This document shows, one piece after another, positions 1 to 64,000 of a stretch of 64,000 nt of DNA (positions are counted from its first letter, which is position 1; the number at the start of each line of letters is the position of its first letter). Both the position numbers and the translations under genes were made by a program. Origin of the DNA: Vicinamibacterales bacterium (GTDB lineage: Bacteria > Acidobacteriota > Vicinamibacteria > Vicinamibacterales > 2-12-FULL-66-21). The notes beneath the pieces were generated by a model. The model ran no database searches, was not told the origin of the DNA, and was given only the letters and a program-made list of their open reading frames with translations. The stretch lies in assembly GCA_035699745.1 (NCBI GenBank), contig DASSPH010000099.1, forward strand, positions 129,841 through 193,840. The letters are read 5' to 3'.

Positions 1-832
1 TGCCGGCCGTCGGCACGAACACGTGATCCATGGGCACGCGATAGAACGCGCGCGCCAGCTCCTGCCGGCGCTGCTCGATCGCCGCCGTATAGCCGGCGCG
101 CGCCTGCCGGCCGAGGCCGACCGCGACGCGGCGCCCGGACTCGACGTCGCGCATCTGCACGTAGCCCGCCCCCGCAGGCAGCTCGGTCTCGGACCGGTCC
201 TCGGGCACCACGGCGATGACGTCGTGCCTGGCGGCGAGCAGCGACAGCTCCGGACTGGTCAGCGGCTCGTCGCCGGTGACGAAATCCGAGACGATGAAGA
301 TGACGCTCATCCGCTTCAGCGCGGTGATCAGATGGCGGATCGCGGGCAGCATCAGCGTCTGCCGCGCGGGCGATTTCAGCGCCCAGGCCTGCTCGAGCGC
401 CGTCCACGCCGATTCGCGGGTGCGTTTCGGCGGCGTCGACAGCAGCACCCGATCCGCGAAAGCCAGGAACCCGGCGTTGATCTGGTCCGCGATCGCCGAG
501 AACAGAATCGAGCCCGAGATGTAGGTCAGCGCCTCCCGCTTGGCGTGCGCCGCCGATCCCAGCGTCATCGATCGCGACACGTCCATCACCACCATCACGT
601 TCATCTCGCGCTCGGCGTGGGTGTGCCGCACGAACGGCGCCCCCATGCGCGCGGTCACGTTCCAGTCGATCCGCCGCACGTCGTCGCCAGGGCGGTACGG
701 CTGGTGCTCGTCGAAGTCGAACCCGGGGCCGCGCATCGGACTCTGGTAGGTCCCGACGCGCTGGTTGCGGATCTTGCGGGCGGTCGCCACCTCGATGTAG
801 CGCAGCTCGCGCATGACGTGCTCGGGAATCAT
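1..832 (-). CDS. DUF58 domain protein (partial; C-terminus lies beyond window start), MoxR partner
   Basis: Reverse-strand translation from ATG at 830-832 gives MIPEHVMRELRYIEVATARKIRNQRVGTYQSPMRGPGFDFDEHQPYRPGDDVRRIDWNVTARMGAPFVRH..., the DUF58 hallmark region. The frame stays open to the window edge (>275 codons). It starts 17 nt after the moxR stop. It is absent from the supplied ORF track because no stop codon falls inside the window. Confidence 0.7.
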   Translation of the reverse strand, partial: MIPEHVMRELRYIEVATARKIRNQRVGTYQSPMRGPGFDFDEHQPYRPGDDVRRIDWNVTARMGAPFVRHTHAEREMNVMVVMDVSRSMTLGSAAHAKREALTYISGSILFSAIADQINAGFLAFADRVLLSTPPKRTRESAWTALEQAWALKSPARQTLMLPAIRHLITALKRMSVIFIVSDFVTGDEPLTSPELSLLAARHDVIAVVPEDRSETELPAGAGYVQMRDVESGRRVAVGLGRQARAGYTAAIEQRRQELARAFYRVPMDHVFVPTAG

Positions 833-848
833 CTTCTTCCGATGTTCG

Positions 849-1886
849 TCATGGGATCGGCACCGATCGCAGCAGCTCGTGGACGATCTCGTCGGCGTGG
901 ACGTTCTCCGCCTGCGCCCGCACCGTGCGCGCCAGGCGGTGGCGCGTGGCGTCGGTGAAGACTTCCTTGACGTCCTCCGGCAGCGCCCAGGTGCGGCCGT
1001 GCAGGAACGCGGTCACCCGGGCCAGCGCGAGCAGGTGCTGGTACGAGCGCGGCGAGATGCCGAGCGCGAGCAGCTCGCGCAGATCCCCCCGGCCGACGCT
1101 GCCCGGATCGCGCGTGGCGCGGCCGAGACGGACGATGTACTCGAGGATCTTCGGATCGATGTACACCGCCTGCCCGATGAAGTCGCGCAGCACGGTGACG
1201 TCGGACGGCGAGACGCGGTGCGCGATGCTCTGGCTCATGCGCTTCTGCAGCATCTCGACCTCCTCCCCTTCGCTCGGGTAGCCGACGCGCAGCATCATCG
1301 AGAAGCGATCGAGCTGCGCTTCCGGCAGCGTGTACACCCCCTCCTGCTCGACCGGGTTCTGCGTCGCGAGCACCCAGAACGGGTCGTCGAGCGGGAACGT
1401 GGTGTCGGCGAGCGTGACCTGGCGCTCCTGCATCGCCTCGAGCAGCGCGCTCTGGGTCTTCGGCGTGGCCCGGTTGATCTCGTCCGCGAGCAGGATGTTG
1501 GTGAAGACCGGCCCCTGCTCGATGCGGAAGGTCGCCGATTTCGCGTCGTAGATGCGCGTGCCGATGATGTCCGCCGGCAGCAGGTCCGGGGTCAGCTGGA
1601 CGCGCTGGAACCGCGCCGAGATCGCCTTGGCGATCGTCGTCGCCGTCAGCGTCTTGGCGACGCCGGGCACGCCTTCCAGCAGCAGGTGCCCGCAGCCGGT
1701 GCGGGCGCGCCCCTCCGAGACCGCGAAGGGAATCGCCGCGAACAGCGCCGTCAGCATCCGCCGGATCAGCACGTGCTGTCCGACGATCACCTTGCCGATC
1801 TCCTGCTCGAGACCGGTGACGATCTCCGCCGCCGTCTGTGCGTTCAACAAGGTCTGTTCCGTCATCTGATCGCCATCGGGGGTCAT
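849..1886 (-). CDS. moxR: MoxR-family AAA+ ATPase
   Basis: 345 aa. Walker A GVPGVAKT, LLADEINRATPKTQSALLEAMQERQVT and sensor region VLATQNPVEQEGVYTLPEAQLDRF are diagnostic of MoxR/RavA-type AAA+ proteins. Confidence 0.9.
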   Translation of the reverse strand: MTPDGDQMTEQTLLNAQTAAEIVTGLEQEIGKVIVGQHVLIRRMLTALFAAIPFAVSEGRARTGCGHLLLEGVPGVAKTLTATTIAKAISARFQRVQLTPDLLPADIIGTRIYDAKSATFRIEQGPVFTNILLADEINRATPKTQSALLEAMQERQVTLADTTFPLDDPFWVLATQNPVEQEGVYTLPEAQLDRFSMMLRVGYPSEGEEVEMLQKRMSQSIAHRVSPSDVTVLRDFIGQAVYIDPKILEYIVRLGRATRDPGSVGRGDLRELLALGISPRSYQHLLALARVTAFLHGRTWALPEDVKEVFTDATRHRLARTVRAQAENVHADEIVHELLRSVPIP

Positions 1887-2872
1887 AAGAGCAGCCAGAG
1901 GCCGGCGATGCCGAACGCCGCGAGCGCCAGCGCAGCGGGAAACAGGTCGCGATACTCGGTGGTGGTGCGGTAGCCGACCAGCGTGCGCTCTCCGGCCTCG
2001 ATCTCGTGGAGCGCCCTGGCGAGATCGCCGCCGCTGCGCGATCGCAGGTAGCGCCCGCCGGTCGCGGCCGCGAGATCGCGCAGCATCGACTCTTCGAAGC
2101 GGGTGCGGACGATGCGGCCCCCCTCGTCGCGGAGCGGAATCTCGCGGCCGTCCGGCAGCAGTTCGGGGACCGGCACCTCGTTGTCCGACCCGATGCCGAT
2201 GGTGTTCACGTGGTGCCCCTCCTGGCGGTAGACGCCGAGCTGGCGGTTGACTTCGCCGCCGTAGTCCTCGCCGTCGGAGAGCAGCACGAAGATCTTGCGG
2301 GTCCGCCGATCGTCCTTGCGGGCGACCTCCAGCGCGTTGCGCAGCGCCGCGCCGATGTTGGTGCCCATCAGGTTCTGCGGATCGTTCTCGATCCAGTCCA
2401 GATAGAACGCCACGGTGTCGAGGTCGCGCGTCAGGTACGACAGGATCAGCGAGCTCCCGGCGAAGCCGACCAGCCCCACGCGATCGATGTTCTCGGGCTT
2501 GTCCTTGAGGAACGTGCGGATCTCCTGGGTGGCGCGCGAGAACCGCGACGGCGCGACGTCACGCGCCCGCATCGAGGCCGAGCGGTCGAGCATGATGATG
2601 AGATCTTCACGCTCGTACTGCGGCGTGCGGATGCTGAGCGGCGCCTGCGGCCGGACCAGCGCGAACACCAGCGCGCCGCCGGCGATCGCCGCCAGCAGCA
2701 GCGCGCCCGCTTCTCTCTTCCAGGTGGATCGCCGCGACAGCGGCCTGAAGCGCGCCGCGATCGGCGACAGCCGACGCTGCCGCTGCAGGTAGAGAAACCG
2801 GACGGTCAGTGCCGCGAGCAGCACCGGGAGGATCTGCCACCACGTCGCGAGCTCCGGCCGGAGGACGCGCAC
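1883..2872 (-). CDS. VWA domain protein (BatA-like) with N-terminal TM segments
   Basis: 329 aa. MIDAS-like motif IIMLDRSASM...LVGFAGSS...LLSDGEDY; two hydrophobic helices at the N-terminus. Overlaps the moxR start by 4 nt. Confidence 0.85.
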   Translation of the reverse strand: MRVLRPELATWWQILPVLLAALTVRFLYLQRQRRLSPIAARFRPLSRRSTWKREAGALLLAAIAGGALVFALVRPQAPLSIRTPQYEREDLIIMLDRSASMRARDVAPSRFSRATQEIRTFLKDKPENIDRVGLVGFAGSSLILSYLTRDLDTVAFYLDWIENDPQNLMGTNIGAALRNALEVARKDDRRTRKIFVLLSDGEDYGGEVNRQLGVYRQEGHHVNTIGIGSDNEVPVPELLPDGREIPLRDEGGRIVRTRFEESMLRDLAAATGGRYLRSRSGGDLARALHEIEAGERTLVGYRTTTEYRDLFPAALALAAFGIAGLWLLL

Positions 2873-2873
2873 G

Positions 2874-3446
2874 CTAGCCGGTGCGCCGCGGAGTCTTGCT
2901 GCCGGGCGTGGGCGGCCGCAGCAGCTGCATCAACTGCCTGGGCGGAGTGTTCGGCTGCTTGCGCAGCTCGGCGGACAGCCGCGACGTCAGCTCGAAGTTG
3001 TACTTGGTGTCCCAGTCGCCGGGCGCGGCTTCGACCGCCTGGCGAAACTCCTCTTCGGCGCGGCTCAGCCAGCCGAGCCGCGCCTCGGGCTTCTCTTCGA
3101 CGCTCGCCTTCTGGAAGAATGCGCAGGCCGACCAGAAGTGGGGCGCCGCGTCGGCCGGCGCCTTCTGCGCCAGGTCGATCACCTCGTCGAAGCGCTGCAG
3201 CCGATAGAGCGCCCAGAGGTGGTTCGAGACGACGCGCGCGTGCTCGCGCGGCACCATCTGCTTGACCGCGGGCAGCGCCTCGAACCGCGCTTCCGCGATC
3301 TGATAGTTCGCCACCGCCGACTGCAGCTCGCCGTTCGCCAGATCGCGATCCGCGGCGCCGATCGCGCCCGACCAGCGTGCGTAGCCGAGCAGCGCCAGTC
3401 CCGTGGCGAGCAGAATCACGACGACCGTGGACCCGAGGACCTTCAT
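2874..3446 (-). CDS. TPR-like membrane-anchored protein (BatC-like)
   Basis: 190 aa. N-terminal hydrophobic anchor, then helical repeat region (ANYQIAEARFEAL..., HFWSACAFFQKAS...). Lies 1 nt upstream of the VWA gene. Confidence 0.55.
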   Translation of the reverse strand: MKVLGSTVVVILLATGLALLGYARWSGAIGAADRDLANGELQSAVANYQIAEARFEALPAVKQMVPREHARVVSNHLWALYRLQRFDEVIDLAQKAPADAAPHFWSACAFFQKASVEEKPEARLGWLSRAEEEFRQAVEAAPGDWDTKYNFELTSRLSAELRKQPNTPPRQLMQLLRPPTPGSKTPRRTG

Positions 3447-3462
3447 GGGAGGAACGACGATT

Positions 3463-6317
3463 CTACCGTGACGCGGGCGCCGCCGCCTTCGGAACTTTGC
3501 CGAGGCTGATCAGATTCGCCATCAGCTGGTAGGCGCCGACGGTGCCGTACGGGAGCTGGCGCCAGAGACCCAGCCCGACATACAGCCACCGGCCCTTGCC
3601 AAACCGCGCTTCGACAAGCGCCCCGCCTTTCGTCCCAGGGTTGTACTCGAACGGATCCTGGAGCTGGACGAGGTCCTTGTATTGCGCGTCCTTCTCGCCG
3701 AGGAAGTAGAGGCCGCGCTCCTGCACCCAGCCGTCCCAGGCATCCTGCCGGATGCGGTTCGGGTAGGTGAACGCGTGGTGCTCCTTCTCGAGGATCTGCA
3801 CCGGCGCGGTCTCGTCGGTGACGCGGTTGCTGCTGACCAGCGCCGGATAGGGACCGTACTGCGCCTGGTTGAACTCCGCCGTCTTGTTGTACTGGACGAT
3901 CAGCGTGCCGCCGTCCTGCACGTACTTGATCAGGCGGTGGTTGTAGGCCTTGAGATCCTCGCGGCGCTCGTAGGCGCGAATGCCCAGCATGATCGTGTCG
4001 AACCGCGACAGGTTGCCGTAGGCGAGCTCGTCGCTGTCGATCATCGTCACCCGCACGCCGAGCTGATCGAGCGCCTGCGGCACGAGATCGCCGACGCCCA
4101 TCACATATCCCATGCGGATGTTCGGCGCGACGCCGACGTCCACGACCTTCACCGTCGTCGCCGCCGGGATCACCTTGTGCCGCCGCTGGATGTGCGGGTA
4201 CTCGATCACCTGGTACCCCTCGGTGAACTGCTCGGCGCCGGTGAGGTCGGGCGCCTTCGCCCCGGTGGCGCGCGCCTTCAGCGCGAACTGCCCCGGCGCG
4301 GGCCCGGCGGGCGGCGTCACCGTGAAGCGCACCGTGCTGGTCTCCCCTTCCGCCGAGAGCGAGATCGGCGCGGAGGCCGGCGCGACCCGCCAGCCGGCCG
4401 GAACCTCGAGCGCGATGCTGGCGGTCGCCGCCCCCTTGGTGTTGTTCTCGACCGTGACACGCACGTCCTTGCGCCGATCGACGCCCGCCGCGACCTTCAC
4501 CGGGACGATCATCACGTTCGGGGAGACGGTCAGCGACAGGCCGGGCACGACCTTCAGCTCCATGCGCTTCTCGCCCGTCGCGAGATCGCCGGCGTAGCGA
4601 TACTGCACCGGCATCTCGTGCGTCACGCCGACCCCCTTGACGTCGAACTCGAACTGCGCGCGGAACGGCGTCGGCCGGAACGGCAGTCCGTACGGCGAAT
4701 CCGGCTCCAGCTCGGCGCGCCCGGACTCGGGCAGCCGGACCCAGTACGGGTTGGTCAGCTTCGCGTTCGCCGGGATCCTGACGTCGGACGCGCAGGAGAA
4801 CGCCGGCGCGCTGCGCAGCGGACCGAGGTTCTGGCACGCCGCGCCGCCGTCGAAGCCGGTGAGCGTGACGCTCTTGATCGAGGCGCCTTCCGGTCCGCGA
4901 TTCGCGACGCTGGTGGTGACGCGAACCGGCTGATTCCCCATCACGATCCCGTCGTCCGCAATCGCGTCGATGCGAAGTCCCTGCGCCAGGACGATCGCCT
5001 GCTGGTACTGCTGCTCCTTCTGCGCCAGGCGGAAGTCGATCTCGTACCTCGCGAGGTCGCCCAGGCCCATCCCGCCGAGCCCCGACCGCAGCGCCCGCAC
5101 CGCGGTCAACCCCTGCAGCAGCGAAGGCAGCGTCACCGACGGATCCTGCGAGCCCATGAACGCCTTCTGCGCGTCGAGGCCGTGATTGGTGATCTGCGCC
5201 AGTCCCTCGCGCAGACCCGCCGGGGCGTTCGCGCCGGCGTACTGGGAGAGGCTGGCAAGCGTGGTGTCGATCCCCTCGAACAGCGACGTCTCGTCCTTGT
5301 TCCTCTGCGACTCGATCGTCGTCAGCGCCAGGCGGTAGCGCGCGCCGCTGGCGCCGCCGAAGTTCTGAATCGGCGACCGCCCCTGGCACTTGTGCATGCT
5401 CGCGGCCACGCTGCCGACCTCGCCGATCGTGCAGCCGATCAGCGGGTCGTACATCGACGTGTCGATGGTCGCGTACTTCGCGTTGGGATCCGGTGGAGGT
5501 GGAGCCGGGAGATCACCGCCAGCCGGCGGCTGTCCCGCCGCAGCCCGACCCTGGCCGGCGGGCGGAGGCGGACCGCCCCGTCCTCGTCCGCGTCCCCCAG
5601 GCCCGCCGGGCCCGCCCAGCCGGCCGCCGAATCCACCGCCGCCCGGCTGATACAGCTTCTTGATCTGCCAGGGGCGCAGTCCTTCTTTCAGCTGCTCCGG
5701 ATACTTCGTGGGATCGGCCGCCGCGGCGAACGCTTCCGCGGTGAGCGTCGCCGACACCATGTGGTGCTGCCCGCCGCCGGTCCCCGTCGGGTTCAAGGTG
5801 ACGACCACGTCGGGGCGGATCGTGCGGATCATGCGCACGAAGTCGCCGAGGATCTCGTCGTGCCCCCACTTCTGGAGCGTCTCCTGCGGGCTGAACGAGA
5901 AGCCGAAGTCGACGGCGCGCGTGAAGTACTGCTCCGCCCCGTCCCAGCGGTGCGCCTGCAGCAGTTCCTCGGTGCGCAGCACGCCGATGGCGTCGAACAG
6001 CTCCGGGCCGATCTCGTTCTGGCCGCCGTCGCCGCGCGTCGCGGTCAGCAGCGCGACGCGCATGCCCTGGCCGCGTGCGTGGAGGGCGAGGATCCCGGTG
6101 TTCTCGTCGTCGGGATGCGCCGTGGTGTGCATGAAGGTGCCGACGGTGGTGAGCCGCCGCAGCGCCAGGCCGAGCCCCACCTGCCCTCGTGCGTCCGTCA
6201 GCGGCTCGACGAAGAACTGCGGCGAGCGCTGCTGCGCTCTCGCACCGAAAGCCAGTGCCGAGACGGAAAGGGCCAGGACGCCCGACGCCAGAACGGACCG
6301 GGGAGCTTTCATGAGCA
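3463..6317 (-). CDS. PIG-L/LmbE-family deacetylase fused to a C-terminal ThuA/GATase1-like domain, with signal peptide
   Basis: True start MLMKAPRSVLASGVLALSVSALAFGA at 6317; the track merges it into a spurious 1985-aa ORF (3463..9420). Contains the HTTAHPDDE motif of PIG-L deacetylases. The C-terminal 250 aa (MGYVMGVGDLVPQALDQLGVRVTMIDSDEL...LIVQYNK) resemble the ThuA/class-I amidotransferase-like fold. A Gly/Pro-rich linker lies in the middle. Confidence 0.75.
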
Positions 6318-6320
6318 TGC

Positions 6321-9257
6321 CTAGAACGCGAACTTGAACCCGAGCTGGAACTTCCGCTGCTCGTAGCCGTTCAGCGGCAGGAAGTCCTTGCCTTCGGCCG
6401 GCAGGCTGGTCAGGGACGAGACGACGGTGCCGAACACCAGCGGCGAGAGCACGTTGCCGGCGGTGTCGACGTTGACGCCGTTGCGGACGCCCGAGGTCTG
6501 CACGATGTTGAAGATGTTCTTGAACTCGCCGAGGATCTCGACGCGGCGGGTGCCGCCCAGCGGAATGAACCGCGACAGCCTCGCGTCGACGTTCCACCGC
6601 GCCGGCAGATAGTACGAATTGCGTCCGACGTTCAGCGGTCGATCGTTGTTGTTGCCATCGCCGTTGAGGTCGCGGTTGCCGGTCAGCGTGAACGGCAGCC
6701 CGCTGTTGAACTGCAGGATGACGCCGACCTGGTTGTCGCTGAGCAGCCGGCGCAGCGCGCCCGGGCCGCGGGTGACGCGCGACATCGCGACGATGCTGCC
6801 GTTGAACGAGTGGCGCGTGTCGAGGGCGTTCGGACCCTTGTCCCGCTCGAGGTTCTGCGGATCGGAGCGCGGCTGATCGCCCTGGACCGACAGCGTGGCG
6901 CCCGCGAGCGGCGCCGTGTCGATGCCCTTGCCGAGCGTGTAGTTCAAGTCCCACTGCACGCCGCTGGCCGAGCGCTTGCCGAAGGTGAGCAGCAGCGCCT
7001 TGTAGGTCGACTCGCCCGGCGACTGGACGACGTTGATGTTGTTGAACCGCGGATCGAGGCGCGTGCCGGCGTTGACCGTCGTGCTGTAGATGCCGCGGCC
7101 GTCCGCCAGCGTGCCGATCGGGTTGATCGGATTGATATTGGTGATGACCGGCAGGTTGTAGCCGCGGTTGTAGACCACGCCGATCGAGCCGTTGTACGCC
7201 TTGCCAAACCCGCGCGCGTACTGCGCGCTGTTCTGGATGTTGTAGGCCAGCTCGAGATCCGGATCGGGCGCGAAGATCGACTGCGCCGGGAGCACCGCGC
7301 CGGCCGGCAGGTTCGACAGCGTGCCCGGGAACGCCGGCGCGCCGATGCCCGTCGCCGCCACCGAATACGTCGTCCGGGCCGGCAGGCCGTTCTGCTGGAT
7401 CGCGTTCTCGTAGACGGCGAGCAGCGGCTGGTCGTACATGATGCCGGTGCTGGCGCGCACGACCTGGTCCTTCTTCTCGCCGAGCGTCCACGCGACGCCG
7501 AGGCGCGGCCCCCACTGGTGGGTGTGATCCTTGAAGCTTCGCGAGTACGCAAACGGCGCGCTGCCGTTCGCCTCCGGGTAGAAGTAGGAGTCGTAGCGGA
7601 CGCCGTAGAGGACCTTCAGATCCGACGTGAGCCGCCAGTCGTCCTGCCAGAACGCGCTGAACAGCTGACTGTTCATCTTGAAGTTCGGATCGCCGATCAC
7701 CTGCGCGAACGTGGTGTAGCCGCGCGGATTGGTGCCGTTCACGGCCGCCAGATAGGCCGCCACCGTCGGGAACGTGTAGGTCGTCGTCAGCGCCACCGCG
7801 CGCGTATCGGCGACGAACTGGTAGTCGATCCCCGCCTTGAAGCTGTGGCGCCCGCGGATCAGCGTGAAGTTGTCGAGCACCTGCGTGATCCCCTGGACGA
7901 AGTCTTCGCCGTCCGACGTCGGGCGCCCGAAGTTGATCGCGTTGCTGATGTTCACCGAGATGCCGGTTGGCGCCCCTTCGTGCGCGGTGCGCGACTGATG
8001 CCGCCGCGCGTACTGCACCCGGAGCTCGTTCAGCCGGTTGGCGCCCCAGTTCGACACGAACTGCGCCGCCGTCGAGCTCATGCGATCGGCGAAGTCGAAG
8101 CCGCGCTCGATCGCCGTGATGCCGCCGGCGCCGCCGTTGTACGGATTGTTGTTGGAGAACAGATTGGTGCGGAGGGTCAGCCGGTGTCCCGCGGCGAGCT
8201 GCGCGTCGATCTTGCCCAGGAAGAACCGCACGTTCTGATACGCCGGCACCGAGTTCGGCTGCGCCGGCAGCCCCACCTGCGCCACCAGCGCCGGCGTGAA
8301 GGTGAAGGTATTGGTCATGTCGCGGTACGTCCGCTCGAACCCGGCGTAGTAATGCACGCGATCCCGGACGACCGGCCCGCCCGACGACGCGGTGACCGTA
8401 TTGACGACGTCTTTCGGCTTGTTCTCGGCGGTCCGCGGGGTGATCGTGGTGTAGAAGGGATAGGCGCTGAACGGCGTGCGGCGGAAGCGGTAGCTCACGT
8501 CGCCGCGCAGCCTGTTCGTGCCCGACGGCGTGATCGCGTTGTAGACCAGCCCCATCGTCTGGCCGAATTCCGGCGCGTAGCCGCTGGTCGTGACCTTGAC
8601 TTCGCCGATGGCGACCTCCGACATCGGCATCAGGCGCAGCCCGGCGCGGTCCTTCTGCGTGTTGGTGTTGCCGTCCATCTGATAATTGATGCGCAGCAGC
8701 GAGCCGTTGGCGCTGAAGCGCGGCACGCCGAACTCGGAGTTCTCGAGGCCGCTGACGCCGGGCTGCAGCAGCGCGAAGTTGTACGGGTTGCGCGACACCA
8801 GCGGCAGATTGTGGATCTCGCGCTCGTTCAGATTGCGCCCCACGTCGATCTTGCCGAGATCGACGACCGCGGCCTCCGACTGCACCGAGACGACCTCGGT
8901 GATCCCGCCGATCTCCATCTTGATGTTGACGACCGCCGCCGCGCCCGCGGTGATCGGGATGCCGGTCTGCTCGTGCTTCTTGAAGCCGGCGAGTTCGGCC
9001 GCCACCGTATACGCGCCGAGCGGCAGGAGCGGCGCGCGATAGAGCCCGTTCGCGTCCGTGACGACGACGCGCTCGGCGCCGGTGTCGGTGTTGCGGATCG
9101 TGACGGTGACGCCGGGAAGCAGTCCGCCGGATGCATCGGTAATGGTCCCCTCGATGGTGCCGTTCACGGCCTGCGACTGCGCGCCGGCGGTGCCCGCCAG
9201 CATGAGCAGCGACAGGACCAGCACGGCCACTCGACGTGTTCCGCCTGCGACGTTCAT
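6321..9257 (-). CDS. TonB-dependent outer-membrane receptor with N-terminal carboxypeptidase-regulatory-like domain
   Basis: 978 aa. Signal peptide; N-terminus GTIEGTITDASGGLLPGVTVTIRNTDTGAERVVVTDANGLYR (CarbopepD_reg-like); plug/barrel-like body; C-terminal aromatic terminus ...GFKFAF. Stop at 6321-6323, 1 nt before the start of the deacetylase gene. Confidence 0.85.
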   Translation of the reverse strand: MNVAGGTRRVAVLVLSLLMLAGTAGAQSQAVNGTIEGTITDASGGLLPGVTVTIRNTDTGAERVVVTDANGLYRAPLLPLGAYTVAAELAGFKKHEQTGIPITAGAAAVVNIKMEIGGITEVVSVQSEAAVVDLGKIDVGRNLNEREIHNLPLVSRNPYNFALLQPGVSGLENSEFGVPRFSANGSLLRINYQMDGNTNTQKDRAGLRLMPMSEVAIGEVKVTTSGYAPEFGQTMGLVYNAITPSGTNRLRGDVSYRFRRTPFSAYPFYTTITPRTAENKPKDVVNTVTASSGGPVVRDRVHYYAGFERTYRDMTNTFTFTPALVAQVGLPAQPNSVPAYQNVRFFLGKIDAQLAAGHRLTLRTNLFSNNNPYNGGAGGITAIERGFDFADRMSSTAAQFVSNWGANRLNELRVQYARRHQSRTAHEGAPTGISVNISNAINFGRPTSDGEDFVQGITQVLDNFTLIRGRHSFKAGIDYQFVADTRAVALTTTYTFPTVAAYLAAVNGTNPRGYTTFAQVIGDPNFKMNSQLFSAFWQDDWRLTSDLKVLYGVRYDSYFYPEANGSAPFAYSRSFKDHTHQWGPRLGVAWTLGEKKDQVVRASTGIMYDQPLLAVYENAIQQNGLPARTTYSVAATGIGAPAFPGTLSNLPAGAVLPAQSIFAPDPDLELAYNIQNSAQYARGFGKAYNGSIGVVYNRGYNLPVITNINPINPIGTLADGRGIYSTTVNAGTRLDPRFNNINVVQSPGESTYKALLLTFGKRSASGVQWDLNYTLGKGIDTAPLAGATLSVQGDQPRSDPQNLERDKGPNALDTRHSFNGSIVAMSRVTRGPGALRRLLSDNQVGVILQFNSGLPFTLTGNRDLNGDGNNNDRPLNVGRNSYYLPARWNVDARLSRFIPLGGTRRVEILGEFKNIFNIVQTSGVRNGVNVDTAGNVLSPLVFGTVVSSLTSLPAEGKDFLPLNGYEQRKFQLGFKFAF

Positions 9258-9445
9258 TCGTCCTCCCGATATCCGGAATGGGTGTGCCGCCCGTTACGAC
9301 CACTCGCGGCGAATTGTTTACCCTTTTTCGCGAGCCCCGGCGCGCCGCGGTGCACGCGCGCGGTGGACGAACGGTCCGAATTCGAGAGTGTAGTCGATGC
9401 GCGGCGCGCACGGGGCGCAATCGCGGGGCAGGAACCAGAAGGAAG

Positions 9446-9473
9446 GCGGCGACGCACGCATTGCGCGTCGCCC
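9446..9473 (-). terminator. GC-rich imperfect palindrome downstream of the small lipoprotein ORF (putative terminator hairpin)
   Basis: GGCGACGCACGC-ATT-GCGCGTCGCC, about 35 nt 3' of the 9511 stop on the minus strand, followed on that strand by CCTTCCTTCTGGTT. No clean U-tract. Confidence 0.3.
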
Positions 9474-9510
9474 GGAGTCGACGATGCGGCGGGTGATCCC
9501 GCGGACCGCG

Positions 9511-9669
9511 TCAGCGGCGCAGCAGCGCGACGATGCCGACGACGACGACCGCCGCGATGACGATGCCGACCCAGAAGCCGGCCTTGAAGATCCCGCCGAC
9601 CACCTCGCAGCCGGCCAGCGAAACGGCCAGCAGCACGACGAGCAGCAAACGAGCGCTATAACTCAACAT
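9511..9669 (-). CDS. Small lipoprotein (52 aa), entericidin-like architecture
   Basis: MLSYSARLLLVVLLAVSLAGCEVVGGIFKAGFWVGIVIAAVVVVGIVALLRR. Lipobox L-A-G-C, then an amphipathic/hydrophobic C-terminal helix. Below the 60-aa cutoff of the supplied ORF track. Lies in the divergent intergenic region between the TonB receptor and the DUF2071 gene. Confidence 0.4.
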   Translation of the reverse strand: MLSYSARLLLVVLLAVSLAGCEVVGGIFKAGFWVGIVIAAVVVVGIVALLRR

Positions 9670-9744
9670 TGCAGCACCATCCCCGCTCCGGTTCTTTCAC
9701 GACTCGTGCCGTGGCGGGCGCGCCGTTTGCGTCCGGACACACCG

Positions 9745-10509
9745 ATGAGCGACTTCAACCATCGCATCCTCGACGACACCTCGCACCGGCCGTGGCCGAT
9801 GCCGGCGGGACCGTGGCTGATGACGCAGACCTGGAACGACCTGCTCTTCGCGCACTGGCCGGTCGACGTCCGGGCGCTGCGCGACCGGGTCCCGCCGTCG
9901 TTCGAGCTGGATCTGTTCGACGGGCAGGCCTGGCTGGGGATCGTGCCCTTCCACATGACCAACGTCGCCCCGCGCCTGGTGCCCCCCCTGCCGTGGGTCT
10001 CCGCGTTTCCTGAGCTGAATGTCCGAACCTACGTTCGGATCGGCGATAAGCCCGGTGTGTACTTCTTCAGCCTCGACGCCGGCAACCGGGTCGCCGTGGG
10101 GGCGGCCCGTACGCTCCTGAACCTGCCTTACTACACGGCCGAGATGGCGGTCACGGCCGACTCGGGCCGGATCCGGTACGAAAGCCGCCGCCCCGACCCG
10201 CCGGCCGAGTTCCGGGCGACGTATCGCGGGCTCGGAGGTCCCCGGCCGCCGCAGCCGGGCACGCTCGAATACTTCCTGACCGAACGCTATTGCCTCTACG
10301 CGGTCAATCACCGGCACGTCGCCTACCGTCTCGACATTCACCATCCGCCGTGGCCGCTCGAAGCAGCGGAAGCGGAGATTCCGCTGAACACGATGGCCGG
10401 CGCCGCAGGGATCCGGCTGCCGTCGATGGCGCCGCTCCTCCACTTTGCGAAGCGCCAGGACATGGTCTGCTGGGCGCCGGAGATGCTGAGCCGGGACCGC
10501 GCGTTCTGA
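9745..10509 (+). CDS. DUF2071 (YqjF-like) domain protein
   Basis: True start MSDFNHRILDDTSHRPWPMPAGPWLMTQTWNDLLFAHWPV at 9745; the track's 9397 start adds an Arg/Asp-rich junk extension. The W-rich conserved N-terminus is typical of DUF2071. Confidence 0.7.
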   Translation: MSDFNHRILDDTSHRPWPMPAGPWLMTQTWNDLLFAHWPVDVRALRDRVPPSFELDLFDGQAWLGIVPFHMTNVAPRLVPPLPWVSAFPELNVRTYVRIGDKPGVYFFSLDAGNRVAVGAARTLLNLPYYTAEMAVTADSGRIRYESRRPDPPAEFRATYRGLGGPRPPQPGTLEYFLTERYCLYAVNHRHVAYRLDIHHPPWPLEAAEAEIPLNTMAGAAGIRLPSMAPLLHFAKRQDMVCWAPEMLSRDRAF

Positions 10510-10612
10510 TAAGGTTCGCCGATGGTACGAATGGTCGGCATCGCGGCAGCCGTCGTCCTCGTCGCGCAATCTGGAGCCGCGTCCTCTACGACCGTGCCGC
10601 GATGGTGACGCG

Positions 10613-11800
10613 ATGACGACGATGTTGTGCATTGCGACGTACCGAAAAGGAGACGAGTTCCTGAAAGAATGCCGGCGCCAGGGCTGCCGCGTGCTCCTGG
10701 TGACCGACGAGACGCTGCGCGACGCGGACTGGCCGCGCGAGGCGATCGACGCCTTCTACTACGTGCGGCGCGACATGCCGGCCGGCGACATTCGCAAGGG
10801 GGCGGCATATCTGGCGCGCACCGAACGGCTGGATCGCATCGTGGCGCTGGACGACTTCGACGTCGAGACCGCCGCCATGCTGCGCGAGTACCTCCACGTG
10901 CCGGGCATGGGAGAGACGACGGGCCGTGCGTTCCGCGACAAGCTGGCGATGCGGTCGCGGGCGCGGGCGGCGGGGATTGCCTGTCCGGATTTCGTCCACG
11001 CGGTGAATCAGGATGCGATCCACGAGTGGACGGCGCGCGTCTCCCCGCCGTGGGTGCTGAAACCGCGCGCCCAGGCCGCGGCGATCGGGATCAAGAAGAT
11101 CGAATCGGCGGACGAACTGTGGAGCATCCTCGACACTCTCGGCGACGCGCGCCCCGAGTTCGTGCTCGAGCAGTTCGTGCCCGGCGACGTGTATCACGTC
11201 GACTCCCTCGTGCTCGATCGGACGGTCGTGTTCGCGCAGGCGAGCCGCTACGGAACGCCGCCGTTCGCGGTGGCCCATCAGGGAGGCATTTTCGTGACCC
11301 GCACGCTGGGCGCGGACGATCCGGTGGCGATCGCGCTCGAGGACATCAACGCGCGGGTCCTCGTCTCGTTCGGGCTGCAGCGCGGCGTGTCGCACACCGA
11401 GTTCATCCGCGCCGCCGACGGCACGATCCACTTCCTCGAGACGTCCGCGCGCGTCGGGGGAGCCTACATCGCGGACGTCGTCCATGCGGCGACGGGGATC
11501 AACCTGTGGCGCGAGTGGGCGAAGATCGAGATCGCCGGCGAGCACGGCCGCTACACGGTGCCGCCGGCGGCGGATCGATACGCGGGCATCGTGCTGTCGC
11601 TCGCGCGGCAGGAGCATCCCGACATGCGCGCGTACGACGATCCGGAGATCGTGATGCGGGTCGACAAACGCCATCACGCCGGCCTCATCGTCGCGTCTCC
11701 CGACGAGGCGCGGGTGCGCGCGCTGCTCGACGCCTACGCGTCGCGGTTCTATCGGGATTTCCACACCTCCGCGCCGGCCCCCGAGAGAGCGCACGATTGA
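10613..11800 (+). CDS. ATP-grasp superfamily ligase
   Basis: 395 aa. Central-domain motifs WVLKPRAQAAAIGIKKIESADELW and EQFVPGDVYHVDSLV, C-domain SHTEFIRAADGTIHFLETSARVGG. Confidence 0.75.
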   Translation: MTTMLCIATYRKGDEFLKECRRQGCRVLLVTDETLRDADWPREAIDAFYYVRRDMPAGDIRKGAAYLARTERLDRIVALDDFDVETAAMLREYLHVPGMGETTGRAFRDKLAMRSRARAAGIACPDFVHAVNQDAIHEWTARVSPPWVLKPRAQAAAIGIKKIESADELWSILDTLGDARPEFVLEQFVPGDVYHVDSLVLDRTVVFAQASRYGTPPFAVAHQGGIFVTRTLGADDPVAIALEDINARVLVSFGLQRGVSHTEFIRAADGTIHFLETSARVGGAYIADVVHAATGINLWREWAKIEIAGEHGRYTVPPAADRYAGIVLSLARQEHPDMRAYDDPEIVMRVDKRHHAGLIVASPDEARVRALLDAYASRFYRDFHTSAPAPERAHD

Positions 11801-11809
11801 CGCACGCCG

Positions 11810-12187
11810 CTACTTCGCGGCCGGCAGGAACTCGAGCGCGACGACGCGCCTGGTCGAGGGCGTCCAGGTCAGATACACGCGGTCCGGCGGCGTGCGGCCG
11901 CCGCAGCTGACAGGGCCGCGAAACGACGGGGTGTGCGCGATGTATTCCACCGAGCCGAGGGTGGGAGCGGTGAACTTGACCGGCGTCTTGTCCGGTTTCT
12001 GCAGCACGAAGGTGACGGGGCGCCCGGGGGGACACTCGATGCGCCGCAGCAGCCCTTCGACGCGCACCTCCCCCGCCTTCGGCACACGATAGATCGTACG
12101 CGTTTCCGGCTCGGCGCCCGGCGTGACGCGCACCGGATCCTGACTCGTCAACAACGCGAGCACCACGGCGGCAATCATCGGCAGCAT
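11810..12187 (-). CDS. Secreted hypothetical protein
   Basis: 125 aa. N-terminal signal-like MLPMIAAVVLALLTSQD; no recognisable domain. Confidence 0.45.
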   Translation of the reverse strand: MLPMIAAVVLALLTSQDPVRVTPGAEPETRTIYRVPKAGEVRVEGLLRRIECPPGRPVTFVLQKPDKTPVKFTAPTLGSVEYIAHTPSFRGPVSCGGRTPPDRVYLTWTPSTRRVVALEFLPAAK

Positions 12188-12235
12188 CCTACTCCCCTAG
12201 ACGTCCGACAAGGAACGCGCTAAGCTCGAGCCGCG

Positions 12236-12427
12236 GTGCCGGATGCGAACGCGGCGAAGGCGCTGCTCGCGAACGATCCGTTCGTCAAGGCCGGCGTGAT
12301 GGTCCCGGACCGTGTCAAGGACGTCGCCGCCGCGACCGCGCTGGCGGCGGAAGATCCGTCGGTGAAGGCGGGACGGTTGAAGCTGGAAGCTTGTCCGTGG
12401 ATGACCTTCAAGGGCATTCTCAAGTAG
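12236..12427 (+). pseudogene. YciI-like protein, C-terminal remnant (N-terminal half missing)
   Basis: 63-aa GTG-started ORF ending ...AEDPSVKAGRLKLEACPWMTFKG. This matches the conserved C-terminus of the YciI/Dabb family (DPF..G....E..PW). An in-frame stop at 12221-12223 leaves no room for the roughly 50 N-terminal residues. An intact paralog lies at 35409..35783. Confidence 0.3.
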
Positions 12428-12890
12428 GCCGCGGCGCGAGCACGAACTCGAACTTCGGCAGCGTCCGATCCCTGGCGCCCGGCATCGGCGCCGGCACTTC
12501 GCCAATCCGCCGTGCGCCGAGCCGCTCGTAGAAGCCGCTGGCGAACGGGTCGGACAGCAGTTCGACGGCGCTGACGCTGCGGCGCCTCGCCTCCGTCAAC
12601 GCGTGCAGCACCAGCGCGCGGCCGACGCCGCGGCCGTGCCTCGCCGGCTCCACCCAGACGTGCTCCAGGTTGCAGCGGTCGCCGCGGTCCTCGAGCGCGC
12701 ACATCCCGACCACCGCGCCATCCTCTTCCGCGACCCATACGTCGTGCAGATCGAGATACCCGGGAATGATGGTGAGCTGGGCGTCCCATTCGCGCATCCA
12801 GTGTGCCGGATAGCCCCAGTGCGCCTTGGCCCGGTGCGCCAGGTCCGACAACGCGTCGGCATCGTCCGCCGCGGCGCGCCGAATGAGCAT
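12420..12890 (-). CDS. GNAT family N-acetyltransferase
   Basis: 156 aa. Acetyl-CoA binding motif VWVEPARHGRGVGRALVLHA. Confidence 0.85.
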   Translation of the reverse strand: MLIRRAAADDADALSDLAHRAKAHWGYPAHWMREWDAQLTIIPGYLDLHDVWVAEEDGAVVGMCALEDRGDRCNLEHVWVEPARHGRGVGRALVLHALTEARRRSVSAVELLSDPFASGFYERLGARRIGEVPAPMPGARDRTLPKFEFVLAPRPT

Positions 12891-13437
12891 GCACCAGTTG
12901 TATCATGCGGGCCTGCCTCTCCTCCTCCTGGGCGTCTTCATCGTCCTCGCCTTTATCGCGCTGATTCCGTTCTCCCTGATCCAGCGGTTCCGGATGGGGA
13001 CGATGCGCCGGCGCGCGCTCGGCTGGGTGATTGGCCTGAACGCGTTCGGGACCTTGCTGTCGGTGCTGTTCTTCCTGGTCAGCGCAGCGATCGCGACCCG
13101 CTGGGTTCCCGGCACGCTGACCTACACCGCCGCCGGCATCGGCGGCGGCGCGGCCGCGGGTGCGCTGGGGCTGGCGCTGACGCGCTGGGAGGCGGCCGCG
13201 GGACGGCTGTACTACACGCCCAACCGGTGGCTGGTGCTCGCGATCACGCTCGTGGTGACCGGACGTTTGTTCTACGGCTTCTATCGCAGCTACGAGGCGT
13301 GGCAGGCGACGCTGGATCGCATGACGTGGGTGGCGGTCTCGGGCGTGGCGACGTCGATGTCCGCCGGCGCCATCGTGCTCGGGTACTACCTGGTCTACTG
13401 GTTTGGCGTGCGGCGGCGCCTGCGGCGCGTTTCGTGA
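12883..13437 (+). CDS. Integral membrane protein (4-5 TM), unknown function
   Basis: Hydrophobic helices LPLLLLGVFIVLAFIALIPF, ALGWVIGLNAFGTLLSVLFFLVSAAIA, WLVLAITLVVTGRLFYGFY, VAVSGVATSMSAGAIVLGYYLVYWF. Start chosen at the first ATG (12883) after the Arg/Ser-rich track extension. Confidence 0.5.
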   Translation: MSMHQLYHAGLPLLLLGVFIVLAFIALIPFSLIQRFRMGTMRRRALGWVIGLNAFGTLLSVLFFLVSAAIATRWVPGTLTYTAAGIGGGAAAGALGLALTRWEAAAGRLYYTPNRWLVLAITLVVTGRLFYGFYRSYEAWQATLDRMTWVAVSGVATSMSAGAIVLGYYLVYWFGVRRRLRRVS

Positions 13438-13452
13438 TATAGCCTCAGGTCG

Positions 13453-14604
13453 ATGAGCTACACTCCCGACCCGTCTCACAAGTTCACGTTCGGCCTCTGG
13501 ACCGTCGGCAACCGCGGACGCGACCCGTTCGGCGAAGCGGTCCGTCCCGCGCTCGATCCCGTCACTTCCGTGCACAAGCTGGCGGAACTCGGCGCCTACG
13601 GGATCAACCTGCACGACAACGACCTCGTTCCAATCGACGCGACACCCGCGGAGCGGGACGCCATCGTCCGGCGGTTCCGCCAGGCGCTCGAGGCGACAGG
13701 ACTGAAGGTGCCGATGGCGACGACCAACCTGTTCACCGATCCGGTGTTCAAGGACGGCGCGTTCACGTCGCACGATGCTTCGGTCCGCGCCTATGCGGTT
13801 CAGAAGACGATGAGCGCGATGGACCTGGGCGTGGAGCTCGGGGCGCGGACGTACGTGTTCTGGGGCGGACGCGAGGGGGCGGAGGTCGACGCGGGCAAGG
13901 ATCCCATCCAGGCCATCGCCCGCTTCCGTGAAGCGATCGACTTCCTCTGCGAGTACGCGATCGATCGGAAGTATCCGCTGCGGTTCGCTCTCGAAGCGAA
14001 GCCGAACGAGCCGCGCGGCGACATCTACTTCCCCACCACGGCGGCGTATCTCGGCTTCATCCCGACGCTGGCGCATCCCGACATGGTCGGCGTGAACCCC
14101 GAGGTCGCGCACGAGCACATGGCGGGGCTGAACTTCTATCACGCCGTCGCCCAGGCGCTCGAGGCCGGCAAGCTCTTTCACATCGATCTGAACGATCAGA
14201 AGCCCGGCCGGTTCGACCAGGATCTGCGCTTCGCCTCCGAATCGATCAAGCCGCTGTTCTTCCTGGTGAAGCTCCTGGAAGAATCCGGCTACGACGGGCC
14301 GCGCCATTTCGACGCGCACGCCTACCGGACGGAGGACGAACAGGGCGTGTGGGACTTCGCGCGCGGCTGCATGCGCACGTATCTCATCCTGAAGGAGAAG
14401 GCGGAGCAGTTCCGCGCGCACGCGGAGATTCAGGCGCTGCTCGCGGAGCTCGAACCACAGGGGCAGGAGCCGCTCGGTCCGTACTCGGCGGATCGGGCCG
14501 CGGGCTTGAAGGTGCGGGTATTCGATCGTGAGGCGCTGGCGGCGCGCCGGCTGCCCTACGAGCGCCTCGACCAGCTCGTGGTCGAGCTGCTGCTGGGCGT
14601 CTGA
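13453..14604 (+). CDS. xylA: Xylose isomerase, class I (short, actinobacterial type)
   Basis: 383 aa. N-terminal FTFGLWTVG signature; metal/active-site region [26 protein letters not shown]. Confidence 0.92.
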
Positions 14605-14639
14605 GCCGGCGGAGCCCGGCCCGGCATAGAATCCAGCGC

Positions 14640-15986
14640 ATGTCGACGCACCTTCGCTTCGCGGCGGCCATGGCCGGCCTTGCGTTCCTCACTGGCGCGG
14701 GCGCACTCGCGCAGTCCCGCGCCGGCGACTGGCCAAGCTGGCGCGGCCCCGACGGCGGCGTCTCTCCGGCCGCGTCGCTGCCGACGCGCTGGAGCGCGAC
14801 CGAGAACGTCGCGTGGAAGGCGGCACTCGCCGGTGCGGGCGTGTCGACGCCGATCGTCAGCGGCGACCGCGTCTACGTCACCTCGCAGATCGGCGCCGGC
14901 GTCCGCCGCGAAGGCAACCACCCGCGCCTCGTGCAAGGCGCGGATGCCGCCGCCCAGGGCGAGCGCCCGCTCGGCGCGGCGAGCGCGCCCGACCCCGGCA
15001 GGACGACGTTCGTCGTCGAGGCGTTCAATCGCGCGGACGGCACGCGCGTGTGGGAGCGCCGCATCGACGCCGAGGGGGATCTGACCCCCGTTCACGACAA
15101 GCACAACCTGGCGACGGCGAGCCCGGCCAGCGATGGCTCGATGGTCGTGGCGTGGTTCGGCACCGGGCAGGTGGTCGCGCTCGATCGCGCGGGCGGCGTG
15201 CTGTGGCAGCGGAACCTCGCGCGCGAGAACGGGGCGTTCGACATTCAGTGGGGACACGGCAGCTCGCCGGTGCTGCACGGGGACACGGTGCTGCTGCTCT
15301 GCGACCAGCCCTCGCGGTCGTATCTGCTGGCGATCGACAAGGCGACGGGCAAGGATCGGTGGAAAGCGGATCGCGGCACGGGACGCGCGTCGTACAGCAC
15401 GCCGCTCGTGGTGCAGGGGCCGTTCGGCACCGAGATCGTCGTCAACTCCACCGAACGGATCGACGCCTACGACGCCGCCAGCGGCACGCTGCTGTGGCAC
15501 GCCGGCGAAGCGAGCCGGTTCGCCGTGCCGACGCCCGTGTTCCATGGCGGCGTGATCTATGCCAGCCGCGGCTACCGCAGCGGCCCATACATGGCGCTGA
15601 AGCCGGGCGGGCGCGGCGACGTGAACGGCACGCACACACTCTGGCGCGTCGCCACCGGCGCGCCGTACGTCTCCTCGCTGCTCTTCTACGAGGGGCTCGT
15701 CTATATGGCCAACGACGTGGGCGTGCTCACCGCCGTCGACGCGGCGAGCGGCCAGCGGGTCTGGCAGGAGCGGGTGGACGGCGTGTTTTCGGCCTCCCCG
15801 GTGGGCGGCGGCGGGCACGTCTATTTCGTCAGCGAGAACGGCGAGACCGTCGTCGTCAAGGCGGGACGCACGCCGCAGATCGCCGCGCGCAACCCGCTCG
15901 GCGAGCGCGCCATTGCGTCGCCGGCGATCGCCGGCGGTCAGATCTTCCTCCGCACCGACCGGCACGTGTTCGCGATCGGCCGCTAG
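14640..15986 (+). CDS. PQQ-like beta-propeller repeat protein, secreted
   Basis: 448 aa. Signal peptide; repeated W-containing blade motifs (DWPSWRGP, VAWKAAL, VWERRID, LWQRNL, LLWHAG, VWQERVDG). Confidence 0.8.
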   Translation: MSTHLRFAAAMAGLAFLTGAGALAQSRAGDWPSWRGPDGGVSPAASLPTRWSATENVAWKAALAGAGVSTPIVSGDRVYVTSQIGAGVRREGNHPRLVQGADAAAQGERPLGAASAPDPGRTTFVVEAFNRADGTRVWERRIDAEGDLTPVHDKHNLATASPASDGSMVVAWFGTGQVVALDRAGGVLWQRNLARENGAFDIQWGHGSSPVLHGDTVLLLCDQPSRSYLLAIDKATGKDRWKADRGTGRASYSTPLVVQGPFGTEIVVNSTERIDAYDAASGTLLWHAGEASRFAVPTPVFHGGVIYASRGYRSGPYMALKPGGRGDVNGTHTLWRVATGAPYVSSLLFYEGLVYMANDVGVLTAVDAASGQRVWQERVDGVFSASPVGGGGHVYFVSENGETVVVKAGRTPQIAARNPLGERAIASPAIAGGQIFLRTDRHVFAIGR

Positions 15987-15987
15987 C

Positions 15988-17052
<1,065 letters not shown>

Positions 17053-17069
17053 CGGGTTACCATGAGGGC

Positions 17070-17477
17070 ATGCCCCTCGACGAGCGCTCGCTGTTCACCG
17101 ACAAGCACGAGACCAGGCCGGGACGTTTCCAGTGCCCGAAGTGCCGCCGCACCGGCGAATACAGCATCCGGTGGGTGCGCCGCACGAAGAAGGACCGGCT
17201 GCCGCCCGGGGCCGACGAGGTGGATCGCGCCAAGTTCGCCAAGCTGCGCAACTATCTGCTCAGACTGGACGACGAAGTCACCTGCAAGACCTGCGGCAGG
17301 AAGTTCGAGATTCCGTCGCAGCAGTCGATGATCTTCGTCGACCAGCTCGCCGGGCTGCCCAACGAGGAGGATCTCGAGCGCGAGATCGCCGCCGCGTCCG
17401 GCGAATCCGAGCCCGAGCCGCCGAAGAAGCCGAAACTGCCGGACCGGTTCACCCGCACCCCCAGCGGCTGGAAGTAA
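17070..17477 (+). CDS. Zinc-ribbon protein (two CxxC pairs)
   Basis: 135 aa. CPKC...(41 aa)...CKTC; acidic C-terminal tail. Preferred over the antisense ORF 17049..17630, which is Arg/Gly-rich. Confidence 0.55.
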   Translation: MPLDERSLFTDKHETRPGRFQCPKCRRTGEYSIRWVRRTKKDRLPPGADEVDRAKFAKLRNYLLRLDDEVTCKTCGRKFEIPSQQSMIFVDQLAGLPNEEDLEREIAAASGESEPEPPKKPKLPDRFTRTPSGWK

Positions 17478-18031
17478 GACAGCAGCGCCGTCCTGGGAAG
17501 GAATTTGCCGAGACACGGAACCTTTCTCTCCCCGGGGGCAGACCTTTTCACCGGCAATCGCGGGTTTTCCGGCGCATTTCGCTGGAACCGATGTTGCTCC
17601 GGTGGAAGGCGTGCCTCTTGACGTCGCCATCGGACGCGCGCTCGCATGGTGCGCTCATCCTTACCTTTCGTGGCGGCGTCTGCCGGCATCCGGTCGCGTG
17701 CTGCTGGTGGCTGCGTATGTCAGTGCCGGCTACGTGACCGTGTTGACGCTGCTGCTGGTCTCCTGATCGGTCGCCGCGGCCGCGTCACACCGGTCTGCCG
17801 TCATGACGCCGCCGGCCGGCGGCCGGTGGTCGGTTCCGTCCTTCGGGGTGGGTCCGTGGCGCGGGCGGATGTCCCGCAACTCGGGTCCAGATCTCCCCGG
17901 CCGATCACCGGGCGCCGGCCGCCGTCGATCCCGCCTCCGCGTCAGAGCGATGCCCTCGGACATGTGAACGCCTCCCCCCTGACGATAGCGGGCCGGCGTG
18001 ACAACGGGGAAACGCGTGCGTTTCAGGAAGG

Positions 18032-18589
18032 TCAGGGATTGGCGTCGGTCGTCGCCGTGAGGCGGCGCCGCATGTTCACGTCGCGGTTCTGTTCGATGTA
18101 GTCGACGCCGTCGGCGGTGATCGCCAGCCGCGACTGATCGTCGCGGGTCACCAGCTTCCGCTGCGTCAGGTACCAGATCGTGAACTCGAGGTGCTCGCGA
18201 GGCTGGCCTGTCAGCTGCGACAGCTCGTAGTTGGTGAACGCCGGCGACCCCGGCTCGGCCCGTCGGCGCGCGTAGAGGATCTCGAGAATCGTGCACCGGA
18301 GCTGCTGTTCCAGCTCGAAGTCGCTGGCGCCGCTCGCCGTCGCCGCGAAGCGCCACCGCTCCTGCCGCAGCGCCTGGTGATGGACGTCGTACTGCGCCCG
18401 CTTCTCGGGCACGCTGAGCACCGAGTACGCCTCGTGCAGCGCGCGGAAGCGATCGGCGTCGCCGGTCTCCTTGTTGTCAGGATGGAAGCGCTGCGCGAGC
18501 AGCCGGAACACCCGCTGAACGGTGTCCGGATCGGCGTTGGGGCTGATCTGCAGCGTCTCGTAGTAGTCGACGGGGTGACCCTCTGACAT
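18032..18589 (-). CDS. J-domain (DnaJ-like) protein with C-terminal winged-helix-like region
   Basis: Start MSEGHPVDYYETLQISPNADPDTVQRVFRLLAQRFHPDNKETGDADRFRALHEAYSVLSVPEKRAQYD, a canonical J domain with HPD. The track's upstream 53 codons are junk. Confidence 0.7.
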   Translation of the reverse strand: MSEGHPVDYYETLQISPNADPDTVQRVFRLLAQRFHPDNKETGDADRFRALHEAYSVLSVPEKRAQYDVHHQALRQERWRFAATASGASDFELEQQLRCTILEILYARRRAEPGSPAFTNYELSQLTGQPREHLEFTIWYLTQRKLVTRDDQSRLAITADGVDYIEQNRDVNMRRRLTATTDANP

Positions 18590-18675
18590 GCACGTCCTTT
18601 CCGCTGGCCGCAGATGATCGCCGAAACCCTGCCGCGAGCGCAAGGCGGACGTAGAATCGCGCCGGAGGTCCGCAC

Positions 18676-19935
18676 ATGACCAGAGGCCGTCAGGAGATGG
18701 CGATCGCGGCAGGACTGGTGGCGCTGCTGCTGTGCCGCAGCTCCGCACAGACCGGCATCCGATTCACCGTGGTGCCGATCGATCCCGGCGCCGCCGAGTC
18801 CGTTGCGGTTGCGGACGTGAACAACGACGGCCGCCTCGACATCGTGTCGGCGGAGAGCTGGTACGAAGCCCCGGCATGGACCAGGCGCGCCATCCGCGCG
18901 ATTCCCGTCGCCAGCGGCTACGTCGATTCGTTCAGCGACCTGCCGCTCGACGTCGACGGCGACACCTTCACCGACGTGATCCAGATCGGCTACTTCGCGC
19001 GGCGCATCGTCTGGATGAGGAACCCCGGACGGAGCGGAGAGGCATGGACGGAGCATCTCATCGACGCGGTCGGGCCCACGGAGTTCGCCTTCCTCGTCGA
19101 CCTGGACAACGACGGCAAGGCCGACGACCTGCTGCCGCAGTTCACCGGCGCGGCGCAGGCGCCGCTGACCTGGTACGACCTCCAGGACGGGAAATGGATC
19201 AAACACGCCGTCAGCCAGCGGAGCTACGGACACGGCATCGGCGCCGGAGACGTGAACGGCGACAAGCGCAACGACATCCTGACGCCGCAGGGCTGGCTGG
19301 AGGCGCCCGCGGATCCGCGCGCGCCCGGCGACTGGACGTTTCACGCCGCCGACTGGCAGCAGCGCGCGATTCCGCCGCCGGTGAAATCCGGCGCCGCCTC
19401 CGCGAACGCCCCGCCGCCCATCGCTGTTCCCCCGACGACGGAGCCGGCCCCGTCGCCGCGCGGGGCCGAGTGGGGATTCCTGCATGCGATCGACGTCAAC
19501 GCCGACGGCCGTACCGACGTCCTCACGACCAGCGCGCACAGCTACGGGCTCTGCTGGTTCGAGCAGCGGGCTGACGGCACCTGGCAGCAGCACGTGATCG
19601 ATCACAGCTGGTCGCACGCGCACGCGTCCGCGCTTGCCGACATGGACGGCGACGGGCGCCTCGATCTGGTCACGGGCAAGCGCTTCCAGTCGCGCAACGT
19701 GGCGGCGGCGGGCGACGACGAGCCGCTGGGAATGTATTGGTATCGATTCGAGCGCACGCCGGGCGGGCCGGTCGCCTGGTCGCGCCATACCATCGACTTC
19801 GGCGGCAAGGCGGGCGCCGGGCTTCAGATCGCGGTGCGCGACATGGACGGGGACGGCGACCTGGACGTGGTCAGCGCGGGCAAGTCGGGACTGTATCTTG
19901 CACGAAACGAGAACCGATCGCGTTCTCGTCGATGA
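18676..19935 (+). CDS. FG-GAP/VCBS repeat beta-propeller protein, secreted
   Basis: 419 aa. Signal peptide; repeated Ca-binding-like DxNxDGxxD blades (DVNNDGRLDIV, DVDGDTFTDV, DLDNDGKADD, DVNGDKRNDI, DVNADGRTDV, DMDGDGRLDL, DMDGDGDLDV). Confidence 0.75.
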   Translation: MTRGRQEMAIAAGLVALLLCRSSAQTGIRFTVVPIDPGAAESVAVADVNNDGRLDIVSAESWYEAPAWTRRAIRAIPVASGYVDSFSDLPLDVDGDTFTDVIQIGYFARRIVWMRNPGRSGEAWTEHLIDAVGPTEFAFLVDLDNDGKADDLLPQFTGAAQAPLTWYDLQDGKWIKHAVSQRSYGHGIGAGDVNGDKRNDILTPQGWLEAPADPRAPGDWTFHAADWQQRAIPPPVKSGAASANAPPPIAVPPTTEPAPSPRGAEWGFLHAIDVNADGRTDVLTTSAHSYGLCWFEQRADGTWQQHVIDHSWSHAHASALADMDGDGRLDLVTGKRFQSRNVAAAGDDEPLGMYWYRFERTPGGPVAWSRHTIDFGGKAGAGLQIAVRDMDGDGDLDVVSAGKSGLYLARNENRSRSRR

Positions 19936-20396
19936 CTGCTTCGCGTCCGGCCCGGCTCGTCGTTATCGCGTGGGTCCTTACCGGGATCGCCCTCGGGCTC
20001 GGCACCTATACATTCGCCTACGCGAAGGGGTATTCGTACCTGACCAACGATCCCGCGGCGTGCGCCAACTGCCATGTCATGCGCGACCACTACGCCGCCT
20101 GGACGCGCTCGAGCCACCGCGCCGTCGCCGTCTGCAACGACTGTCACACGCCGCCAGGCGTCGTCGGGAAGTACACGACCAAGGCGCGCAACGGTTTCTG
20201 GCACTCGTTCTATTTCACGACGGGGCGGTATCCCGATCCGCTGCGGATCACGCCGCGCAACCACGAGGTGGCCGAGATCGCCTGCCGCAAATGCCACAGC
20301 GAGCTGACCGCCTCGATTGATCCGGCACACATGGAGACAGGGCGCGGCGGCCTCTCCTGCACCAGGTGCCACAACGACGCAGGACACATCGAATGA
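19932..20396 (+). CDS. nrfH: NapC/NirT-family tetraheme cytochrome c, NrfH
   Basis: Start MTASRPARLVVIAWVLTGIALG (TM anchor). Four CxxCH motifs: CANCH, CNDCH, CRKCH, CTRCH. Start ATG overlaps the stop of the FG-GAP gene (ATGA). Confidence 0.85.
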   Translation: MTASRPARLVVIAWVLTGIALGLGTYTFAYAKGYSYLTNDPAACANCHVMRDHYAAWTRSSHRAVAVCNDCHTPPGVVGKYTTKARNGFWHSFYFTTGRYPDPLRITPRNHEVAEIACRKCHSELTASIDPAHMETGRGGLSCTRCHNDAGHIE

Positions 20397-21772
20397 AGCG
20401 CCCGATCCCAGCGCCGGTCCTCATTGCCGCGTTTGCCGCGATCGCCGCGATTGCGGTCACGGCGCTCCTGGTGAACATCTTCAGCCGGCAGCAGGAAGGG
20501 CGGAACCCTTTCTACCGCGTCGTCGAGCTCGACGACCAGACGGTTGATCCCGCGGTGTGGGGCAGGAACTTTCCGCTGCAGTACGACAGCTACCGCCGGA
20601 CGGTCGATCAGGTCCGGACGCGGTACGGCGGCAGCGAGGCGGTGCCGCGGGCGCCGACGCAGGCCGATCCGCGCAGCGTCGTCGCGCAGTCGCGCCTCGC
20701 CGAGGATCCGCGGCTGAAGACGATGTGGGCGGGATACGCGTTCGCGCGCGACTTCCGCGAGGAACGCGGGCACGCCTACATGCTCGAGGACCAGACCTTC
20801 ACCGAACGCCAGATCGCGTCGCAGCAGCCCGGCACCTGCATGCATTGCCACGCGTCGGTCTACGTGCCGTACAAGCAGCTCGGCGGCGGCGACCTGATCA
20901 AAGGGTTCGAGACGATGAACCGGATGACGTATCAGGAGGCGCGGACGAAGGTGACGCATCCGGTCGCGTGCATCGACTGCCACGATCCATCGACGATGCA
21001 GCTGCGCGTGACCCGGCCCGGGTTCCTCGAGGGGATTGCGAAGGTGAAGGCGGCGCAGGGGGCCGCCGGCTACGACGTCAACCGCGACGCCACGCGGCAG
21101 GAGATGCGCGCCTACGTCTGCGGCCAGTGCCACGTCGAGTACTACTTCAAGGGTCCGGAAAAGCGCTTGACCTATCCATGGGACAAGGGGCTCAAGGCCG
21201 ACGAGATCCTCGCCTACTACGAAGAGTCAGGCTTCAAGGACTGGACGCACGCCGAGAGCGGCGCGCCGGCGCTCAAGGCGCAGCACCCCGAGTTCGAGAT
21301 GTGGAACCAGGGCGTGCACGCGCGATCCGGCGTCGCCTGCGCGGACTGTCACATGCCGTATCAACGCGTAGGGGCGATGAAGGTCAGCGATCATCACGTG
21401 CGCAGTCCGCTGCTCAACATCAACCGCGCCTGCCAGACCTGCCACCGCTGGCCCGAAGAAGAGCTGAAGGCGCGCGTCGAAACGATTCAGGACCGGACGT
21501 TCCAGGTGCGCAACGTCGCGATGGACGCGCTCGTCGCGCTGATCGGCGACATCAAGGGCGCGCGGGCGGGCGGCGCTGCCGACGGCGCGCTGGAGCAGGC
21601 GCGGCGCCACCAGCGGCGCGCGCAGTTCCTGCTCGATTTCATCGAGGCCGAGAACTCGATGGGATTCCACGCCGACCAGGAAGCGATGCGGATCCTGGCG
21701 CTGTCGCTCGACGAGACGCGCCGCGGCCAGCTCGCGCTGCCGGGGCGATCGTCCGGGGGCGGCACTCGCTGA
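20393..21772 (+). CDS. nrfA: Cytochrome c nitrite reductase, pentaheme subunit NrfA
   Basis: Start MKRPIPAPVLIAAF overlapping the nrfH stop (ATGA). Five heme motifs CMHCH, CIDCH, CGQCH, CADCH, CQTCH. Heme 1 is CxxCH, not the classical CxxCK. Confidence 0.9.
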   Translation: MKRPIPAPVLIAAFAAIAAIAVTALLVNIFSRQQEGRNPFYRVVELDDQTVDPAVWGRNFPLQYDSYRRTVDQVRTRYGGSEAVPRAPTQADPRSVVAQSRLAEDPRLKTMWAGYAFARDFREERGHAYMLEDQTFTERQIASQQPGTCMHCHASVYVPYKQLGGGDLIKGFETMNRMTYQEARTKVTHPVACIDCHDPSTMQLRVTRPGFLEGIAKVKAAQGAAGYDVNRDATRQEMRAYVCGQCHVEYYFKGPEKRLTYPWDKGLKADEILAYYEESGFKDWTHAESGAPALKAQHPEFEMWNQGVHARSGVACADCHMPYQRVGAMKVSDHHVRSPLLNINRACQTCHRWPEEELKARVETIQDRTFQVRNVAMDALVALIGDIKGARAGGAADGALEQARRHQRRAQFLLDFIEAENSMGFHADQEAMRILALSLDETRRGQLALPGRSSGGGTR

Positions 21773-21795
21773 TTCGAGCAACCGAAGCGGCGCGA

Positions 21796-22302
21796 TCAGC
21801 GGCGCGCCGGCACCTCGGCACCGACAGTGCCGACGATGCCCTGGTCGTCCGAGAACGTGATGACCACTCGCAGCGCGGGGAATGCCGTGCTGCCGCCGCT
21901 GCCCGGGGCGCAATAGCCAAGCCACGCCGCGCCGGTATCCGTGTAGAACGTATCGAGTTCGCCGCCGGCCGGAACCCGCAGCTTGTCTCCCCAGCAGCTG
22001 GGCGCCGTTTCGTCCGACCCCGCTGGACCGTACACCACGACTCGCTGGATCGTCGCGCCGCTCGTCCCGCCCGCTTCCCTCAGCAGGAACCGCACCTCGT
22101 AACCGAATCGGGGCGTCCCGGCGTGCACGATGGCGAATGGCTGCTCGATCAGGATCGAGGCACTCGATGGATTGGCTGACGCGGGCGCGGGCGGAGGCGT
22201 GGTCGTCGTGACCGTTGATGGCCTCGACGGAGATCCGCCGCATGCCGACAGGAACCAGAAGCCGACGACTGCGCCTCGCCAGGCGGAAGTGTTACGCGTC
22301 AT
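21796..22302 (-). CDS. Lipoprotein, unknown function
   Basis: MTRNTSAWRGAVVGFWFLSACGG lipobox, then a Thr/Pro-rich linker. Confidence 0.5.
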   Translation of the reverse strand: MTRNTSAWRGAVVGFWFLSACGGSPSRPSTVTTTTPPPAPASANPSSASILIEQPFAIVHAGTPRFGYEVRFLLREAGGTSGATIQRVVVYGPAGSDETAPSCWGDKLRVPAGGELDTFYTDTGAAWLGYCAPGSGGSTAFPALRVVITFSDDQGIVGTVGAEVPARR

Positions 22303-22391
22303 GCTGTGCCTCGGCTGTGTCGAAGGCAAACCCGCCACCGTCGAGCCTGGGATGCAGGCGCGCGTATTCTAGCCGGTCCGCAGGCCGGAAG

Positions 22392-23612
22392 TCACCTCTG
22401 ATCCGGACCGGCGCCGTTCCCCTGCTGGGCGAATACGTCCGCGATCTTCAGGGCAATCGTGTGCGTGTCCGCGAACGACGTGTTCGACAGGACGGCGACG
22501 ACAATGCCGTATTCCGGGAACGTCACCAGCGAAGACACGCGACCGCCGCGCAATGCTCCGTCGTGGCCGACGGTGCGCGTTCCCTTGCCCGCGGCCGTGG
22601 CGGTTTCGAGGTCCCAGCCAAGTCCGTACCCCGTCTCTTCTCCGGAAGACAGCCGCTGTGACGCCTGGAGCATCTGTACCGTCGCGGGCTTCAGCAGCTT
22701 GCCGCCGTTGACGGCCAGCGCGAAGCGCACCAGATCCGACGGGGTCGACAGGAACGCGCCGGCGCCTGCGGAGCAGGACACGTCGAGCGGCTCCGGCTCC
22801 TGCGGCCCATACCGCGGGTCGGCGCCGAACCTCGGGAAATAGTAGGTCGCCAGATCGGGCACGGCATCGGTGGTTGAATCGGCCGCCGTGTCGCGCATGC
22901 CGAGCGGCTCGAATACCTGCTTCTGCACGACGGCGAAGAACGGCTCCTTCGCCGCGGCCTCGATCGCAGCGCTCACCAGGACCCAGCCGTAGCTCGAGTG
23001 CTGGTAGCGCGCGCCAGGCTCGAACAGCAGCGGCCGGTCGGCGAACCGCTTGAACGCGTCCGCGGTGCGCTCGCAATGCTCCACGGTGGGCTCCTCGTCG
23101 CCCGCGTCGTTCCGGATCCCGGCGGTGTGCGCCATCAGATGCCGCAGCGTGACCGGCCATTGCTTGTCCGGGAACGATGGCACGTAGGTCTGGATCTCCG
23201 ACTCGAGATGGAGCTGCTCCCTCTCGAGCAGCAGACCGGCGGCCGCGGACGTCAGCGCGATCGACGCGCTCCCGATCTTGAAGCGCATGGCCGGTCCGAC
23301 CGGCACCTGGTTCTCGACGTCCGCCCAGCCGAGCCCCTCTGCCCAGACCAGCTCGCCGGCGGCGCCGACGGCGACGGACAGCCCGGGGAGATTCTGCGCC
23401 ACCAGGCCGGCGCGGGCGATCTGCCGCGCCTGGGCGGCAGCCGCCGACCACCTCGCCGGCGGCGACGAGAGCATCCGCGACGGCACGTGGCCCGGATCCT
23501 GATGGATCGGCCTCGCGGTCGCATTGACGTAGAGGAACAGGCCGACGACGAACGCGGCGATCAGCATCGGCGGGACGGCGAGCCAGACGAGCCACTTACG
23601 ATGGTTCAGCAC
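22392..23612 (-). CDS. Beta-lactamase-fold serine hydrolase family protein with degenerate catalytic motifs
   Basis: 406 aa. N-terminal TM; class C beta-lactamase/esterase-like fold. The canonical SxxK, YxN and HTG motifs appear as SASI, HSS and HDG. Confidence 0.7.
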   Translation of the reverse strand: MLNHRKWLVWLAVPPMLIAAFVVGLFLYVNATARPIHQDPGHVPSRMLSSPPARWSAAAAQARQIARAGLVAQNLPGLSVAVGAAGELVWAEGLGWADVENQVPVGPAMRFKIGSASIALTSAAAGLLLEREQLHLESEIQTYVPSFPDKQWPVTLRHLMAHTAGIRNDAGDEEPTVEHCERTADAFKRFADRPLLFEPGARYQHSSYGWVLVSAAIEAAAKEPFFAVVQKQVFEPLGMRDTAADSTTDAVPDLATYYFPRFGADPRYGPQEPEPLDVSCSAGAGAFLSTPSDLVRFALAVNGGKLLKPATVQMLQASQRLSSGEETGYGLGWDLETATAAGKGTRTVGHDGALRGGRVSSLVTFPEYGIVVAVLSNTSFADTHTIALKIADVFAQQGNGAGPDQR

Positions 23613-23679
23613 GGCGCCAGCGTATCACGGCGACTTTGTCACACAAAGCTCTGCCGGTCGCGCGCCATCGAGCGCCCCG

Positions 23680-25041
23680 TCAAATCAGCCCCGCTCGCTT
23701 CACGGCATGGTAGCGGTTCACCAGCTCGACCCCCAGCCACTCCGGCTCGGCGTCTGCCATCAGGGCGTCGTTGGCGGCCAGCCGGTTGAACGCGTTCCGG
23801 CGCGCCTGCTCGTACAGATGCGCGGCGGCGATGTCGATCGGATCGGCGTGCTCGAACGGTTGCCGGATCATCTCGCCGACGACGCGCTCGCGGAGGCTGG
23901 CGAGCAGCACGAGGTGCCGGTGCCGCAGCAGGCGAAGCGCCGCCGCCAGCTCCGTGCTGTCCTCGTCGCGGAAGTTGGTGATGACGATCACCAGGGCACG
24001 CTTGCGCTGCCGCAGCAGCAGCGCGCGCGCCGCGGCCAGGTAGTCCGAATGCGTCGCGGTCGGCTGCACGTCGTACATCTGGCCCATCAACGCGTTCAAT
24101 GCGTGCTTTCCCTTCCGCGGAGGAAACGAGCGCTCGCCGCCCGGCGGCGTCCCGAACGTCATCGCGCCGACCGCATCCCCCTGCCCGAGCGCCACGTACG
24201 AGAGCAGCATGACGGCGTTCAGCACCTGATCGAAGTGCGCGGTGCCGGCCGACGCCGTGCGATCGTCCGCGCGCATCCGCCGGCCGCAATCGACGAGCAG
24301 CATCACGCATTGATCGCGTTCGTCCTGGAACTCGCGCACGATCGGCTTGTTCGCCCGCAACGTCGCACGCCAGTCGATGTGGCGGACGTCGTCGCCGAGC
24401 CGGTACTCCGACAGCTGCTTGAAGTCGGTGCCCTGCCCGCGCAGCTGATAGGTCTTGACGCCGATCTCCTGCAGCCGCCGGTCCCCGGCCAGCCAGGCAT
24501 AGCGCGCCACCTGCGCGAAGTCGGGAAACACGCGGCGGCGTTCGGCCGGACCGAGGCGCTGCTGCACCTCCCAGAACCCCCACCGCGAACGGATCCGCAC
24601 GTCGGCCGGCGCGAATGTCACGTCGCCGCGCATCGTCGGCGTCACGGTATAGGTGACGTCGACACGCTTGCCGCCCTGGATGGCCAGCCGCCGGATCGGC
24701 AGCCCCTCGACCGCAAGCGTCGCGTCGGCGTGGTCGTGGAGGTCGCCGCGCCATGTCGCCGTGCCCTGCGCCTCGATGGCCACGCGGATCGGGCGCTTGA
24801 CGCCGATGGCGAAGGCGGCGGGAAGGTCGCGGGTCAGCATGGGGGACGCCGCGCGCCAGCCTCGAAGCGTCAGCACGAGGTCCACGGCGGCGACCGCCGC
24901 GAGCAAGGCGGCCGCGGCGAGCGTGACCCGGCTCACCGCCGGCGCGGTCGCGCCGGCCACCAGCGCGAGCAGCGCGGTCGCGGCAAGCGCGGCCAGGCCG
25001 CTCAGCATCGTTCGCCCCGGAAGCGCACGCGTCATGGCCAT
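23680..25041 (-). CDS. DUF58 domain protein with N-terminal TM region
   Basis: 453 aa. RxxDWxxTLR region (DDVRHIDWRATLRANKPIVREFQDE) and VWA-like body (CVMLLVDCGRRM). Confidence 0.8.
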   Translation of the reverse strand: MAMTRALPGRTMLSGLAALAATALLALVAGATAPAVSRVTLAAAALLAAVAAVDLVLTLRGWRAASPMLTRDLPAAFAIGVKRPIRVAIEAQGTATWRGDLHDHADATLAVEGLPIRRLAIQGGKRVDVTYTVTPTMRGDVTFAPADVRIRSRWGFWEVQQRLGPAERRRVFPDFAQVARYAWLAGDRRLQEIGVKTYQLRGQGTDFKQLSEYRLGDDVRHIDWRATLRANKPIVREFQDERDQCVMLLVDCGRRMRADDRTASAGTAHFDQVLNAVMLLSYVALGQGDAVGAMTFGTPPGGERSFPPRKGKHALNALMGQMYDVQPTATHSDYLAAARALLLRQRKRALVIVITNFRDEDSTELAAALRLLRHRHLVLLASLRERVVGEMIRQPFEHADPIDIAAAHLYEQARRNAFNRLAANDALMADAEPEWLGVELVNRYHAVKRAGLI

Positions 25042-25053
25042 GCTCCGCCCGGT

Positions 25054-26017
<964 letters not shown>

Positions 26018-26031
<14 letters not shown>

Positions 26032-27184
26032 GCTGACCCTTCGTGTGAATGGCGAGAAGTTCGCGCCGCGCCGCTTCGAGCAGGACGATGGCGCGCCGCA
26101 GGTCCCCGGCCGCGGATCGGCCGGAGTGGTGAACGGCCGCCGCGAGCGCGCCGGCATCGAAGCCGGTCGCACGCGCGAGGGCGGCGAGCCGCTGGTCGCC
26201 GGACAGAACGGCGTAGCCGCTGATGCGGCGGCCGGCGGCCTGCTCGAGAGCGCGCAGCGATGCGGCGTGCAGCGACTCGCCGCCGCCGTGCTGCAGCGCG
26301 AACCGCCCGGTGCCGCGGATCTGATCGGCCAGCGACCGCCGCGCGGCGGCGGACGGCGCGGCGAGCGGCCCGAAGCGGCTCGCGCCTCGCCACAGCAGCG
26401 CCGCGAGCAGCGTGAGCCCGAGTGCGACGACCGGCGCTCCATGGCGCCAGATCAGCGCCGGCAGCGAGGGAAACTCCTCCTCCGACAGGAAGCGCACCTC
26501 GTCGCCGCGCCGCAGCTCGGTCGCGGCGGCGAACAGGCGGCCGTGCTCCCCTTCGAACAACGTGCGCTCCACGAACGGCGCCGCGTTGATCACGGTGACG
26601 CGTCCGCGGCCGATCCGCATCCGCATCGCCTGGATTCCACGGTTGTCGCGGAGCGCCCACTCGGGGACCCGCGTGCTCTCCAGCCACGTCATGCCGAGAT
26701 CGCACAGCCACAGGACGTTCGGACTCGCCGCCGGCCGGCCGCTCACTTCTTCAGTGACCTTGCGGCACGCGGGATCCGGCTCGCCCTTCCAGTTCTTCCA
26801 GTCGGGATAACGGCGTACGATCCCGGTCCAGTTCTCGAACGCCTCGTCGGCTTCGACCAGACGGTTGTCGACGACGAGACGGCCGCCCGATTCCACCCAC
26901 CGCTCGAGGGCGGCGCGGCGGTTGCGCGTCAGGCTCCAGTGCCACGTCGAGATCACGAGCACGGCGTTCGAGTCCGGCACCACGAGCATGCGATCCCATG
27001 CCGTCCTGGCGCCGAGCCGCTCCGCGAACCGCTGCGTCGCATAGAACGGATTGACGAGCGCCTCCCCCTTCGGCGGCATCGGGACCTTCACTTCTTCCCA
27101 GTACGTGTGATTCGCCACCCAGCCTGCCAGGAGCGCCAGCGGAACGGCCGCCAGGAGCGCGGTGACGATGCGCCTGCGCGTCAT
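26018..27184 (-). CDS. DUF4350-like protein (N-terminal TM, periplasmic domain, C-terminal TM)
   Basis: 388 aa. Architecture and operon position match DUF4350 proteins found upstream of MoxR/DUF58. Overlaps the moxR start by 14 nt. Confidence 0.6.
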
Positions 27185-27960
27185 GCCGCCTCCGGCGCCG
27201 GCGCCGCACCGGCGGAAACCGGACGCAGCGCGGACGCGAACTCGTCGCAGAGCGCATGCACGGTCGTCGTGTCGATCGGCTCGCGTCCGTAGCCGAAGCG
27301 CTGCCAGACGCGCACCAGACGGGACAAGTACTCGGCTCTGTCGGGCAGCCGCGCGGCCGCGAGCGCGAGGCAGTCTCCTTCGGTGCTGGACTCCCGGATC
27401 GGCACGCCGTGAACGTGTGCGAGCCGCGAGAGCATGCCGCGATACAGCAGCGCGAGCGCCGCCCGCTGCTCGCCGCGATCCCAGAGCTGCCGCGCGGCCG
27501 CCCCGACATCGTCAGGCAGCGTCTCGGGCCGGATGTCCAGGTCGCGCACATGCGTGGGCACGACGAACGCGCCGTCCGCGGGATCGGCGAGCCGCGTGCG
27601 GGCGACGCGCGTGAGATAGACGACCAGCAGTCCGGCCAGGCCCGCGGCCCCCACCCACACCAGCACCCGGGCCGATTCGCCCACCCAGGCGAGCAGTCCC
27701 GAGATCCACGACAACCAGCCGGGCGCACGCCACGGCTTCGACGGAGACGAGTCCCTCCAGCGAAGCGCCTTGATCGTCCGCTCCGTCGCCAGGTTGGGAT
27801 CCGTTTTGACCGCCTCGATCGCGCGCGGGATTTCGGCGGGGTCGGGAGCCGGCGCGGATGCCGCGGACGCCGGCTGCGCGGCGAGTGCCGCAAGCGGCGG
27901 CGCGCTCAGCGTCGCCACCAGCGCCGCGAGCCGGACCCCTCGCTCAAGCCGCGAAGGCAC
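27181..27960 (-). CDS. DUF4129-like protein
   Basis: 259 aa. Signal/TM, then a domain with ...SSTEGDCLALAA.... Overlaps the next gene by 4 nt. Confidence 0.55.
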   Translation of the reverse strand: MPSRLERGVRLAALVATLSAPPLAALAAQPASAASAPAPDPAEIPRAIEAVKTDPNLATERTIKALRWRDSSPSKPWRAPGWLSWISGLLAWVGESARVLVWVGAAGLAGLLVVYLTRVARTRLADPADGAFVVPTHVRDLDIRPETLPDDVGAAARQLWDRGEQRAALALLYRGMLSRLAHVHGVPIRESSTEGDCLALAAARLPDRAEYLSRLVRVWQRFGYGREPIDTTTVHALCDEFASALRPVSAGAAPAPEAA

Positions 27961-28678
27961 GCCGGAACTCCTGCTCGATATCCCAGGCCTCGAGCTCGGC
28001 GCGCCGGTTCAAGTACATCCCGAAGCCGGCGGCGACGTAGAAGGGCTCCACGAACAGCACTGCGAGCGCGTAGCCGATCGGGATGGACAGCATCAGCCAC
28101 GCCGGGGCCTCCCCCATCACCAGCGCCTCGAACTGCGGCGCGCGCCCTGCCGGCGCGAACCAGAACACGAGCGAGCAGGCGGCCAGCCACAGCGCGATCT
28201 CCGCGAGGCTGAATACCGACGTGATCATCAACGCCGGCCCGGCAATGCGGTTGCGGATCACGCGCATGCGCTGCCGCGCGCCGAGGATGGAGAACCCTTC
28301 GAGCTGGTAGATTGGCTCGGTCAGCGTGCGCCACGGGGACAGCCGGCGGGCGGTCCACGTGAACGCGCACTGCCGCCACCAGACGGCGCGCTGCGCGCCC
28401 CAGACGTCCACGGGCCTGGTCGGCTGGCCGAACGCCGCCCGTGACAGGACGAAGAGGACCGTGCGATCGAGCCAGGGCTTCGCCCACCAGATGACGAAGC
28501 CCGGCAGCCACGCCGCGATCTCGTACGACGCCAGCCCGAGGACGATCACGGGCAGCGCGACCATGGCGTAGCAGCCATAGACCGATCGCGCGGCGCTCTG
28601 GCACAGGCGGACGCCGAGGTCCGCCCCTTCGAGCGCGGTGCGCGGACGCAGCCGGACCGCCAGCGTGTCAAGCTGCAC
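27944..28678 (-). CDS. Integral membrane protein, unknown function
   Basis: Multiple TM helices (MVALPVIVLGLASYEIAAWLPGFVIWW, ALMITSVFSLAEIALWLAACSLVFWF, WLMLSIPIGYALAVLFV). Start uncertain: GTG 28678, or ATG 28564. Confidence 0.5.
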   Translation of the reverse strand: MQLDTLAVRLRPRTALEGADLGVRLCQSAARSVYGCYAMVALPVIVLGLASYEIAAWLPGFVIWWAKPWLDRTVLFVLSRAAFGQPTRPVDVWGAQRAVWWRQCAFTWTARRLSPWRTLTEPIYQLEGFSILGARQRMRVIRNRIAGPALMITSVFSLAEIALWLAACSLVFWFAPAGRAPQFEALVMGEAPAWLMLSIPIGYALAVLFVEPFYVAAGFGMYLNRRAELEAWDIEQEFRRAFAA

Positions 28679-29651
28679 GGCGCCCCTGCCGGATGAAATA
28701 GGTGAACACCGCGATCCAGCACACCGCCGCGACGCTGTACTTGAGCGAGGGCGCCAGCCACTGCGCCGACGACCAGAACGCCTCGATCGCCGCGGCAATC
28801 AGCAGCATCATGGCGACGCCGTAGAGCACGACGGCGGAATCGCGCGTCGCGCCGACCAGGGCCTGCCCCCGCGTCAATCGTCCCGGCGCGAGGAGGGCAT
28901 GGCCGATCCGCAGGCCCGCGGCGCCCGACAGCACGATGGCGGTCAACTCGAACGCCGAATGCGTCGCGACGAACGAATAGAACGTCGGCGCCATGCCGCG
29001 CTCGGTGAGATACCCGGCAATCGCGCCGCCGAACGCGCCGTTGTAGACCAGGAAGAACACGCTTCCGAGCCCTGCGAACAGGCCGCCGGCAAAGCACTGG
29101 AACGCCACGCCGATGTTGTTCCGGACATAGAACGCGAACATCACCCAGTCGGTCGTCGCCTCGCGTACGCGGCCGATTGCTTCGGCGGACGGCGAATACA
29201 TCCGATCGAAGGACGACGCAGTGTCGGCGCTGACGACCGAAAGGATCAGCTCCGGCTGGCGGTACACCACCAGACCGACGGCGATGGTCGGCAGCAGGAA
29301 GAGCGCCGCGGCGGCGGCGACGTAGCGGGCCTGCGCTCTGACGGCGCGCGGGAAGTCCGCCAGCAGCATCGCCTTCACACGCGCGGCACCGAACTCGTGC
29401 TGACGGTAGATCACCTGGTGGCCGTCTGCGGTCAGCCGCTCGAGGCGATCGACCAGGTAGGCCGGATACGATCGGGCCCGCGCCAGCGCGAGCTGCTCGC
29501 ACGCCCGCCGATAGAGCGCCGCCACGCGGTCGCCCGGCACCTCCTCGCGCGCGCCGGATCGCCGGCCGGTGCGGCCGAGCACGCGGTCCAGCAGCGCTTC
29601 GAGCTCCGTCCACTCGGCTTCGTAGAGCGCCTCGAACTGCAGCGGAGTCAT
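28668..29651 (-). CDS. SpoIIM-like (stage II sporulation protein M / DUF95) membrane protein
   Basis: True start MTPLQFEALYEAEWTELEALLD at 29651; the track's upstream 171 codons are junk. The N-terminal cytoplasmic helix followed by several TM helices is typical of DUF95. ATGA overlap with the RDD gene. Confidence 0.65.
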   Translation of the reverse strand: MTPLQFEALYEAEWTELEALLDRVLGRTGRRSGAREEVPGDRVAALYRRACEQLALARARSYPAYLVDRLERLTADGHQVIYRQHEFGAARVKAMLLADFPRAVRAQARYVAAAAALFLLPTIAVGLVVYRQPELILSVVSADTASSFDRMYSPSAEAIGRVREATTDWVMFAFYVRNNIGVAFQCFAGGLFAGLGSVFFLVYNGAFGGAIAGYLTERGMAPTFYSFVATHSAFELTAIVLSGAAGLRIGHALLAPGRLTRGQALVGATRDSAVVLYGVAMMLLIAAAIEAFWSSAQWLAPSLKYSVAAVCWIAVFTYFIRQGRRAA

Positions 29652-30391
29652 GCGCGCCGTCCCAGCGACCAGTGCGCGACGCCGAGCACGCGCCGCGTCA
29701 CGTCCGGTCCGCGGCGCCCTGCGTCCCCCGACACTACCGCCGCGAGCGCCGCCAGCTCGTCGAGACGCTCGGACGTCAGCCGTGGTGCCCGCGCCGCGAG
29801 CGCGATGAGCGCGGCCTGATCGTCGGCGCTCAGCGGCACGACCGGCACGACCGGTTCGACCGACCCCAGCGCCATCCGCGGCGCTCCGCGCGGCTGATGG
29901 ATCACCAGCGTCCCGGCGGCAATGTCGCCGAGGCGCTGGCAATCCCGCCGCAGCAGCATGCTCACCACAGCAAATCCGTAGCCGAACGGCAGGAAGTCCG
30001 CCACGCGCAGCAGATTCCGGGTGAGCGCCGCCGCCGCGGTCACCGGCAGGCCGTTCTCCATCACGACCCTGAGCGCGAACATGCGCTTGCCTGGCGTCGC
30101 GCCGCCCGGCATCAGCTCGAACACGACCGGATAGAACCACTCGAGCGCGAAGATGATGATCAGCCACAGCGCGAGGCCGAGCTGCCCGAAGAGGGCGAGG
30201 CCGATCGCCGCGGCGTAGATGATGGCCAGCCGGATCACGCCGTCGACCGCAAAGGCGTAGAACCGGACGCTGAGGCCGGCCGGGCGCAGCTCCAGCAGGA
30301 TGCCTTCCGGAGTCTCCGTGGTGACGACGGTGTCGAGGACCCCGCCGCGGGCCGGCAGCCCCTCAGGCTTTGATGACGAGGGTGTCGGCAA
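29648..30391 (-). CDS. RDD family membrane protein
   Basis: 247 aa. RFYAFAVDGVIRLAIIYA...TPGKRMFALRVV is the RDD signature. Confidence 0.75.
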   Translation of the reverse strand: MPTPSSSKPEGLPARGGVLDTVVTTETPEGILLELRPAGLSVRFYAFAVDGVIRLAIIYAAAIGLALFGQLGLALWLIIIFALEWFYPVVFELMPGGATPGKRMFALRVVMENGLPVTAAAALTRNLLRVADFLPFGYGFAVVSMLLRRDCQRLGDIAAGTLVIHQPRGAPRMALGSVEPVVPVVPLSADDQAALIALAARAPRLTSERLDELAALAAVVSGDAGRRGPDVTRRVLGVAHWSLGRRA

Positions 30392-30869
30392 GGTGATCGT
30401 GGATGCAGCGCCGCGACTCCCCGAAGATGAAGAGCGCGTCGATGATTCCGTACATCGGGACCACGGCGAGGATCATGTTGACCACGTTGCGCAGCCAGAT
30501 GACGCGCGACAGCGACACCGGCGACCCGTCGGACCGGACCATCTTGATCCCGCAGGCCTTCTTTCCGATCGACTGGCCGTCGGCCTTCAGACACTTGATG
30601 GTGAGCCACAGCCACGCGGCGAAGCCCACCAGCGCCAGCGCCAGGGCGATGCCCATGCCCGTGTTGCCGGCGTCGTCACTGCCCTGGGCCTGCGCGGAGC
30701 CGCCGATGAACGCACCGGCAAAGAGCGGCAGATAGACCATCACCCCGACGATCAGCCCGTCGAGCAGGGAAGCGCCGAGCCGGGTGGAGCGATCGGCCAG
30801 CAGGATGCCGGCTGCCGGATCCGCGACATCGAGGACGACTGCCTGGGGCGGAGCGTACGGATTTGTCAT
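30363..30869 (-). CDS. RDD family membrane protein (second, shorter)
   Basis: True start MTNPYAPPQAVVLDVADPAAG at 30869. RLGASLLDGLIVGVM...SIGKKACGIKMV is an RDD signature. Confidence 0.7.
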   Translation of the reverse strand: MTNPYAPPQAVVLDVADPAAGILLADRSTRLGASLLDGLIVGVMVYLPLFAGAFIGGSAQAQGSDDAGNTGMGIALALALVGFAAWLWLTIKCLKADGQSIGKKACGIKMVRSDGSPVSLSRVIWLRNVVNMILAVVPMYGIIDALFIFGESRRCIHDHLADTLVIKA

Positions 30870-31027
30870 CGAATCACGATTCCTGTGAGTACGGCGGCGC
30901 GCGCCTGGCGATTCTGCATCGGCATTGGCGCCTTCGCCACCACTTTTATCGGATGATGGCGCCGGCTGTGCACGCCCCGTTCCGCGGTTCGCTGGGTCGA
31001 TCGTGCACACCCGGCGCTCGGAGCGGG

Positions 31028-32974
31028 TCAGCGCGGCGGCGCGTCTCCGTTGCGACGCTGGAACTCGCGCAGGAAGCCCATCACACCCGCCGACAGCGCG
31101 TCACCGCTCCCGGTCACCATGATGTCGGGCACGAAGCGGCTCGGGCTCTTGACCAGCTCGGCCACCACGTTGACCGCGGAGGTCGCTTCCGGCCCGATCG
31201 CCTGCGACTGCGCCGCGAACCCCTTCGCGCGGGCCAGGCCGATCGCTTCGATCTCCGCGCCTCGCGCGCGGCCGGTCTGCTCGATGAACGCCGCCTCTCC
31301 TTCCCCTTCCGCTCTGCGTGCCCGGGCGCGGTTCTCCTTGATGATGATCTCCACCTCCGACCCGGCGAGATCCCGCTGCCGGTCGGCCAGGCCCCCCTGC
31401 TTCTCCATGTCGATGCGGGTGAGCTGCGCTTCGCGCTGCGCCAGGAAGGTGGCTTTCTCCTGGTTGGCGATCTCGCGCTGCGTCAGCACCCGGACGATCT
31501 CCTCCGGCAGCACCACGTCCTGGATGTACACGCCGCGCGTCTCGACGTTGTACTTGCGGATCTGGTCGGCGATGTAGTTCTGCGCCTTACTCTGCAGCGC
31601 GGCCCGGTTCTCGATGAACTGGACCGCCGCCATCCCCTGCAGCGTGTCGCGGAAATAGTTGCCGACCACCGCCTGCAGCACCTCGTTCACCAGGTTCTGC
31701 ATCGTCCCCACCATCGAGATCACTTTCGGCGCGAGCTTGTCCGACACGTGAATCTGCACCTGCAGGTCGATGTTGAAGACGAAGCCTTCCTTCGACTTGG
31801 CGACGATCTGTTTCAACTGCTTGTCCAGGTTGTGCGCCTGCGACGCCGCTTCGGCCCAGTTCAGCGTGAGAATCGCCGTCGGCACCATTTCCGCCTGGTA
31901 GATCCGCGGGTTGATCGCGTACTTGCCGGTGCGGAGCGGTTCTTCCCAGATGCCGCGATGGCCGGGCCGCACGATCGAGCCGAACTTGAACTCGTCGCCG
32001 GAGGTGTCTTCCGTCGGCTGTCCGACCGCGGCCTTGATCACCGCGACCTCGCCCTGCCTCACCACCAGCATCGGCGCGGTCTGCACGCGGACGAGATACG
32101 GATTCAGCGCGTACGATCCGTACAGCAGCGGATCGTGCTGCAGGCCGATGCGCCCGCCGCTGTCGAGAAACTTCTGGTAGTCCTGGTAGTTGTTGTGCCG
32201 CTCGTTCTGGTTGCCGATCAGCACGTCCGCAATCTCGGCGTCGCTCCGCCCCTCGACCTCCATACGCCGCACGTCGTCGAACCGCCCTATCCTGCAGGCG
32301 ATGTCGCCCGACGGCAGCGGCTCGCCGTCCAGCGTCTCGACGATGCCGACGACGTCGACGACCCTGTCGGTGCCCTGCTCGTGCAGGCGCGCGGGCGCGA
32401 TGACTTTCAAGGTCAGTTGATCGGGTTCGAGGCCGAAGAGCGCCGGTCCGAAGCGCTCGCGGTACTCCGCGTTGACCGGCAGCCCGAAGCTGCGGCTGCG
32501 GGTGAGCACGAGGAACGCGACCGGGTGGAGCGGCAGAATCGCTCCGGGAGGCAGCACCGGGCGCTGCACGCCCTGCTGCCCTCCCTCGGCGACGAAGGTG
32601 CGCACGTCGGTGAACTGGCCGAACACCGGCTTGTAGACGCCGGATTTCCAGCCGGTCGGCAGCGGCGCGCCGACCTGCGCGATCACGAGGCCGATTTCGC
32701 CCGTGGGGATCTGCACCCACGGATGTTTCTCGACGCGGTTCACCGGCCAGAGACGCACGGCGACGCCGGGCATCAGCAGATCCGCCTGGTATCCGGCTTC
32801 GTTCTGAAACGCGACCGGACCGCCTTCCGCGCGCCGGGGCCCCCAGCGGCGGATCACGAGCCCGACCTGGTTGGGGCCGATGCGGTGCACGGAGAGGACG
32901 GCGACGACGGCGAGGAGTACAGCCAGCGGGACGGCGATCGCGATCGCCGCCTGAACGGGCGAGCCAGCAAACAC
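31028..32974 (-). CDS. SPFH/band-7 (flotillin-like) membrane protein
   Basis: 648 aa. N-terminal TM; extended SPFH domain and coiled-coil/Ala-Glu-rich C-terminus (ANQEKATFLAQREAQLTRIDMEKQ...ARARRAEGEGEAAFIEQ). Confidence 0.8.
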   Translation of the reverse strand: MFAGSPVQAAIAIAVPLAVLLAVVAVLSVHRIGPNQVGLVIRRWGPRRAEGGPVAFQNEAGYQADLLMPGVAVRLWPVNRVEKHPWVQIPTGEIGLVIAQVGAPLPTGWKSGVYKPVFGQFTDVRTFVAEGGQQGVQRPVLPPGAILPLHPVAFLVLTRSRSFGLPVNAEYRERFGPALFGLEPDQLTLKVIAPARLHEQGTDRVVDVVGIVETLDGEPLPSGDIACRIGRFDDVRRMEVEGRSDAEIADVLIGNQNERHNNYQDYQKFLDSGGRIGLQHDPLLYGSYALNPYLVRVQTAPMLVVRQGEVAVIKAAVGQPTEDTSGDEFKFGSIVRPGHRGIWEEPLRTGKYAINPRIYQAEMVPTAILTLNWAEAASQAHNLDKQLKQIVAKSKEGFVFNIDLQVQIHVSDKLAPKVISMVGTMQNLVNEVLQAVVGNYFRDTLQGMAAVQFIENRAALQSKAQNYIADQIRKYNVETRGVYIQDVVLPEEIVRVLTQREIANQEKATFLAQREAQLTRIDMEKQGGLADRQRDLAGSEVEIIIKENRARARRAEGEGEAAFIEQTGRARGAEIEAIGLARAKGFAAQSQAIGPEATSAVNVVAELVKSPSRFVPDIMVTGSGDALSAGVMGFLREFQRRNGDAPPR

Positions 32975-33141
32975 GGCAAGCCTCCAAGTGCCGGCGGGGT
33001 TAGCTGACGGGCTCGAGGTTGGAGTCCTCTACCCACCTTCGCTCGCCTTGCGAGCTACGGTGGGATGCGCCCCGTGGCGCGGATATCGCGCCGGTGGTTC
33101 CCCCGCGACGCCGGGTCTGGCCGGCGTCTTAGGCTGATTCC
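32975..33141 (-). promoter_or_regulatory. Structured 5' leader of the flotillin-to-DUF58 operon
   Basis: About 165 nt between the predicted -10 element and the ATG. On the minus strand it contains GGCGCG-ATATC-CGCGCC and a nested hairpin CCCACC-GTA-GCTCGC-AAG-GCGAGC-GAA-GGTGGG. Confidence 0.4.
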
Positions 33142-33169
33142 ACTATACGCCCGCGCCCGGGGGAGTCAA
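33142..33169 (-). promoter_or_regulatory. Sigma70-like promoter (TTGACT-N16-TATAGT) for the flotillin operon
   Basis: Minus-strand TTGACTcccccgggcgcgggcgTATAGT (forward-strand ACTATA at 33142-33147, AGTCAA at 33164-33169). Confidence 0.5.
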
Positions 33170-33201
33170 ATCGTGAGCCGACCGGCGCGATCGAGTCACG
33201 A

Positions 33202-33627
33202 TCAACCGGCGAGCTTCACCCAGCTTGCGGTCGTTCGGTTGTAGCAGTGCAGGCCGCAGCCCCTGGCGCACCAGTGGTAGTAGTCGTATTCCAGGCCGTC
33301 GATGCGCCCGCGCTCGATCCACTCGAGGGCAGTTCCGCAGGCCGGACACGCGCGCCGACGATGATCCGCGGCCGCCGCGTTGATGGCGTCGGCACGCGCG
33401 ATCAAACGCGACGAGCGCTCGAGGAGGCCCTCGGCGCCCCGGCGGACGCTCTCGGCGCGCTCGCGCAACCCGCGCGAGCGGAGGACGGTCCACAGGTTCT
33501 GGAGGAGGATGTCCGGCGCGACCCTTTCTTCCAGACAGAGATCCGCTTCCCTCGCCGTCCGCGACGCCACGCGGTCGTCGCCGATCAGCACCACCGGGAT
33601 GTCCCGGGTATCGGGCCGCGACTTCAA
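33202..33627 (-). CDS. Zinc-ribbon protein with degenerate receiver-like N-terminal region
   Basis: 141 aa, TTG start. C-terminal CPACG...HWCARGCGLHCY cysteine cluster. The N-terminus DIPVVLIGDDRV...ADLCLEERVAPDILLQNLWTVLRS resembles beta4-alpha5 of a response-regulator receiver. A 50-aa ORF in another frame (33624..33776) encodes MSTT...IVLLADDDFPRL, a receiver beta1-like start. Confidence 0.4.
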   Translation of the reverse strand: MKSRPDTRDIPVVLIGDDRVASRTAREADLCLEERVAPDILLQNLWTVLRSRGLRERAESVRRGAEGLLERSSRLIARADAINAAAADHRRRACPACGTALEWIERGRIDGLEYDYYHWCARGCGLHCYNRTTASWVKLAG

Positions 33628-33999
33628 GAGGTGAACGATGTCGCGCCCGAGCGGCTGCCCATGAAAGTGGGTGGCATGTAGCGCGAGTGCTGCTGCAGCC
33701 GGGGAAAATCGTCGTCTGCGAGCAGCACGATGGGGGGAACAGTCGAAGCGGCCTGGAGTGTGCTCGTCGTGCTCATTGGATCACGCACCTGACAATGCAA
33801 CCCGCTTTCCAGCGAAAAGAGCGGCTGAGGCGGTCTGGACCGAACGATAGAGCCGTGATCCTGCGAATGCTGCCGGCGGTTCACGTCGACGAGCCTTCTG
33901 CTACACTCTCGCGCCAATGACACGTGCCCTGCGCGCCAGGTCCGCCTCTCTGCTGACCCGCGTCTGACCTGAAGCCGCAGCGACTTCCTGCCCCCCACC

Positions 34000-35412
34000 A
34001 TGGAACCCGAGGCGATCACGTTCGCGGATCGTGCCACGGCAGTTCGCGACCCTGCTGTTCTGGCGGCGCGCCGCTCCGCAGCGGGACGCACCTACCGCGT
34101 CGCCGCGCTCATCGGGCTGTTCGTCTTCGTGGTGCTCAATGCGAACGGGCGCGAGATTCCCGCGTCCGACAGCCAGGCGGCCAAGTACGCCAGCGTGGCG
34201 CTGGCACGCCGCGGTGCGCTGACGCTCGACGGTCTGGTGGGTCGTGTGCCGCAGTATGGAGAGCGGCTCGCGTTCCAGCGCGATCGCGAAGGACACTGGC
34301 GGAACGCGTACCCGTTGCCGCCCGTTCTGGAAGGCGCGGCCGTCGCGGCGATCTTGAAGGGGCTCGGACTCGTCCAGCTCGACGCGCGTCTGGCCCCGGC
34401 CCTCGTCGCCAAACTCACCGCCTCCGCGCTCGTCAGCCTCGCCAGCGCGATCGCCTTCGTCATTGCGGTCCGGTTCTGCCGTCGCGGACCGGCCGCGCTC
34501 GTCGCCGTGGGATTTGCCTTGGCCTCCGGCCTCTGGCCCACCGCCAGCCAGACCCTGTGGCAGCACGCCACGGTCGTCTGGTCGGTCGCGCTCGCCGTCT
34601 GTCTCTGGGTCAGCAGAGCGGATCGCGACGGCCGCATCCCCTACCATCTCGCCGCCGGCCTGCTCCTCGGCTGGGCGGCGTCCGCCAGACCGCAAACGCT
34701 TCCGATGCTGTTGATCCTCTCCGCGGGGATCCTGTGGCGGTCCCCGGCACCCCGCCGCATCGCGTTTGCGATCGCGTTTCTCCTGCCGTTGACCGTTTTT
34801 GCCGGCCTGAACGTGCGGTGGTTCGGTGACCCGTTCGGCAGCCTGCACGCATTCGAAGCCGCGAGCCTCGCGGCCCATCGCGTGGAGAGCACGTGGCAGT
34901 TCCCGCTGGCAGGCGCGGTCGGCCTCCTCGTGAGCCCCAGTCGAGGCTTGCTCGTCTTCAGCCCCATCGTCTTGATCGTGCTCGGCGCTCGGCCGCGGGA
35001 CCCGGCGGAGCGCACGGTGCTGCGTGTCACGATCGCGGCGGCCGCCGTCCAGCTGATCGTCTACGCGTCGTTTTCCGTCTGGTGGGGCGGGCACACCTAC
35101 GGACCGCGGTACATCCTCGACGGGCTGCCTCTCCTCATCCCGGCCGCGGCGCTGGGCGTCGCGCGGATCGGCCGGGCGCCGCACCTCGTCGCAGCCGGCG
35201 CGGTGGCCGCCCTGCTCTGGTCGATCGCCACCGGCGCGACGGGGGCGTTCTGCTATCCACACGACGGGTGGAACACGGATCCGGCGAGCGTCGACCATTT
35301 CCACGAGCGGCTGTGGGACGTCCGCGACAGCCAGATTCCGCGCTGCTGGGCACGCGGACCGTCACCCCAGAACTTCGCGCTGTTCACCCGCGACGCCTGG
35401 CGCCGGAACTAG
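34000..35412 (+). CDS. Polytopic membrane protein, GT-C/DUF2029-like putative glycosyltransferase
   Basis: 470 aa with about 10 TM helices and a short periplasmic C-terminal domain. Family assignment is by architecture only. Confidence 0.5.
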   Translation: MEPEAITFADRATAVRDPAVLAARRSAAGRTYRVAALIGLFVFVVLNANGREIPASDSQAAKYASVALARRGALTLDGLVGRVPQYGERLAFQRDREGHWRNAYPLPPVLEGAAVAAILKGLGLVQLDARLAPALVAKLTASALVSLASAIAFVIAVRFCRRGPAALVAVGFALASGLWPTASQTLWQHATVVWSVALAVCLWVSRADRDGRIPYHLAAGLLLGWAASARPQTLPMLLILSAGILWRSPAPRRIAFAIAFLLPLTVFAGLNVRWFGDPFGSLHAFEAASLAAHRVESTWQFPLAGAVGLLVSPSRGLLVFSPIVLIVLGARPRDPAERTVLRVTIAAAAVQLIVYASFSVWWGGHTYGPRYILDGLPLLIPAAALGVARIGRAPHLVAAGAVAALLWSIATGATGAFCYPHDGWNTDPASVDHFHERLWDVRDSQIPRCWARGPSPQNFALFTRDAWRRN

Positions 35413-35783
35413 TGTCCCGGCGCTTCCGCTCCGAACTCCGGTCCGTCGAGCGGACGCACTTCGCACTCGATCTCCCACTGGTCGCCGTGCACCCGCAGGA
35501 AGCGCTTGGTCAGCTCGATGGCGGCCTGCATCGAGGGGGCCTCGAGGATCGCGAAACCGCCGATGACTTCCTTGGTCTCGGCGAACGGCCCGTCGACGAC
35601 GGAGAGCTGCCCTTTGCGCAGGCGCACACGCCGGCCCTCCCTGGTGGGGCGCAGTCCGGCAGTTCGGATCAGCACCCCCTCGCGGGTCATCTCGTCCATC
35701 AGCTTGCCCATGTCCTGCATCAACTGCTCGCTCGGGGCCTGGGCGGTCCGTTCGTCCAGGCGGATCATCGAAAGAAATCGCAC
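35409..35783 (-). CDS. YciI/YCII-related family protein
   Basis: GTG start VRFLSMIRLDE...; GPFAETKEVIGGFAILEAPSMQAAIELTKRF is the YCII signature. The track's upstream 31 codons are junk. Confidence 0.75.
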   Translation of the reverse strand: MRFLSMIRLDERTAQAPSEQLMQDMGKLMDEMTREGVLIRTAGLRPTREGRRVRLRKGQLSVVDGPFAETKEVIGGFAILEAPSMQAAIELTKRFLRVHGDQWEIECEVRPLDGPEFGAEAPGH

Positions 35784-35900
35784 GGTTACTCTCCTTGGGG
35801 CGGCCGCCATGACCGCGTTCTGATGGCTGGTCGAATGCGTGCCGCGCGGATCGACAAAGTCGCACCGCGGAAGCACCTGTCATACACTCCAGCGCACGAC

Positions 35901-36755
35901 ATGAAGCTCATCGTGGAGCCGGAAGGGGGCATCGGCCCGATTCTGAGGGCGATCGCCCAAGCGAAGAGCGCGATCGACATCGTGATCTTCCGCCTGGACT
36001 GCCGCTCGGTGACGCGCCACCTCGAGGACGCGGTGCGCCGCGGGGTGCTGGTCCGGGCGATGATCGCCCGGAAGCACCGCGGGCATTCCCGCGATCTGCG
36101 CAAGCTCGAGCGCCGCCTGCTGCGGTCGGGCGTCATCCTCTCCCGCACCGCCGGCGATCTCGTGCGCTATCACGGCAAGATGATGATCGTGGATCGGCGC
36201 ATCCTGCACGTCTACGGGTTCAATTACACCCGCCGCGACTACGAGAGCCGCAGCTTCGGCATCGAGACCACGGATCCCGCCCTGGTGCGCGAGGCGCTGA
36301 AGCTGTTCGACGCCGACGCGGCGCGGCGGCCCTATCGCCCCGGTCACCGCGATCTGGTGGTCAGTCCGGCGAATTCGCGCGAACGGCTGGCGGCGTTCAT
36401 CCGGGGCGCGCGCCGGCAGCTCCTCATCTACGACCCGCGCTTCAGCGATCGCGACATGCACGACCTGATCGCCGAGCGGTCCGGCGCGGGGGTCGACGTG
36501 CGCGTCATCGGCAAGGTGCGGCACCTGCGATCGCCGCTCGCCATCGAGAAGTTCCCCGGCTTCCGGCTCCACGTCCGGGCGATCATCCGGGACGGGACGC
36601 ACGCGTTCGTGGGCAGCCAGAGTCTCGGCCCGATCGAGCTGGATCGGCGCCGCGAGGTCGGCGTCATCGTCCGGGACGCCGCCATCGTCCGGCGCATGCG
36701 GTCGGTGTTCGAGGGGGACTGGTCGCAGACCGGCGCCGCGAGAGCCGCCGGGTAG
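35901..36755 (+). CDS. Phospholipase D-like (HKD) domain protein
   Basis: Start MKLIVEPEGGIGPILRAIAQAKSAIDIVIFRL. Two HxK motifs: YHGKMMIVDRR and LHVRAIIRDGTHAFVGSQSL. The track's long N-terminal extension (from 34893) is junk. Confidence 0.8.
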   Translation: MKLIVEPEGGIGPILRAIAQAKSAIDIVIFRLDCRSVTRHLEDAVRRGVLVRAMIARKHRGHSRDLRKLERRLLRSGVILSRTAGDLVRYHGKMMIVDRRILHVYGFNYTRRDYESRSFGIETTDPALVREALKLFDADAARRPYRPGHRDLVVSPANSRERLAAFIRGARRQLLIYDPRFSDRDMHDLIAERSGAGVDVRVIGKVRHLRSPLAIEKFPGFRLHVRAIIRDGTHAFVGSQSLGPIELDRRREVGVIVRDAAIVRRMRSVFEGDWSQTGAARAAG

Positions 36756-36767
36756 CGCCCAGCTCCC

Positions 36768-36814
36768 AAAATCGCTCACCCAAAATCCCTCACGCCGGTG
36801 GCCTCCTGTTGACA
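36768..36814 (+). promoter_or_regulatory. Conserved direct-repeat motif plus TTGACA upstream of padR (copy 1)
   Basis: AAAATCGCTCACcCAAAATCCCTCACGCC, then 12 nt, then TTGACA (36809-36814), 32 nt before the ATG at 36846. Near-identical to copy 2 at 43248..43280. Confidence 0.5.
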
Positions 36815-36845
36815 TTCGACCCGAGTAGGAGCAGACTCCTGTCGC

Positions 36846-37196
36846 ATGTCTACCCAAGACGATAAGGAGCGGATCGCCCTTCTGCAGGGAACATTGGATC
36901 TGCTCATTCTTCGGGTATTGATCTTTGGGGGCCAGCACGGCCAGGGCATCGCCCGGGCAATCGAGCAGCAAACGGACGGGACACTACTCGTCGACCACGG
37001 GTCTCTTTATCCCGCCCTGCAGCGCCTTGAGCGCCGCGAGTGGATCGAGGCGGAATGGGGCACGTCGGACAACAACCGGAGGGCTCGCTTCTACCGGCTC
37101 ACGCGCGCCGGACGCAAGCGGCTGACTGCAGGTACGGGCCAGTGGTACCGGCTGAGCGCGGCCATCGCACGAGTCCTCGGACCTGAACAGGCCTAG
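36846..37196 (+). CDS. padR: PadR family transcriptional regulator
   Basis: 116 aa. [14 protein letters not shown]...[40 protein letters not shown] is the PadR wHTH. Confidence 0.9.
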
Positions 37197-37198
37197 TT

Positions 37199-39817
37199 AT
37201 GGCGCGTCGCCACGACCCTTCGGATGACGAGTTTCGGGAAGAAGTCGAGTCGCACGTCGCGCTCGAGACCGACCGCCTGCTGGCCGAGGGCGTCAGCCCA
37301 GAGGAAGCCGCAATGGCGGCCCGGCGAAAGTTCGGGAACGTCACCCGTGTCCGGGAGAACTTCTACGAATCGCGGCGCGTGATGTGGTTCGAGGACCTGC
37401 GACATGACACGCGCTTTGCAGTGCGCTCCTTGCAACGCAGCCCCGCGTTTACAGCCGTGGCCCTTTTGACTCTGGCAATAGGCCTGGGCGCAAATACGGC
37501 GATCTTCAGCGTCGTCAATGCGGTTCTGCTGCGCCCACTTCCGTATAACGCGCCTGACCAGTTGGTCCTGCTGGAGCATCCGCCGCTTGGCGGGAGCCCC
37601 GCCTGGTTAAGAGACGCCTGGCACGCGCGATCGCGCACGCTGACGGAGTTCGCCGGCATCGAGCCGTCCGCGCCAGCGACACTCGTCGCCGGAATTCAGC
37701 CGATGCCTGTCAACGCTGCGCACGCCACGGCGAACTTCTTCGCACTGCTGGGCATCAAGGCTTCGCTCGGAAGGATCTTCGCCGAGACAGATACCCAGCC
37801 TGGGGCGCCGGCGGTCGCGGTGCTCAGCCACAGCTTCTGGATTCGGCAGTTTGATGCCAGTGCCGACACCATCGGCAAGAGCATCACGCTGACGGATGTA
37901 ACCTTGACGGGCGAGCCGCGCGTTATCATCGGCGTGCTCCCAGCCGATTTCCGCTTCCCCGTTGCGGACCCGCCTGGTGAAGCACCGATATTCGCGAGGA
38001 TGCAACCAGATGTCATCGTTCTCTCCCGGGATGACGCGTTTCAGCAGGTGATTGGAAGGCTCGCTCCCGGAACGACAGCGGCGAAGGCCTCAACCGAGTT
38101 GTCCGGCATCTTTGCCCAAGAAGCGTCCGCACGTTTTTCGGCGCGTTTCGTTGAGCGCACGCGTGTCATCGCAATGCCTCTTCAGGATCGCCTCGTCGGC
38201 AATGCCCGGTATCGGCTGCTGCTGCTCATGGGTGCCGTGGGCTGTGTTCTCCTCGTGGTGTGCGCCAACATCGCCAGCCTTCTGTTGGCGCGCATCACCG
38301 GACGCGGACCCGAGTTTGCCGTCCGCGCGGCGCTCGGCGCGCGGACCGGCCGCCTTGTACGCATGATCCTGACAGAGAACGTCCTCCTCGCCATTTTCGG
38401 CGGCGCAGTTGCACTGTTCCTCGCGTACTGGAGCAATGACGTGCTCCGCTCGCTGCTCGCAGGTCGTGTCTCCTACGTCGAAACCGTCGCACTTGACTGG
38501 CGGGTGTTGGCCTTCAATCTCGCCGTCGCCGCGGCTATGGGTGTGGTCTGCGGGCTCGCATCTCTCGCGACGATTTGGTCGACCCGGCACGCAGGGAGCA
38601 CGACCGCAGCTGGTCGATCCATCACCCGACGCCCGCGCCTAGGTTTGACCCTTGTGGCCGGGGAAGTCGCCGTCGTGTTCGTCTTAGTCTTGATGGCGGC
38701 GCTGTTGTCTCAGACGCTCTGGAACCTTCGTCACACCAGGCGAGGTTTTGACGCGAGCGGACTGCTGACCGCCGGGGTGATGCCGGGAGCGTCCGGCACC
38801 ATTCCCGAGTTGCAGAACCTGACCGTGACGTTCTTCGGCACGATCGTCGATCGCATCGCTCGAGAGCCGAATGTGGAATCGGTAGCGGCAGCGTCAACCG
38901 TGCCGTTCAGCGGTCCGGCTATGGGGATGTCCGGCGTGTCGGTCGTGGGCCGCCAGGCACCCGACAAGACCCCGCCAGTCTCTGTCGCGGCCGTCACACC
39001 GGGCTATTTCGCGACGATGCGGATCCGGTTGATAGGTGGCCGTGATTTCAACAGGGGGGATGTTCCGTCGCGAGACCGCGTCGCCATTGTCAACGAGGCT
39101 TTCTTGCGAGTGATCGCGTCGGCCCTGACACCTGGCACAGAGATCCAGTTTGGCCGCTCTCGCCTGACAGTAATCGGCATCGTCGAGAACACACCGGACA
39201 CGTCGCTCCGGCGACCGGCTCGGCCGTTTGTGTATCTCCCAATGGCTCAGACCATCGGCAGCCAATTCGCTTTCGGCCGGTTGATGATCCTAGTGCGCGC
39301 GCGTAGTGGCGACCCGGCCGCGCTGATCCCCACCCTGCGCAACACCGTCTGGAGCCTCGGACACGACATCGTGATAGATGACGTCAGCACGATGGACGAA
39401 CGGGTCGGCGCGGCAGTGCGCACGGAGCGGGACAGCGCGCTGTTGTTTGGAGTGCTAGGCGCCATCGCACTAGTCGTTGCCGTCGCCGGTGTGTACGGTG
39501 TCGTCGCGTACTCGGTTTCGCAGCGCACTCGGGAGATCGGGATTCGAACGGCTATCGGTGCGACTCATCGTCAGGTGGTGGCCGGCATCGTCCGAGAGTC
39601 GGTTTGGCCCGTCGCAATCGGGATAGGAATCGGGGCTGCCACCGCGGTCGTCGTCGTGCGCGCGATCGCGGGACTTCTTTTTGAAATTAGGCCCACGGAT
39701 CCGCCGACCTACGTCGGGACGGCCGTCGCTCTGACTCTTACGGCCTTGGCGGCAGCGTGGATTCCCGCACGGCGGGCTGCTGGGGTCGATCCGGTCACGG
39801 CACTTCGCGCTGAATAG
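37199..39817 (+). CDS. ABC transporter permease, FtsX-like duplicated (MacB-like) family
   Basis: 872 aa. Two FtsX-type 4-TM modules, each with a periplasmic domain; C-terminal IPARRAAGVDPVTALRAE. Starts 2 nt after the padR stop. Confidence 0.9.
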   Translation: MARRHDPSDDEFREEVESHVALETDRLLAEGVSPEEAAMAARRKFGNVTRVRENFYESRRVMWFEDLRHDTRFAVRSLQRSPAFTAVALLTLAIGLGANTAIFSVVNAVLLRPLPYNAPDQLVLLEHPPLGGSPAWLRDAWHARSRTLTEFAGIEPSAPATLVAGIQPMPVNAAHATANFFALLGIKASLGRIFAETDTQPGAPAVAVLSHSFWIRQFDASADTIGKSITLTDVTLTGEPRVIIGVLPADFRFPVADPPGEAPIFARMQPDVIVLSRDDAFQQVIGRLAPGTTAAKASTELSGIFAQEASARFSARFVERTRVIAMPLQDRLVGNARYRLLLLMGAVGCVLLVVCANIASLLLARITGRGPEFAVRAALGARTGRLVRMILTENVLLAIFGGAVALFLAYWSNDVLRSLLAGRVSYVETVALDWRVLAFNLAVAAAMGVVCGLASLATIWSTRHAGSTTAAGRSITRRPRLGLTLVAGEVAVVFVLVLMAALLSQTLWNLRHTRRGFDASGLLTAGVMPGASGTIPELQNLTVTFFGTIVDRIAREPNVESVAAASTVPFSGPAMGMSGVSVVGRQAPDKTPPVSVAAVTPGYFATMRIRLIGGRDFNRGDVPSRDRVAIVNEAFLRVIASALTPGTEIQFGRSRLTVIGIVENTPDTSLRRPARPFVYLPMAQTIGSQFAFGRLMILVRARSGDPAALIPTLRNTVWSLGHDIVIDDVSTMDERVGAAVRTERDSALLFGVLGAIALVVAVAGVYGVVAYSVSQRTREIGIRTAIGATHRQVVAGIVRESVWPVAIGIGIGAATAVVVVRAIAGLLFEIRPTDPPTYVGTAVALTLTALAAAWIPARRAAGVDPVTALRAE

Positions 39818-39859
39818 CCCGCGTGCCGATGGTTCGCCTCGGGACGTGAACCTCGGCCC

Positions 39860-39968
39860 TTGTAGACCCCCTCTGAAGCGACCTCAATTCTGAGTATACG
39901 CGACTGGGGTATATTGTTATTGTATATAATGCGGCGAGATGCGCTATATCAACTATCATAATATACCC
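39860..39968 (+). promoter_or_regulatory. AT-rich segment (about 30% GC) with TATA-like repeats upstream of the AbiEi-like gene; likely promoter/operator and island boundary
   Basis: ...ctcaattctgagtatacgcgactggggTATATTGTTATTGTATATAATGcggcgagatgcgcTATATCAACTATCATAATATAccc. Contains a perfect TATAAT (39924-39929). Contrasts sharply with the 70% GC flanks. Confidence 0.45.
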
Positions 39969-39970
39969 AC

Positions 39971-40789
39971 ATGGCTGCAGACGATCGGAAGGTGGTCGCC
40001 GCGCTCGCGAGAGCCGCAAAAGGCGGTGTGGTCTCTCTACCCGCCGCACTTCACGCAATTGACGGCCCGCCCGCAAAGGCGGCGCTTCGACTTCGCCGGC
40101 TCATCCGCCACGGTTGGATCGAACGGCTGCGGCGGGGCCTTTACTTAGTCAAGCCGCTCAGCGCGGCTCCCGACCAAGCGGCTATCCCAGAGGACCCGTG
40201 GGTGCTGGCTCGCGAGGTCTTCTCCCCCTGTTACATCGGCGGATGGAGCGCAGCCGAACACTGGGAGCTGACCGAACAGATTTTCCGATCGACGTTGGTT
40301 GTGACCGCTGTGCCTGCTCGAAAGACCGAGCTGCGTATTGGGGGCTACGACTTCCGCGTGTTCCGCGTTCACCGAACTCGTCTCGCTGCCGGAGTCGTCA
40401 ACGTCTGGCGAGGGCCCGAACGGGTCCAGGTCTCTGGACTCGAGCGGACAATCGCGGACGGTCTCCGAGATCCGGAGCTTGTCGGCGGAGGTCGCCATCT
40501 GGTGCAGCTTCTCCGCGCATACGGAGAGCATAAGGACCGCAATTTCGTCCGCTTGCTTGATGTCGCCCGACATACTGCTTCCGGCGCGGCTTGGAAGCGG
40601 CTGGGGTTTCTAAGCGAACGCCTCTGGCCCGCAGAAGTCAAGGTCGTCACCGCCGCCGGCCGCCATCTCACGGCAGGCTACGTCCGTCTCGACCCTGGCA
40701 ATAGACACCATGGAAAGCTCTCCAAGCGGTGGCGGCTCTGGATCAACGTGCCGGTTTCTGACCTGACATCCGAGCCGGCCGCTTCATGA
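39971..40789 (+). CDS. AbiEi-like antitoxin / transcriptional regulator (type IV TA)
   Basis: 272 aa. N-terminal wHTH-like region; C-terminal domain typical of AbiEi/COG5340-like proteins. Stop overlaps the start of the following nucleotidyltransferase gene (ATGA). Confidence 0.7.
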   Translation: MAADDRKVVAALARAAKGGVVSLPAALHAIDGPPAKAALRLRRLIRHGWIERLRRGLYLVKPLSAAPDQAAIPEDPWVLAREVFSPCYIGGWSAAEHWELTEQIFRSTLVVTAVPARKTELRIGGYDFRVFRVHRTRLAAGVVNVWRGPERVQVSGLERTIADGLRDPELVGGGRHLVQLLRAYGEHKDRNFVRLLDVARHTASGAAWKRLGFLSERLWPAEVKVVTAAGRHLTAGYVRLDPGNRHHGKLSKRWRLWINVPVSDLTSEPAAS

Positions 40790-42182
40790 TTGCCAAGCAA
40801 GACATCCTCGATCGCGCTGCCGAATGGCACTTGCGCCCGGAAGTGGTCGAAAAGGACTACGTGCTCGGATGGCTGCTCGCAGGCGTTGCCGCCCTGCCGA
40901 CTCTCTCTGGATTTTCAAGGGCGGCACATGCGTCAAGAAGTGTTTCTTCGAGACATATCGTTTCTCGGAGGACCTGGACTTCTCCCTGCGGCCGGATGCG
41001 CCGTATACGCAGGACGAACTCGTGGCGCAGCTTCGAGAACTGACTGCGCACGTCGCAGAGCTGACCGGCCTGGAGTTTCCGGCTGACCTCGTCGATGTGA
41101 AAACGAGGCAGAACAAGCAAGGGCTACCGACGTTCGAGGGTCGCGTCGCCTATCGCGGTCCCCTCGAGTATCCAGGCTCTCCCAAGATTCGCTTCGACAT
41201 CACGCGACACGAGCCGGTCATCGACGATCCGGCCGAGCGGCCGATTCTGCATCCCTACCCTGACGCGTTGCCCGAGGGCGTCGCCGTGCTCACGTATTCG
41301 TTCGAGGAGTTGCTCGCCGAAAAGACTCGCGCTTTGCTCGAGCGATCGCGGCCTCGCGATTTGTACGATGTCGTTCACCTTCTCGAGAATGCGCCTACGG
41401 ATCTCAATCTGGTCGACGTTCGCAGGCTGTTCGCAAAGAAATGCGCGGGCAAAGCCATCGCGCTGCCTTCGTCGATCGAATTGATCGGCATCGTTGCCGG
41501 CGACGCCGAACTGCGATCCGAGTGGGCGAGTATGCTTGCGCACCAATTGCCAGCATTGCCGGACTTGGACGCGATGCTCTCGAGGCTGCCTGCGGTTCTT
41601 GGCTGGTTGGATGCTCCGTCAAAGCCCCTTCCCGAGACGCAGCTGCCTCGAGTGCCCGTTGGCGAGGGCCTTAGCCCAATCGTTGCACCGGGGATTCGGT
41701 ACTGGGGCGCCGGCTCGCCACTCGAGTCGATCCGGTTCGCGGCGACCAACCGTCTCATGCTCGAGTTCGAATACCACGGCAAGCACCGGCAGGTGGAACC
41801 GTATTCGGTCCGACGAGCTGGCACTGGGAACGTCCTTCTGTACGCTTGGGAACTCGCAGACGGTCACATGAAGGCGTACAAGGTCGACGAAATGTCCGCT
41901 GTCAAGGCGATGAGCGCCACGTTCTCACCGCGATACCAGGTCGAGATCTCGGCGTATGGACCAATACAGGCGTCTTCCACGGCAGCGCATCCGAGAATCA
42001 CGACACCGCGGCAACCGCGCCCCCATTCCGCGCGTCGCGGACCAACCTATATATTTCAGTGCTCGTATTGCGGGAAACGGTTTGAACACTCCACCAATGA
42101 CTCAGCCCTCCGGGAGCACAAAACGCAATCGGGCTGGAAATGCTCGGGACGACGAGGGTACTTAGTCGACGCACGATATTGA
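40786..42182 (+). pseudogene. AbiEii/AbiGii-family nucleotidyltransferase toxin with C-terminal WYL-like and zinc-finger extension; apparent frameshift at (CT)4 near 40901-40908
   Basis: Frame 1 from ATG 40786 gives MIAKQDILDRAAEWHLRPEVVEKDYVLGWLLAGVAALPTLS, the conserved AbiEii N-terminus. Conserved FKGGTCVKKCFFETYRFSEDLDFS continues in frame 0 (track ORF 40824..42182). The junction is actCTCTCTCTgg. The C-terminal 150 aa add R-x-V-x-PY...LLYAWELA...KAYKVDEM (WYL-like) and CSYCGKRFEHSTNDSALREH (C2H2-like). Confidence 0.6.
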
Positions 42183-43208
42183 CTAAACGGTGCGGCGCCA
42201 CTCAAGCCATCTGCTGGCCAAGATCTGGTAATTCCGCGGCGGATGATCTCTGGCACTTTCCCCATGAACGATTCCGAACATCACCGAGTCGCTGGCGGTA
42301 AGAAATCGAAGAAGAATTCCGGTCCACGGGGCCAAGGGAGGAACTCGCCCCGAACCTCCGAGCGCTTTCCTTCGTGGCCTTTGACCCTGTCGTAAAACGT
42401 CGAATCCCTTGGGCCAGGTAGAAGTACGAGATGGCGTCCCATGAGAACTGCAACGCCACCGTCCAGAATTCCTGGCTCCCGAATAATTACCAGGGCTCGA
42501 GCGTCCTTTGGGCTGCTGGGAAACGCGAATCCCGAAGAGCGACGGCGCGGACGTTCGGATGTCGATCTTCTGTCGAACGACTTCATAGGCGGGATCGAGG
42601 ACAAATCGGTATCCGAACTTCGCAAACGCGACGATACATGCTGCCCGTAACCAAGACACAGCCGCGTGGGAAGAGTTGTATTGCTCACGAAATTGCAGCT
42701 TGACATTCCAGTCGCGATCTCCACTCTCCACCAAGCGATTCAGCTCGGCGACGAACGCGGCGTGCGCTGTAGGGGAGTTACGATTCTCATCTCCAAACAA
42801 CTGCATACCCGTCGGCCCGGCTTCCAGCGTCATGTTGACTTGGGTTTGGCCGAGCGCCACCCGAACCCGCTGATCCCGCAGAACACCCGGAGGGTCGTCT
42901 TCGTAACGGGCTGCAATACTCGCGTGAGAGTCCAACATCGATCCCGCGGTGTGATTCCACCTGGCGCACGTCAACGCGATCGCGCGACCACCGGCGAACT
43001 CCGGCGGCGCATGTTCGGCAGTCAGTTGATTCGTTCCAACGGCGGGCCGCATGAAAGCCCGAAAAAGGGTCGGCGTGACGCAAAGGGGGCAGATGTAGAC
43101 GGGACCAATGTGCGGCGGCAGGACGTCGCGGACCACCGATGGGCAAGTCTGCGCGAACGCCTCCGCCCCGCGGTCGAACCACGCAAGGCGCGTTTGCAGC
43201 TTGGGCAT
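42183..43208 (-). CDS. HNH-nuclease-like protein (N-terminal His-Me finger motif), low-GC
   Basis: YICPLCVTPTLF...LTAEHAPPEFAGGRAIALTCARWNHTAG fits CxxC...EH..P..GG....C..N. Local GC is about 57%, versus 70% in the flanks. The C-terminal third is low-complexity and may not be genuine. The stop abuts the AbiEii stop (convergent). Confidence 0.45.
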   Translation of the reverse strand: MPKLQTRLAWFDRGAEAFAQTCPSVVRDVLPPHIGPVYICPLCVTPTLFRAFMRPAVGTNQLTAEHAPPEFAGGRAIALTCARWNHTAGSMLDSHASIAARYEDDPPGVLRDQRVRVALGQTQVNMTLEAGPTGMQLFGDENRNSPTAHAAFVAELNRLVESGDRDWNVKLQFREQYNSSHAAVSWLRAACIVAFAKFGYRFVLDPAYEVVRQKIDIRTSAPSLFGIRVSQQPKGRSSPGNYSGARNSGRWRCSSHGTPSRTSTWPKGFDVLRQGQRPRRKALGGSGRVPPLAPWTGILLRFLTASDSVMFGIVHGESARDHPPRNYQILASRWLEWRRTV

Positions 43209-43247
43209 TCCTATTCAGCACTGATCGTACCTCGAAGCGTCCTCTTC

Positions 43248-43280
43248 GCAATCGCTCACCAAAATCCCTCACGCTTGACA
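43248..43280 (+). promoter_or_regulatory. Conserved direct-repeat motif plus TTGACA upstream of padR (copy 2)
   Basis: GCAATCGCTCACCAAAATCCCTCACGC immediately followed by TTGACA (43275-43280), 61 nt before the ATG at 43342. Confidence 0.5.
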
Positions 43281-43341
43281 GCGCCGCGCCGGACGGAGGA
43301 AACTTTCCGCTCCCATAGTTCGTCTATGCAAAGAGCGGCTG

Positions 43342-43686
43342 ATGAAGGAACCGAAGGCGAAGAACAAGAACGAGCTGCTGCCCGGCACGCTCGAGATGCT
43401 GATCCTCAAAACCCTGTCGATCGGGCCGATGCACGGCTACGGCATCGCCCAGCACATCCAGATGCTGTCGGCTGACGTGCTGACGATCGAAGAGGGATCG
43501 CTGTACCCGGCCTTGCAGCGGATGCGCGTCAAGGGGTGGCTGTCGGCCGAGTGGAAAATCTCGGCGAACAACCGCCGGGCGCGGTTCTACACGCTCACCG
43601 CCGCCGGGAAGAAGCAGCTCGGCCTCGAGGAAGCACGGTTTTCCCAGATGTTCGGCGCGATCATGCGGGTGATGAAGACGACGTAG
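43342..43686 (+). CDS. padR: PadR family transcriptional regulator (paralog 2)
   Basis: 114 aa. LLPGTLEMLILKTLSIGPMHGYGIAQHIQ...[22 protein letters not shown]. Confidence 0.9.
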   Translation: MKEPKAKNKNELLPGTLEMLILKTLSIGPMHGYGIAQHIQMLSADVLTIEEGSLYPALQRMRVKGWLSAEWKISANNRRARFYTLTAAGKKQLGLEEARFSQMFGAIMRVMKTT

Positions 43687-43710
43687 TGGCCTGATTCTCC
43701 GGAGGGTAAG

Positions 43711-46407
43711 GTGGGTTCGTTTCTCCGACGTCTGCTGTTCTTCTTCCAGCGCAACCAGTTCGATCGCGATCTGCAGGACGAGCTGCGCTTCCACGAGGAG
43801 ATGAAAGCGGACGCCCTGGCCGACGCCAACGGCATCAGCGCCGACGAGGCGCGGGCGGCGGCGCGCCGGCGGGTCGGCAATCCCCTGCGGCTGCGCGAGC
43901 AGTCCCGCGAGCCGTGGACCTTCGCGACCGTGGAAACGTCCGCGCAGGACGTGCGCCACGCGCTGCGCCTGATGAGGCGGGCGCCGGCCTTCACCGTCAC
44001 CGCGCTCGCGATCCTCGCGCTCGGCATCGGACTCAACACCGCGATCTTCTCCGTCGCCTACGGCGTGCTCTGGCGGCCGCTGCCCTACCCCGACCCCGAT
44101 CGACTGATCATCGTCCAGTCCGCGCAGCAGACCGAGCGGGGCGTCAGGACCTTCTCGACCTGGTCGCCGGTGTCCTACGACGCGCTCCGCCCGCGCGTCA
44201 CCGCGTTCGAACATCTCGCGGCCTATGTCACGCTCGACGCGCAGCTCAGCGGACGCGGCGAGCCGGCGCAGGTCCAGGGGCTCGAAGTCAGCCCGAACTT
44301 CTTCGCGATGCTGGGCGTCACGCCCGCGCGCGGACGCCCTTTCCTCACCGGCGCCGCCTCGTCAGACGACGATCGCACCGCCATCGTCAGCGATCGACTC
44401 TGGCGCACGTCTTTCGGCGCCGATCCGGCGATCGTCGGACAGTCGATCACCGTCGACGGCATCCCGCGTACCGTCATCGGCGTCATGCCGCCGGATTTCG
44501 GCTTCAGGCCGGTGATCCGGATTGGCGCGCTGCCGGAAACCGATATCTTTCTGTTCAATCGCTGGGCCGGCGACACGGGCCGGAGCGCGTTTCTCTTCCT
44601 GCTGGGGCGCATGAAGCCGGGCGTCACGCAGGAACGCGCCGAAGCGGAATTGACGGCGCTGGTGAACGAGCCGTCGATCGCGCCCACCGGCGCCCTGGGA
44701 ATGGAGGGCACACTCGCGGCGAACGTCCGCACGCTGGCTCGCACAGTCCGCCTGCAGGCCTACGGCATGGAGTCGGTGCGGCCGCTGCTCCTGATCCTGC
44801 TCGGCGCGGTGTCGTTCGTGCTCCTGATTGCGTGCGTCAACGTCGCCAACCTGCAGATGGCGCGCCTCACGGCCCGGCGCGGCGAACTCTCCGTCCGGAT
44901 GGCGCTCGGCGCGGGGCGCCGGCGGATCGTGCGTCAGCTACTGACCGAGGCGGTCGTGCTGTCGCTGCTGGGCGCGTCGCTGGGCGTGCTGCTCGCGCGG
45001 ATCGCGATCGACGTCACGCTGCCGCTCGTCCCGCCGTCCGCGCTGCCCGGCGTCGGCGGGATCGTGATCGACGGCGGCGTGCTGGCGTTCTGCCTCGGCC
45101 TGTCGCTCGTCTCGACGCTGCTGATCGGGCTCCTCCCGGCGCTGCGTGTCAGCGGAACAGCGTTCGGTGAAGGGCTCGCGCTGCACGCCGGCGAGACGCG
45201 AACGACGGGGGACCGCCAGGGCGAACGGCTGCGGACGCTGCTGGTCGCCGGGCAGATCGCCATGACGCTCGTGCTGCTGATCGGCGCGGGGCTGCTGATT
45301 CACAGCTTCCTGCGTCTCACGGCGGTGTCGCCGGGCTTCGAATCGCGCGGGCGCGACGGCGTGGTGCAGACCGTCCGGGTGACGCTGCCGCAACACCTGT
45401 ACGGGGAGCCCGGGCGGATCCATGCGTTCGCGCGCGGCGTGCTCGAGCGCGTCCAGAACCTGCCGGGGGTGACGTCGGCGAGCGTGATCAACTCGGCGCC
45501 GTTCGGCAGGATGTTCATCCAGCTCGACTTCAACATCGAGGGACAGCCGAAGCCCAGGCTCTCTGCCGGCACGCCGAAGATCGACGCCGGCTATTTCCGG
45601 ACGATGGGGATTCCGCTGCTGGCGGGACGGGACTTCACTGCCGCGGACACGGCGGGCGCGCCCAACGTGGCGATCGTCAGCGAGCGCATCGTGCGCGAGT
45701 ACTTTCCCGGCGGCCCGGTCGAGGCGCTCGGCCGGCGGATCCGCATCACCGACCGCGGCGAGTGGCTCACGGTGGTGGGCGTGGCGGCGGACATCCGTCA
45801 GATGGGGCTCGATCGCGACGTGCAGCCGATGATCTACGCGCCGTTCCAGCAGGACCGCAGCGGATTCCTCCGGTTCGTGTCGTTCGTCGCACGCACCACG
45901 ACCCCCTCGGCCGTGGTCGACGGCATCCGCGCCGAGATCCGCCGCGCCGCACCCGATCTACCGATTGCCGGCACGGTGACGATGGACGAAGCGGTTGCGG
46001 CGTCGGTGGCGCCGCCGCGGTTCCGGATGCTGCTGCTGGGGCTCTTCGCGGCGACCGCGATGCTGATTGCGACCTGCGGCATCTACGGCCTGATGGCCTA
46101 CGCCGTGACCCAGCGCCGCCGCGAAATCGGCGTGCGCATGGCGCTCGGCGCCCAACGCCGCGACGTGCTGCGCCTCGTGCTCGCACGCGCGCTCCGCATC
46201 GTCCTCGCCGGGGTGATCGTGGGCCTCGCCGGCGCCGCCGGCGTGACGCGGGTGCTGCAGCGGTTCCTGTTCGGGGTGACGCCGACCGATCCGGTCGCGT
46301 TCACGCTCGTCACGCTGCTGCTGGTAGCCGTGGGGCTGATGGCGGCGTGGCTGCCTGCACGGCGCGCGACCCGGATCGATCCGAGCGTCGCACTGCGCGC
46401 GGAATAG
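43711..46407 (+). CDS. ABC transporter permease, FtsX-like duplicated (MacB-like) family (paralog 2)
   Basis: 898 aa, GTG start. N-terminus VGSFLRRLLFFFQRNQFDRDLQDELRFHEEMKAD typical of this family. Two FtsX modules; C-terminus LPARRATRIDPSVALRAE. Confidence 0.9.
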   Translation: MGSFLRRLLFFFQRNQFDRDLQDELRFHEEMKADALADANGISADEARAAARRRVGNPLRLREQSREPWTFATVETSAQDVRHALRLMRRAPAFTVTALAILALGIGLNTAIFSVAYGVLWRPLPYPDPDRLIIVQSAQQTERGVRTFSTWSPVSYDALRPRVTAFEHLAAYVTLDAQLSGRGEPAQVQGLEVSPNFFAMLGVTPARGRPFLTGAASSDDDRTAIVSDRLWRTSFGADPAIVGQSITVDGIPRTVIGVMPPDFGFRPVIRIGALPETDIFLFNRWAGDTGRSAFLFLLGRMKPGVTQERAEAELTALVNEPSIAPTGALGMEGTLAANVRTLARTVRLQAYGMESVRPLLLILLGAVSFVLLIACVNVANLQMARLTARRGELSVRMALGAGRRRIVRQLLTEAVVLSLLGASLGVLLARIAIDVTLPLVPPSALPGVGGIVIDGGVLAFCLGLSLVSTLLIGLLPALRVSGTAFGEGLALHAGETRTTGDRQGERLRTLLVAGQIAMTLVLLIGAGLLIHSFLRLTAVSPGFESRGRDGVVQTVRVTLPQHLYGEPGRIHAFARGVLERVQNLPGVTSASVINSAPFGRMFIQLDFNIEGQPKPRLSAGTPKIDAGYFRTMGIPLLAGRDFTAADTAGAPNVAIVSERIVREYFPGGPVEALGRRIRITDRGEWLTVVGVAADIRQMGLDRDVQPMIYAPFQQDRSGFLRFVSFVARTTTPSAVVDGIRAEIRRAAPDLPIAGTVTMDEAVAASVAPPRFRMLLLGLFAATAMLIATCGIYGLMAYAVTQRRREIGVRMALGAQRRDVLRLVLARALRIVLAGVIVGLAGAAGVTRVLQRFLFGVTPTDPVAFTLVTLLLVAVGLMAAWLPARRATRIDPSVALRAE

Positions 46408-46430
46408 CGCCTCCAGTAGAATGCGGGCCT

Positions 46431-47288
46431 ATGCCCGTCACGCACATTCGCCGGGCCGCACTGGCGTCCGTCGCCGCCGCGGCCATCGCTCTCGGGCCCT
46501 CGACCGGTGCAGGCCAGACCGGCGTGCAGCCGGTGCAATACCGCTCGCCGGAGGGGGTCGAGTACCGCTCGCTCCCCGATACGGACGCGATCAGGACCGC
46601 GCGCGCCGCGCTCGAAGCGGATCCGAAGAACGTGGCGCGGATCATCGACCTCGGCGTCGCCCAGTCCGGCGCGCGGCAGTTTCGCGAAGCCATCGCGACG
46701 TTCACACGCGGACTCGAGATCGAGCCGGCCAACCCGCTGCTCCTCCGCTGGCGCGGCCATCGCTATCTTTCCGTGCGTGAATTCGATCGCGCGTCCGCCG
46801 ACCTCACGCGCGGGGCCGCGATCGACGGCACGATCTACGGCATCTGGTACCACCTCGGGGTAGTTCAGTACCTGCGGGCAGACTTCGGCGACGCCGCCGC
46901 ATCCTTCGCCAGGGCGCAGCCGATCGCTCCGGACGCCGGCGAGCTGGCGGGTTCAACGGACTGGCTGTGGATGTCGCTCAGCCGCGCCGGCCGCGGCGCG
47001 GAAGCGAAGGCGATGCTCGATCGGCGGCCCGACTCGAAGCCGGTGACCAACGCCTACACGCGGCGCCTGCAGCTCTATCGCGGCGAGATCGGCCCCGACG
47101 CGGTGGTCACGCCGGCGGATACAGACGACGTGCAGATGGCGACGCTCGCCTACGGCCTGGGAAACTGGTTCCTCGTGCGCGGCGACACGGCGCAGGCGCG
47201 CCGGTGGTTCGAGCGATCGATCCAGTCCGGCGGCTGGCCCGCGTTCGGATTCATCGCGTCGGAGGTGGAGCTGCGCCGGCTTCGGTGA
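46431..47288 (+). CDS. TPR-repeat secreted protein
   Basis: Start MPVTHIRRAALASVAAAAIALG (signal). The helical repeats resemble TPR motifs. The track's long upstream extension from 45762 is junk. Confidence 0.6.
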   Translation: MPVTHIRRAALASVAAAAIALGPSTGAGQTGVQPVQYRSPEGVEYRSLPDTDAIRTARAALEADPKNVARIIDLGVAQSGARQFREAIATFTRGLEIEPANPLLLRWRGHRYLSVREFDRASADLTRGAAIDGTIYGIWYHLGVVQYLRADFGDAAASFARAQPIAPDAGELAGSTDWLWMSLSRAGRGAEAKAMLDRRPDSKPVTNAYTRRLQLYRGEIGPDAVVTPADTDDVQMATLAYGLGNWFLVRGDTAQARRWFERSIQSGGWPAFGFIASEVELRRLR

Positions 47289-47301
47289 GCCCCGCGGCAC
47301 G

Positions 47302-49584
47302 TCACCGCCGTAGCGCTGACGCCGGCGCAGTGCTGGACGGCGCTTTTCCCGCGGACACGATCAGCGCCTGCGTCGCCCAGTTCGTCCCCGCCGCGGAAAT
47401 GAACTGGCTGGCCCCATGGGGGAATCCGCTTTCGAAATAGATCTGCGTGGGATGCGATCGCGTCCTGACCAGCCATGAACCATCGTTCAACTGCGTGCGC
47501 AGAAGGAACTGCACGCCGCGGCGGTAGGCTCCATCGCCGGGTTGGATGCCCGCGTGGTGCAATGCGACGAGTACGGCGCCGGTGGCATACGCGTCGCTCG
47601 CCATCGACGGCAATTGCGCCCATCCGCCATCGTCGCGCTGGCCGTTCAGCAGGTCGCGGACGGCCGCGTCGCGGACGCGCTGCGGGGCACGGCCCCACAC
47701 CAATCCGAGCAGCCTGAAGACGCGATCCTCGGTCGTGGCTGGCTGCGCGTGCTGCAGCCAGGATACGGCCGCCGCGACCGCGCGGCGATGTGCCGGCTTG
47801 CCGTTTCCGTACACCTGGATCCCGCGCAGAGCGACGGCCGTTGCCGTGAACTCGCTGGCTTCGGAAGGAGGACGGTATGGCGATCGCCATCGCCCCTCGG
47901 GCTGCTGCATCAGCGTGATCAGCCTGACGATCGCATCGGTGCCCTGGTCGGCGGCGTGCCCCTCCGCGGCCAGACCCATCAGGATGTAGCCAAGGGTCGT
48001 CGTCGCACCCCCGGGACTCACGATTCCCTGCAGCGCCTGTTCGCGAGTGGCGCGGACGTCCTCGATTACGGTCGTCAGCTCCTTTCGCGCTCCCGCCTCG
48101 TCGACGGTGAACCCGTGGCGTCGAGCCGCCGCCACCGTCATCGCGGTGAGCGCATTGTTGTGGCACGACACGCATCCGCTCTTCTCGTAGAACGACGTCG
48201 CGGTGCGTTGGAGCAGCGGCAGGCTGCGGGCGACCGCATCGCGAATCGTGTTCCCGGTCACGGCGGTTGGCGTCGGCTGTCGCTCGCCAGTCTCCGGAGC
48301 GCCGGCCGCCACCAGCGTATCGACGAGCGGCGTGCGGCCGAGCCGCCGGGCGAAGTCGAGCGCGGTCAATCCGTTCGGATCCCTGGCCGCCGGATCCGCG
48401 CCGCGGTCGAGGAGCAGGCGGAGCGAGCCGGCAGGAAGCGTGTCGGCGATGGCCGCGAGCATCAGGGGTGTGCGGGACTTCGCGTCGCGCGTGTTCACGT
48501 CGGCACCGCGCTCCAGCGCCGCCCGGATCGCGTCGGGTCGTCCGGGGCCGGCAAACGGCAGCACGGCGAGCAGGGCACCGGTCAGCGCCATGGGCCGGGA
48601 GACGGCGGCAATCGCGTCAGCGCACTCGTGCGAATTCGCCCGGAGCGCGGCCAGCCTGGCGGCGCCGTTGTTGTCGCGGGCGCCCGCCGCGAGCAGCAGG
48701 CGGACCGCCTCGAGATTGCCGCGGCTCGCCGCCCCGGTCAGCGCCGCCGGTGTCGCCTCCGCCCCGCGCTCGAGCAGCAGCTTGACGACAGGCGCGGCGC
48801 CCGCCTGCGCGGCGAGCATGAGCGGCGTGCGTCCGAAGTCGGACGTCGAATCCACGTCCGCGCCGGCGTTCGCGAGCAGCCTGACTTTCTCGGCATCGTC
48901 CACCGCCCACGTGAGCGCGGTCGCGCCGGCGTGGTTGCGAAGGTTGGGGTCGGCGCCGGCGTCGAGCAGTTGTTTCACCAGCGCGGCGGTGCCATAGAGC
49001 GCCGCGTACATCAACGGCGTCGAGCCGTCAGGACCGCGCCGGTTCAGGACGTCGGGCTCGCGGCGCACGGCCTGGAGCGCCGCGTCGGGGCGGGAGGCCG
49101 CAATCAACTGCGTCACGCGCGTCGCCGCCGGATCCGGCGGCGGAAGCGGCGTCTCGTTCGCCAGCGCGTCAGGCCATTCGGCGCCTTCGTCAATCCACCG
49201 CTTGAGGACGCTGAGTTCGTCCGCCGACAAGGGATCGTCAGGCGGCATCTGCGTGCCGAACTCCGGGCTCAGCACGCGTCTATAGAGCCGGCTCGACTCG
49301 CTGCTGCCCGGAATGATGTTCGGCCTGGTCACACCGGCGAGCGCGCGTGCCCGCCGGTCGAGCCGATAGCCATTCATCTGTTTCGTCGGACCGTGGCATT
49401 CGTAGCAGCGATCCCGGAGGAGCGGCTGCACGTCCCGCGCGAAATCTATGCGCGACTGCGCTCGCGTGGTCGCCAACCCGCCCGACGCCGCCCACCCGAG
49501 GGCGGAGACCAGCGAGAGCAGAATCGCGCCGGCCAGGCCGTACGGAGCGCGCCGAACCGCGTTCATCGGTCCTCCAATCGCCAC
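47302..49584 (-). CDS. PSCyt1 (Planctomycete cytochrome C) domain - ankyrin repeat - prenyltransferase/terpenoid-cyclase-like fusion protein, secreted
   Basis: 760 aa. [20 protein letters not shown] (PSCyt1 CxxCH); about 7 ankyrin repeats (TPLMYAALYG.., ATALTWAVD.., RTPLMLAAQAG...); C-terminal alpha/alpha toroid-like repeats (DGGWAQ, DGSWLVRT). Confidence 0.7.
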   Translation of the reverse strand: MAIGGPMNAVRRAPYGLAGAILLSLVSALGWAASGGLATTRAQSRIDFARDVQPLLRDRCYECHGPTKQMNGYRLDRRARALAGVTRPNIIPGSSESSRLYRRVLSPEFGTQMPPDDPLSADELSVLKRWIDEGAEWPDALANETPLPPPDPAATRVTQLIAASRPDAALQAVRREPDVLNRRGPDGSTPLMYAALYGTAALVKQLLDAGADPNLRNHAGATALTWAVDDAEKVRLLANAGADVDSTSDFGRTPLMLAAQAGAAPVVKLLLERGAEATPAALTGAASRGNLEAVRLLLAAGARDNNGAARLAALRANSHECADAIAAVSRPMALTGALLAVLPFAGPGRPDAIRAALERGADVNTRDAKSRTPLMLAAIADTLPAGSLRLLLDRGADPAARDPNGLTALDFARRLGRTPLVDTLVAAGAPETGERQPTPTAVTGNTIRDAVARSLPLLQRTATSFYEKSGCVSCHNNALTAMTVAAARRHGFTVDEAGARKELTTVIEDVRATREQALQGIVSPGGATTTLGYILMGLAAEGHAADQGTDAIVRLITLMQQPEGRWRSPYRPPSEASEFTATAVALRGIQVYGNGKPAHRRAVAAAVSWLQHAQPATTEDRVFRLLGLVWGRAPQRVRDAAVRDLLNGQRDDGGWAQLPSMASDAYATGAVLVALHHAGIQPGDGAYRRGVQFLLRTQLNDGSWLVRTRSHPTQIYFESGFPHGASQFISAAGTNWATQALIVSAGKAPSSTAPASALRR

Positions 49585-49680
49585 GGGGCAGTGCTGGGAG
49601 TATAGGGCTTTTCCGTTCGGCCGGCCGTCTCTTTCGCGCGGCGATGGCTCCGTCGGCGTGTCACGGTAGACTCAACAGGT

Positions 49681-50742
49681 ATGCGCAGACGCGATCCCCT
49701 CTCCATCCCTTCCCGCCGGCTCCTGACCTCGCTCGCCATGATGATGCTGGTTGGTCTGGCGGCGGGCTGCCAGAAGAAGCCGGCCGCGGTGTCCGCCGAC
49801 ACGTGGGCGACCGTCGACGGCCGGCCGATCACGCGCGACGACGTCGAGAAGGCGTTCCGGCGGACGCAGGATACCGCCGCGACACTCTCGCCGGACGAGG
49901 CGATGACCCTCAAGTTGAGTCTGCTGAACGAGATGATCCTCCAGGACGTCCTTCTGACGAAGGCGCGGGCGCTCAAGATCGAGGTGCCCGACAGCGAAGT
50001 GGACGCCGCCTACGCCGAGGGCAAGAAGAACCTGAGCGACGCGGCGTTCGAAGAGGAGCTGAAGAAGCGGAACCTCGGCGCCGCCGATATGCGGGAGGGG
50101 GTCAGGCGCGAACTGCTCGCCAAGAAGCTGCTGGATCGCGAGGTCGTGTCGAAGGTATCGGTGACCGATCAGGACGTGACCGACTTCTACAACGCGAATC
50201 GCGCCCAGTTCACGGTTGCCGAAGAGTCGTATCGGCTCGCGCAGATCGTCGTCACGCCGGAGCGCGGGGCTCAGCCGGCGAACCGGACGGGCAACGACGC
50301 GGCCACGCCGCAGGAAGCGTCGTTCAAGGTGCGGATGATCATGGAACGGCTGAAGACCGGGACGCGATTCTCGGATCTCGCGGCGGATTACTCCGAGGAT
50401 CCGGAGAGCGCTCCGCGCGGCGGCGATCTCGGGCTGGTGCCATTGTCGGCGCTGAAGCAGGCGCCGGAACCGCTGCGCAACGCCGTCATCGGCAAGACCC
50501 CAGGGACCGTGAACCTCGTCACCGCCGGCGGCATCTACACGCTCGTGCTGGTCATCGCGCACGAGCAGGCCGGCGAGCGCGGGCTGTCGACGCCAGGGGT
50601 GAAGGACGGCATCACGCAGACGCTCAAGGATCGCAAGGAGCAGCTGCTGCGGACCGCCTACCTCTCAGCCGCGCGCAACGACGCGGTGGTCGTCAATCAC
50701 GTCGCGCGGCGGATCGTCGAGGGGAACGGGAAGCTGCAGTAA
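49681..50742 (+). CDS. SurA-like peptidyl-prolyl isomerase (parvulin) lipoprotein
   Basis: 353 aa. Lipobox LAAGC; SurA N-terminal-like chaperone region and PpiC-type segment (FSDLAADYSEDPESAPRGGDLG). Confidence 0.75.
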   Translation: MRRRDPLSIPSRRLLTSLAMMMLVGLAAGCQKKPAAVSADTWATVDGRPITRDDVEKAFRRTQDTAATLSPDEAMTLKLSLLNEMILQDVLLTKARALKIEVPDSEVDAAYAEGKKNLSDAAFEEELKKRNLGAADMREGVRRELLAKKLLDREVVSKVSVTDQDVTDFYNANRAQFTVAEESYRLAQIVVTPERGAQPANRTGNDAATPQEASFKVRMIMERLKTGTRFSDLAADYSEDPESAPRGGDLGLVPLSALKQAPEPLRNAVIGKTPGTVNLVTAGGIYTLVLVIAHEQAGERGLSTPGVKDGITQTLKDRKEQLLRTAYLSAARNDAVVVNHVARRIVEGNGKLQ

Positions 50743-50792
50743 GTCCGCCGCCCGATGAACGTCGTGCGAAGCGTTGGCGCGATCAATGACGG

Positions 50793-51797
50793 GTGAAGCC
50801 GGCAGCACCTATACCGCGTCGGGTTGGAACAAACGCTTCCGGCAGGTGTCACACCGGATCAAGTGGTCCCTTGAAGAGGCAGAGCACGTTCACCAGCCGG
50901 TCCGTCCTCTTCGACGCCCCGCCGGCGCGGATCCGGCCGCGCGGCTTCTGGCCGACGGTGCTCGCGGCCGCCGCGCTGAGCACTTGGTCCGGCTCGGTCG
51001 CGTGTCTCTGGGTCAGCGAGCCCGGGCTCGTCTTCAGGGCCGCCCAGACACGAGAGCCCCCACCTCGCCCCGGTCCGGGTCTCTTGCAGTTGACGACCAG
51101 CGATGGCGTGTCCCTCGACGCGCTGGCCCTCACCGCCCGGCCCCCTTCGAGCTACTGGATCCTGTTCTGCCCGCCGAGCGGCCGCACGATCCACGGCAGC
51201 GTGCGGCGGCAGATCGAATCGCTCCGCGCCGCCGGCTACAACGTGCTCGCCTTCGACTACCGCGGTTTCGGGCGGAACCGGGGGACGCCGTCGGAGCGGG
51301 GCGTCTACGCCGACGCCGAGGCCGCGTACCGTCATCTCACGCAGGATCGCGGCGTCGCGCCGGCGCGAATCATCCTCGCGGGACGCTCGCTGGGATCCGC
51401 CGTCGCCATAGAGCTGGCGACGCGCGTCCCGTCGGCGGGACTGCTCCTCTTCAGCGCGATCGATTCGGTCCCGGCAGTCGCGTCGCGGTACTGGTTCTGG
51501 GCCCCGGTCGGTCTGCTCGCCTCGCAGCGGTTCGACTCGATGGCGAAGGCGCCGCGCGTGACGGTCCCGGTCGTGCAGGTGCACGCGCCGGGCGACTGGC
51601 TCGTGCCCATCGACGCGGCGCGCGCGTTGTTCGGCAGGTTTCCCGTACGCGGCGCGATGCTGCAACTTCCGGGCGGGCACAACAGCGTCGGGTTCGACGT
51701 GATCACCGGACTGACGCGCGAAGGGGGCTACGCCTCGATGGCGCGGGCGGACGAGTCCCTGATCCGCACGCTGCTGGAGCTCTGGCCCTGTCGCTGA
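50793..51797 (+). CDS. Alpha/beta hydrolase (GxSxG: GRSLGS)
   Basis: 334 aa. YRGFGRNRG, nucleophile elbow GRSLGSAVA, C-terminal His region LPGGHNSV. Start uncertain (the N-terminal 40 aa are low complexity). Confidence 0.6.
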   Translation: MKPAAPIPRRVGTNASGRCHTGSSGPLKRQSTFTSRSVLFDAPPARIRPRGFWPTVLAAAALSTWSGSVACLWVSEPGLVFRAAQTREPPPRPGPGLLQLTTSDGVSLDALALTARPPSSYWILFCPPSGRTIHGSVRRQIESLRAAGYNVLAFDYRGFGRNRGTPSERGVYADAEAAYRHLTQDRGVAPARIILAGRSLGSAVAIELATRVPSAGLLLFSAIDSVPAVASRYWFWAPVGLLASQRFDSMAKAPRVTVPVVQVHAPGDWLVPIDAARALFGRFPVRGAMLQLPGGHNSVGFDVITGLTREGGYASMARADESLIRTLLELWPCR

Positions 51798-53188
<1,391 letters not shown>

Positions 53189-53192
<4 letters not shown>

Positions 53193-56100
53193 TCCTTCGT
53201 GATCGTCTCGTCGAGATTGAGCAGCGCGTTCGCCACGAGCGTCCAGTCGGGATGCCGCCGGAACATCGCCACGATGAGATCGAGCTCCTGCGGCTTCGGG
53301 GCGCGCGACGTCACGAGCCGGAAACCGTACGCCGCGCGCACTCGGACCGGGTCGGCCGAGGGTTCGATCTCGGGCTCCGTCATCATCCGGCGTCCGAGCG
53401 CACCCGCCATCTCGAAGAAGGCCTCGTCGTTCAGCATCGTGAGCGCCTGCAGCGGCGTGTTCGTGCGCACGCGGCGAACGGTGCAGGCCTCGCGGCTGGT
53501 GGAGTCGAACGTCGTGAACGCGGGGTACGGCGCGGTCCGCCGCAGGAACGTGTAGAGGCCGCGGCGATAGCGATCCTCTCCCGTGCTGGGCACCCACCGA
53601 TCGCTGCTGTACGGGTTCTGCCAGATCCCGTCGGGCTGCGGCGGGAACACGCTCGGTCCGCCGATCCGGCGGGACAGCAGACCGCTCGCCGTCAGTCCGA
53701 TGTCGCGCACCATCTCCGCCTCGACGCGGAACCGCGGCCCGCGTGCGAACAGCCGGTTGTCGGGGTCGCGCTCGGCCAGCGGAGGCGTGATCGCGGACGC
53801 CTGCCGATACGTGGCCGACATCACGATCAGCCGGTGAAGCGGCTTCAGCCGCCATCCCTGCTTGACGAAGGTCACCGCCAGCCAGTCGAGCAGATCGGGA
53901 TGCGACGGCGCCGCCCCCTGCGATCCGAAGTCCTCGCTCGTCTCCACGAGGCCGCGGCCGAAGAACTGTTCCCAGGCGCGGTTCACCGTCACGCGCGCCG
54001 TCAGCGGATTGCGTTCGTCCACGAGCCAGCGCGCCAGTCCCAGCCGGTTCGGCATCACGTCGTCCGGCAGTGCGGGCAGGAACGAGGGCACCGCCGCATA
54101 CACCTGTTCTGCGCGATCGAGGAAGGCGCCGCGGCGCCGCACCCACGTCGAAGGGCGCTCGTACCCCGGCTTCTCCTTCATGACCATCGCGCTCACGATG
54201 CCGAGCTCGCGCAGCGACTTCTGCAGCGCTTCGACGCGATCGCGGGTTGTCTTGAAAAGCGGCGACACGGCACGGAACCGGGCCGCGAGATCCCTGGTCT
54301 GCTGCTCGGTCCGCCGCGCGCGAGGCGTGAGGAGCGAGGGGCGCAGACGCGCGGCGACGCTGACCGCGCGCAGCGGCGATGGGCTGGTGGTGACGGACAG
54401 GCGGAATCGCCCGAGCCCCTGGCCGACCGGCGCGGTCGTGACGATCGAGAACTGCAGCGCCGCGCCGGCGGCGCCGAGCGGCCGATCGGCAACGAAGATC
54501 CCCTGGCGCCGCACGCGCCCGGCCGGATCGCGCGTCGCATCGACCACCCACCCCGCAGAGGACACCGACCCATCGTCCGTCTTGATCGGCGCCAACGGTA
54601 CGGATGCGCCGTTGCCGGTCGTCACGGTGAGCGCGCTGAGCACGAAGTTGCCGTAGGGATCGCGTCCAGGCCCGCCGCCCGGCAGCCGCGCATCGGGCAG
54701 CGCCTCGATCCTGATCGCCGTAATGCCGGGGACGGGCGCCCTGGCGGCAACGGTGTAGGTATTGGCGGCGGGATTGGGACCGCTCACGAGCACCGACTTG
54801 TCGGCAAGCCGCTCGCCGGTCGAACCGCCGCTCGAGTCGAACCGCTCGACCGTGAGCGGTATCCACGCGCGCTCTGCCGCGAGCAGGCTCTGCTCCCATC
54901 GCGCCTGCGCCGCTGCTCGCGCCGGTGAGTCGGCGCGGAGCGAGGCATTGTGCTTGTCCAACTCCGCCTGCAGCGCCTTGCGGCGGGTCTCCTGCTCCGC
55001 GGTCGGGAGGCTGATCTGCGGCTCGTCGGCGAACCGATCGCCGCCCGCCTGCCCGGCGATCGTGTACTCGACGTTCTCGAAGAAGGCGAGCATCCGGTAG
55101 AAATCGCGCTGCGTGAACGGGTCGTACTTGTGGTTGTGGCACTGCGCGCAGCCGAGGGTCGACCCGAGCCAGACCGTCGCCGTCGTGTTCACGCGATCCA
55201 CCAGCGTCTCCCAGCGCGCTTCCTCCACGTCGATGCCCCCCTCCTGGTTGAGCATCGTGTTGCGATGGAAGCCGCTGGCGATCCGCTGCGCCTCGGTCGC
55301 GCCGGGCAGCATGTCGCCGGCGATCTGCTCGATCGTGAACCGATCGAACGGCATGTCCGCGTTCAGGGCGTCGATCACCCAGTCCCGGTACTTCCACATC
55401 ACGCGCAGGCGATCCTTTTCGTAGCCGTGCGAATCGGCATATCGCGCGAGGTCGAGCCAGGGGCGCGCCCACCGCTCGCCGTAGTGCGGCGATGCCAGCA
55501 GCCGATCGACGACATGCTCGTAGGCGGCGTCGCGTCCGTTGGCGGCGGCGTCGGCGAGCGCGGCATCGAGCTCCGCGAGCGTGGGCGGCAGGCCGATCAG
55601 GTCGAGCGACACGCGGCGGACGAGCGTTTCGAACGCGGCTTCCGACGACGGGGGGAGCCGTTCCTTCTCCAGGCGGGCGAGGACGAAGCGATCGATGTCG
55701 TTGCGCGGCCAGGCCGCGTTTCCGGCGGCGGGCGGATGCGCGGCAACGGGCCGCACGTACGCCCAATGCGTGGATTCGGGTTCGCCGGCGGCGGCGGGCT
55801 CGGCCCCCGGCTGGCCCGGCCACGCGGCCCCCTGATCGATCCAGGCACGAATCAACGCGATCTGCGGCGCCGTCAGCGGCTCCGCATCCTTCGGCATCGG
55901 CTCTTCGCCGTCCAGACCGCGGATGCGACGGACGAGAAGGCTGCGCTCGCTGTCGCCGGGGACGATCGCCGACCCGCTGTCGCCGCCTCTGAACGCCGCG
56001 GCACGGAGGTCCAGCCGCAGCCCGTTCCTCGCCTTCTTCGGGCCGTGGCATTCGTAACAGCGGGCCTCCAGGATCGGCTGGATATCGCGGGCGAAGTCGA

Positions 56101-56239
56101 CCGGCGACTGGGGCGCCGATCCCTGCTGCCGCGCGGCCGCGACGCGGCCGGCGATGAGGGCGATCAGCGCCGCCGTCGCGGCGCGCCGCGCAAACGTCAG
56201 GAAGCGGGAGATCTCGGGCATCCCTGCGGGCGCGGCCAT
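53189..56239 (-). CDS. PSCyt1/PSCyt2/PSD (DUF1549-DUF1553) multidomain protein
   Basis: 1016 aa. [20 protein letters not shown] (PSCyt1); [13 protein letters not shown] (DUF1549-type); typical partner of DUF1501. Confidence 0.85.
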
Positions 56240-56380
56240 TCAATCACGGGGTCGCGTCTGGCGGCAACGGCTGTCGTCGCCAGCTTCACGGTCCAGCCGT
56301 CGAGGTTGCGTCCGCAGGGCAAACAAGGCCAACCGGGTCCGCATGTCGTGTCCGCGTCGTATTATGTCGCCGCGAGGGAG

Positions 56381-57142
56381 ATGGACATGAGAAATGTGAC
56401 ACGAACGTTGATGGCCGTCGCGCTGGCCGGCGCCGCGGCTTCACAGGGGATCTTCGCGCAGCAGCCCGCGCAGCCGCCCGCGGCCCCGCAGGGCGGCGGA
56501 CGGCAGGGGCAGCCGCAGCCCATGACCTTTTTCGTCACGAGCGTCCCCAAGGGGGACGGCGCGAATTACGGCGGGCTTGCCGGCGCGGACGCGCACTGTC
56601 AGGCGCTCGCGGCCGCCGTCGGACGCGGCGACGTGAAATGGGTGGCGTACCTCAGCACACAGGGGCCGAATGCGGTGAACGCGCGCGACCGCATCGGCGC
56701 GGGTCCGTGGTTCAACGCCAAGGGGCAGCAGATCGCCGCGACCGTCGCCGAGCTGCACGGCGACACGATCGAGCAGGCACGCCTGGGCAACCGGATTCAG
56801 AAAGTGTCGGCGTTGAACGAGAAAGGCGGACTGGTCAACGGCGTGGGCGACTCGCCGAATCAGCACGACATCCTGACCGGGTCCACGCCGGAGGGGCGCG
56901 CGTTTCCGGAGGGAGCCGATCGCACCTGCAGCAATTACACGAGCAACGCGGCGGGGCCGGCCGCCACGCCGGGTCAGCCCCCGCCCGCCGGGCCGTCGGT
57001 GCAGCTTGGACATCACGATCGCCTGGGCGGCCCGAATGCGTCGTGGAACTCCGTTCACGCGAGCCGCGGGTGCAGCCAGCAGAACCTGGTCTCGACCGGC
57101 GGAGCGGGCCTCCTGTACTGCTTCTCGCCGGGCCCGCGCTGA
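56381..57142 (+). CDS. Secreted hypothetical protein
   Basis: Start MDMRNVTRTLMAVALAGAAASQGIFAQQ (signal). No family recognised. The track's upstream extension from 54950 is junk. Confidence 0.5.
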   Translation: MDMRNVTRTLMAVALAGAAASQGIFAQQPAQPPAAPQGGGRQGQPQPMTFFVTSVPKGDGANYGGLAGADAHCQALAAAVGRGDVKWVAYLSTQGPNAVNARDRIGAGPWFNAKGQQIAATVAELHGDTIEQARLGNRIQKVSALNEKGGLVNGVGDSPNQHDILTGSTPEGRAFPEGADRTCSNYTSNAAGPAATPGQPPPAGPSVQLGHHDRLGGPNASWNSVHASRGCSQQNLVSTGGAGLLYCFSPGPR

Positions 57143-57226
57143 CCGAAGAGGCTGCCCCTCGCCCGGACGGGCGGGGGGCAGCGACGTCTTTGGCGTGCTG
57201 TCAGCCGGCAGTCGAGGCCACGGCGT

Positions 57227-58072
57227 TCACTTTGCAGCCAGCTGCGCGCGCAGGAACTTCACGCCGTCGAACGCGATCGAGTCCACCGTCGGCGCCAGGT
57301 CTCGCCAGATCGCCGCGGCGGCAGACAACTCGCCGAGCGCGAACCCGAAGCTCTCGATCACCATCCAGCGGTCGTAGCCGATCGACCTCAGCGTGGTGAA
57401 GAACTCGCGCCAGGCGACGTGCCCCGTGCCGGGCGTGCCGCGATCGTTCTCGCAGGTGTGCAGGTGCTTCAGGTGCGGCGCGGCCGCGCGCAGCGCCTCG
57501 CCGACCGTCTTCTCCTCGATGTTGGCGTGGAACGTATCGAACAGCAGGCCGATCGACGGATGCCCGACGGCGTCGCAGAACTTCGCGCCGTCGGCGGCCG
57601 TGTTCAGGAAATACGTCTCGAAGCGGTTCAGCGGCTCGATCCCGATCTCGACGCCGGCGTCGGCGGCCACCGGCGCGAGCGCCTGCCAGGTCTCCACTCC
57701 CCATTTCCACTCATCCGCGGTCCGCCGCACGCCGGTCAGATAGCCGACCGGCGAGTACATCGGCCCGGACAGGATCGTCGCGCCCGCTTCGGCGGTCTGC
57801 CGGATGCACGCCGTGAGATGCTCACGCGTCCGCGCCCGGACGGCGGCGTCGGACGAGCCGATGTGCATCCCCGCCGGCACGACGCTGACCGCCGTCGCTT
57901 CGAGCCCGGCGCGCTCGAGCTCGCGGCGGATGGCGGTCGCGGGAAGGTTCTTCGGATCGAGCACCGCGAACTCGATGCCGTCGAACCCGCCCTCCTTGAT
58001 CCCTGCCAGGCGGTGGAAATCCGCGGGGCCGAAATGCACGCCCCACAAGAACGTATTGACGCCGATTTTCAT
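57227..58072 (-). CDS. Sugar phosphate isomerase/epimerase (xylose-isomerase-like TIM barrel)
   Basis: 281 aa. MKIGVNTFLW...GFDGIEF...EIGIEPLNRFET...HLHTCENDRG motifs of the AP-endonuclease-2/TIM family. Confidence 0.8.
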   Translation of the reverse strand: MKIGVNTFLWGVHFGPADFHRLAGIKEGGFDGIEFAVLDPKNLPATAIRRELERAGLEATAVSVVPAGMHIGSSDAAVRARTREHLTACIRQTAEAGATILSGPMYSPVGYLTGVRRTADEWKWGVETWQALAPVAADAGVEIGIEPLNRFETYFLNTAADGAKFCDAVGHPSIGLLFDTFHANIEEKTVGEALRAAAPHLKHLHTCENDRGTPGTGHVAWREFFTTLRSIGYDRWMVIESFGFALGELSAAAAIWRDLAPTVDSIAFDGVKFLRAQLAAK

Positions 58073-58123
58073 CGTTCATTCCCGGGAGGCTGCGCCCCCC
58101 GGACTCCCTGCACGCTGCCGGTC

Positions 58124-59071
58124 CTATTGTTTGCGCGGCGGCTTGGGGTCGAGATTGACCGTCAAGTCTTCCGGCGCGATGGTGTCGACGACGCCCTTCG
58201 GCGGCACGTCGACCCTGGCGATCCACAGCAGCGCGTTCAGCACGATACGCCGCTGATTGGCGTCGCCCCAGTTGGCGTGCGTGTGGCCGCCGGTGAAGCC
58301 GAAACTCCGCCCGCCGTCCGGCCGCTCGAACACCCACATCATCGTCTCGGCGCGCCCCTTGTCCGCGATGATGTGATCGTACGGCCCGCGCGGGCTCACG
58401 TAGGGACCGTCGCGCACGTCCTCGCTCGGCGTCGCCACGAGCAGCGGCAGGATGCGCGGCTTGAGCTTCTCGTCCGCGGTCCAGCGCATGTTGAAGTACC
58501 ACTCGTCGTGGTTGGAGAACGGCCCGACGCCGCGCGTGACCGGATGCGGCGGGAACTTCTCGAAGTTCGGCGCCCACATCGGATTCACCGAGTAGTTGGT
58601 CTCGTAGTAGCCGCCCGCCCAGCGGTGCATGGCCGCCCCCGGCTCGCCCACCGGCACCTCCACCCCGTAGTGGCCGAACCCGAGACCGACCCCCTTCTTC
58701 GCCAGCGCGTCGATCACCTGCATCCGATCGTTCTGGATCGCCGGATGGCCTCGCCCGCCGTCGGCATAGATGAACACGGCGTCGGCGCCGTCGAGCGCGG
58801 CGTGATCGTCGACCTCGTTGCCGTCGACGGTCTTCTTCGGCCATCCCATCGGAATGACGTCGACCGTGACCCCCTTCACCGCCGACATCGCCTTCTGCAG
58901 CAGCAGCGATCCGGCGCGGAACTCGTGCATGCCGGGCGGATGGCTCGGGCGTCCGGCGATGATGACGATGCGCTTGGCACGCGTCTGCGTCCCGGCCGGC
59001 GTCGTGGTCAGGACGACGGCGGCGGCGGCGAGCGCAATGGCGGCGATGGGTCTCCAGAACATAAGCACCAC
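58124..59071 (-). CDS. ThuA-family protein, secreted
   Basis: 315 aa. Signal peptide; ThuA-like motifs (DAVFIYADGG, ETNYSVNPMW, GFTGGHTHANW). Confidence 0.8.
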   Translation of the reverse strand: MVLMFWRPIAAIALAAAAVVLTTTPAGTQTRAKRIVIIAGRPSHPPGMHEFRAGSLLLQKAMSAVKGVTVDVIPMGWPKKTVDGNEVDDHAALDGADAVFIYADGGRGHPAIQNDRMQVIDALAKKGVGLGFGHYGVEVPVGEPGAAMHRWAGGYYETNYSVNPMWAPNFEKFPPHPVTRGVGPFSNHDEWYFNMRWTADEKLKPRILPLLVATPSEDVRDGPYVSPRGPYDHIIADKGRAETMMWVFERPDGGRSFGFTGGHTHANWGDANQRRIVLNALLWIARVDVPPKGVVDTIAPEDLTVNLDPKPPRKQ

Positions 59072-59074
59072 CGA

Positions 59075-60202
59075 TCAGAACTGAGGAATGACGATCTTCT
59101 CCCCGCCCGCGAGCGCGCTCTGATGCGCGCAGATGCCCACCATCGTCCAGTTGACGGACGTTTCCGCGTCAGGCATGGCCGGCCGCTCGCCAAGGCAGGC
59201 GAGCAGGAAGTTGTGGACGAGATGCGGGTGCGAGCCGCCGTGGCCGCCGCCCTGGAGAAAGGACAGGTGCTCGGCATCCTGAATCGCCGCCGGCTGCGTG
59301 AAGCGGCGGATCGGTTCCGGCAGCAGGTGCGCGTAATCGGGCACCTTGACGCGTTTCGGAATCTCCGGCTCGCCGAGCGGGGCTTCGGCGGTGCTCTTGG
59401 TGTGGATCACCGGTTCCTCCCCCTCGACCTGCTGCCACTCGAACGACTTCTTCGATCCGTAGGCATCGAAGCTCTCGCGGTACTGGCGGGCGGTGTTGAA
59501 CAGGCTGCGCGTCACCTCGGCGCACACGTCCGAGTCGCGCAGCTTGAATGTGGCCGTCTCAATCGCGAACGGGCTGCCGTACCTGGGAATCAGACGTTCG
59601 TCGATGCGGCCGGAGCCGTGACACACGACGTGCTCGGCGTGCCTGCCGAGGAGCGCGAGGCACGGGCTGACGCAGTGCGTCGCGTAGTGCATCGGCGGAA
59701 ACCCTTCCCAATAGCCCGGCCACCCGTCCATGTCCTGCTGATGGCTGCCGCGGAGAAACTGGATCCGCCCGAGCTCCCCGCGATCGTACAGCTCCTTGAC
59801 GAACAGGTACTCGCGGCTGTAGACGACCGTCTCCATCATCATGTAGACGCGGCCGCTCTTGCGCTGCGACTCGACGATCTGCCGGCATTCGTCGATGGTC
59901 GTCGCCGCCGGCACCGTGCTCGCGACGTGCTTGCCCGCCTTCAGCGCGGCGATCGACTGCGGCGCGTGATCGGCGATCGGCGAGTTGATGTGGACGGCAT
60001 CGACATTCGGGTCCTTCAGCAGCTCGTCGTAGCTGGTATAGCGCGCCTTGATCCCGAACCGATCGCCGCACGCGTCCAGCTCGCGCTTGTCGCGCCGGCA
60101 GATCGCGTACATCTCGGCGCCGGGATGCCGCTGATAGATGGGGATGAACTCCGCTCCGAAGCCGAGACCAACGATTGCGACGCGAATTTTTCTCTCTGCC
60201 AT
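59075..60202 (-). CDS. Gfo/Idh/MocA family oxidoreductase
   Basis: Start MAERKIRVAIVGLGFGAEFIPIY (Rossmann GxGxxA). The track's N-terminal 31 codons translate the heptamer repeat and are not coding. Confidence 0.85.
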   Translation of the reverse strand: MAERKIRVAIVGLGFGAEFIPIYQRHPGAEMYAICRRDKRELDACGDRFGIKARYTSYDELLKDPNVDAVHINSPIADHAPQSIAALKAGKHVASTVPAATTIDECRQIVESQRKSGRVYMMMETVVYSREYLFVKELYDRGELGRIQFLRGSHQQDMDGWPGYWEGFPPMHYATHCVSPCLALLGRHAEHVVCHGSGRIDERLIPRYGSPFAIETATFKLRDSDVCAEVTRSLFNTARQYRESFDAYGSKKSFEWQQVEGEEPVIHTKSTAEAPLGEPEIPKRVKVPDYAHLLPEPIRRFTQPAAIQDAEHLSFLQGGGHGGSHPHLVHNFLLACLGERPAMPDAETSVNWTMVGICAHQSALAGGEKIVIPQF

Positions 60203-60244
60203 CTGGTAACTGGAAACTGGTAACTGGAAACTGGAAACTGGTAA
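60203..60244. repeat. 6x tandem heptanucleotide repeat (CTGGWAA on the + strand; TTWCCAG on the mRNA strand), immediately 5' of the Gfo/Idh/MocA start codon
   Basis: CTGGTAA CTGGAAA CTGGTAA CTGGAAA CTGGAAA CTGGTAA at 60203-60244, abutting CAT (start codon, minus strand) at 60200-60202. Confidence 0.9.
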
Positions 60245-60258
60245 CCGGCACCGGTTAC
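60241..60258. other. Perfect 8-bp palindrome GTAACCGG-CA-CCGGTTAC overlapping the TAA stop of the upstream gene
   Basis: Seen directly in the sequence. The stop codon TTA (reverse complement TAA) lies at 60255-60257, inside the right arm. Confidence 0.7.
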
Positions 60259-63200
60259 TGTCCGCCGCGCCCTCTCCCGGCCGGCGCCACGACATTCAGC
60301 ACGCCGTTCATCGTCCGCCAGTGGGCCGGGAACGTGCAGACGTAGGGGTATTGTCCCACCTGGGCCGGCGCCCGGAACTGCGCCACGATCGTCTCGCCGG
60401 GATTCGCCAGCTTCGTCGAGAACAGGACGACGGGCAGATCCGGCACGTACTGCTGCTGCAGCGCCACCTCGGGTGTGGTCGCCATCCGGTCGGCCGCCTC
60501 GCCGATGACGTTCATCGATCCCGGCGCGCCGAGCACGAAGTTGTGGAGCATCAGGTCCGGGTTGGCGAACACGATCTCGACCAGCTGCCCGGGCGCAACC
60601 GTGATCTGCGACAGATCGAACCGCATCTGGTCTTTGACGGCCGACAGCCGAATCACCACGTCGGGCGCCTGCGAGGCGACGGGCGGCAGCGTCGCCGCCG
60701 CGCCAGAGACGCCCCCGGCGGCGGTCAACGCCACGTGTGCGGCGAGCTCCCCCGGCTTCGCGTAGAGGGCGCCGGCATTCGTCTGCCGTTCGACGCGGTA
60801 CTTCCAGCCGCCCGCCAGGCTGGCGGCAAACCGCGCCGCGCCTCCCAGCTCGCTCGCCGACGGGCCCTCGATGAACATCTGGTCCGGCGCGCCGGTGAAT
60901 CCGCCCTCGCCGCGGCCGTTCTGGATTCGAACGGTGATCGTGTTCGCCCCCTGCCGGAGCGTCCCCTGCGCAACCGCGTAGCGGCCGCTTCCACGCCCGC
61001 CGCCGGGCGCGGCGCCCGGCGGCGCCGGCGCGAAGGACACCGACTGCCCGTTGATCCACACCTCGGCGTTGTTCCGGACCGGCCCGAATGACAAGGTCGC
61101 CGCCTCGGCGCCCCCCTTCCAATCGATCGTCCGTGTGAACCACACCACGCCGTCGAAGTCGGGAAGCCCGCGTGTTTCCCACGCGCCGGGGACCTGGATG
61201 TCCTTCCACTCGGCGGAGAGATCCGCGGCCGCAGGCATGCGCCAGTCCGGCTTCAGATTGCCGAGGCGCAGCGGCACCGGCAGGGCGGCGAACGCCACCG
61301 CCGCCTTGTCCGCCTTGTACATGGCGAGGAAGGGATCCTGATGCCGCGTCGCGGCGATGTAGAAGGCGCGCCCCAGCCACTTGTCGCCGAAGTTCTCCGG
61401 CTTGGCGCTCTCTCGATAGATCGCCTGCCCGATCTCGGCTGACGTGGGCATGTCCGCCACGACGAGCGCGACGGCCAGCCGCGTATGCGGATCGGGGTCC
61501 GCGAGCGCGCCGGCCGACAGGATTGCCGCCGCCGAGGCGGGATCCTTCGGCAGCACCATCGCGGCCGCCTTTCGCACGCCGGCCGCGGGGTGCTTCAGCG
61601 CATCGACCGCGGCACGGAACGCGTCGCTCGTCGTCGAGGTCAGCTCGCCGAGACCGTGCAGCGTCCACAAGGCGTGGAACGCGGCGCCGTTGGTGCCGAC
61701 TTCGTCGACCGACGTGTTGCGCGTCAGCGCGATCAGCTTCGGGACGACATCCTTCTGCCCGCGCTCGACGAGCAGCCGCTGGGCGTGCAGCCGCCACAAC
61801 ATGTTGTCGGACGCGAGGGCCGCCAGCAGCCCGGCCGGATCCTTCTTCGAGAGCGACCGCCGCGGGGCGGCCGGCGCCTTGTTGTAGACGACGCGATAGA
61901 TGCGGCCGCGCTGCTTGTCGCGGAGCGACGTTTCGAACGCGTTCCCGGGGCCGTTGCTGAACCCCGGCGGCGTCGGGTTGTGTTGCTGGATGAAATTGTA
62001 CCAGTCGGCGATCCACACGGCGCCATCGGGGCCGACCTGCGCCTGGATCGGCGCTACCCATTCCTCCGCGCCGGCGAACAGGTTCCAGCCGTCGTGCGCG
62101 ACGAAGCTCGAGCCCTGCTTCTCCATCACCGCCTGGCCGACCAGATGCGCGGTGGGCTCGGTGATGAAGGCGATGCGGTTCCAGTACTGCTTCGGAAACG
62201 ATCGCGCCGTGTAGAGGTAATGCCCTGCAGCCGCGGTGTAGCCGCCGTGGACGTCGACCTGCCGGATGTAGGGAGTCGTGTGATGCACCGCGTAGAACGC
62301 CGCGGAGCTCTGGTAGCCCGGCCCGACGCCGCGGCCGGTGAACGGCCCGCCGGGCAGCCCTTGCAACCCTTCGAAATAGCGGTTCGGGATGGCGACGTAG
62401 AAGCTCGGATCGTTGTTGGCGGTCGATCCGAAGACGTCGAACGTCTCCGAGAACCCGAGGCCCCACGTATTGTTGGTCGAGCCCGTGATGTGCTCGAAGC
62501 CGGTCTTGCCGTCCGGCTTGAAGCGGAACGCCGCCTGCGCGAAGTTGAACGGTTTGCCGCCCACCTGACCGTTGAAGCCCGAGTAGCCGACGACCCCCCA
62601 GATGTGGTTGTCGGGCGCGTACTGGATGTTCGACGCGACCGCGTGGGTGTCGCGAATGCCCCACCCGGTGTGCAGGATCTCGCGCACGTCCGCCTTGTCG
62701 TCGCCGTTGGTGTCCTTCAGGAACAGCGTGTGCGGCGGCTGCGTCACGATCACGCCGTCGTTGGCGAACGCGAGGCTGGTCGGGATGTTCAGGTTGTCGG
62801 CGAACACCGTGAACTTGTCGGCGCGGCCGTCGCCGTTGGTGTCCTCGAGAATCTTGATCCTGTCGCTGCCCGGCTCGCCGTTGAGCGGGACGTTCGGATA
62901 GTCCACCGTCTCGATCACCCAGAGACGGCCGCGCTCGTCGAAGGAGAAGGCGATCGGCTTGATGATCTGCGGCTCGCTGGCGAACAGCTCCACGCGGAAC
63001 TCGGCCGGCACCTGGATGAACTTCATGGACTCTTCGGGGGTGAAGGGCATCTGGTACTTCGGCGCCGGGCTGCGGTTCTCGTAGTTCGGCACCGGCAGGC
63101 CGTCCACGTACACCACCGGCGGCATGCGCGCCTGCTCGGTCCAGGCGGCGCGCGCCGCGTCGTTCACCGCCCACGTGGTGCCGCGCTCGACGAGCGCCTG

Positions 63201-63923
63201 GAACCCCGGGACGTTCCAGGTGCGCTCGTCATGGCCGAACGCGGTGTAGAAGACGCGCCCCTTGCCGTGCGTGCGCACCCAGGTGTACGGCTCGCGCCCC
63301 TGCGCGTCCACGCGCTCCATCAGCACGACCCGATCGACGGGGTTGTGCTTGGTGTGGACGTAGGTTTCGTCCCACGGCGTCGTGAAGTTCTCGAACCCCT
63401 TCATGATCGGATGCTCGGGCTGCACGATCTCGGCGCGGATCTCGCCGGTTCCGTGCCGCTGGAACTGGCCGCCGACGAGCGCGATGAACGGCTCCGAGTT
63501 CTGGAACATGAACGACGCGCAGTGGAGGACGACGAGCCCCTTGCCGCCGGCGACGAAATCGAGCAGCGCCTTCTCCTGCTCGGGCGTGATCTTCGTGTGG
63601 TTGGCGTAGAGCATCAGCGCGTCGTAGTTCGCCAGCGTCTCGGCGTCGAGCGCCTCGTCTGGCGTATTGACGTGCGTGATCTGGATCCCCTTGCGCGCCA
63701 TCGGCGGCGCGAGCACCTGGTACAACGCGGCCGAGTTGTGGTGCCGCTGGTCCTGGCCGAGCATGAGGACCTTGAGGGGCCTGAACGACGCCGCCGCCCG
63801 CTTCGCGGCGGGTGCGGCCCCCTGCCGCGATTGCGCGCCGATCGAGAACGGCGCCAGACCGATTGCGGTTGCGGCGAGTCCCACGGCCAGCCGCACCCAC
63901 CATGCCATGCGTGTCATCGTCAC
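60255..63923 (-). CDS. Large secreted multidomain protein: ThuA-like N-domain, beta-propeller dehydrogenase-like domain, HEAT-like repeats, C-terminal cupredoxin (azurin-like type-1 Cu site)
   Basis: 1222 aa. N-terminal LKVLMLGQDQRHHNS...TAFGHDE (ThuA-like). C-terminal HNFVL...YPYVCTFPAHWRTMNG matches the azurin/plastocyanin His-Cys-His-Met ligand pattern. Confidence 0.8.
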   Translation of the reverse strand: MTMTRMAWWVRLAVGLAATAIGLAPFSIGAQSRQGAAPAAKRAAASFRPLKVLMLGQDQRHHNSAALYQVLAPPMARKGIQITHVNTPDEALDAETLANYDALMLYANHTKITPEQEKALLDFVAGGKGLVVLHCASFMFQNSEPFIALVGGQFQRHGTGEIRAEIVQPEHPIMKGFENFTTPWDETYVHTKHNPVDRVVLMERVDAQGREPYTWVRTHGKGRVFYTAFGHDERTWNVPGFQALVERGTTWAVNDAARAAWTEQARMPPVVYVDGLPVPNYENRSPAPKYQMPFTPEESMKFIQVPAEFRVELFASEPQIIKPIAFSFDERGRLWVIETVDYPNVPLNGEPGSDRIKILEDTNGDGRADKFTVFADNLNIPTSLAFANDGVIVTQPPHTLFLKDTNGDDKADVREILHTGWGIRDTHAVASNIQYAPDNHIWGVVGYSGFNGQVGGKPFNFAQAAFRFKPDGKTGFEHITGSTNNTWGLGFSETFDVFGSTANNDPSFYVAIPNRYFEGLQGLPGGPFTGRGVGPGYQSSAAFYAVHHTTPYIRQVDVHGGYTAAAGHYLYTARSFPKQYWNRIAFITEPTAHLVGQAVMEKQGSSFVAHDGWNLFAGAEEWVAPIQAQVGPDGAVWIADWYNFIQQHNPTPPGFSNGPGNAFETSLRDKQRGRIYRVVYNKAPAAPRRSLSKKDPAGLLAALASDNMLWRLHAQRLLVERGQKDVVPKLIALTRNTSVDEVGTNGAAFHALWTLHGLGELTSTTSDAFRAAVDALKHPAAGVRKAAAMVLPKDPASAAAILSAGALADPDPHTRLAVALVVADMPTSAEIGQAIYRESAKPENFGDKWLGRAFYIAATRHQDPFLAMYKADKAAVAFAALPVPLRLGNLKPDWRMPAAADLSAEWKDIQVPGAWETRGLPDFDGVVWFTRTIDWKGGAEAATLSFGPVRNNAEVWINGQSVSFAPAPPGAAPGGGRGSGRYAVAQGTLRQGANTITVRIQNGRGEGGFTGAPDQMFIEGPSASELGGAARFAASLAGGWKYRVERQTNAGALYAKPGELAAHVALTAAGGVSGAAATLPPVASQAPDVVIRLSAVKDQMRFDLSQITVAPGQLVEIVFANPDLMLHNFVLGAPGSMNVIGEAADRMATTPEVALQQQYVPDLPVVLFSTKLANPGETIVAQFRAPAQVGQYPYVCTFPAHWRTMNGVLNVVAPAGRGRGGQ

Positions 63924-64000
63924 TGCCTTTCGCGTCCCGGCGCCGGTGTAAGCGCTTTCACAGAGGCCGCATGCTACCGCAAAATCCCGTCAGAGCATAC

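Follow-up and report, generated by a model that had tools for sequence, protein, structure and literature searches.

A conserved C-terminal tail with a WYL domain and a predicted zinc knuckle on an AbiEii-family toxin of a Vicinamibacterales AbiE-type locus

We analysed a 64,000-nucleotide stretch of DNA (the window) from a Vicinamibacterales bacterium and found an AbiEii toxin gene in which a conserved tail of ~190 residues, from ~aa 262 (nt 41607) to the stop codon, extends the nucleotidyltransferase body. The tail contains, in this order, a Pro/Ala-rich linker, a WYL domain, an Arg/Ser/Pro-rich disordered linker and a zinc knuckle. Judged by its sequence, the locus is an AbiEi-AbiEii toxin-antitoxin of the AbiE/MenAT type, i.e., an abortive-infection pair, and the toxin comes from a large, old AbiEii subfamily with members of ~470 aa. 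AbiE ranks among the commonest anti-phage systems (bioRxiv 10.64898/2026.01.19.700257). Our preferred reading, to which we give an even chance, is that the tail would help in substrate capture as an accessory module that binds single-stranded nucleic acid.

The AbiEii/DUF1814 nucleotidyltransferase body (40890..41606, positive strand) corresponds to aa 23-261 of an ORF at 40824..42182 (+), which encodes 452 aa and includes both sequence strings quoted in the original prediction. Pfam AbiEii (PF08843) matched with 132.4 bits (cutoff 22.5, E 3e-38) to aa 23-252 only, so everything from ~aa 262 onward is extra. The KGGT, RFSEDLDF and RPRDLYD motifs were intact: K32 G33 G34 T35 and R46 F47 S48 E49 D50 L51 D52, as well as E166 K167 and R176 P177 R178 D179 L180 Y181 D182, were invariant in 37 sequences. 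In profile alignments these Pol-β-type catalytic motifs lined up with the same motifs of 9hlo_B and 6y56, and Foldseek matched the fold to MenT4, MenT3 and MenT1. Ser48 (40965-40967), within RFSEDLDF, aligned by profile with Thr65 of S. agalactiae AbiEii (9hlo_B), the phospho-acceptor of an antitoxin-induced, type VII autophosphorylation (bioRxiv 10.64898/2026.01.19.700257), and is a predicted phospho-acceptor here. The toxin thus shares with AbiEii and MenT proteins the PF08843 body, the KGG[TS], R-x-[ST]-x-D-x-D and K...R..RDLYD motifs, the fold of MenT1, MenT3 and MenT4 and, as a Ser, the T65 position. Characterised members have ~190-300 aa and end without a C-terminal WYL domain or zinc site, whereas the protein described here has ~190 residues extra.

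The ATG at 40824 that opens the ORF is not the real abiEii start. An ATG at 40786, in another frame, opens the conserved N-terminus (MIAKQDILDRAAEWHLRPEVVEKDYVLGWLLAG...), and this true 5' end of the gene (40786..40907, +; codons 1-40, MIAKQDILDRAAEWHLRPEVVEKDYVLGWLLAGVAALPTL), nearly invariant among homologues, is in a frame different from that of the rest of the gene. A frameshift site, absent from the original prediction, was located at 40899..40912 (+): relative to two intact homologues (L001 and L002), DNA alignment and repair simulations placed a 4-nt gap after 40907, in or adjoining a CTCTCTC run. As sequenced, abiEii is therefore frameshifted; its N-terminal 40 codons are cut off from the rest, so that this copy has no intact full-length reading frame, and the deposited annotation (P0001) called a 437-aa product from an internal Met. 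With a 4-nt frameshift at codon 40-41, this copy of the toxin probably has no activity, unless the frameshift is an assembly error. The lesion concerns this abiEii copy only, not the family, and makes the present locus of limited value. The region holds two frameshifted genes, which makes sequence quality or decay a concern.

Two frameshifted genes in the region and a Pfam WYL score slightly below threshold for this sequence are what one would expect if the tail were an artefact, i.e., a read-through, a mis-fused neighbour or a chance motif match peculiar to this assembly. This explanation is extremely improbable and already refuted by the distribution of the architecture. More than 100 homologues of 460-475 aa covered 93-97% of the ORF; 24 columns of the extension were invariant across 27 diverse sequences, and a search with the extension profile retrieved 1179 clusters at 50% identity (E<=1e-3). 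The extension proposed on AbiEii is accordingly real. The same architecture was present over the whole length, with 44-84% identity, in hundreds of independent assemblies, and also on fully sequenced plasmids from cultured Rhizobium, Sinorhizobium, Sphingomonas and Thiodictyon; the fold and profile evidence for the WYL domain is strong (see below), and the hundreds of intact homologues rule out a read-through or fused neighbour gene. As for its limits, the span first proposed (41700-42182) falls within the extension but starts a little too late, since the extension begins at nt 41607.

The 43 genome loci with the module span more than 10 named lineages. In all 43, and in every full-length match inspected, the module was C-terminal to AbiEii. 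We considered whether the module occurs as an independent protein and rejected it: the short matches were mostly contig-edge fragments with AbiEii sequence still upstream, and the exceptions (L045, P0141 and P0231) resemble deletions or chimeras. None of the phage records searched encoded the WYL/zinc module. The zinc tail was missing from about one quarter of the genome loci, where AbiEi was still present, and is therefore dispensable.

Between the nucleotidyltransferase body and the folded part of the tail lies the Pro/Ala-rich variable linker (41607..41690, +; A 20%, P 19% and V 11% across 210 sequences), with a low pLDDT of ~62-66 in the full-length model. It is followed by a conserved GIxYWG motif (GIRYWG, 41691..41708, +) just before the WYL domain, in which G is invariant and I and the second G are at least 90% conserved; model confidence is low there too. 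A second linker, disordered, basic and rich in Arg, Ser and Pro (41949..42035, +; pLDDT <50), comes after the WYL domain; across the family it has a mean length of 32 aa, a net charge of +5.1 and 16% R, 16% S and 14% P. In the model, these two low-confidence linkers suggest a beads-on-a-string layout with the tail flexibly tethered.

The WYL domain (41718..41948, +; ORF aa 299-375) comprises one helix, a five-stranded β-barrel of the Sm-like/SH3 fold and a conserved F-x-P-R-Y-x-V-E extension, in which the P-R-Y directly after the barrel is invariant. The WYL-like assignment of the original prediction is supported. The present sequence scored 21.4 bits with Pfam PF13280 for the extension alone and 19.0 for the whole ORF (cutoff 21.8), 21 of 27 family members matched at E<=0.1 and a Rhizobium homologue passed the cutoff with 27.5 bits; matches to PADLOC WYL models had E 6e-7 and 5.7e-6, and hhalign against a stand-alone annotated WYL protein gave 96.6%. 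In the PDB, PafBC was reached only by a WYL-only profile built from diverse members; the whole-extension profile returned weak C2H2 zinc-finger matches (E 0.01-10) and no WYL protein, and a single-sequence phmmer search with the WYL part gave spurious β-propeller matches only.

With respect to the WYL signature, the R-Q-V-E-P-Y motif is present and invariant. The W-Y-L triad reads V-L-L, and the R-x-F-R-x-x-R-I position is occupied in this clade by K-A-Y-K-V-D-E-M, with Glu for the third Arg; these are differences from the WYL domains of DriD, PafBC, CapW and BrxR, and deeper clades of the same AbiEii family keep R-S-Y-R-V-D-R-I. At the motif level the ligand face looks retained. By motif correspondence through the PafBC alignment, with the DriD contacts taken from PMC9186387, the invariant Tyr of EPY corresponds to DriD Y168, and DriD R204 and W206 have their counterparts in the invariant Lys/Arg and Phe/Tyr of K-A-[FY] or R-S-Y-R; a near-invariant Arg lies three residues past the EPY Tyr. 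Unlike these wHTH-WYL-WCX regulators, the toxin has neither an HTH nor a WCX/dimerisation domain detectable beside the WYL domain, and the barrel is fused to an enzyme, with the nucleotidyltransferase body before it.

The C-terminal zinc knuckle (42036..42179, +) has the pattern C-x2-C-x3-F-x8-L-x2-H-x7-C, with the predicted ligands C413 (42060), C416 (42069), H432 (42117) and C440 (42141) conserved in 229, 230, 231 and 228 of 232 sequences, respectively. A zinc site is very likely on this conservation, which bears out part of the C2H2-like finger first proposed, but the ligand set C-x2-C-x15-H-x7-C makes it a CCHC knuckle and not a classical C2H2 finger. The first His of the Cys2-His2/3 arrangement suggested originally does not stand: that position is His in 120 and Arg in 107 of the 232 sequences. 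Features in common with C2H2 (ββα) fingers and CCHC knuckles are the C-x2-C in the turn of a β-hairpin, a conserved Phe and a conserved Leu at C2H2-like positions, the His ligand and weak profile matches to many C2H2 fingers. The classical ligand set, C-x2-4-C-x12-H-x3-5-H, is absent: the last ligand is a Cys at +8 instead of a His at +3-5, and three extra residues separate Phe and Leu. AlphaFold (AF2) predicted a β-hairpin plus a terminal strand and no helix (pLDDT ~90, metal not modelled). Pfam C2H2 models (PF00096 and relatives) gave 13-14 bits, about half of their cutoffs of 25-27. An FmdB/Zn_ribbon_8 assignment likewise failed, with only the first CxxC present and 17-19 bits against cutoffs of 31-34; indeed, all Pfam and NCBIfam zinc-finger scores were far below their cutoffs, and zinc-finger or ribbon matches were sub-threshold only.

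In favour of an accessory nucleic-acid binder are the basic charge of its parts (means over 210 members: +3.0 for the WYL domain and +5.9 for the zinc tail, in addition to the linker value above), adding up to a strongly basic tail of net charge ~+14, the ligand face that looks retained, the flexible tethering, and the exclusive linkage of the tail to AbiEii with AbiEi upstream. The tail would keep the enzyme bound to its substrate RNA and in this way set affinity or target choice; by analogy with MenT and AbiEii, the substrate might be a single-stranded 3' end or another unpaired part of a tRNA. Neutralisation by AbiEi would follow the pattern of other AbiE systems, with binding and induced autophosphorylation of the conserved Ser in RFSEDLDF. 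A precedent is Thermotoga elfii PIF1, in which the WYL domain serves as an accessory module for ssDNA binding (bioRxiv 10.1101/163188); this WYL and that of WYL1, the Cas13d accessory protein, are analogous in role only, their partners being a helicase and Cas13d versus a predicted tRNA nucleotidyltransferase here, and neither having a zinc knuckle. Less favourable to the accessory-binder reading are the V-L-L triad, the Glu in place of the third Arg, the absence of the zinc tail from about one quarter of the loci and the frameshift in this copy; DriD, moreover, binds ssRNA less well than ssDNA (PMC9186387), and short AbiEii/MenT toxins act on tRNA without such a tail, so that catalysis does not need it.

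Where WYL domains have been characterised, they mostly act as the ssDNA sensors of transcription factors (DriD, PafBC, CapW and BrxR), and this favours the main rival explanation: the WYL domain and zinc knuckle may respond to ssDNA, phage RNA, a nucleotide or a similar sign of infection or DNA damage and switch the toxin on allosterically, e.g., through weaker AbiEi binding or a block to autophosphorylation. The WYL domains of these four proteins were the closest structural matches of our domain, ssDNA has been shown to be their ligand (PMC9186387, PMC11662680, PMC11804915), and the positions equivalent to the DriD contact residues are conserved at the motif level. Exactly such a role for WYL fusions was proposed in a 2014 survey (PMC4012209), a sensor coupled to the effector was also the idea of the original prediction, and the triggers of AbiE are unknown so far (bioRxiv 10.64898/2026.01.19.700257). 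We nevertheless consider this sensor-effector coupling possible but doubtful. The characterised sensors sandwich ssDNA between the WYL and a WCX/dimer domain, which our protein lacks; the tail sits on long disordered linkers, a poor design for allostery, and control of the toxin is already exerted by a separate protein, the antitoxin. The high positive charge of the linker and zinc knuckle suggests a general affinity for nucleic acid instead of a specific pocket, and PIF1, the one enzyme-fused WYL studied biochemically, is an accessory binder (bioRxiv 10.1101/163188). An accessory substrate-binding role is thus at least as likely as sensor-effector coupling. In its strongest form, which we deem unlikely, the tail would make AbiEii a self-contained sensor-effector, in which ssDNA or ssRNA arising from phage replication or DNA damage would bind the tail and directly release or activate the tRNA nucleotidyltransferase, e.g., by displacing AbiEi or preventing autophosphorylation. 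If true, this would identify a molecular trigger of an AbiE system, and for the first time a WYL domain would be seen to gate a toxic enzyme and not a transcription factor.

The intact abiEi antitoxin gene (39971..40789, +; 272 aa) has a stop that overlaps the true abiEii start (ATGA), an arrangement like the bicistronic antitoxin-toxin pairs AbiEi-AbiEii of S. agalactiae and L. lactis and MenA-MenT of M. tuberculosis, which also have a stop/start overlap. Its product matched Pfam AbiEi_4 (E 1e-6) and the PADLOC AbiEi model PDLC02271 (E 5e-67), with AbiEi_1 at 21.6 bits, just below the 22.2-bit cutoff. A cognate AbiEi (COG5340) gene was found immediately upstream of AbiEii here and in all homologous loci with enough upstream sequence. 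Directly upstream of the abiEi ATG there is an AT-rich imperfect inverted repeat (39907..39968), detected by a repeat search, with 27-nt arms that are 74% complementary and an 8-nt spacer. We take it as a candidate AbiEi operator/promoter region, by analogy with S. agalactiae AbiEi, which autoregulates via inverted repeats (PMC3985639); a simple pattern search for the repeat in homologous loci found none. No convincing flanking direct repeats were found bordering the low-GC island.

This inverted repeat is one of the observations that agree with a tail devoted to protein-protein contacts or to operator DNA, which would dock AbiEi, oligomerise the toxin or aid binding to the abiE operator without any RNA or ligand. 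No role has been assigned to GIxYWG or to many invariant surface residues, WYL regulators dimerise through neighbouring domains, and C2H2-like fingers often bind dsDNA. We judge this explanation quite improbable: AbiEi has a wHTH of its own, and in S. agalactiae it needs no toxin for autoregulation, co-expressed AbiEii having added no repression there (PMC3985639); the AbiEi partners of the long toxins resemble an ordinary AbiEi subfamily. The net charge of the tail points to nucleic acid and not to protein, and a sizeable subset of loci that lack the zinc tail still have AbiEi.

The fusion of a WYL domain to this type of toxin is not new. The WYL fusion partners listed by Makarova, Anantharaman, Grishin, Koonin & Aravind (2014) comprise, among others, several enzymes that act on nucleic acids (Cas3, an exoRNase, HNH, Mrr, an SF1 helicase and DUF1814), which is a further precedent for the accessory-binder reading, and their one-line mention of a WYL-DUF1814 ('AbiGII-like nucleotidyltransferase') fusion (PMC4012209) refers to the same domain combination as ours; an explicit list of such proteins was not found in the supplements of that CARF/WYL paper. 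The PADLOC model PDLC02317 (396 positions), labelled 'AbiEii' throughout, covers aa 1-396 of the homologue P0002 with the WYL domain included (E 1e-118; E 4.5e-25 for the extension alone), and the zinc tail reaches beyond it. The basic linker and CCHC zinc tail are described by neither the 2014 paper nor the PADLOC model, no paper linking AbiEii to a zinc finger was found in the literature searched, and the zinc tail appears to be undescribed.

A toxin-borne, likely nucleic-acid-binding WYL domain and zinc knuckle offer a handle on AbiE triggers, and make it possible to ask whether particular RNAs recruit AbiEii or single-stranded nucleic acid switches it. Members of the family are annotated only as 'AbiEii/AbiGii toxin family protein', with Pfam PF08843 alone for 120 of the 120 homologues listed; NCBIfam gave no family match for the long AbiEii toxin, AbiEi or the downstream gene. 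Recording the domain content of the tail would improve this annotation. Cultured carriers, which are tractable hosts, include Rhizobium sp. CB3090, with an intact pair on plasmid pCB3090_2 (WP_283060973.1/WP_283060974.1), and R. sullae.

The abiEii ORF (40824..42182, plus strand, 452 aa) matched the AbiEii family of Pfam (PF08843, E 3e-38) between aa 23 and 252 only; about 190 residues remained after this body, starting near aa 262 (nt 41607) and ending at the stop codon. The extension originally predicted at 41700-42182 is real: its coordinates fall within this stretch, and both sequence strings quoted for it lie within the ORF. The tail consisted of a variable Pro/Ala-rich linker modelled with low confidence (41607-41690), a conserved GIxYWG motif (41691-41708), a helix and five-stranded barrel with a conserved F-x-P-R-Y-x-V-E (41718-41948, pLDDT 86-96), a disordered Arg/Ser/Pro-rich linker (41949-42035, pLDDT <50) and a Cys/His module of ~45 aa (42036-42179, pLDDT ~90) formed by a β-hairpin and a terminal strand. 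Directly 5' of abiEii was an intact antitoxin gene, abiEi (39971-40789, 272 aa), recognized by Pfam (AbiEi_4 matched, AbiEi_1 slightly below cutoff) and by the PADLOC AbiEi model (E 5e-67). An AT-rich, imperfect inverted repeat (39907-39968; 27-nt arms, 74% complementary, containing TATAAT) abutted the abiEi start and may be an operator for AbiEi; a search of the homologous loci with a simple pattern for it gave no match.

A second ORF, starting at the ATG at 40786 and overlapping the abiEi stop codon (ATGA), was found in a frame different from that of the 40824 ORF. Its 40 conserved codons encode MIAKQDILDRAAEWHLRPEVVEKDYVLGWLLAG..., the N-terminus nearly invariant across all homologues. Aligned at the DNA level with two intact homologues, the window lacked 4 nt after position 40907, adjoining a CTCTCTC run, and simulated repair of the frame restored a protein of ~465 aa. 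Therefore, abiEii as sequenced is broken at codon 40-41. The deposited protein of this gene (100% identical, "MAG TPA Vicinamibacterales bacterium") is annotated as a 437-aa product starting at an internal Met. Since N-terminal tagging abolishes the toxicity of S. agalactiae AbiEii (PMC3985639), a truncated product would probably be inactive. Broken partners were also seen elsewhere: in homologous locus L002 (5160-6004) abiEi was split over frames 5' of an intact long abiEii, and in L020, L023 and L025 it was the long abiEii that was split, into two ORFs each, reflecting either frequent toxin-antitoxin decay or indel errors in metagenome-assembled genomes (MAGs).

The gene 3' of abiEii (43208 to 42183, minus strand) was frameshifted as well, near 42720, with the switch around ...SQQPKG / DARALVII... 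Its N-terminal part was CxxC...H-rich with only a faint HNH_5 match, and the joined translation matched no Pfam or NCBIfam family. Together with abiEi and abiEii, this broken gene lies in a stretch (39818-43341) with a GC content of 58-63% versus ~69% in the remaining window. On either side lies a PadR regulator gene paired with a MacB/FtsX-type permease gene, the two pairs being tandem paralogues (36846-39817 and 43342-46407). No direct repeats were found flanking the stretch, which resembles an acquired islet in decay or a poorly assembled variable region.

In the catalytic body, all the DUF1814 motifs were invariant among 37 homologues. Foldseek with the full-length model matched the body to MenT4, MenT3 and MenT1, and the best profile alignment was with 9hlo_B, annotated as AbiGII. 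Ser48 of RFSEDLDF (40965-40967) aligned with Thr65, the site at which S. agalactiae AbiEii phosphorylates itself upon AbiEi binding; toxins of the MenT and AbiEii type act on tRNAs by adding nucleotides to the 3'-CCA (bioRxiv 10.64898/2026.01.19.700257). Given the invariant motifs, the Ser48/Thr65 correspondence and this tRNA activity, intact members of the subfamily would be expected to work in the same way.

The original description of the extension as WYL-like was supported by sequence profiles and by fold. The extension alone scored 21.4 bits against PF13280 (cutoff 21.8) over profile positions 3-69 of 70; 21 of 27 relatives matched this family individually, and the Rhizobium sp. CB3090 homologue exceeded the cutoff (27.5 bits). 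Two PADLOC WYL models were matched (E 6e-7 and 5.7e-6), hhalign to an annotated, stand-alone WYL protein from Deinococcus gave 96.6%, and a WYL-only profile reached PafBC in the PDB (E 1e-3), placing R-x-V-E-P-Y / G-N-x-L-L-Y / K-A-Y of the tail opposite R-x-V-E-P-W / G-Q-W-Y-L-V / R-V-F-R. Within this toxin family, deeper clades carried the canonical R-S-Y-R-V-D-R-I. In Foldseek the DriD C-domain superposed on the full-length model at 1.5-1.6 Å over 76 columns (28% identity). On the sequence and fold evidence together, we take the barrel to be established as WYL at the level of fold and superfamily. With no wHTH and no WCX domain, the long AbiEii falls outside the wHTH-WYL-WCX regulator family.

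The second part of the prediction, a C2H2-like finger, held as a likeness and not as family membership. Among 232 sequences containing the module, four ligand positions hardly varied (Cys in 229 sequences, Cys in 230, His in 231 and Cys in 228), and the first His originally counted was Arg in 107; the predicted zinc site is therefore a CCHC knuckle, C-x2-C-x3-F-x8-L-x2-H-x7-C. Compared with the C2H2 pattern it retains the Phe and Leu, whereas the spacing differs and the second His is lost. Scores for all the Pfam and NCBIfam zinc-finger and ribbon families were about half of the cutoffs, profile matches to C2H2 fingers in the PDB had E values of 0.01-10, and the structure model predicted no helix in the module.

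Searching the protein database with the ORF yielded over 100 proteins, 460-475 aa long, that align to 93-97% of its length and come from MAGs of Acidobacteriota, Thermodesulfobacteriota and others. The extension was as conserved as the catalytic body (37 homologues), with 24 invariant columns among 27 aligned extensions. Its profile, searched against 1.84 billion cluster representatives, matched 1179 clusters at E<=1e-3, of which 610 reached E<=1e-10; full-length matches were 450-490 aa with the match C-terminal, and shorter ones were mostly contig-edge fragments with AbiEii sequence still upstream. When a single genome per species was scanned, 43 loci were found, in Acidobacteriota, Gemmatimonadota, Myxococcota, Planctomycetota, Methylomirabilia, Eisenbacteria, Binatia, Actinomycetes, Fibrobacteria and others. 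An AbiEi homologue lay immediately 5' of the long toxin at every locus with enough upstream DNA, and at about a quarter of the loci the zinc tail was missing, the toxin ending after the WYL part. None of the phage records searched carried the long form or the tail module. Two cluster representatives had the WYL-like part after an unrelated N-terminus, by eye DarT/DUF4433-like (P0141) or resembling a phage-integrase N-terminus (P0231), and are probably chimeras or insertions. In a Candidatus Eisenbacteria MAG (L045, 2143-3321), AbiEi was followed directly by a 108-aa ORF corresponding to the WYL part alone, the nucleotidyltransferase body appearing cleanly deleted.

The whole tail was strongly basic (net charge in 210 members: WYL +3.0, linker +5.1, zinc tail +5.9). 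Mapped by motif and not by residue-level superposition, the ssDNA-contact positions of DriD were kept in character (the Tyr of E-P-Y, the Arg three residues on, and in K/R-x-F/Y both the basic and the aromatic residue), and an invariant P-R-Y followed the barrel. The structure model placed the tail domains on long, low-confidence linkers. The only biochemically studied enzyme-fused WYL, that of T. elfii PIF1, serves its helicase as an accessory module for binding ssDNA (bioRxiv 10.1101/163188), and several nucleic-acid enzymes are among the WYL fusion partners listed in 2014 (PMC4012209). We favour, at roughly even confidence, an accessory role in which the tail would bind single-stranded nucleic acid and so capture the RNA substrate. 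The nearest structural relatives of the WYL part are ssDNA sensors. The main alternative, held more tentatively, is that the tail senses ssDNA or RNA allosterically; the two roles are not mutually exclusive. A protein-docking or operator-binding module seems improbable.

Makarova et al. (2014) listed WYL fused to an "AbiGII-like nucleotidyltransferase (DUF1814)" and proposed a ligand-sensing role (PMC4012209); our literature search found no other paper with both terms, and none linking AbiEii to a zinc finger. The PADLOC AbiEii model PDLC02317 (396 positions) covers the body and the WYL part. The basic disordered linker, the CCHC knuckle and the size and spread of the subfamily seem undescribed. 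The interest of the finding is modest, and the frameshift lessens it further for this locus. Cultured Rhizobium, Sinorhizobium, Sphingomonas and Thiodictyon also carry the long form, on complete plasmids. The system of Rhizobium sp. CB3090 (L046, 2278-4480), on the conjugative plasmid pCB3090_2 of a cultured strain, offers a practical entry point for experiments; it encodes a 261-aa AbiEi and a 474-aa AbiEii (WP_283060974.1) and adjoins a HipA toxin gene and an IS256 transposase.

Follow-up and report, generated by a model that had tools for sequence, protein, structure and literature searches.

A six-unit heptamer array between two genes of a soil Acidobacterium is a lineage-specific microsatellite and probably serves as an unstructured spacer

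The over-representation of heptamers in bacteria is an old question. STRRs, defined in cyanobacteria, are dispersed intergenic heptamer tandems that are hypervariable between relatives, often number tens of copies, and lack an assigned function; their units, reportedly described by Mazel and colleagues in 1990, are said to be CCCCAGT, TTGGTCA, and CAACAGT. TAACTGA repeats, found in marine Beggiatoaceae, some cyanobacteria, and Bacteroidetes (MacGregor 2015, PMC4679880), are 7-nt units in tandem sets of two to six that are almost always intergenic, abut a start codon without an RBS, are predicted to be unstructured, and in some cases extend into the end of the ORF upstream. The genes downstream of them show no functional pattern. 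Their type genome holds ~170 sets, the mRNA carrying the TAACTGA strand (“forward”); 147 of 170 sets face a start and 12 face a stop, and TAACTGG never occurs there as a direct repeat. Intergenic heptamer arrays are also described for Xanthomonas (GGGAATC), Nostoc (GGGGAYT) (PMC4692102), and Geobacter metallireducens (MTYCTGA) (PMC2700814); these often occur as inverted pairs able to form stem-loops, and their length and sequence vary at the same junction between close relatives. The Xanthomonas and Nostoc repeats are G rich and quadruplex forming, and the Geobacter sites are fixed five-unit sets annotated as putative global-regulator sites. The best-documented case of repeat number tuning expression is the heptanucleotide SSR (ATCTTTC)n transcribed in the 5′ leader of Haemophilus influenzae hmw1A, an adhesin gene under host selection, where 10 repeats pair with a G-rich arm in a long hairpin that is cut by RNase III (PMC12721329).

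The array considered here lies in the DNA of a soil Acidobacterium, within a stretch of 64,000 nt that was analyzed as a whole (the window; 68.6% GC). The features that matter to the argument are as follows.

60255 to 63923, minus strand: ThuA/DUF7133/HEAT/plastocyanin-azurin (cupredoxin) fusion gene (Pfam; GC3 of 0.92 on the minus strand), with an uncertain start codon at 63923, 63917, or 63908
60255 to 60257, minus strand: TAA stop codon of the cupredoxin-fusion gene, read from 60257 to 60255 (ORF)
60241 to 60258, no strand assigned: perfect 8-2-8 palindrome, GTAACCGG-CA-CCGGTTAC, spanning the upstream TAA, with one arm overlapping the first heptamer
60203 to 60244, minus strand: tandem heptamer array of six units (sequence, Tandem Repeats Finder, RNA fold)
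60196 to 60202, minus strand: ATGGCAG, made up of the ATG and the four bases that follow it, in phase with the array as a degenerate seventh unit (xxxxCAG); family D1 begins with CTGCCAT at 60196
59075 to 60202, minus strand: Gfo/Idh/MocA oxidoreductase gene (Gfo), 375 aa, ATG at 60202 to 60200 (homologues and Pfam); its leader is the palindrome arm and the array only
58124 to 59062, minus strand: ThuA-like gene, 312 aa, next in the operon, with its ATG 12 nt past the Gfo stop (Pfam)
57227 to 58072, minus strand: xylose-isomerase-like TIM barrel gene, last of the co-directional set (Pfam)

On the plus strand, positions 60203 to 60244 are six exact CTGGWAA units in the order CTGGTAA, CTGGAAA, CTGGTAA, CTGGAAA, CTGGAAA, CTGGTAA; the gene strand accordingly reads TTACCAG, TTTCCAG, TTTCCAG, TTACCAG, TTTCCAG, TTACCAG, with every unit perfect except at the A/T position. 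A preliminary description of this DNA, made from the letters alone, had stated that six TTWCCAG heptamers form the leader right up to the ATG, and the coordinates agree with this, as they do with the 52-nt gap (60203 to 60254) that it gave between the two genes. The gap, which separates the upstream TAA from the Gfo ATG, is filled by the array and a palindrome arm, and the array runs from 10 nt past the upstream stop exactly to the ATG. Tandem Repeats Finder assigned it period 7 and 6.1 copies (score, 65 to 79). The two-unit pattern matched 5 times, versus 0.14 times expected from shuffles, and none of 100 shuffles reached 5. The array is thus real and nonrandom, and it is the only one of its kind within the 64-kb window. 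The repeat phase runs on into the gene, since ATGGCAG is itself a degenerate seventh unit; orthologues likewise start with ATGGC(N)G, and ATGGCAG is therefore ancestral coding sequence, which may have been the seed of the repeat. Either recent origin or selection could account for the perfection of the units.

The start codon that defines this leader is well supported, because a Pfam Rossmann domain begins at residue 6 and orthologues start at the same place, with the same M-x-x-(x)-K-I-R-V-A-I N terminus. Within the 20 nt before this ATG there is no GGAG, GAGG, or AGGA, which upholds the preliminary view of a leader devoid of a Shine-Dalgarno (SD) sequence; SD sequences of this type are present in 52 of 72 distinct orthologous loci. 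It could be argued that the array is itself coding, with Gfo starting at an in-frame ATG at 60295 and carrying an N-terminal extension that contains LPVSSFQ LPVSSYQ. The ORF from 59075 to 60295 does stay open across the array, because 6 × 7 = 42 nt is divisible by three and TTWCCAG is free of stops in every frame. However, such an extension would run 41 nt into the upstream gene and has no signal-peptide character, and the full-length Gfo homologues listed are mostly 369 to 376 aa long and start at the conserved MxxxKIRVAI. Homologue lengths, the conserved N terminus, and the Pfam domain boundary led us to reject the extension, to which we give almost no credence. Also rejected was a plus-strand gene following the array, as the usual orientation of the repeat class would have it: the 30 nt beyond the array contain no start codon, and the coding strand is the minus strand (GC3, 0.92).

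Set beside the TAACTGA repeats, the window array has the same unit length, a set size within the same range, an intergenic position abutting a start without an RBS, and a predicted lack of structure, and the palindrome attached to it covers the upstream stop codon. Shifted into the TAACTGA register, its units read as three TAACTGG (one mismatch) and three AAACTGG (two mismatches). In contrast with the forward sets of that class, the mRNA here carries the reverse complement, and the density is one array per 64 kb of Acidobacteriota sequence versus the ~170 sets of the type genome. The array is also STRR-like in being a noncoding heptamer tandem of at least three copies whose unit recurs at unrelated loci and in other genomes, although it is short and belongs to a high-GC Acidobacterium rather than to a cyanobacterium. 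The Geobacter unit has a CTGR core in common with the window unit, but the window array is not a fixed five-unit set, and unlike the Xanthomonas and Nostoc repeats it is neither G rich nor quadruplex forming. As in hmw1A, the repeat is a heptanucleotide SSR within a transcribed 5′ leader; the hmw1A features of a processed hairpin and fluctuating selection are lacking, the array here being unpaired, six units long, and placed before a metabolic gene.

Among relatives, the array was absent from all 75 orthologous upstream regions (64 to 92% amino acid identity), only two of which (L168 and L188) had heptamer arrays upstream, made of other units and in the usual inverted layout. Nothing was conserved at the junction between the cupredoxin and Gfo genes: in L121, the one clean syntenic relative, stop and start overlap as ATGA; in L127, the spacer between them measures 206 nt and contains inverted tandem arrays of the CACGATG type; and in L128, it measures 185 nt and contains GC-rich hairpins. 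At orthologous junctions of L037 and L099, Acidobacteriota genomes with ~90% identity, the arrays bear no relation to each other, and of the two paralogous flanks in L036, one has (TTACCAG)4 and the other has (TTTCCAG)3. Arrays of this class are thus rapidly gained, lost, or replaced between relatives at orthologous sites. The sequence comparison indicates that the window array is lineage specific and is not a conserved regulatory element of the operon, and we conclude with high confidence that it is a heptanucleotide microsatellite of the CAG/CTG class (unit, TTNCCAG/CTGGNAA) restricted to this lineage. With the two proteins encoded downstream of Gfo as queries, Logan contigs 99.8 to 99.9% identical to window positions 55311 to 59941 were found in SRR26663107, SRR25158179, SRR25158460, and SRR34018707; these same-strain contigs (L229 to L232) end inside Gfo, falling at least 261 nt short of the ATG. 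The first 100 residues of Gfo used as a query returned no fragment with more than 90% identity, and exact protein matches were found neither for Gfo (375 and 406 aa) nor for the upstream protein (1,220 and 1,217 aa).

The preliminary description had called such leader repeats classic substrates for slipped-strand variation. The turnover of the class elsewhere (the 75 orthologues without the array, the L037/L099 pair, and the two flanks of L036) fits this, but a 7-nt change is frame neutral here and the gene is not a typical contingency gene. An extension of the idea is that the array is a contingency (phase-variable) locus in which gain or loss of heptamers would grade expression of Gfo and the genes downstream heritably, by analogy with hmw1A, where a 5′-UTR heptamer controls expression (PMC12721329). 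A perfect six-unit microsatellite within a 5′ leader, of a class that varies between close relatives and between paralogous flanks, is what this idea would lead one to expect. We nevertheless regard it as quite improbable. For the hmw mechanism to work, 11 or more repeats must pair with a G-rich arm and undergo RNase III processing, and the window array is predicted to be unpaired; copy number affects neither the reading frame nor promoter spacing; and the genes encode a sugar-type oxidoreductase of the cytoplasmic type (Gfo), a ThuA protein, and an isomerase of a free-living soil bacterium, not surface or restriction functions.

Instead, we favor, with a probability of roughly 0.6, the reading that the array is a microsatellite born of slippage that acts as an unstructured, SD-free spacer uncoupling two genes. 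It would have arisen in this lineage by replication slippage between two co-transcribed genes, a pair that is translationally coupled by the ATGA overlap in the nearest syntenic relative. Translational coupling is reported to require overlaps or very short spacers (reviewed in PMC12548453), and with stop and start moved 52 nt apart, termination-reinitiation coupling should weaken or vanish. The array would also have removed any SD sequence and left a fully unpaired, pyrimidine-rich, low-GC leader. Since a 30S subunit can bind an unpaired leader without an SD (by standby or S1-type initiation), Gfo and the proteins encoded downstream would still be produced, probably in a different proportion relative to the upstream protein. 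As the microsatellite is perfect, the tract is expected to drift in length in 7-nt steps, which would tune spacing and not switch the gene on or off. A role as an unstructured spacer only is, on this model, the most likely one, and we have moderate confidence that the mechanism would be that of a physical spacer with no sequence-specific regulatory site.

The folding predictions are compatible with such a spacer. On the gene strand, the RNA of the array is 36% U, 29% C, 21% A, and 14% G (43% GC), its minimum free energy alone is 0.0 kcal/mol, and it is predicted to be unpaired in the centroid fold. A 131-nt leader folds worse than 194 of 200 shuffles (z = +1.82), and the sole pairing retained in its centroid fold is the palindrome stem, 7 bp closed by a 4-nt loop (GUAACCG-GUGC-CGGUUAC; −9.2 kcal/mol). 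The palindrome itself is as first described, an 8-2-8 perfect inverted repeat that holds the upstream TAA, and GTAACCGG occurs as a palindrome arm only once in the window. On its own, however, it is unexceptional, because the window contains 33 perfect inverted repeats with 8-nt arms (loops of 0 to 6 nt) versus ~20 in shuffles, and we therefore rejected it as a stand-alone signal. The small hairpin on the stop codon would probably be a by-product of the first repeat unit. No U-tract follows the palindrome, and a consensus scan found no terminator-like site between 59000 and 61500; an intrinsic terminator was thus rejected, as was a REP-type hairpin, given the single occurrence of this palindrome arm in the window. 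No Rfam family was detected between 58000 and 62000 even at E values up to 5, nor in the arrays of 18 related loci.

The same tract could instead act after the upstream stop and set operon polarity, as a rut-like entry site for Rho or as an element for RNA processing or stability. Its composition would suit a rut site (64% pyrimidine, a C/G ratio of 2.0, nine YC dimers, and no structure), the −9.2-kcal/mol hairpin sits on the stop codon, and the array begins 10 nt past that codon, with TTNNCAG arrays likewise located 0 to 13 nt past stops in L122, L123, L073, L084, and L113. Typical rut sites, though, span ~70 to 80 nt, and the 42-nt tract is shorter; the spacer bears no terminator signature; and by our own count among the matches listed, arrays of either orientation adjoin stop codons about equally (~19 versus 14). 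A polarity element of this kind seems improbable to us. Less probable still is a DNA-level element, in which the palindrome would be the operator of a dimeric regulator and the heptads would be transcription factor sites for an internal Gfo promoter. Heptad models of this sort are known from the ToxR TTTTGAT heptads of ctxAB and from SARP heptamers, and here a perfect 8-2-8 palindrome is joined directly to direct repeats with a 21-bp superperiod (95% match; Tandem Repeats Finder), equal to two helical turns. Against it, the element sits within a co-directional gene set, palindromes of equal size are common in the window, orthologous junctions conserve nothing, and no sigma-70-like promoter was found by a consensus scan, which covers canonical promoters as opposed to noncanonical Acidobacterial ones.

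The motif is not confined to this locus. A scan for (CTGGWAA)3 with one genome per species returned at least 120 loci, whereas chance would yield about 2 matches to a 21-mer in 596 Gb by our own arithmetic; among the matches listed, 30 loci were from Acidobacteriota and 23 were from cyanobacteria, as judged by record title. The motif was also present in 28 stretches of viral contigs, which was not decisive for a phage or mobile origin. TTACCAG and TTATCAG arrays occurred in loci of Prochloron, Scytonema, Brasilonema, Rivularia, and Microcystis; CCCCAGT-type units occurred in an Acidobacteriota locus (L037); and one locus from the clade to which the window belongs (L051, Vicinamibacterales) had the same alternating CTGGTAA/CTGGAAA unit as the window. 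Across 405 kb of sequence from relatives, a repeat period of seven was more frequent than any other (19 arrays). According to the preliminary description, the array would be an incidental run if it were unique, invariant in copy number, and absent from orthologous loci. There is indeed one array in 64 kb and none in the 75 orthologues, but the motif is widespread in bacteria, and the window array is another case of a fast-changing heptamer type that is common between bacterial genes.

Arrays of this class are oriented with respect to genes. Among the matches listed, a qualified gene start lay −2 to +30 nt from the CTGGNAA end of 28 arrays and from the TTNCCAG end of 7 (P = 5 × 10^−4), a statistic that rests on crude ORF and GC3 gene calls at nonindependent loci. 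Where NNNNCAG tandems accompanied a CTGGNAA array among the matches listed, they were on its 5′ side in 23 cases and on its 3′ side in 3. Pfam-verified genes downstream of class arrays included ftsZ, purS, and genes for a MacB/FtsX permease, a HAD hydrolase, zf-HC2, Wzt, and an AlkB-like protein, and in Acidobacteriota, CTGGNAA arrays reach verified start codons in phase, as CTGxx(x)ATG. The window array has the minority orientation: both flanking genes are on the minus strand, and the mRNA carries TTWCCAG.

This orientation bears on the other possibility raised at the outset, that the repeats are reiterated binding sites for a regulator. In its RNA form, the mRNA array would be a candidate platform for a posttranscriptional regulator or for the ribosome (S1, cold shock-type, or CsrA-like), substituting for an SD. 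The published TAACTGA repeats provide a precedent, with a matching anatomy: two to six heptamers next to a start that has no RBS, in some cases reaching into the end of the upstream ORF (PMC4679880). Read as TAACTGG/AAACTGG, the window units depart from TAACTGA at one or two bases; CTGGNAA arrays of Acidobacteriota keep phase as far as verified starts; and a Nostoc preprint reports expression effects upon deletion of heptamer repeats. Translational roles have been proposed for related repeats (PMC4679880; bioRxiv 10.1101/2022.06.06.494920), and a neutral-spacer reading may for that reason undersell the array. What weakens the proposal is that the mRNA strand here is the reverse complement of the strand that faces starts elsewhere (28 versus 7 among the matches listed and 147 versus 12 in PMC4679880), so that a strand-specific RNA binder would miss its site. 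Moreover, the array is found in none of the 75 orthologues and only once in 64 kb, and no heptamer-binding protein has been identified in any organism. The precedent thus stands, but the array is reversed relative to its class, and we consider a binding platform at this locus possible but doubtful.

A broader and equally tentative proposal, which we think unlikely, is that CTGGNAA/TTNCCAG arrays are a cross-phylum, orientation-dependent intergenic element that is placed or read by a conserved factor or a mobile-element mechanism and that replaces the SD. The preferred layout would be STOP-(TTNCCAG)n-loop-(CTGGNAA)n-START, running in phase into starts such as those of ftsZ and purS, with some arrays appearing to bound a conserved ~75-nt core common to MAGs of different phyla. 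On that view, the window would have only the reverse half of the element (“reverse-only”), with a naturally SD-free leader as the result.

With the spacer reading preferred, the locus taken alone is minor, a single microsatellite in a single operon of a soil bacterium of the uncultured type, and its value comes from context. Beyond cyanobacteria and Beggiatoaceae, where they are long established, heptamer tandems are common in Acidobacteriota as well as in several other phyla, and their orientation toward start codons follows a rule that can be measured. The gene pair offers a natural experiment, being coupled by ATGA in a relative and split here by 52 nt of RNA predicted to be free of structure and of an SD, and the locus could be used to ask how SD-free leaders are translated in a high-GC organism. 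If copy number varies, the array would be a handy strain marker. A separate observation concerns the relatives L122 and L123, in which (TTCGCAG)6 and (TTGCCAG)4, respectively, lie 10 to 13 nt past a stop codon; the recurrence of TTNNCAG arrays of relatives ~10 nt past stops hints at a positional preference.

The array before the Gfo/Idh/MocA oxidoreductase gene (Gfo) is a real microsatellite that belongs to a widespread, fast-evolving heptamer class and lies here in the minority orientation. Six heptamers filling most of a 52-nt gap had been described at this place, and the sequence, Tandem Repeats Finder and the ORF ends confirmed them. The features are as follows.

60203-60244, heptamer array, read from the sequence on the + strand as CTGGTAA CTGGAAA CTGGTAA CTGGAAA CTGGAAA CTGGTAA
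60257-60255, − strand, TAA stop codon of the upstream ORF (1222 codons)
60202-60200, − strand, ATG start codon of Gfo
Co-directional four-gene set around the array (Pfam): ThuA-DUF7133-HEAT-cupredoxin fusion, Gfo/Idh/MocA, ThuA-like, xylose-isomerase-like TIM barrel

From stop codon to ATG (52 nt), the mRNA reads ccggugccgg-(UUWCCAG)6-AUG. Tandem Repeats Finder gave a period of 7 and 6.1 copies, with super-periods of 14 and 21 nt. A pattern search of the whole 64 kb for the two-unit pattern CTGGWAACTGGWAA returned 5 matches, all in the array and none elsewhere in the window; shuffled sequences held a mean of 0.14 matches, and 0 of 100 shuffles reached five. The Gfo ATG is secure, since the Pfam Rossmann domain starts at residue 6 and the orthologues share the N-terminus M-x-x-(x)-K-I/V-R-V-A-I. 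Homologue N-termini and domain boundaries likewise contradict the idea that the array codes for an N-terminal extension of Gfo, which is scarcely credible. Because the gene's first seven bases, ATGGCAG, form a degenerate seventh unit, the heptamer phase runs on into Gfo. As the preliminary description had stated, no Shine-Dalgarno (SD) core was found within 20 nt of the ATG, and the palindrome over the upstream stop codon (GTAACCGG-CA-CCGGTTAC, 60241-60258) is perfect and overlaps the first heptamer. On its own the palindrome is unremarkable, since the window contains 33 perfect inverted repeats with 8-nt arms and loops of 0-6 nt, compared to ~20 in shuffled sequence. All three frames are open through TTWCCAG arrays; on the complementary strand, CTGGTAA units bring a TAA into each of the three frames within 21 nt. 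An ATG at 60295 (− strand) is in frame with Gfo at six units (42 nt), and this frame is lost with five or seven.

The window has a GC content of 68.6%, and the named sequences most similar to the Gfo protein come from MAGs of Vicinamibacterales and Acidobacteriota. These relatives, and a PadR gene beside an ADOP-like permease ORF (see below), suggest an acidobacterial source, probably in the order Vicinamibacterales. Neither a sigma-70-type promoter nor an intrinsic terminator was detected around the spacer, and no Rfam family matched there; from this we infer that the ThuA-cupredoxin, Gfo, ThuA-like and TIM barrel genes are co-transcribed. The same lack of a detected promoter, together with a lack of conservation, argues against a DNA operator or reiterated transcription factor sites, a very improbable explanation.

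Absence from orthologous loci, which the preliminary description had counted against its own proposals, is what we observed. A protein-guided scan of metagenome contigs gave 80 loci with Gfo orthologues (64-92% aa identity); the upstream region was readable in 75, and 0 of these 75 had the array of the window. A GGAG-type SD preceded the orthologue in 52 of 72 distinct loci. The cupredoxin gene was directly upstream of Gfo on the same strand in only three loci. At the nearest syntenic relative (L121, 92% aa identity), the array junction is an ATGA overlap of cupredoxin stop and Gfo start; the 206-nt spacer of L127 (2642-2847) holds inverted tandem CACGATG/CATCGTG arrays, and the 185-nt spacer of L128 (105-289) holds three GC-rich hairpins, GGGGCGGGGCC...GGCCCCGCCC. 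Since these contents differ, the junction takes different repeat elements by lineage, the heptamer array being peculiar to that of the window.

Rapid turnover of the class was evident in L037 and L099, two Acidobacteriota contigs that are ~90% identical in coding DNA, and in L036, where two copies of one flank set enclose (TTACCAG)4 in one case and (TTTCCAG)3 in the other. The junctions compared were as follows.

L037, 930-1170 and 3440-3715
L099, 3595-3745 and 6305-6535

At these orthologous junctions, the nested inverted arrays are wholly different, with units of CTGGGGA/CCCCAGT, CGAAAAT, TTTCCAG and others; such differences indicate that the class evolves fast. Four same-strain Logan contigs (L229-L232, from SRR26663107, SRR25158179, SRR25158460 and SRR34018707), reached via two downstream proteins, are 99.8-99.9% identical to window positions 55311-59941 and end inside Gfo, at least 261 nt short of its ATG, so the array lies outside all four. 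Lookups of the exact Gfo and upstream protein sequences matched no record, and the first 100 residues of Gfo, used as a query, retrieved nothing above 90% identity.

Other arrays of this kind had been suggested as a check, and the motif, confined to one place in the 64 kb, is widespread in other genomes. Scanning one genome per species for (CTGGWAA)3 gave at least 120 loci; by our arithmetic, ~2 matches to a 21-mer would be expected by chance in 596 Gb. Among the matches listed, 30 are Acidobacteriota by record title (Vicinamibacterales, Terriglobia, Pyrinomonadaceae) and 23 are cyanobacteria, the remainder including Poribacteria, Desulfonema and other Desulfobacterales, Planctomycetota, Verrucomicrobiota and Bacteroidota. 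Listed arrays have 3-28 units, and one-base variants with a CAG/CTG core (TTTCAAG, TTATCAG, TCACCAG, TTGCCAG, CTTCCAG) flank or mix into them. The alternating CTGGTAA/CTGGAAA unit of the window recurs in L051, a Vicinamibacterales MAG locus. In 405 kb from relatives of the window, tandem repeats most often had a period of 7 (19 arrays, each with at least 3 copies), many units being of the CAG/CTG class. Viral or proviral contigs also carry (CTGGWAA)3, in 28 stretches on about 17 contigs, including L201, L211 and L213 (IMGVR_UViG_2265129009_000001); one 33-kb contig has six matches, and two others have five each.

The array belongs to the already known heptanucleotide simple sequence repeats of the STRR/TAACTGA-like class. 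Heptameric repeats are reported to be overrepresented in bacteria, and cyanobacterial ones are a long-standing finding (PMC4692102); tandem heptanucleotides with the consensus MTYCTGA occur in Geobacter metallireducens (PMC2700814), and in Nostoc, heptamer repeats near start codons reportedly affect expression without an established mechanism (bioRxiv 10.1101/2022.06.06.494920). The closest published description is that of MacGregor (2015), who reported ~170 TAACTGA repeat sets, each of 2-6 units, in the genome of one of the Beggiatoaceae, nearly all intergenic and most of them “forward,” directly upstream of a start codon and usually without a ribosome binding site; binding of a translational factor (S1, Csp or CsrA-like) was proposed (PMC4679880). 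Read as (TAACTGG)n, the CTGGTAA unit of the window is one base off TAACTGA. Forward orientation to the start codon defines that proposed functional subclass, and the window array fails in this respect.

Orientation is indeed biased elsewhere. Using crude gene calls of our own (ATG/GTG −2 to +30 nt from the array end, opening a reading frame of 100 codons or more, with high GC3 required at GC-rich loci) on partly nonindependent loci, we found a gene start past the CTGGNAA end of 28 arrays versus the TTNCCAG end of 7 (binomial P = 5e-4), or 9 versus 2 for Acidobacteriota only; a NNNNCAG tandem within 200 nt of a CTGGNAA array was 5′ 23 times and 3′ 3 times (P = 9e-5), all among the matches listed. 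A recurrent Acidobacteriota layout is STOP-(TTNCCAG)n-spacer-(CTGGNAA)n-START on the gene strand (e.g., L019, L016, L050, L064, L113, L073 and L123); alternatively, a lone CTGGNAA array directly precedes the ATG, as at ftsZ (L047), purS (L065), a HAD hydrolase gene (L098) and a MacB/FtsX permease gene (L051). Pfam confirmed both the genes downstream of forward arrays and their called starts for FtsZ, PurS, the MacB/FtsX permease, HAD hydrolase, a zf-HC2 anti-sigma factor, a Wzt ATPase and an AlkB-like oxygenase. Forward arrays are often in phase with the start codon, as CTGxx(x)ATG, just as TAACTGA-N-ATG is arranged in Beggiatoaceae, and by our reading their GGA(A) stands at an SD-like distance (5-8 nt) from the ATG in 4 of 8 starts examined. 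The window is an exception to this rule: its mRNA carries the TTWCCAG strand up to the ATG, no + strand start codon was found within 30 nt on the forward side of the array, and the + strand there is antisense to a gene with a GC3 of 0.92. The interpretation in the preliminary description is thus partly supported: its anatomy stands, but its proposal of regulator sites is weakened by reversed orientation, nonconservation and a single copy in 64 kb, and a strand-specific RNA-binding factor like that proposed for TAACTGA is unlikely for the same reasons.

On the mRNA, the 131-nt region around the spacer was out-folded by 194 of its 200 shuffles (z = +1.82); the sole pairing in the centroid fold is a 7-bp hairpin over the stop codon (−9.2 kcal/mol), and (UUWCCAG)6 by itself yields a minimum free energy of 0.0. 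The tract is 36% U, 29% C, 21% A and 14% G (64% pyrimidine; C/G = 2), with 43% GC versus 68.6% for the window. We favor, with a probability of about 0.6, a slippage-born lineage microsatellite that acts physically as an SD-free, unpaired spacer. The array may have been seeded on the CAG of ATGGCAG, and its effect would be physical rather than sequence specific. Since termination-reinitiation coupling reportedly works only across overlaps or very short spacers (PMC12548453), 52 nt between stop and start should weaken it; the array would also remove the SD, leaving an unpaired pyrimidine-rich tract as a platform where SD-independent initiation could occur. Length steps of 7 nt would then tune expression rather than switch it. 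In Haemophilus influenzae, hmw1A carries an (ATCTTTC)n repeat in its 5′ untranslated region that tunes expression via a long hairpin processed by RNase III (PMC12721329). A phase-variable contingency switch has only a slim chance here: the array has neither the hairpin of known cases nor their dependence on frame or promoter, and it precedes a gene of another class. Similarly improbable is a Rho-entry or RNA-processing element acting past the upstream stop codon; the composition fits, and TTNNCAG arrays recur just past stop codons, including 10-13 nt past those of Gfo orthologues ([TTCGCAG]6 in L122 and [TTGCCAG]4 in L123), but the tract is short and both orientations adjoin stop codons about equally (~19 versus 14 by our count among the matches listed).

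An element of ~110 nt, (TTTCCAG)2 plus a conserved core of ~75 nt plus (CTGGAAA)3, was seen in L008 (7472-7583), L075 (4365-4470) and L027 (6755-6865), with 81-87% identity between MAGs labelled Acidobacteria and Heliobacteriaceae, for which misbinning is possible. Its heptamer arrays form inverted ends, which give it a MITE-like appearance. This element, common to MAGs of different phyla, the STOP-reverse array-loop-forward array-START layout and the phasing of arrays with verified starts could together mean that heptamer arrays form a cross-phylum element, dependent on orientation and possibly mobile, that replaces SD sequences, a reading that we consider doubtful.

Two other repeats in the window deserve mention. 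A GC-rich hairpin, GGGAGTCCGGGGGGCGCAGCCTCCCGGGAA (58079-58110, − strand), fills the spacer from the ThuA-like stop codon (58124) to the xylose-isomerase-like ATG (58072), and a near-identical motif, agggagtccgaggggcgaagcccctcggag, is directly upstream of Gfo orthologues in four other loci (L122, L129, L133 and L160), so the hairpin resembles a dispersed, REP-type element of the clade. At 36765-36793, a 14-nt direct repeat, CCCAAAATC(G/C)CTCA x2, just upstream of a TTGACA-like hexamer, may be an operator. It is followed by a putative PadR-family regulator gene (from its sequence; ATG 36846) and then by an ORF (37199-39817) whose N-terminus presumably resembles that of an Acidobacteria-type duplicated (ADOP) permease.
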